Positions 1-24,313 of a stretch of 24,313 nucleotides of DNA are shown here, one piece after another. The translations under genes and the position numbers were made by a program. Source of the stretch: an uncultured Pseudomonadota bacterium (GTDB lineage: Bacteria; BMS3Abin14). Position 1 is the stretch's first letter. Every line of letters starts with the position of its first letter. The stretch lies in contig CAYVSA010000013.1 of assembly GCA_964454175.1 (NCBI GenBank), forward strand, positions 15,254 to 39,566, given 5' to 3'. The notes under the pieces were generated by a model. The model searched no databases and was not told the DNA's origin. It was given only the letters and a program-made list of their open reading frames with translations.

Positions 1-39
1 CCGAGGAGTAAAAAGCCGGTCACGGACTTTTTACGACCC
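1..39. repeat. Structured repeat family A, partial copy truncated by the window edge
   Basis: ccgaggagtaaaaagccggtcacggactttttacgaccc matches the 3' ends of the copies at 3864-3968 and 3995-4099 with one mismatch (ccggtc vs ccgatc). Confidence 0.9.
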
Positions 40-59
40 ATACAAAATGGAGGCCCGAA

Positions 60-623
60 TTGGAGTTTTACGATGTGATAAAAGCCAGGAGGAGCTGCCG
101 CAAGTTCTCCCCCGATCCAATCCCGAAAGAGGTGCTGGGCAGGGTAGTGGAAGCAGCAACGTGGGCGCCTTCGGGCAAGAACAGGCAGAACTGGCGAATA
201 TTCGTTGTGACAGGAAGCGGAAAGGACGAACTGGTGCGTATTGCCGATCGTTCCTTCCCCCTCCTCGAGCCGAGCCTGAAAAAGCTCTACGACGACAGGA
301 TCGTCTCTTTTACCAGGGGGTTTTTCAAAACACTGGGGGGCGCCCCTGTTGTTATAGTCTTTTATTCTGATGCCACTGAGGAAGGACAGTTTGTGGATAC
401 CCAGTCCGTCGCCGCAGCTATTCAGAATGCCCTTCTCGCTGCGACATACGAAGGTCTTGGGTCCTGCTGGATGACGAACCCTGTCCACCTCAAGGAAGAT
501 GTGGATCATGTAACCGGGGCTGAAGGTCTTGACCTGATCGCGGTTATTCCGGTCGGGTACCCGGCAAAGGAACCTCCCGTTCCACCCCGCAAGGAGGGGC
601 GTGTTGAGTGGATGGGGTTTTAA
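60..623 (+). CDS. Nitroreductase family protein (FMN-dependent)
   Basis: Motifs IKARRSCRKF, APSGKNRQNW and IQNALLAATYEGLGSCW, C-terminal IPVGYP; TTG start with GGAGG at 49-53. Confidence 0.9.
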   Translation: MEFYDVIKARRSCRKFSPDPIPKEVLGRVVEAATWAPSGKNRQNWRIFVVTGSGKDELVRIADRSFPLLEPSLKKLYDDRIVSFTRGFFKTLGGAPVVIVFYSDATEEGQFVDTQSVAAAIQNALLAATYEGLGSCWMTNPVHLKEDVDHVTGAEGLDLIAVIPVGYPAKEPPVPPRKEGRVEWMGF

Positions 624-662
624 GTGCAGTCCAATGTCCCAGGTCCGGGATCGTAGGTCTGA

Positions 663-1889
663 ATGGAGACAAAGATGAGTGATTATGAAGCGATAATGAG
701 CACTTACGAGGTAACGCCCGAGTCAGAGATAACTGACAGGATCAACAGGCTCCAGGAAATCATGAAAGGAAAGGGGGTTGCGGCTGCACTCATTCAGCAG
801 CTGATAGACAGGTTCTACTTCTCCGGAACTATTCAGGACGGTGTAATTGTAGTCCCCGCCGAGGGCGACCCCGTCTATCTGTGCAGGAGATCCGTAAGCC
901 GTGCGTCGGCCGAGACTCCCCTTACGGTCGTCCCCTTCAGAAGCCTCAAGGAAATCCCCCCCGTCCTCTCTGATATCGGCGTCGGGGCAGGCGATACCCT
1001 CGGGTTTGAACTTGACGTTGTTCCAGCGGCCCTTTTTTTACGGTTCAGCTCCATGCTCCCGGACCTTGAGTGGGCAGACCTCGGTCCAGTAGTGCGGGAG
1101 GTCCGGGCGGTGAAGTCCGATCACGAGCTCCACAGGATACGCGCTGCCGGTGTCCAGGTGAATAAGGTGATGGACACGGCGGTCAAGGTGCTCAAGGAGG
1201 GCATACGTGAGATCGATTTTGCTTCCAGTCTGGAAAAAAGGGCCAGGGAGCTTGGTCATCAGGGGATACTCCGTATGAGAGGGTTCAACCAGGAGCTCTT
1301 TTACGGACACATAATCACTGGCGAGCACTCCGCTATCATGTCCCACATTGATGCACCCTCGGGCGGCGCCGGTGTCAACCCGTCCATCGGTCAGGGTGCA
1401 GGTTTCAGAACGATCGGTGCCGGTGAGCCTGTCAGCGTGGATTTCGTGGGGAACGTTGGGGGATACCTGATCGATCAAACCAGGCTCATGGTTGTTGGGG
1501 ATCTCGACGCTGACCTGGAGGAGGGATTTTACCAGGCAAAATCTGTTCAGGACCGGGTCACGGAGGCAATAAAGCCAGGCGCATTATGGAGCAGTCTCTA
1601 CGAATTGGCCAGTAAGGCGGCCGAAGAGTTTGGAGTCCAGGATCGCTTTATGGGCCCACCTGGAGAACAGGTAAGATTCGTGGGTCACGGTGTAGGTCTC
1701 GAGGTGGACGAATACCCTTTCCTGGCCCCGAGGCTGGACATGGAACTTGTGCAGGGAATGGTGTTGGCGCTGGAACCAAAAATCTTTCACCCGGGCAGAG
1801 GTTTAACGGGGATTGAGGATACATTCCTCGTTACAGAAAATGGTTGCGAGAGGCTCACGATCACGGAAAGGGACATTATCAGGACCTGA
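663..1889 (+). CDS. M24 family Xaa-Pro peptidase (creatinase N-domain plus pita-bread domain)
   Basis: RAVKSDHE linker and metal ligands in SVDF, IDQTR, GHGVGLEVDE, ALEP and GIED. The start may be ATG 675, which has GGAG upstream. Confidence 0.88.
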   Translation: METKMSDYEAIMSTYEVTPESEITDRINRLQEIMKGKGVAAALIQQLIDRFYFSGTIQDGVIVVPAEGDPVYLCRRSVSRASAETPLTVVPFRSLKEIPPVLSDIGVGAGDTLGFELDVVPAALFLRFSSMLPDLEWADLGPVVREVRAVKSDHELHRIRAAGVQVNKVMDTAVKVLKEGIREIDFASSLEKRARELGHQGILRMRGFNQELFYGHIITGEHSAIMSHIDAPSGGAGVNPSIGQGAGFRTIGAGEPVSVDFVGNVGGYLIDQTRLMVVGDLDADLEEGFYQAKSVQDRVTEAIKPGALWSSLYELASKAAEEFGVQDRFMGPPGEQVRFVGHGVGLEVDEYPFLAPRLDMELVQGMVLALEPKIFHPGRGLTGIEDTFLVTENGCERLTITERDIIRT

Positions 1890-1899
1890 AATATTTTTG

Positions 1900-1927
1900 A
1901 AAAGCCCGTCCTGGTGAATGACAGGCT
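1900..1927 (-). terminator. Putative intrinsic terminator on the minus strand
   Basis: Minus strand reads agcctgtc-attcaccag-gacgggct-ttt: an 8-bp stem with one G.U pair followed by a short U run. On the plus strand the same pair is a C.A mismatch and there is no U run. Confidence 0.45.
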
Positions 1928-2234
1928 GACCAAAGTGACTGCGACCATCCCGACACAAGCTGTCTTCCGCTCGGGATAGTCCTGTTTTGAGGATCTCAAC
2001 AGTGATAAAATCCTAATGCGGGGCAGTGCTTTACTTACTGAAAATAAAACGTTTTTTCAAAATAACTACTCCGGTATCCCGACTGTTTGAATAAAAGGAA
2101 CTGGCAGGCCGCACTGGTTCCTAACGATGCCTGAAGGGGCCTTTGTCTGGGCTGCAGAGAACTATTTCTGCCGGTTTTTCCCCTGGACACAATTTCTTGA
2201 ATTTCACTCCTGTTCCAACTATTATGCTTTTTCC

Positions 2235-2263
2235 TTGACATGGTTAAAACAGTGTTATAGAAC
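2235..2263 (+). promoter_or_regulatory. Putative sigma70 promoter upstream of the paaK-like gene
   Basis: Perfect TTGACA at 2235-2240 followed by TGTTATAGAAC; -10 candidates are TATAGA (15-bp spacer) or TAGAAC (17-bp spacer). Confidence 0.55.
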
Positions 2264-2273
2264 TCCTGTAGGG

Positions 2274-2291
2274 TGCCGTAATAAAACGGCA
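2274..2291. promoter_or_regulatory. Palindrome TGCCGT-N6-ACGGCA, either an operator or the first leader hairpin
   Basis: Perfect 6-bp inverted repeat just downstream of the predicted promoter. Confidence 0.45.
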
Positions 2292-2319
2292 TATTGGTAA
2301 CTGAGCGGGCTGGGTCCAA

Positions 2320-2356
2320 GGGTGTAGAGATCGTCGTCTATACCCGCTTTTTCTTT
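2320..2356 (+). terminator. Terminator-like hairpin within the paaK leader (possible attenuator)
   Basis: gggtgtaga/tctataccc 9-bp stem (one G.U) followed by gctttttcttt. Confidence 0.45.
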
Positions 2357-2510
2357 CCATATTCGAAATAGTTTATTCCTGAACAGCTTTCGGGGGGGCT
2401 CTCTGTGACCTTGGGTAGGAGCCTGGACACTTCTGGATATTTCGCCGTACCCCCGGTTTCCTGGCGATTGGGGTGTCACGTTCCTTTTTTGATGGAGGAG
2501 ATTAGAAACC

Positions 2511-3863
2511 ATGTCAGATGATAGACAGTATTTTCAGCCAGATCTCGAAACCATGCCGGTTGACAAACTTAAAGCCCTCCAGTTGGAACGGCTGCAGGAG
2601 GTTGTCGGCAGAGTTTATAACGACAACCCGCACTTTCAGAAAGTCTACAAAGAAGCTGGTTTCGAGCCCGGCGACTTAAAGTCCCTTGATGATCTCACCA
2701 AGGTCCCATTTATGGAGAAGAGCACCGTAAGGGACGGCTACCCTCTCAAGATCGTTACCGGAGAGATCGGCAGCATGAGACAGATGCACAGCACCTCGGG
2801 TACCACCGGCAAGCCGGTCCTGATCTTTGCTTCGGAGCAGGATATCGCACACTGGGCCGATCGCAACGCCCGCGAACTCTGGATGGTGGGACTGAGGCCT
2901 GGCGACATATTCCTGAATTCCTTCGGCTACGGTCTGCCAACGGGTGGATTCGGATTCCACTACGGCGCACAGAAGATGGGCGCCTGTCCGATCCCTCTTT
3001 CCGGTGGACAGTCCGACAGAATGGTCGACCTGCTCGTTGATCTTCCGATCAAGGCGTTCTGCGCGACCCCGTCCTTTGCCCTTTACGTGGGTCAGAAAGC
3101 GCAGGAAAAGGGATTTGATCTCGCCAAGGATTCCACCTGCGAGATCAGCCTCCACGGTGCAGAGCCGTGGCCATGGTCCACAAGGGAGAGGATCCAGGAA
3201 CTGTTCGGCGTCACGGCCTTCGACGAATTCGGTATGACCGAATTCCTCGGACCAGGCATGACCTGCGAGTGCCCGGCAAGGACCGCGGACTCGCCCATCC
3301 GGATGCACATCTGGTCTGATCACCTCCTGGCCGAATGCATCAACCCCGATACCGGTGAGCCGGTGGGGGACGGTGAGGACGGCGAGATGGTCTGGACAAA
3401 TCTGGTCAACACGGGAACGCCCCTGATCCGCTACCGAAGCCGTGACCTGGCGGCCATGACGTGGGCGCCCTGTGCGTGCGGCAGGACCCACCCGAGGATG
3501 GCGGCCATCAAGGGCCGGTCCGACGATGCCGTTTCCATAAGCGGGCTTATAGTTTTCCCGAGTCAGGTTGAAGAAGCGCTTACCCGTTTCCCGGAGATGG
3601 GCGCCAACTTCCGGATGATAATTGAGACTGACAAGAGGGGCATGGACCACTTCACCCTGAGGATCGAGCTCAAGGACAAGGCTCTACTGGACGACAAGGG
3701 CCTGGTGGACAACCTCAAGCAGAAGATGAAGGAAGCTGTAAAGAGCGTGACCGATGTCAACCCCAAGGTGGTTGATCTCATAGGTCCTGATGAGCTGCCT
3801 CGTGCCACGGCAGGCGAGGGCAAGACCGCCAGCGCCAGGGTTGAGGATCGGAGGAAAAAGTAA
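2511..3863 (+). CDS. paaK: Phenylacetate-CoA ligase family (aryl/acyl-CoA ligase)
   Basis: STSGTTGKP P-loop, FGYGLPTGGFGFHYGA, GAEPW, FGMTE, PLIRYRSRDL, CACGRTHPR and GRSDD motifs; GGAGG RBS. Exact substrate is not determinable. Confidence 0.88.
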   Translation: MSDDRQYFQPDLETMPVDKLKALQLERLQEVVGRVYNDNPHFQKVYKEAGFEPGDLKSLDDLTKVPFMEKSTVRDGYPLKIVTGEIGSMRQMHSTSGTTGKPVLIFASEQDIAHWADRNARELWMVGLRPGDIFLNSFGYGLPTGGFGFHYGAQKMGACPIPLSGGQSDRMVDLLVDLPIKAFCATPSFALYVGQKAQEKGFDLAKDSTCEISLHGAEPWPWSTRERIQELFGVTAFDEFGMTEFLGPGMTCECPARTADSPIRMHIWSDHLLAECINPDTGEPVGDGEDGEMVWTNLVNTGTPLIRYRSRDLAAMTWAPCACGRTHPRMAAIKGRSDDAVSISGLIVFPSQVEEALTRFPEMGANFRMIIETDKRGMDHFTLRIELKDKALLDDKGLVDNLKQKMKEAVKSVTDVNPKVVDLIGPDELPRATAGEGKTASARVEDRRKK

Positions 3864-3968
3864 CGAATCAATGGTTTGTTATGTAGGTCATTGATTCGAG
3901 AGGAAAGCGAAAACCACGTTTTTCTCTTTCCGAGGAGTAAAAAGCCGATCACGGACTTTTTACGACCC
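3864..3968. repeat. Structured repeat family A, copy 1 (105 bp, three hairpins)
   Basis: Hairpin cgaatcaatg-N15-cattgattcg, then agaggaaagcgaaaaccacgtttttctctttccgaggagtaaaaagccgatcacggactttttacgaccc, which is identical in copy 2. Confidence 0.92.
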
Positions 3969-3994
3969 GGTTAACGCGCTCATCAGGAGCGCCC

Positions 3995-4099
3995 CGAATC
4001 CATAGCATGAGATGATAGGTATGGATTCGAGAGGAAAGCGAAAACCACGTTTTTCTCTTTCCGAGGAGTAAAAAGCCGATCACGGACTTTTTACGACCC
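3995..4099. repeat. Structured repeat family A, copy 2 (105 bp, 131-bp period)
   Basis: Hairpin cgaatccata-N15-tatggattcg, then the same 70-nt tail as copy 1; preceded by the hairpin gcgctc-atcag-gagcgc. Confidence 0.92.
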
Positions 4100-4147
4100 A
4101 TACTATTAACAAACAAACATACTAGCCAAACGGAAGGAGGTGTGAGT

Positions 4148-4513
4148 ATGGAGCGAAAACGCATGAGGGCTCGAATAACGGCTGAAGACCTGCGTCTATC
4201 AGAGCATGTTGAGCCCAAAGAGGTAACGGAAACCTGGAAGAAGATCATTGACGCTACATGGGATATGACAATTGTTGCCGTTGCCTACAACGACATGCGG
4301 GTCCCGCTGTCGCGGGTTCCCGAGACCCTCTCGGTATTGGACAAGCAGGTAGCCAATGTTGCCGAGGAGAGCACCCTGGATATCATCGAAGAGGAGATCA
4401 AGACCGGAATACGGCATTTCTCCGATATCGTTGAGAAGGCTCAGGCGAGCAAATCGGAGATGGAAAAGATTCTCCGCGCCACCTGGAACCGCAGGGTCAA
4501 GATCAAGACGTAA
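4148..4513 (+). CDS. Hypothetical protein (~121 aa, charged, probably helical)
   Basis: Strong RBS AAGGAGGT at 4134-4141 before ATG 4148; fills the gap co-directionally before the CoA-transferase genes. No family recognised. Confidence 0.75.
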   Translation: MERKRMRARITAEDLRLSEHVEPKEVTETWKKIIDATWDMTIVAVAYNDMRVPLSRVPETLSVLDKQVANVAEESTLDIIEEEIKTGIRHFSDIVEKAQASKSEMEKILRATWNRRVKIKT

Positions 4514-4564
4514 CTTTTCCCGCTTAGCAAAATCACTTCAAGCAGGAAGAAAGGAGACAACGTT

Positions 4565-5719
4565 ATGGCAGAGGCAACAATCCCGACCTTTATGAGAGGA
4601 AAAGACAAAATAATGTCCCTCTCAGAGGCGGTAAAAACCTTCGTCAAGCCTGGCACCTGCATTTGCCCTGGAGGGTTCAGCTACACTAAAAAACCCTTCG
4701 CGCTGGCTCGTGAGATCATCCGGCAGAAAATCGGTGATCTCTTTGCCACGATGAACGGCGGTGCGTCCATTGTCGATTTCTGGGCCGGTGCTGGTCTTGT
4801 GAAGCTGTTGGATACAACTTACATCGGACTGGAGGGTATCCAGCCGGTGGCCTACAACATCCGCCGCTCCATCCAGGACGGCACCATCGATGTTGAGGAC
4901 TACTCAAACTACGGCTTCGGCCTCAGGACAGTTGCAGGGCGCTACGGCTGGCCCTTTGCTCCGCTTATGTCCGAGTTCGGAACAAGCCTGATGGATCACG
5001 ATACCTTCGCCAAGATGGGACTGCGCGGTAAGAAAAAGGATGGGTCCTGGATCCATCCCTCCGTCGCTCCCGCAAGGGCCGCGGTCATCGAGGATCCCTT
5101 TGACGGTTGGGGACTCCGCCCGCACGCGTTCACCGACGGCGATGCAACCTCCAACAAGACCAACGCTTTAGAGCAGGTACGTGAATCAACGGCCTACACC
5201 GGCAATAAGGGTGTCAAGGTCATCCTGGTTCCCCCGATCCTTCCCGAGGTGACCATTATAATGGCCCAGAGGGTAGGTGACAAAGGTACCTGCAGGATCG
5301 AAGGTATCTGGGGTCCTGACAATGAGCAGGCCATCGCGGCCAAGAACCTTATCGTGCAGGCTGAAAAAGTCGTCAGCGAAGATGAGCTCAGGGCGCAGCC
5401 GTACTCCAATACCATATCCATGATGTTCCCTGATGCCATCGTCGAAATGCCTTTCGGTGGTTTCCCGGGCCAGGTGCCGTACTACTATGACTATGACTGG
5501 GATTTCTGGAGGTCATGGGCACAGCTGAACAGGAAGCCTAAAGAGGAAGTCAATGACTTCATGTACGATTGGGTAATGGAAGATGAGTGGACCTTCCTGT
5601 CGACCCGCCCGGGTGACGGATATCCAACCATCACCGGTACCAAGGGAATGCAGAGGCTCTTTGAGCTTCGCGCTGATTCCATGTATGGCTACAAACCTGG
5701 ATTGGCCAGGCCTCTGTAA
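4565..5719 (+). CDS. gctA: Family I CoA-transferase subunit A, glutaconate CoA-transferase (GctA)-like, with insertions
   Basis: KIMSLSEAVKTFVKPG, GGF..KPFALAREIIRQ, EDYSNY, PEVTIIMAQRVGDKG and YYDYD motifs; adjacent to a subunit B gene. The symbol denotes the family, not a proven substrate. Confidence 0.8.
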   Translation: MAEATIPTFMRGKDKIMSLSEAVKTFVKPGTCICPGGFSYTKKPFALAREIIRQKIGDLFATMNGGASIVDFWAGAGLVKLLDTTYIGLEGIQPVAYNIRRSIQDGTIDVEDYSNYGFGLRTVAGRYGWPFAPLMSEFGTSLMDHDTFAKMGLRGKKKDGSWIHPSVAPARAAVIEDPFDGWGLRPHAFTDGDATSNKTNALEQVRESTAYTGNKGVKVILVPPILPEVTIIMAQRVGDKGTCRIEGIWGPDNEQAIAAKNLIVQAEKVVSEDELRAQPYSNTISMMFPDAIVEMPFGGFPGQVPYYYDYDWDFWRSWAQLNRKPKEEVNDFMYDWVMEDEWTFLSTRPGDGYPTITGTKGMQRLFELRADSMYGYKPGLARPL

Positions 5720-5760
5720 GGGCTGCGGTTAAATCTTCATGTTAAGTGAGGAGGTAAAAT

Positions 5761-6690
5761 ATGTCTGTAATTAGACAGAACGATCCCGGTGCCTGGACTC
5801 ATGTTGATGATACTGAGTACGAGGCATACTGTAAGGAAAAAGGGGTCGATCCACAAAGTTATACTACAATGGAGCTTCTGACCATCGCGGCAGCCCGGCA
5901 GACTTACGACTATTCGTTTATCTTTGCCGGTACCGGCCTTCCGATGATCGGCTGCATGATGGCGCAGCACACCTACGCCCCCCATGGAATGATCATCATG
6001 GAGGCGGGGATCCTCGATCCAAAACTCATCGAGGTTCCGATCTCCGTTTCCGAGGCCAGGGGTGGTTATATGGCCGGCGGCCTGTCCAACATGGCCGACA
6101 CATTCGGTACCTATGCCCAGCGCGGTTTCTGCACATTCGGGATGCTGGGCGGAGCTGAGTGCGACAAGTACGGCAACCTCAACTCCACTGCCATGGGCGG
6201 CTACTATTCCAAGAGCGCCCGTGACGACGGCAAACCCGGTCCGGCGGTTCGTTTCGCAGGTTCCGGTGGCGCCAACAATATCGCTTCTTATGCAGACGTG
6301 GGCCTCGCAATGATGGTCCAGGAGAAGAGGCGATTCCCCGAAAAGAACGAGTACAACACATCCATCACTGGATCCCGTGGGCCTATCGGTTCCCCCGAGG
6401 ACAGGTTCCACATGGGCCTGTTCCGCGGCGGTTCAACCACGATCGTCAGTGATCTCTGTATTTTCCGCAGCAACCCGACGACTGGCGAGCTGGAGATGTC
6501 CGAGATATATCCAGGCGTCGAAGAGGCTACGGTAAGGGAGAACGTCAGCTGGGATATGAAGGTCGCCAAGGACTTCAAACCTTTTGACGAGCCCAAATTC
6601 GAGGAGATCAAGATCGCTAGAATGGTCTGTGATCCCAACCGTATCTATCTTGGCCGCAAGACCAAGAGAGAGCTGGCTGCAGAGGGTTAA
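5761..6690 (+). CDS. gctB: Family I CoA-transferase subunit B (GctB-like)
   Basis: YTTMELLTIAAAR, FAGTGLP, IIMEAG (putative catalytic Glu), LGGAECDKYGNLNST and GSGGANNIAS motifs; GAGGAGGT RBS. Confidence 0.82.
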   Translation: MSVIRQNDPGAWTHVDDTEYEAYCKEKGVDPQSYTTMELLTIAAARQTYDYSFIFAGTGLPMIGCMMAQHTYAPHGMIIMEAGILDPKLIEVPISVSEARGGYMAGGLSNMADTFGTYAQRGFCTFGMLGGAECDKYGNLNSTAMGGYYSKSARDDGKPGPAVRFAGSGGANNIASYADVGLAMMVQEKRRFPEKNEYNTSITGSRGPIGSPEDRFHMGLFRGGSTTIVSDLCIFRSNPTTGELEMSEIYPGVEEATVRENVSWDMKVAKDFKPFDEPKFEEIKIARMVCDPNRIYLGRKTKRELAAEG

Positions 6691-6699
6691 TCGACCCGG

Positions 6700-6732
6700 G
6701 CTGGGGGGAGCGTTCTGCTCCCTCCAGCTTTT
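6700..6732 (+). terminator. Intrinsic terminator after gctB
   Basis: gctggggggagc-gttct-gctccctccagc 12-bp stem followed by tttt. Confidence 0.75.
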
Positions 6733-6892
6733 CCGCTGACAGTTTTTACCAGGTGGATCTCGTGTCCTGGCAGGCCGGCTGCCTTCATGTTCTCGCCCAA
6801 GAGCTGGGTCCTGGGTCTGGTAGGAATTGGTGTTACTTGCGGCAACAGAAAATGGCAGGACTAACTTTATTTGAGGGGGAGGCACTCAAAAG

Positions 6893-7192
6893 ATGTTTGA
6901 TGATTTCAACTATAAGGTTCTGGAGTTCGAAAAAGCTCTCACTCTGGACGAGATCGAGGAAAGGTTAAAGACCCTGAAGGACGTTCCGGGCACTTTCAAC
7001 AGGCTTGGAGCCCGTGGAGCCCGGTTTGTTCCTGATAATTGGGAGATGCCGACAATGTATTTCGGGTCAAATGGAAAAACTCTGGAGGTTGTTACAAAGG
7101 ATCTGGACATCAGCCAAGTTGAAAATTACCTGTGCGACCTTGCTCAGGCCATGGGATGCAAGATTTTTTCTGAAAATTTGGAATACTTCTGA
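6893..7192 (+). CDS. Hypothetical protein (99 aa, acidic)
   Basis: GGAGG RBS before ATG, protein-like composition, fills the intergenic gap. No family recognised. Confidence 0.7.
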   Translation: MFDDFNYKVLEFEKALTLDEIEERLKTLKDVPGTFNRLGARGARFVPDNWEMPTMYFGSNGKTLEVVTKDLDISQVENYLCDLAQAMGCKIFSENLEYF

Positions 7193-7287
7193 AACTTTAG
7201 AACACTATTGATGTTAATTAAGAATTCGGGCTGCTGGTTTAAGAAGCCTGGAGAAATAGAAAAACAACAGGCGGGGGCAAAATAACG

Positions 7288-7818
7288 ATGAAGGATAGAT
7301 TTTCCAAAAACGCTACAGCTCACGATCACTGGAAAAAGGGTGATCAGCTTTTTGATCAAAAAAACCTGGGCGCTGCTATGGAGTACTTCGGTAGGGCCAT
7401 CAAACTGGATCCGGAATTTGCCGAGGCGTACAACAGTATGGGCCTTGTTCACTACGAAGGTAAGAATTACGCATTGGCCCTCGAGTGCTACAAAAGGGCG
7501 GTCGTACTCAAGCCGGACTTCGTAGAGGGTATGATCAATCTCGGAACTGCATTTTTATTTCTGGAACGTTATCCGGACGCTGCACTTGCCTACGAGAAGG
7601 TACTGGAAAGACACCCTGACATGCCGGAGGCCCACAATAATCTGGGCCTTGCCTATGAGCAGATGCATCGGACAGATGACGCACTGAAGCACTACAGGAA
7701 GTTTATCGAACTCTGGAAGGGGATACGGCGGTACAAGTTGGCTACCCAGGAGAGAGTCGACCGCCTCGAACAGGGCAGGAAATCAGGCGTAAACGAGCCA
7801 ATCAGGTACATAAAATAG
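7288..7818 (+). CDS. Tetratricopeptide repeat protein
   Basis: About four TPR units, e.g. AEAYNSMGLVHY..ALECYKRAVVLKPD and PEAHNNLGLAY. Confidence 0.88.
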   Translation: MKDRFSKNATAHDHWKKGDQLFDQKNLGAAMEYFGRAIKLDPEFAEAYNSMGLVHYEGKNYALALECYKRAVVLKPDFVEGMINLGTAFLFLERYPDAALAYEKVLERHPDMPEAHNNLGLAYEQMHRTDDALKHYRKFIELWKGIRRYKLATQERVDRLEQGRKSGVNEPIRYIK

Positions 7819-7841
7819 AGGTTTCCCAGCAATGGGAAGAA

Positions 7842-7893
7842 GGGGGTGTCCCTCTAGCTTGCCCCCCCTCCTGGAGGGGCACTCCCAATTTTT
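7842..7893 (+). terminator. Long GC-rich hairpin, putative terminator after the TPR gene
   Basis: gggggtgtccctctag pairs with ctggaggggcactccc (16 bp including G.U pairs), followed by aattttt. Confidence 0.5.
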
Positions 7894-7974
7894 CAGGGCA
7901 GGCATACATCTTTCCTTGTTCCCGCCGGGCCACCGGCTGAAGAAGAAAGCTGATTACCCGGGGGAAGCTGGTTA

Positions 7975-8772
7975 ATGGTTAAGAGGAAAAAAAGCGACTA
8001 CGTCATTCACTCTGTTGATCACGCCCTGGATGTTTTGGAGGCGTTTCGCGCTAACGAGCCGGAGCTTGGCGTCACCCAGCTTTCCAAAATCCTTAAACTC
8101 CATAAAAATAACGTTTTCCGTATTCTGGCGACCCTGGAGAGCAGGGGGTACATCGAGCAGAACCCCAGGACGGAGAACTACAGACTCGGTCTGAAAGCTT
8201 TCGAGGCAGGGCAGGCGTACCTGAGGCATGTCAGCCTTCTTTCTGTGGCCAATCCGGAGATGGTTCAGCTTTCGGACAGCCTGAAGGAGAATTCCTACCT
8301 GGCAGTCCTGAGGGGGGATTACGTATTTTACCTCGATGAAATAATTGCTGACCAGACTATCCAGGTTGTTTCCAGGCTCGGCACGAGGGTGTCTCCCCAC
8401 TGTACCGCAACGGGAAAGGTCTTCCTGGCTTTTTCGGCAGTGGATCAGGCCGAGTTGATCCTTCAGCACCTGAAACTGGAAAAGATGACTCCTAACACGA
8501 TCATTGACAAGGAGCGCCTGAATAAGATCCTCCAAAAAGTCAGGAGCAGTGGTTGCGCGGTTGATATGGAAGAGTGGACCATGGGGCTCAGGTGCGTCGC
8601 TGCGCCAATACTGGATTATTACGGAAAGATACAGGGGACCCTTTCAGTGAGCGGTCCTGCGGAAAGGATGTCCGAAAAGCGAATAAAAGAGGAGATCGTA
8701 CCCTCTGTAGTAAAATGCGCGACCGAGGCATCCAGAAAAATGGGGTTTGAGACAGGTCGGTCCGTGGAATAG
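7975..8772 (+). CDS. IclR family transcriptional regulator (paralog 1)
   Basis: N-terminal wHTH SVDHALDVLE..LHKNNVFRILATL..YRLG; effector domain HCTATGKVFLA and EE..GLRCVAAPI. Confidence 0.93.
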   Translation: MVKRKKSDYVIHSVDHALDVLEAFRANEPELGVTQLSKILKLHKNNVFRILATLESRGYIEQNPRTENYRLGLKAFEAGQAYLRHVSLLSVANPEMVQLSDSLKENSYLAVLRGDYVFYLDEIIADQTIQVVSRLGTRVSPHCTATGKVFLAFSAVDQAELILQHLKLEKMTPNTIIDKERLNKILQKVRSSGCAVDMEEWTMGLRCVAAPILDYYGKIQGTLSVSGPAERMSEKRIKEEIVPSVVKCATEASRKMGFETGRSVE

Positions 8773-8864
8773 TTCCAGGTTCCAGGTGACAAACCCCGGA
8801 TTCTCCCCCAACGAACATCGAAGTTGATACCAAGAACCGGTTCATTTCCATATTAATCACTTCC

Positions 8865-8893
8865 TTGACTTATCCTCCGCTCATCAATACAAT
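8865..8893 (+). promoter_or_regulatory. Sigma70 promoter for IclR paralog 2
   Basis: TTGACT-17 bp-TACAAT. Confidence 0.75.
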
Positions 8894-9042
8894 TCCCTGT
8901 CATTCTGACGAGAAGTCGCGGTTGTTCTTGTAGAGCTCTACGGCCGTTGGCTTTTGCTTGTTCCAGCCGTCTTCGTCAGGCACGATCCTGCAGGCGGCCG
9001 TGGGTCAGGGTGCGTTCAGGAGGAATTACCCGGAGGTTGCAG

Positions 9043-9849
9043 ATGACTCAAACCAGAAGAAAGAAATCGGATTACATAATTCAGTCGGTTGACCACGCCC
9101 TGGATGTCCTTGAAGCGTTTCACGGTGATGAGGATGAGTTGGGAATAACAGAACTCAGCCGCCGCCTGAAGCTCCACAAGAACAACATTTTCAGGATCCT
9201 TGCAACCCTGACCAACAGGGGCTACATGGAACAAAACAGGACCAATGACAATTACCGGCTGGGACTCAAGACTCTTGAGCTTGGTCAGACCTACATTCGC
9301 CATGCCGGTCTTCTAAAGGTAGCCCGACCGATAATGGAGAAACTGGGCGAACAGATCAACGAAAATATTTATATAGGCATTTTAAAGGGCAAGTTCGCAT
9401 TCTACCTGGATGTTGTGGAGTCCGATCACACGGTTCGTGTCCTTTCCAGGGTCGGATGCAGAGTTCCAACCTACTGTTCAGCTATCGGCAAGGCGCAGCT
9501 TGCATATGAGTCTATGGAGAACATCCTTGAGGTCCTCAACAAAAAGGAACTTAAAAGCTTCACTCCCAACACGATCACTGACAGGGACCGGATTCTCGAT
9601 CACCTTGAACTGATCAAGGAGCTTGGCTACGCCGTTGATGATGAGGAGTGGGATGAGGGAGTGCGGTGCGTGGGGGCCCCGGTGTGTGATTACACGAGGA
9701 AGGTTGTTGCAGCCCTTTCCATATCAGCCCCGTCGGTGAGGCTCAGCACAAACAAGATCAAAAAGGAATATGTTCCGCTGCTTAAGAAGGCAAGTGCAGA
9801 GATCTCGAAGCAGTTGGGCTTCAAGGCTCTTGAAGACCTGGATAGCTGA
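9043..9849 (+). CDS. IclR family transcriptional regulator (paralog 2)
   Basis: Same domain motifs (YCSAIGKAQLA, DDEE..GVRCVGAPV). Start moved to ATG 9043 on the basis of the GGAGG RBS and alignment with paralog 1. Confidence 0.93.
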   Translation: MTQTRRKKSDYIIQSVDHALDVLEAFHGDEDELGITELSRRLKLHKNNIFRILATLTNRGYMEQNRTNDNYRLGLKTLELGQTYIRHAGLLKVARPIMEKLGEQINENIYIGILKGKFAFYLDVVESDHTVRVLSRVGCRVPTYCSAIGKAQLAYESMENILEVLNKKELKSFTPNTITDRDRILDHLELIKELGYAVDDEEWDEGVRCVGAPVCDYTRKVVAALSISAPSVRLSTNKIKKEYVPLLKKASAEISKQLGFKALEDLDS

Positions 9850-9881
9850 GGTCTCCAAAACCCCTGTCAGCGAGGAATGCC

Positions 9882-10436
9882 ATGATAGAAAAGATGAGAC
9901 TCAACGCAAAGGACACCCTGCTCCTGATAGTGGATGTTCAGGAACGGTTGGCCAGGGTCATGGAGCGCAGGGAACAGGTGACCGGACGCATTAATGTCCT
10001 TTTAAGGCTGGCTGACTTAATGGATATGCCTGTTGTACTTACACAACAGTACACAAAAGGGCTGGGTCCTACTGTTGAAGATTTGTCTGTGAACCTCGAA
10101 GGTGTGGACCCCGTGGAGAAGATTCACTTTTCCTGCTGCGGAGAGAATTCCTTTGTGAGGCAGATGGACGCTTCCGGGCGCAAGACGGTTCTGCTGACCG
10201 GAATGGAGGCCCATGTGTGTGTCCTCCAGACGTCCCTGGATCTGCTGTCTGCCGGTTACAATGTCCATGTCCCCTGGGACGCCGTATGCTCGCGCGACGA
10301 CGGTAACCGCGAATGGGCGCTGCGTTTTATGGAAAGAGCCGGGGCCACGATAACCTCTTCCGAGACCGCCGCTTTTCAGATCCTGGTGAAGGCCGGGACG
10401 CCGGAGTTCAAGGAAATTTCTTCAATGCTGAGATGA
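9882..10436 (+). CDS. Isochorismatase/cysteine hydrolase family protein
   Basis: Asp-Lys-Cys triad in IVDVQE, EKIHFSC and GMEAHVCV; GLGPTV motif. Confidence 0.88.
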   Translation: MIEKMRLNAKDTLLLIVDVQERLARVMERREQVTGRINVLLRLADLMDMPVVLTQQYTKGLGPTVEDLSVNLEGVDPVEKIHFSCCGENSFVRQMDASGRKTVLLTGMEAHVCVLQTSLDLLSAGYNVHVPWDAVCSRDDGNREWALRFMERAGATITSSETAAFQILVKAGTPEFKEISSMLR

Positions 10437-10461
10437 TAAGTTGGGATCCAGGTCCAGAGTC

Positions 10462-10493
10462 CCCTTCGATCACGCCTATGGCGTGACTCAGGG
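10462..10493. repeat. REP-like hairpin (ccct-tcga-tcacgcc-tat-ggcgtga-ctc-aggg)
   Basis: Nested inverted repeat just downstream of a stop codon; single copy in this window. Confidence 0.45.
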
Positions 10494-10578
10494 CAGGCAA
10501 TATCCGAGGTCTTGTGGAACATCAATTGTATCTATTTACAAAAACAGGTCTATTCAACATGGAATTGAACAGCTCTAG

Positions 10579-12462
10579 ATGAAATCACCCATCACGATCG
10601 ACAGCCCCGGCAAGGAAGTGCTCTTTTCCGGGAATGAAGCCATAGCCCGCGCCTGCGTTGAGACAGGCGTTTCTCTTGTCACCGGTTATCCTGGTACTCC
10701 AACATCCCCGGTTATCGAGATACTCAGACGTGAGAAGGCAGGCCTGCATGCCAGATGGGCCGTCAATGAAAAAGTTGCCATGGATGTCGCAACCGGCAAT
10801 TCCTGGGCGGGTCTGCGCTCCATGGTCACAATGAAAATGTCAGGGCTTAACGTGGCTTCTGACACCGTCCTTTCCGTGGCAGCTTCGGGTACCGTCGGCG
10901 GTCTCGTGATCTATGTTGGTGACGACCCGAATGTGTATTACGGCATGGTGGAGCAGGATTCTCGATACTATGCGCTGCTTGCCTCAGCTCCGATGCTTGT
11001 ACCTGCTAATCCCCAGGAGATGCTTGAATATACAAGGTTCGCTTTCGAGCTGTCTGAAAAGATCGGCGGCCCCGTATTCCTCAGGAGCACCACCGTGCTG
11101 TCATACACATACAGCAAGGTAACACTCGGGGAGATAAGAAGGCTTCGTCAGAAAGCCCATTTTTCTTTCGATGTGGACAAATACACAAAGGCGGGCTCCC
11201 TGAGGTGTCTGGCCCAGCACCAGGAGGCTCTTGACAGGGTAAAGCTGGCATCGCTGGAGGCGGACTTTCTGAATGTACTTACTGAGACCGGCAGCGATGT
11301 GGGGATCATAGCCTCTTCACTCGCCTGGGATTACCTTATGGAGGTGATGGAAAAGCACGACCTTGACCTGACCCGTCTGAAGGTTTCCACTGCCCACCCG
11401 GCCCCGAAGACCAAGATAGGGGTCCTCATTGGCTCAGTGAAAAAAGTCCTGGTTCTCGAAGAACTTGAACCCGTTATCGAGATGGCAGTCCGTTCAGAAG
11501 CCACCAGGACCGGAGCCTCTCCGGAAATTTTCGGTAAGGAGGACGGTCTACTGTCAAGGGTGGGTGATCTGTCCCCGGATATTATCAGGGATGCTCTTTC
11601 AAAAGTGCTGGGTAAAGACCTGGAGGTCTGCGCCGGCATGGATGTTGATGTACGCGCAGAGGGCATGAAGGTGAACAGGCTTCTGACCTTCTGTGCAGGC
11701 TGCCCCCATCGAAGCTCGTATTTTGCCCTGCAGAAGGCTATGAGAGGGCTTGGCCTGGATCCGGCAAAAATACCGGTAACCGGCGATATCGGGTGTACGA
11801 TCCTCGGGATCAACGAGCCATTCAATATCTGCTGGACCGAAGTCTCCATGGGCAACAGCATAGGCCTGGCCTCCGGTTTTGCTGGAGCCGGGATCGAGGG
11901 GCCCGTGGTCGCCGTCCTTGGAGACGGCACTTTCTACCATTCTGGTATTCCGCCAATTATCGATGCCGTTACCGCAGGCAGGGACCAACCGCTGGTTATC
12001 CTGGACAATAACTGGATGTCCATGACGGGTTACCAGGAAAACCCCGGTACACGCGATGGCGGGTCGCCCCCTCTTCCCATCGAAAAGGTGCTGACGGGAG
12101 TTGGAGTACGGAAGATCTGGATCCAGAACCCCTATAAGCTCAAGGCCACCGTAAAGGTGTTTAAAAAACTCCTGAAAGCAAAAGGGGTGAATGCGGTTAT
12201 CCTCAGGGCGCCCTGCGTGGCCAGGCAGCCAACCCCTCTGGATATACCCGTCGTGGTAAAACAGGGTAAGTGCACCGGATTTTCCGGATGCGAAAAAACC
12301 TGCATCGAGGCTCTCGCCTGTCCGGCAATTGCCCGCGACGGCGATACAGTTCATATCGAGAGGGACTACTGCATGAGTTGTGGGCTCTGCCGACACTACT
12401 GTCCTGAGGGGGCGATAAAAAGGAAATGGCTGTCGACCCGAAGGAGGAAAGTTGGAATTTAA
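10579..12462 (+). CDS. iorA: Indolepyruvate:ferredoxin oxidoreductase subunit alpha
   Basis: GNEAIAR, GYPGTP, NEKVA, FCAGCPHR, GDIGC, TPP motif GDGTFYHSG..LDN, and C-terminal ferredoxin cysteines (CMSCGLCRHYCP). Confidence 0.9.
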   Translation: MKSPITIDSPGKEVLFSGNEAIARACVETGVSLVTGYPGTPTSPVIEILRREKAGLHARWAVNEKVAMDVATGNSWAGLRSMVTMKMSGLNVASDTVLSVAASGTVGGLVIYVGDDPNVYYGMVEQDSRYYALLASAPMLVPANPQEMLEYTRFAFELSEKIGGPVFLRSTTVLSYTYSKVTLGEIRRLRQKAHFSFDVDKYTKAGSLRCLAQHQEALDRVKLASLEADFLNVLTETGSDVGIIASSLAWDYLMEVMEKHDLDLTRLKVSTAHPAPKTKIGVLIGSVKKVLVLEELEPVIEMAVRSEATRTGASPEIFGKEDGLLSRVGDLSPDIIRDALSKVLGKDLEVCAGMDVDVRAEGMKVNRLLTFCAGCPHRSSYFALQKAMRGLGLDPAKIPVTGDIGCTILGINEPFNICWTEVSMGNSIGLASGFAGAGIEGPVVAVLGDGTFYHSGIPPIIDAVTAGRDQPLVILDNNWMSMTGYQENPGTRDGGSPPLPIEKVLTGVGVRKIWIQNPYKLKATVKVFKKLLKAKGVNAVILRAPCVARQPTPLDIPVVVKQGKCTGFSGCEKTCIEALACPAIARDGDTVHIERDYCMSCGLCRHYCPEGAIKRKWLSTRRRKVGI

Positions 12463-13045
12463 CATAGTCGCTGCCGGTATTGGCGGGCAGGGTATTGTCC
12501 TGTTTTCCGAGATCCTGGCCAAAGCCATGCTGGAAGAGGGGATGAATGCCAGCTTCTACGTCCACTCCGGGTTGGCCCAGCTGGGAGGGTCCGTTAGAAG
12601 TCACATTCGATGCGGGGACAGGATATGCCCGAAAATATCCCATGGCTGTGCCGACGTTATTCTATCCCTGGAACTGTCCGAAATACTTCACACGATCCCT
12701 TATATGAAGAAGGAGGGTGTTGCGCTCATCAGCCAGCAGACCCACCAGCCCTATCATTCAAGGATGGATCCCGCCAAATACCCCGACACAGAAAAAATTC
12801 AGGAACTTTTTACCGAGGCCGGATCACGCTGTACTTTCGTTCCGGCAGATGAACTTTCCAAAAAAGCCGGTCATTTGCAGACTCTGAACATGGTGATGCT
12901 GGGGAGCCTTGTGGGCACATCCGGCATTGTGGACACGGAGAGCGTTGTCAGTGTTATACGTAACTGTCTTGATAGGGGGCAGGATGTTAATGTGGAGGCT
13001 TTTTGGAAGGGGTTTGAATTCATCAAGGGTCAGGATTATGTTTAA
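12452..13045 (+). CDS. iorB: Indolepyruvate:ferredoxin oxidoreductase subunit beta
   Basis: GIGGQG, GLAQLGGSVRSHIR and NMVMLG motifs; TTG start overlaps the end of iorA. Confidence 0.88.
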   Translation: MEFNIVAAGIGGQGIVLFSEILAKAMLEEGMNASFYVHSGLAQLGGSVRSHIRCGDRICPKISHGCADVILSLELSEILHTIPYMKKEGVALISQQTHQPYHSRMDPAKYPDTEKIQELFTEAGSRCTFVPADELSKKAGHLQTLNMVMLGSLVGTSGIVDTESVVSVIRNCLDRGQDVNVEAFWKGFEFIKGQDYV

Positions 13046-13073
13046 CCGGGAATTGGGGTTATGCGGCGGTGAA

Positions 13074-13174
13074 AACGGGCAACCTTCTGCGTTCTCAGTC
13101 GTCAGAAATCCTCGACGTATGTCCCATATACGACTCCGGTTTCTTCCTCCCTGCGGCCTTGAATCTCACCCGTT
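13074..13174. repeat. Structured repeat family B, copy 1 (101-bp core)
   Basis: Ungapped alignment to 19261-19361 with about 20 mismatches; terminal aacggg/cccgtt inverted repeat and central cgtatg-tccca-tatacg hairpin. Confidence 0.9.
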
Positions 13175-13600
13175 TTCCCTCACCTTTATTGCAAATGAAA
13201 CTCTATAGTACACTTTGAACCTCGGACCCGTTATTTTCGTGTGGATCGCGCCACGTAACTGACACCTTCTCGAACCTCTGTTACAGGCCTTCGGATATAA
13301 ATAAATATCCCGGTTTTAAGATCAAGGGTCGAAACAGACAACAGGATCACTCTAAACTAACTAAACCCTTTTTGTGAGCCTTGTTTTAATCTGAGGGCCT
13401 TTTTCCCATCGTTCATCCTCTATTTTTCCCGATAAATTATTTCTTTATTACATGGAATCTGGAACCTGGAACATGGAACTGCAACCGCCAGGCTGCCACC
13501 CGTTTCCCCTCGCCTTTTTAGCAAATGAAACTCTATAGTACACGTTGAACCTTGGACGTTGGGCGTTGGGCGTTGGACATTGGATGTTGGACCCGATAAT
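13167..13600 (+). repeat. Direct repeat pair (13167-13235 and 13497-13600, offset 330 bp)
   Basis: Both copies read cacccgttt.ccctc.ccttt.t.gcaaatgaaactctatagtacac.ttgaacct.ggac; the second carries five additional heptamers. Confidence 0.88.
13451..13479. repeat. Heptamer tandem repeat (catggaa/cctggaa)
   Basis: catggaa tctggaa cctggaa catggaa. Confidence 0.8.
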
Positions 13601-13627
13601 TTGTGAGGATAGCGAACCCATCGAAAT

Positions 13628-13666
13628 ACAACATCATTGTTGTTATGAGCCAAATTTTGTTATACT
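13628..13666 (+). promoter_or_regulatory. Extended -10 promoter with an overlapping palindromic operator candidate upstream of the carboxylase operon
   Basis: TG-T-TATACT at 13658-13666; ACAACA-tcat-TGTTGT inverted repeat at 13628-13643 covers the -35 position. Confidence 0.55.
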
Positions 13667-13723
13667 TTTTTCTTTTACCTACCAATTAAGAGAACAATTC
13701 AATCCTTCGAACGGAGGCAGCAG

Positions 13724-15274
13724 ATGTCACTGAAAGATGTGTTCGACAGGCTAGAAAAACAGAATGCCGAGGCGGAGCTGGGCGGAGGAGAAAAGCGTAT
13801 AGCCAAACAGCACGAGATCGGGAAATTCACGGCTCGGGAGCGGATCAACCTCCTTCTGGATGAGGGCAGCTTTGTTGAGATGGACAAGTTCGTAACCCAC
13901 AGGTGCCTTGATTTCGGGATGGACAAGCAGAAGATCCCCGGCGACGGCGTTGTCACAGGGTACGGTACTGTTAACGGCCGCAAATTATATATATTTGCCC
14001 AGGACTTTACGATTTTCGGCGGCTCACTTTCAGGAGCCTATGCCGAGAAAGTGGTAAAGATAATGGACCTTGCCATGAAGCACGGTGTTCCAGTTATCGG
14101 CCTTAACGATTCGGGGGGCGCCAGGATCCAGGAGGGTGTTGTCAGCCTGGGAGGATACGCTGACATCTTTCTCAGGAACACCCTTGCCTCGGGGGTGGTG
14201 CCTCAGATCTCGGTCATTATGGGCCCCTGTGCCGGCGGCGCTGTCTACAGCCCGGCTATTACCGACTTTATTATAATGGTCAAGAAAACAAGCTTCATGT
14301 TTATTACCGGACCGGAGGTCATAAAAGCGGTAACCCACGAAGAAGTTACCATGGAGGACCTGGGTGGGGCTATTGCACACTCAACAAAGAGCGGTGTTTG
14401 CCACCTCGCTGGAGAGGACGAGAAGGAATCGCTGGGGATGGTAAGGGAACTCCTCTCCTTCATCCCGCAGAATAATGCCGAAGATCCACCTTTCGAGCCT
14501 TCCGATGACGACCCTCTCAGGGAGGATGAATCCCTCAACGAGGTAGTCCCCGACAATCCCAACAAACCTTACGACATCCGGGACATAATCAATGTCGTGG
14601 CCGACGACAGGCACTTTTTCGAGATACAGGAACATTATGCCCCGAACATCATCATCGGGTTCATGCGCCTCGGGGGACATTCGGTTGGGGTTGTCGCGAA
14701 CCAGCCTGCCTACCTGGCTGGTGTTCTTGACATCGATGCCTCCATCAAGGGCGGAAGGTTCGTAAGGTTCTGCGACGCTTTCAACATACCCCTGATAGTA
14801 TTCGAGGATGTGCCGGGATTCCTGCCGGGTCTGGATCAGGAATACGGGGGGATAATAAAGCACGGTGCCAAGCTGCTTTACGCTTTCTGCGAGGCCACCG
14901 TTCCCAAGCTTACAGTGATTACCAGGAAGGCGTACGGCGGTGCCTACTGCGTGATGAACTCGAAGCACATCCGGGCGGATTTCAACTTTGCCTATCCCAC
15001 ATCGGAAATTGCAGTTATGGGACCTGACGGCGCTGTGAACATCATCTTTAGAAACGAACTGAAGGAGGCCGAGGACGCGGCCGTTCGCAAAGACGAGCTG
15101 GTTGCCGATTTCAGGGATAAGTTCTCCAATCCGTACAAGGCGGCAGAGCTGGGCTATGTCGACGAGGTTATACTTCCTCAGCAGACAAGGCCGCGCCTTG
15201 TCAGAGCCCTTGAGATGTCCCTGTCCAAAAGAGACAGCAACCCGCCGAAAAAACACGGAAATATACCGCTTTGA
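13724..15274 (+). CDS. pccB: Propionyl-/methylmalonyl-CoA carboxyltransferase subunit
   Basis: [47 protein letters not shown] and C-terminal KKHGNIPL; methylmalonyl-CoA pathway context. Confidence 0.92.
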
Positions 15275-15291
15275 TTGAAAGGCGAGCTGGT

Positions 15292-15355
15292 TTCAAGTTC
15301 CAGGTTCCAGATTGAAATAATAATAAAGATATACATGGAACATGGAACATGGAAC
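15292..15355. repeat. Inverted pair of heptamer arrays (ttccagg... / catggaa x3)
   Basis: ttcaagttccaggttccaga, then an AT-rich spacer, then catggaacatggaacatggaac. Confidence 0.75.
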
Positions 15356-15384
15356 CGGGTCAATACTACTCCGCAGGAGGATAA

Positions 15385-16887
15385 ATGATGTTCAAGAAGG
15401 TGCTGATAGCCAACAGGGGGGAGATCGCGGTCAGACTGATCCGTGCCTGCAGAGAGCTGGGCATACCCACCGTAGCAGTCTACTCAGAGGCCGACAGAAA
15501 TTCCCTCCATGTCAGGTGCGCAGATGAAGCCTACTGTATCGGCCCTGCGCCTTCCTCCGAAAGTTATCTTGTCATGTCCAGGATCATGGATGTTGCGTCC
15601 AGTACTGGTGCAGATGCGGTCCATCCCGGCTACGGATTTTTGGCTGAGAACCCCGAATTTGCCAAGCTTTGCAAGAAATCTGGAATTTCATTCATAGGAC
15701 CTTCCCCTGAAGCCATAGAAATGATGGGGCACAAGACCGTAGCCAGACAGACCATGCTAAACGCGGGTGTCCCCGTGGTACCGGGAACTGAAACAGTGGA
15801 CGACGACGATGTTTTAGCCAGCCGGGCCTTGGAGATGTCGTTCCCGGTAATGGTCAAGGCAGCTGCCGGCGGCGGTGGAAAAGGGATGAGGGTCGTTCGC
15901 GAGGAAAAGGAAATTGAGGGTGCGATCAGGGCGGCCCGATCAGAAGCCAGATCGTCTTTCGGGAACGATGCGGTTTATGTTGAGAAGTATCTCGAGGAAC
16001 CCCGACATATCGAGTTCCAGATACTTGCTGACAAACACGGAAATGTGGTCCACCTGTTCGAGAGGGAGTGCTCTATACAGAGACGGCACCAGAAAGTTAT
16101 CGAGGAGGCGCCTTCAATGGCCCTGGACGACGACCTGCGCCGCCGCATGGGCGAGTCTGCAGTACTGGCGGCAAAGGCAGCGGGATACTGGAGCGCAGGC
16201 ACTGTGGAGTTTCTACTTGACCGGGAGGGGAACTACTACTTCCTGGAGATGAATACCCGTCTTCAGGTGGAGCATCCCGTTACCGAGATGATAACGGGCG
16301 TGGACATTGCCAAGGAGATGTTCAGGATAGCCAGTGGTGAAAAGCTTTCAATCTCCCAGGAAGATGTGAAGATGAACGGCTGGGCCATGGAGTGCAGGAT
16401 ATATGCTGAGGATCCCTTCAACAACTTCATACCCTCACCCGGAAAGATCTTTACACTTCGGGCACCATCCGGACCGGGCGTACGGGATGATTCCGGTGTA
16501 TTTGCCGGCTATGAAGTTCCGCTTCACTACGATCCCATGATCTCCAAACTGTGCACTTGGGGAGCCACGCGGACAGAGTCCATCAACAGGATGAAGAGGG
16601 CCCTTGGCGAATATGTCATCAAGGGCATCAAAACCACCATACCCTTCCATCTGAGGGTGATGAACAATGAACAGTTCCTCTCCGGCGAGATACATACCGG
16701 ATTTATAGGCGATGGGTTCATTATGGAGTCAACCGTGCAGTCAGAAGGGTTCAAAGAAGTTGCTCTTGCAGCAGCAGCTTTGCACCTTCAGAGAAAGACG
16801 CGTGAACATGTGGGCGAAGCGGGGCCTGAGGGCAAAACGGTTGATGCGTGGAAAATGATGGGCAGGAGGTCGCGATGGGCTACGTAG
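15385..16887 (+). CDS. accC: Biotin carboxylase subunit
   Basis: [37 protein letters not shown] and [10 protein letters not shown] motifs; AGGAGG RBS (start 15385 or 15388). Confidence 0.93.
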
Positions 16888-17372
16888 CGGTTATCGACGG
16901 CGAGGAGTTGCCGGTTACCATCGTCAAGGAAGGGGACCAGCACAGGATCAGGGTCGGGGACTGCGAATTGGTCGTGGACGACTTCTGGACCAGGACAGAC
17001 CTGGTGTCTTTTATCATGGATGGAAGATCTTTCCAGGTGGACATTCACAGCGATGGTGACCATTACGGTGTGATGATAGAAGGCGAGCAGTTCGAATTCG
17101 AGTTGTACGACGAGCGCAAGGCCATGCTGAAGGTTGGTGCGGCGCTTGGCACTGAAGGTGTCCAGGAGATAAAGACCTCCATGCCGGGAATGATAGTCAA
17201 GGTGCTGGTTAAGGAAGGGGACGAGGTTTCGGAAGGGGACGGACTTGTGATCGTCGAGGCTATGAAGATGGAGAACGAGATGAAGTCGCCTAAGGATGGG
17301 GTGGTTGTTAAAGTCGGAATTGGTGAAGGAGATGCGGTGGAGGCGGGGGCGCTTCTTGTCGTCGTCGAATAA
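16875..17372 (+). CDS. Biotin carboxyl carrier protein with an N-terminal extension
   Basis: EAMKM biotinylation motif and MPG hinge; start ATG 16875 follows AGGAGG and overlaps the end of accC. Confidence 0.9.
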
Positions 17373-17404
17373 TGTTTGCCGTAGAGCCGGTTCAGAGTCC
17401 CGAT

Positions 17405-17460
17405 AAGAGGCCATCTACTTTGTTGTCGGTCCTCGGTAATCCTCGACGTATGTGCCATAT
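17405..17460. repeat. Structured repeat family B, truncated left half
   Basis: ggccatctac..gtt..gtc..atcctcgacgtatgtgccatat aligns with the first half of both full copies. Confidence 0.7.
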
Positions 17461-17462
17461 GA

Positions 17463-17541
17463 CCCCTCCCTTGATGGGAGGGGATAAAGGGGAGGGTGAA
17501 ATATTACCACCCCCTCCTGACCTCCCCCATCAAGGGGGAGG
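17463..17541. repeat. Long G/C-run palindromic REP-like element
   Basis: ccttgatggg/cccatcaagg outer arms and ggagggtg/caccccctcc imperfect inner arms. Confidence 0.75.
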
Positions 17542-17583
17542 TATTCAACCTTCAACTTTCAACATTGAACAAGGCTTAAACCG

Positions 17584-19239
17584 ATGACAGACATAAAAAA
17601 AGCAAAAGCAAGGTGGGAAAAGGAGACCTTAAAGCCCGCGCTGGAAAAAAGCCCGGAACGCAAGGAAGAGTTTTCCACCCTTTCCGGGATGGTTCTGGAG
17701 CCGGTGTACGCGCCGGGGGACATTGAGGACCTCGACTACTCTGCCGATCTCGGATTCCCTGGAGAGTACCCCTACACCCGCGGGGTCAGGCCCACAATGT
17801 ATCGCGGGCGGTTCTGGACGATGCGCCAGTACGCGGGGTTTGGAACGGCCCAGGAATCAAACGAGCGCTACCGCTATCTCCTGGACCAGGGGCAGACTGG
17901 CCTTTCCGTGGCTTTCGACCTGCCTACACAGATGGGTTATGATTCGGACCACCCCATGTCTCAGGGCGAAGTGGGGAGGGTAGGGGTTGCCATTGATTCA
18001 TTGGAAGACGTGGAAACTCTCTTTTCAGGCATCCCCCTCGAAAAAGTCAGTACTTCCATGACCATCAATTCAACTGCCTCAGTACTGCTGTCACTTTACG
18101 CAGAGGCGGGTGCCATCCAGGGGGTTGATGCCGACAGGCTCAGGGGAACCATCCAGAACGATGTCCTGAAGGAGTACATCGCGAGGGGCACGTATATTTT
18201 TCCTCCCACACCCTCAATGCGGATAATTACAGATATATTTGCTTACTGCAGCGATCAGATGCCGCTCTTTAACACCATCAGTATCAGCGGCTACCATATG
18301 AGGGAGGCGGGTTCCACGGCAGTCCAGGAAGTGGCCTTCACCCTGGCAGACGGCATCGCCTATGTCCAGGCGGCCATTGATAAAGGTCTTGATATTGATG
18401 ACTTTGCAGCGCGCCTTTCGTTCTTTTTCAATGTCCACAACGATTTTCTCGAAGAGATCGCCAAATTCAGGGCTGCAAGGAAGATCTGGGCGGACATAAT
18501 GCGGAACCGCTTTGGAGCAAAAAAGCCTTCATCATGGATGCTGCGCTTCCACACCCAGACCGCAGGCTGTTCGCTGACGGCTCAGCAGCCGGAAAACAAT
18601 GTGGTGAGGGTCGCCTTGCAGGCGTTGGCGGCGGTTCTGGGGGGGACCCAGTCCCTCCACACGAACTCAAGAGACGAGGCCCTGGCACTCCCCACTGAGG
18701 AGTCCGTGAGGATAGCCCTGAGGACACAGCAGCTGATAGCCCACGAGAGCGGCGTCACCGGCACAGTAGATCCCATGGCAGGGTCCTATGCTGTCGAAGC
18801 TCTTACCAGTACGATCGAAAGGGGTGCCGCGGAGTACATCCGCCGCATCGATGAGGCAGGGGGCGCCGTGAATGCCATCGAGGCGGGTTTCCAGCAAAGG
18901 GAGATCGAGGAATCAGCCTACCGGTACCAGATGGACATAGAATCGGAGAAGCAGATAGTGGTGGGTGTAAACGCCTTCACCGTGGAAGATGAACAGCAGG
19001 AAGGTGAGCTCCTGCGCGTTGATCCGGCAGTCGAAAAGGCTCAGGTGGAAAGACTCCGGAGTCTGAAAACCCGGAGGAACGAAAAGGACGTCCAGTCAGC
19101 ACTGCGGTCACTAAAGGACACAGCCTCCGGCGATGGCAACCTGATGCCGGTTATCAGGGAGGCGGTCAGGAAGTACGCTACGTTGGGGGAGATCAGTGAT
19201 GTGCTTAGGGAGGTCTTCGGGGTGTTTCGGCCGCATTAG
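17584..19239 (+). CDS. Methylmalonyl-CoA mutase, substrate-binding (large) subunit only
   Basis: [44 protein letters not shown] and GGTQSLHTN motifs; the protein ends without a DxHxxG cobalamin domain. Confidence 0.93.
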
Positions 19240-19249
19240 ATTGTTGGGG

Positions 19250-19372
19250 GGGCGTCCAGTAACGGGCTATCTACGGCGTTCTCAGTCGTAGCCAGTCCTC
19301 GAAGTATGTCCCATATACGTCTCCGGCTGGCTTCTCCCTGCGGCCTTGTAGCTGGCCCGTTCTTGAACGCCC
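19250..19372. repeat. Structured repeat family B, copy 2 (core 19261-19361)
   Basis: Homologous to 13074-13174; outer stem extended by gggcgt/acgccc. Confidence 0.9.
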
Positions 19373-19398
19373 TGGAAAAACATTCATGGAGGAATCGA

Positions 19399-19812
19399 AT
19401 GAACAATCCCACACTAGATCATATAGGGATAGCGGTAGATGATCTCGATGCTGCCATCGAGCTGTATCGCGACAAGCTGGGTTTTGAAGTCGGAGGCGTC
19501 GAAGATGTCCCCGGATTTGGTGTGAAAGTCGCCTTTCTTCCAATGGGGGAGGGTCAGGTGGAGCTGGTCATGCCGATAACACCAGACAGCGCCATGGCAA
19601 AGTTTCTTGGCAAGAGAGGCCCCGGCTTCCACCACCTGTGTTTCGAGGTGCCGGATATCCGCGCTGAGCTTGCCAGGCTAAGGGATCTGGGTGTCGAGGC
19701 TGTGGACAGCGAGCCCAGAGAAGGTGCCCACGGTACTCTCGTAGCGTTCCTGCACCCGAAGAGCACGGGGGGAGTGCTGATAGAGTTGGTGCAAAAAAAT
19801 GACCTCGTCTAA
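19399..19812 (+). CDS. mce: Methylmalonyl-CoA epimerase (VOC family)
   Basis: DHIGIAV, GPGFHHLCFEV and FLHPKSTGGVLIELVQ motifs; start reassigned to ATG 19399 after GGAGG. Confidence 0.93.
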   Translation: MNNPTLDHIGIAVDDLDAAIELYRDKLGFEVGGVEDVPGFGVKVAFLPMGEGQVELVMPITPDSAMAKFLGKRGPGFHHLCFEVPDIRAELARLRDLGVEAVDSEPREGAHGTLVAFLHPKSTGGVLIELVQKNDLV

Positions 19813-19862
19813 TGTCCAACGTCCGATGACCAACGTTAAACATTGAACATTGAACGTTAAAC
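19807..19862. repeat. Heptamer tandem repeat (eight degenerate units)
   Basis: gtctaat gtccaac gtccgat gaccaac gttaaac attgaac attgaac gttaaac. Confidence 0.8.
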
Positions 19863-19882
19863 GCGATACACGATCACAGTCA

Positions 19883-19912
19883 TTGACAAATCTCACAAAA
19901 TCCTGTTATCTC
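19883..19912 (+). promoter_or_regulatory. Putative sigma70 promoter for the glycosylation operon
   Basis: TTGACA-18 bp-TATCTC with an extended TG at 19904-19905. Confidence 0.5.
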
Positions 19913-19920
19913 AATAGCTT

Positions 19921-20892
19921 ATGGAAACTGATGCCAGAGCAGGTGTTGAGATATCTGTCGTTGTCCCCGTCTACAACGAAGTGGAAAATGTTCCTGAACT
20001 GGTGGAAAGGACGCTGGCCGTCCTGTCCGGGATGGGACGCCCTCACGAGCTGATCCTTGTAGATGACGGCAGTACTGATGGCAGTGAAGCCCTTTATTCT
20101 TCTCTGGCACACTCCCTAAAACCCCTGAAAGTTGTCCGTTTCGCCCGTAACTACGGCCAGACAGCTGCTTTTGCAGCTGGATTTGACCTGGCCGAGGGCG
20201 AAATTATTGTGACGATGGACGGAGATCTCCAGAATCCTCCGGAGGAGATCCCGAAGGTGGTGGAAAAGCTCGAGGCCGAGGGACTGGATATGGTGAGCGG
20301 ATGGAGAAAAGACCGCAAGGACAGGGCCCTTTCCAGGAAACTGCCTTCCTTTGTTGCCAACAGGATAATAAGCAGGATAACCGGGGTTAAGCTCAACGAT
20401 TACGGTTGCTCTCTGAAAGCTTACAGACGAGATGTCCTCGGGCGGGTTCAGCTTTACGGTGAGCTTCACAGGTTTATACCGGTGCTGGTGAGCATGGAGG
20501 GCGGAAAAATTGCTGAAGTCCCGGTCAGGCATGAAGCCAGGACCAGGGGTCAGAGCAAATACGGCATCATGCGTACCTACAGGGTGGTAATGGACCTGCT
20601 GACTGTAACTTTTTTGAAACAGTACGGAGACAGACCCCAGCACGCATTCGGTTTCTTCGGTGTGCTCCTGCTCGTTACCGGTTTCCTTATAGACGGATAT
20701 CTGGCCCTGCTCAAGCTCATCGGAGGGGTGGATATCGGCACAAGACCACTTCTTCTCCTGGGCACCCTGATGATAATAGCCGGGATACAGCTCCTGTCCA
20801 TAGGGCTGCTGTCAGAGGTCCTTGCCCGCACCTACTATGAATCCCAGGATAAATCCCGTTACAGGATCAAGGAAATTGTCGGAGGTAAGTAG
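19921..20892 (+). CDS. GT2 polyprenyl-phosphate glycosyltransferase (ArnC/GtrB-like)
   Basis: VVVPVYNE, VDDGSTDGS, RNYGQTAA, MDGDLQNPP and ELHRFIP motifs; two C-terminal hydrophobic helices. Confidence 0.9.
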   Translation: METDARAGVEISVVVPVYNEVENVPELVERTLAVLSGMGRPHELILVDDGSTDGSEALYSSLAHSLKPLKVVRFARNYGQTAAFAAGFDLAEGEIIVTMDGDLQNPPEEIPKVVEKLEAEGLDMVSGWRKDRKDRALSRKLPSFVANRIISRITGVKLNDYGCSLKAYRRDVLGRVQLYGELHRFIPVLVSMEGGKIAEVPVRHEARTRGQSKYGIMRTYRVVMDLLTVTFLKQYGDRPQHAFGFFGVLLLVTGFLIDGYLALLKLIGGVDIGTRPLLLLGTLMIIAGIQLLSIGLLSEVLARTYYESQDKSRYRIKEIVGGK

Positions 20893-21826
20893 TAAAAAGA
20901 CAGCCCTGTTCCTGGCAAAAGTAACGGTCAGTGCCCTTGCGGTGGGATTTCTTCTGTCAAGGCTCGATCTGGGCCACTCCTTCGGTTTCCTTGTCGACAG
21001 CAATAAGGCCCTGTGGTTGGGGGCCCTTGCGGCCCTCATAGCCTCACAGGTTATTAGCACGCGCAGGTGGCAGCTGCTCATGGAGCCCCTGGATTTTAAC
21101 TTCGACTGGTTTCGCGTGTTCAAGATCTATTTCACCGGGATGTTTTTTTCCCTTTTCCTGCCCACCGTAGTGGGTGGCGACGCGGTCAAGACGTACTACA
21201 TCGCCGAGAGTATGAAAAGGGCGCCAGCGGCATTTTATACAACCCTGGCCGACCGTGTCATCGGGATGGCTGGTCAGCAGGTATTCACCCTGGCTGGACT
21301 TATCTTTGTCTGGGGATATCTGCCCCTGTGGCTCGGAGCAGGGCTGGCTGGTTTTGTCTTTGTGTTCTACTTCGTCCTTGTATTTTTACCCTGGTTCATT
21401 AACCCGATCCTGCATCTGGTAAAAAAGTTAAGGGATATACCCAGGGAGAAGCTTTTCGTTTACTGGAATAGACCGCAGGTTGCGGCAAGAGCCCTGGGGC
21501 TGTCCCTCGCAATTCACGCAGGTGTTGTGATCTCACACCTGCTGATGGGAGCCGCACTGGGTCTATCAGTCCCCATGGCGGCCTGGATGGTTATCTACCC
21601 GGTGTCGGCAATTGCCGCAACGATTCCCCTGAGTCTCAACGGTATAGGTCTGCGGGAGGCCGCCTACGTGTACATGCTGGGTTTTTTCGGTGTTGCCAGG
21701 GAGGAGGCATTCGCACTGGCAGTCATGTGGTTCTCTATTGTGCTCTTAAACGGTGCCCTGGGAGGGATACCCTACGTTTTCGGGGGCCGTCTGAAACCGG
21801 AAGTTCTGAGAGAAGACCTTTCCTGA
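20876..21826 (+). CDS. Flippase-like membrane protein (lysylphosphatidylglycerol synthase TM / UPF0104 family)
   Basis: RRWQLL, LPTVVGGDAVK, LADRVIG and IPLSLNGIGLRE motifs; multiple TM segments. Start uncertain (TTG 20876 or ATG 20837). Confidence 0.8.
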   Translation: MSEVSSKKTALFLAKVTVSALAVGFLLSRLDLGHSFGFLVDSNKALWLGALAALIASQVISTRRWQLLMEPLDFNFDWFRVFKIYFTGMFFSLFLPTVVGGDAVKTYYIAESMKRAPAAFYTTLADRVIGMAGQQVFTLAGLIFVWGYLPLWLGAGLAGFVFVFYFVLVFLPWFINPILHLVKKLRDIPREKLFVYWNRPQVAARALGLSLAIHAGVVISHLLMGAALGLSVPMAAWMVIYPVSAIAATIPLSLNGIGLREAAYVYMLGFFGVAREEAFALAVMWFSIVLLNGALGGIPYVFGGRLKPEVLREDLS

Positions 21827-21838
21827 GGTGTGCATCAT

Positions 21839-22621
21839 ATGAGCAGCTCTTTCGCGACAGTTCAAAGGTTCATGAGCAGCACAGTGATAAGGATGTCTGC
21901 GGCCCTTCTTGGAGCCGCGGGCCTTGTCTGGCTCCTCAATAAGCCGCTTTTCTCTTTACTCAATGGTTCCTGGGGTGCGGTTCCCGACAGCGTTATGCTC
22001 TCTGTGACCCACTTGGGAAATGGCGTTGTCGCAGCCCTCATTTTTTGTCTCCTGGCGCCTTTCAGGAAAGATATCACCGTAAGGGCCATACTGGCGATCA
22101 TCCTTGCCGGCATCATCACCAGCATCGTGAAGGAACTGGTGTCTTCTCCGCGCCCCCCGTCAGTATTGGGTGAAGGGGCATTCGTCCTTGGGCCCGTACT
22201 GAGGGGCAACTCTTTTCCATCAGGTCACACAGCTACTGCTTTTGCGGCTGCATTTTCCTTAAGGCCCCTGGCGCCCTGGTGGGTGTATCGCCTGGCAGTG
22301 GGTGCAGCAGCAGCGGTGGGTTTTTCCAGGATCTATATAGGGGCCCACTTTCCCCTGGACGCGTTTTTCGGCGCGGCTGCAGGGTGGATCGCTGCCTGGG
22401 CAGTACTCCATGGATTTGAGGGTATTTCAGCCAGGCTGGAAAGGACTGGAAGGGTTGGGGACAGAGTCTACCTGGCCCTGGCAGCGGCCTCAGGCGTATG
22501 GCTTTTACTTTTCGAGCCCATGACAGCGTATAACCCCTATGTATTGAGGTCTGCAGGGGCTGCGGGCATTATCCTGGCCTTAATAATGCTTGCCATGAAC
22601 CTCAAGAGTGCAAAGCGGTGA
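21839..22621 (+). CDS. PAP2 family membrane phosphatase
   Basis: C1 K-x6-RP (KELVSSPRP), C2 SFPSGH and C3 SRIYIGAHFPLD; start uncertain (21830, 21839 or 21872). Confidence 0.88.
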   Translation: MSSSFATVQRFMSSTVIRMSAALLGAAGLVWLLNKPLFSLLNGSWGAVPDSVMLSVTHLGNGVVAALIFCLLAPFRKDITVRAILAIILAGIITSIVKELVSSPRPPSVLGEGAFVLGPVLRGNSFPSGHTATAFAAAFSLRPLAPWWVYRLAVGAAAAVGFSRIYIGAHFPLDAFFGAAAGWIAAWAVLHGFEGISARLERTGRVGDRVYLALAAASGVWLLLFEPMTAYNPYVLRSAGAAGIILALIMLAMNLKSAKR

Positions 22622-24216
22622 GATCCATCCAATATCATATTTTTCTCACAGTTTTGTGTCTGGCACTGTTCTTTGCCGGGCTGGGCTCAACCCCGCTGTG
22701 GGATATCGATGAGACGAGTAACGCCCGTGCAGCCGTAGAGATGGCAGAGCGAGGTGACCTTGTTGTGCCGACTCTGAACGGCGAGCTTCGCACTGACAAG
22801 CCGCCCCTGCACTACTGGCTGATGATGGCGTCTTTTTCAGTTTTCGGCCAGAATGAGTTTGCCGCCAGGTTCTTTGCTGGCCTGTTCGGGCTCTTGACAG
22901 TACTGCTCGTGGCCGAGGTGGGAAACAGGATCCTTGGAACCACCGGGGGGTTCGTTTCCGGACTGGTACTTGCCGTGTCTTTCCTCTTTACCGTCTCGTC
23001 AAGGTCGGCCACCACGGATGCTTTTCTTGTCTTCTTTACGAACCTCGCAGTTCTTTCGGCTTTTTTTGCCCCGCGAAAGCCCATTATGGGAGTAATTTCA
23101 TGGGCAAGTATGGGATTTGCCGTCCTGGCCAAGGGACCGGCCGGGATCGTGCTTCCTCTCGGTGCCCTGGTTGTGTTCTGTCTCCTGGACAGGAGTGGGG
23201 AATTTACGCTGATGAGGCTTTTTAACCCGGTGGGCATCCTTATCTTCCTTGCCATTGCTGTTCCCTGGTATGTGATTGCATCGGCCAGAACGGGAGGGGA
23301 TCTTGTTGCCGGGTTTTTCATGAAACACAACGTGGCAAGGTTCTTAAAACCGATGGAAAGCCACAGTGGACCGATCTACTACTACGTGCTGGTCCTCCTT
23401 GCGGGTTTTTTCCCGTGGGCAGGATTCCTGCCACAGGGTTTCAGGTCAACTCTGCGGCTGAAGCGCGCCGCAGGCGCTCACGCCGGGTTCGGGGTGCTCC
23501 TTATCACATGGGCCCTGACCGTGATACTGTTCTTTACAGCTGCCAGGACCAAGCTTCCGACTTACATACTGCCGGTTTTCCCTGCCTTAAGCCTCATGAT
23601 CGGCGCTTTGGCATCCTCCCTGGAGGGTTCCCGCACTGGTCGAAACAGAGGCCTTTCAGCCTCCTGGTTTTCTGCTTTTCTGCCTGCAGTCTTCTACCCG
23701 GCAGTGATATTTTATCTTTTCAATGCACGCGTCCCTGAGCTTTCGCCCTATTTTCTGGCTGGGATCCCAATGCTCCTGGCACCCATAATGGGGACAGTGT
23801 TGTATTTGAGGGGCACCCCCGTTAGAGCATTCAAGTGGGCTGCCTACGGCGCGGCGATCGGAGTGCTGGGCATCCACCTGGTGGCGGCACCTGCCCTGGA
23901 GGGTGCCAGAATGGCGCCTGCAGCGGGAAAGGCGGTGGCACAGGCTGCGTCAACCGGCGATGCCATGGCCGTTTACGGATACTTCAGACCGGGGGTGCTG
24001 TTTTACGCCGGGCGCAACTCGGTGTGGATCGGCAGCGAAACTGACCTGGCCGAATTTGTTGACCGGCCCGATGGCAGGTTCCTGGTGGCCCTGGAGGAGA
24101 AATACAGCGCTTTACCCGGAACGCTGAAGAACAGGTTCCGGATCCTGGAGCGCGGTCTCGACGCAGCTGACTCTAATAAGGTAATAGTCGTTGCGGAGAG
24201 GATAGATGGAGTGTAG
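22618..24216 (+). CDS. ArnT-like GT-C membrane glycosyltransferase
   Basis: WDIDE..A.EM, DKPPLHYW, EFAAR, LAKGP, PWY, FFPW and KLPTYILP motifs; GTGA start/stop overlap with the PAP2 gene. Confidence 0.87.
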   Translation: MRSIQYHIFLTVLCLALFFAGLGSTPLWDIDETSNARAAVEMAERGDLVVPTLNGELRTDKPPLHYWLMMASFSVFGQNEFAARFFAGLFGLLTVLLVAEVGNRILGTTGGFVSGLVLAVSFLFTVSSRSATTDAFLVFFTNLAVLSAFFAPRKPIMGVISWASMGFAVLAKGPAGIVLPLGALVVFCLLDRSGEFTLMRLFNPVGILIFLAIAVPWYVIASARTGGDLVAGFFMKHNVARFLKPMESHSGPIYYYVLVLLAGFFPWAGFLPQGFRSTLRLKRAAGAHAGFGVLLITWALTVILFFTAARTKLPTYILPVFPALSLMIGALASSLEGSRTGRNRGLSASWFSAFLPAVFYPAVIFYLFNARVPELSPYFLAGIPMLLAPIMGTVLYLRGTPVRAFKWAAYGAAIGVLGIHLVAAPALEGARMAPAAGKAVAQAASTGDAMAVYGYFRPGVLFYAGRNSVWIGSETDLAEFVDRPDGRFLVALEEKYSALPGTLKNRFRILERGLDAADSNKVIVVAERIDGV

Positions 24217-24217
24217 G

Positions 24218-24305
24218 TTCAGTCCAAGGTCCAAGGTCAACAATCGATTTGGATATTGGATTATTGGTAATTGTTCATAGGCCATGGGTCCTGGGACTTT
24301 GGACC
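24218..24305. repeat. Heptamer arrays in inverted arrangement
   Basis: gtccaag gtccaag gtcaa ... ttggata ttggatt ... gtcctgggactttggac. Confidence 0.65.
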
Positions 24306-24313
24306 GCACGCAT

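Follow-up and report, generated by a model that had tools for sequence, protein, structure and literature searches.

The tandem repeats that lie between a PaaK-like ligase gene and a conserved 123-aa open reading frame in the stretch of DNA analysed here (24,313 nucleotides, in the following termed the window) are very probably copies of a new family of non-coding MITEs of about 152 bp. Elements of this kind are generally smaller than 200-400 bp and contain no transposase gene, and the family described here displays the matching size, inverted ends, flanking direct repeats and dispersed intergenic copies as well as pairs of filled and empty sites. We infer that the copies are mobilised in trans by an enzyme which recognises their ends and cuts with a 6-bp stagger: a candidate transposase encoded elsewhere would bind the terminal repeats, make the staggered cut and move the copies. 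A first-pass annotation of the same DNA had offered 'REP/BIME- or MITE-like' as the most likely nature of the repeats, and the MITE half of this proposal is the one borne out by the inverted ends, the 6-bp duplications, the empty sites and the copy numbers of up to hundreds per genome.

Anatomy of the repeat pair and of the full element

A repeat search of the window returned a direct repeat of 105 nt (3864-3968 and 3995-4099, period 131 nt) and a 43-nt repeat family at 1-43, 3930-3972 and 4061-4103. The annotated tandem repeats are, hence, real: the two units are identical at 93/105 positions, all 12 mismatches fall within 3870-3892, and the 70-nt tails (3899-3968 and 4030-4099) show no difference. 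The 5' hairpin is formed by CGAATCAATG/CATTGATTCG in unit 1 and by CGAATCCATA/TATGGATTCG in unit 2. As both stems comprise 10 bp and enclose a 15-nt loop, the units differ by compensatory changes, just as annotated, and the stem of unit 1 even reaches 15 bp once G-U pairs are counted. The other hairpins that can be read from the unit sequence are GGAAAGCGAAAAC/GTTTTTCTCTTTCC and GTAAAAAGCCG/CGGACTTTTTAC.

The repeat had originally been described as a unit of 105 bp; however, extension into the flanks revealed two further conserved hairpins upstream of the 100-nt model, and the full family element measures about 152 bp between its duplications (155 model positions), extends from GATGAC to CCCTATC and contains five hairpins, H0 to H4. 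It runs 5'-GATGACTTCGYAAAAAGTCATC ... GGACTTTTTRCGACCCTATC-3' and, at this length, is too short for a transposase gene. The following consensus was derived from 66 aligned full copies, which stem from 16 genomes and several public MAGs:

H0: GTTGATGACTTCGCAAAAAGTCATCAAC
H1: GCGCCC-loop-GGGCGC
H2: AAATCAATGACTTGC-loop-GCAAGTCATTGATTT
H3: GGAAAGYGAAAA-loop-TTTTCRCTTTCC
H4: GYAAAAAGCC-loop-GGACTTTTTRC
Tail: GACCCTATC

The terminal inverted repeat spans about 22 nt and is imperfect (GATGACTTCGCAAAAAGTCATC versus the reverse-complemented right end, GATAGGGTCGYAAAAAGTCCAT). Over 119 copies, an average of 16.3 positions agreed between the left 23 nt and the reverse-complemented right 23 nt, as compared to 12.1 in shuffles with a maximum of 16. 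The pattern common to both ends is GAT....TCGYAAAAAGTC(C)AT; this terminal repeat is short, and each element end folds on itself, the left one as H0 and the right one as H4. The element occurs as full units, as H0-less tandems and in deleted and truncated forms, and partial forms are frequent, consisting of H4 alone (pieces of about 30-45 nt) or of H3 and H4. The apex of H2 is highly variable, with 52 distinct apices among the 66 copies, and the variation within the family amounts to the apex of this one hairpin plus stem variants at the subfamily level. The earlier observation that structure and length are kept while the sequence varies is correct and, as judged from the 66-copy alignment, holds for the whole family.

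Within this framework, the pair in the window is an H0-less dimer with a 5'-truncated first unit. Unit 1 covers only positions 46-152 of the model and unit 2 positions 22-150, and the tail and H0 expected between the units of a full tandem pair are replaced in the window by GGTTAAC alone (3969-3975). H0-less tandem units with a period of 131-132 nt are also found on contig G000:C39 of the same genome and in the public MAG L086, and the CCATA/TATGG stem variant of unit 2 H2 is common to copies from other genomes (L180, L102, G015:C37). What had been regarded as a 26-nt spacer between the units (3969-3994) contains H1 of unit 2 (3976-3992). The third copy that had been noticed at the window edge exists as well (1-43), but it is not the edge that cuts it: a run of N immediately precedes the window start on the contig, and it is due to this scaffold gap that the copy is incomplete. 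The features of the window that are relevant to the pair are as follows, all on the + strand:

1-43, +: third copy, 3' end; H4 at 8-34, tail GACCCATAC; 5' part lost in the scaffold gap
2511-3863, +: PaaK-like AMP-forming ligase (AMP-binding, AMP-binding_C_2); its stop codon TAA (3861-3863) abuts unit 1
3864-3968, +: unit 1, 5'-truncated copy; model positions 46-152 of 155, without H0 and H1
3864-3898, +: unit 1 H2; CGAATCAATG / 15-nt loop / CATTGATTCG
3902-3931, +: unit 1 H3; GGAAAGCGAAAA...TTTTCTCTTTCC
3937-3968, +: unit 1 H4 (3937-3963) followed by GACCC; right terminal inverted repeat of the element
3969-3975, +: junction between the units, GGTTAAC
3976-3992, +: unit 2 H1; GCGCTC-ATCAGG-AGCGC
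3995-4029, +: unit 2 H2; CGAATCCATA / 15-nt loop / TATGGATTCG
4033-4062, +: unit 2 H3
4068-4105, +: unit 2 H4 (4068-4094) with tail GACCCATACTA; right end of the element
4142-4513, +: conserved 123-aa ORF, no Pfam family; CoA-transferase genes follow

Copies, target duplications and empty sites

A genome-wide search for further copies, as suggested by the first-pass annotation, was successful. The genome to which the window belongs (G000; 2.17 Mb, 135 contigs, 98.5% complete) contains 40 matches at E < 0.001 in an iterated nhmmer search, 17 of which cover nearly all of the 100-nt model, and five partial matches stop at a contig end or a run of N, indicating that the repeat breaks assemblies. 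The phylum sample consisted of 16 genomes from nine genera, which all belong to a single family; here, the 160-nt unit matched 14 of the 15 other genomes (15/16 when the own genome is included), while no match was obtained in 25 genomes sampled from other phyla. The only genome of the phylum without a match, G001, is a single contig; 6 matches were obtained in its congener G009. Candidate counts at first look lay between 1 and 271 in the individual genomes. For the 12-nt end motif TCGYAAAAAGTC, G004 has 318 occurrences (reversed control: 2), G011 has 78 (reversed control: 3) and G000 has 32. Genomes with the element thus contain between a few and several hundred copies. An exact 32-nt pattern was found in at least 113 stretches among 185,579 species genomes, all 80 matches listed residing in six MAGs, and at least 120 stretches in metagenome contigs match the element pattern. 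Viral contigs with either of the exact end patterns were not found.

The flanks of the copies carry the signature of a target duplication. In 10 of 60 solo copies the six nucleotides preceding GATGAC are identical to the six following CTATC, where re-pairing of the flanks yields 1.2 with a maximum of 5 in 1000 shuffles. An independent metagenome set gave perfect hexamers in 31 of 94 solo copies (chance 2.7, maximum 9) and a match of at least 5/6 in 57 (16.1 by chance, maximum 29). Copies joined to another copy (6/66 and 19/113, respectively) and duplicate flanks are left out of these counts. The hexamer is AAnnTT-like, with the excess residing in its variable inner positions, and in about 40% of the solo metagenome copies the flanking hexamers differ by two or more mismatches.

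Empty orthologous sites, the absence of which would, according to the annotation, have spoken against a mobile repeat, were identified for the copy on G015:C5, at the PaaK locus and for G004:C26. The G015:C5 copy is missing at the same site in the congeners G006 and G012, with flanks of 91-96% identity; the empty site reads CATTGAA directly followed by CATTGAC, and in the filled site the element (GATTGATGAC...CCATATCAA) stands between CATTGAA and CATTGAC. In the cleanest of the filled/empty pairs the two hexamers, AAGATT and AACATT, are one base apart, and plain insertion fits this pair equally well. At the PaaK locus, the spacer between the ligase gene and the 123-aa ORF holds two units in G000, one full copy each in G012 and G003, with differing flanks, and a right-end remnant in G004; it is only 53-60 nt long in G015, which belongs to the genus of G012, and in G008, G011, G013, G007 and G002. 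The G004:C26 site is filled, and G011 has 22 nt at this position. One of three additional filled/empty searches returned no orthologous flank in the relatives.

Other insertions are common to G015 and G012. At one of these shared sites the H2 and H3 variants differ, each of them internally paired, and H0, H1 and H4 are nearly identical, which points to subfamily replacement or repeated insertion rather than slow drift. With regard to the history of the PaaK locus, the sequence following the stop codon in the sister genus g7 (CGATTCAAC...) agrees with the 5' arm of H2 at 7/9 positions and, in the alignment, lies opposite the beginning of unit 1; the loop of unit 1 H2 similarly resembles this post-stop sequence. 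On the reading of this one alignment, an old copy may already have resided at the locus in the common ancestor. A stretch at the PaaK locus of G009 that had been considered as a GC-rich sister family was discarded, as it is single-copy in the five genomes searched. Two of the filled/empty cases had suggested insertion into the heptamer arrays of the genome; a preference for these arrays was rejected, with 2/33 loci located within 60 nt of one versus a baseline of 17%.

Folding, orientation and possible roles as RNA

Treated as RNA, region 3855-4110 is predicted to fold with -98.5 kcal/mol on the + strand (z = -8.4, 0/200 shuffles as good) and with -92.9 kcal/mol on the - strand (z = -7.6). In the 66-copy alignment, 94.1% of the 3687 cells in the five helices pair, a proportion that drops to 37-49% after a shift of the 3' partners by 1-3 columns. 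Changes on both sides occurred in 20/56 pairs, a value reached by 0/500 column shuffles (11.9 +/- 1.8), albeit such counts overstate the number of independent events because the copies are related. Covariation backs all five hairpins. For example, the second pair of H4 is U-A in 36 copies and C-G in 28, the pair at the base of H2 is A-U in 50 copies and G-C in 13, and one position of H3 exhibits four pair types. On the + strand, G-T mispairs in H2 and H3 outnumber A-C mispairs (about 85 versus 12 in the first set, and 105 versus 19 among 119 metagenome copies that form an independent set), a skew which is to be taken as no more than suggestive since a few positions shared within subfamilies contribute much of it. 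Mispairs in H4 (44 versus 36) and also those in H0 are without skew.

Copies from different genera are up to 94.8% identical, a similarity that is inflated by the choice of the loci as best matches to a single G000 query; unlike the element copies, the intergenic DNA of congeners barely aligns. The region H1-H3 is better conserved than the interior of an inert MITE need be, which hints at an additional constraint. Accordingly, it might be speculated that selection maintains H1-H3 as a structured nucleic acid, be it an RNA carried by the element or a single-stranded DNA form required for movement. We consider this rather unlikely; such selection would, however, explain the compensatory hairpins in nine genera, the G-T-biased mispairs and the identity of about 95% across genera.

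A more far-reaching possibility would be that the copies are genes for a multicopy structured ncRNA acting in trans or in cis, possibly with H2 as a variable 'guide' hairpin. The preservation of all five helices by compensatory changes, the surplus of G-U pairs that H2 and H3 show on the + strand, the slightly better folding of this strand, the variability of the H2 apex and the conservation of the interior between genera all conform to what such an RNA might display. However, Rfam 15 gave no match at gathering score in the window; for the repeat region and for four full-copy loci, all matches were sub-threshold and at chance level, a full copy reaching at most 28 bits at a cut-off of 60. The orientation of the element relative to genes is unbiased: the ratio of sense to antisense copies is 10:5 between co-directional genes in G000, 5:10 in the relatives with 9/30 loci unassigned, and 27:19 at the metagenome loci, of which 59/122 are unassigned and 4 lie within an ORF call. 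The copies in the window are devoid of promoter-like and terminator-like sites, their loops have no other match of at least 12 nt in the own genome, and neither among the window genes nor at the G000 loci does a nuclease or other effector gene accompany the copies. In addition, terminal repeats, target duplications and empty sites mark mobile DNA and not RNA genes. We therefore regard RNA genes as a very unlikely explanation, and the guide-type ncRNA with a variable cassette that had been put forward, as a speculation, in the annotation is not supported in view of the unmatched loops, the missing effectors and the occurrence of copies in both orientations.

A role as RNA might also have been acquired secondarily, by co-option of MITE copies as cis-acting stabilisers, processing sites or attenuators, which would be compatible with the MITE interpretation. 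In G000, 38/40 matches lie outside long-ORF calls, as delimited by a crude ORF caller, no neighbouring gene recurs among the 40 loci, and copies are located 3-350 nt from gene ends. The genes of the window have metabolic or regulatory functions, those next to the pair being metabolic. The pair itself is sense-oriented within a gene row (M24 peptidase, PaaK-like ligase, 123-aa ORF, CoA-transferase) that is conserved in the phylum, orthologues of the ligase being present at 81-89% identity in 15/15 relatives. The gap between the ligase gene and the 123-aa ORF measures 53-101 nt in most relatives and 278 nt, with the pair, in the window, so that seven very stable hairpins are added to the presumed transcript. 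According to a review on such repeats (PMC3184786), transcription is known for MITEs and BOX elements, and these can alter expression. Against a general role of this kind, copies show no orientation bias, the window pair has no U-tract terminator, and most relatives with the same gene order have an empty site, so that the insert is dispensable for the gene row there. A function as terminator or promoter was dropped, as neither type of site is present within the window copies. All in all, co-option appears highly improbable, and locally the pair probably is neutral or mildly alters the stability or processing of the RNA.

Search for a transposase and kinship with known repeats

If the copies are moved in trans, the enzyme might be encoded by a longer element with the same ends. 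Six Pfam families were used in the search for such a parent transposase, and most of the assemblies are fragmented. G000 contained no inverted end pair 0.7-3 kb apart and no bracketed transposase ORF; no inverted end pair at this distance occurred among the matches listed for G004 and G011, and none of 120 metagenome loci had an inverted end pair around a transposase ORF. Two metagenome loci have inverted left ends at a distance of 1.6-1.7 kb, but these belong to ordinary copies on either side of a gene for an FHA-domain protein. None of the 49 transposase loci of the phylum (Y1, IS256, ISL3, DDE_Tnp_1, rve) is bracketed by element ends; three transposase loci (L379, L382, L389) have copies or clusters of copies alongside, not as ends. 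An IS1-type transposase was not detected in the 16 phylum genomes. Few IS families typically generate duplications of 5-6 bp, and since we take the ends of the present element to be unlike those of the families concerned, no IS family is named here. For at least one genome of the lineage to which the host may belong, candidate phylum MBNT15, few mobile-element genes are reported, and the sections of that paper considered here make no mention of such a repeat (PMC9386147).

The Y1 transposases deserve separate consideration, as REP/BIME-type repeats are palindromes outside genes on which a domesticated Y1 enzyme (RAYT) acts in single-stranded form, without duplicating the target. The intergenic palindromic modules, the mosaic and tandem arrangements with common H4-only and H3+H4 pieces, the preponderance of G-T over A-C in H2 and H3 of the metagenome set, which fits folding of one strand, the presence of Y1_Tnp genes in 10/16 genomes and the one filled/empty pair that exactly fits insertion without duplication could all be accommodated in this way. 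However, variable 6-bp flanking repeats far above chance would be left unexplained by insertion of the Y1 type. No copy lies within about 1.5 kb of any of the 12 Y1 loci, so that the RAYT neighbourhood which had been suggested for inspection is not seen; G000 has a best Y1 match of 19.8 bits, which is below threshold, despite its 40 element matches; and G001 possesses Y1 genes but no copy. With a unit of about 152 bp rather than 20-40 nt, the REP/BIME half of the original proposal is not supported by size, flank duplications and Y1 loci, and we consider it the least likely of all the explanations, with next to no weight left.

The MITE interpretation is, in contrast, in accordance with the properties of several described families. 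Like Correia, ERIC, RUP and bcr1 MITEs, the present element lacks a transposase gene and has terminal inverted repeats and flanking direct repeats, and it shares with them the many intergenic copies, the strong predicted folding and the presence or absence of copies between related genomes. The flanks of Correia and ERIC-type elements consist of TA. The present element, in contrast, has a duplication of 6 bp with a preference for AAnnTT, and as far as can be compared by description, it forms five local hairpins where Correia, ERIC and RUP form one long end-to-end hairpin. The present element belongs to the size class of these MITEs: a size table in the review gives about 104-157 bp for Correia, about 127 bp for ERIC and 107 bp for RUP, and bcr1 is described there as having two independent stem-loops (PMC3184786). 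With BOX of Streptococcus pneumoniae, the family has in common a mosaic of modules in which internal modules vary in number, a non-autonomous nature and a high degree of structure when transcribed, according to the same portions of the review (PMC3184786). The two differ in host lineage and sequence, the modules here being hairpins of a single 152-bp unit and not boxA, boxB and boxC, and for the present element target duplications are demonstrated statistically. REP/BIME repeats are also intergenic palindromes, often clustered, for which folding of one strand seems to matter, yet they have no counterpart to the length of about 152 bp, the target duplications and the terminal inverted repeats, and no copy of the present element lies beside the 12 Y1 genes; REPs are given as 20-40 bp in the pertinent passage of PMC3733652.

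Many MITEs are known without a parent IS. The present family is in the same position, as each of the MITE features named in the sections of the review considered here (PMC3184786) is found with the exception of a known parent IS. Searches of the literature on MITEs and on the lineage returned no description of this repeat, descriptions at the sequence level being beyond the reach of such searches. A census of 183,232 genomes found 97.4% of the catalogued prokaryotic MITEs to be genus-specific (PMC11602168). In contrast to the bulk of the catalogued MITEs, the present family occurs in nine genera, although genera delimited by GTDB in uncultured lineages may be more narrowly drawn than the genera of the census. 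What is unusual about the family is its multi-hairpin core and its distribution over nine genera; it opens no new class of system.

For the uncultured lineage, the family explains many contig breaks in these assemblies, as several copies lie at contig ends or beside runs of N, and annotators gain a defined repeat model for masking or mapping. The insertion polymorphisms provide ready-made markers for population studies. With respect to MITE biology, the family adds an element with an unusually elaborate, covariation-supported fold of five hairpins and a family-wide host range. Should H1-H3 indeed be under selection as a structured nucleic acid, the family would represent a transposon of an uncultured phylum which relies on a folded module of RNA or single-stranded DNA, or delivers one.

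Further repeats around the genes of the window

In addition to the five-hairpin MITE of about 152 bp, the window holds copies of another dispersed repeat, about 100 nt long, for which nine BLAST matches with identities of 78-93% were obtained in the window's own genome.

13071-13174, 17402-17460 and 19258-19361: copies of the second dispersed repeat, about 100 nt
13453-13479, 13542-13592, 15289-15310, 15333-15355, 17543-17571, 19832-19863 and 24222-24238: tandem arrays with a 7-nt period
7975-8772 and 8947-9849: two neighbouring paralogous genes for IclR-family regulators

The inverted ends of the second dispersed repeat read GAAAACGGG ... CCCGTTTTC, all copies in the window are located directly 3' of genes (an IorB-like gene, a 174-aa ORF and the methylmalonyl-CoA mutase gene), and the repeat probably represents a further MITE-like family. 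Between the latter two genes also resides a 22-nt inverted repeat (17462-17542), which is rich in CCCTCC/GGGAGG and 82% complementary across a 37-nt spacer. Upstream of a carboxyltransferase gene, a 61-nt direct repeat (13167-13227 and 13497-13557) is 90% identical, its copies being 330 nt apart; one further, weaker copy occurs in the genome. The IclR-family pair, whose direct repeats are spaced 1074 nt apart with stretches of 72-77% identity, is set within a CoA-ligase/CoA-transferase and 2-oxoacid oxidoreductase gene neighbourhood.

Heptamer arrays

Short arrays of 7-nt period, with units such as GGACGTT, CCCAGGT, CCAGGTT and GTTGAAC, are abundant throughout the genome. Genome-wide, 276 arrays with at least three copies were counted, 211 of them intergenic, compared to just 10-48 for each of the periods 5, 6, 8 and 9. 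No enrichment of these arrays was observed beside the MITE in this genome. Cyanobacteria possess heptamer STRR repeats, of which the arrays are reminiscent.

MITE copies in related genomes

Close to one MITE copy in G003, a relative from the same phylum, Rfam reports a sub-threshold match to the cspA thermoregulator (L038:818-1155, minus strand; bit score 66.3 at E = 3e-15, the gathering threshold being 78), which is probably a genuine cspA 5' UTR unrelated to the MITE. At an orthologous insertion site in two congeners (L232, G015:C37; L248, G012:C292), the variants of the interior hairpins H2 and H3 differ, while H0, H1 and H4 are near-identical, suggesting either that MITE copies underwent exchange or that one target received repeated insertions.
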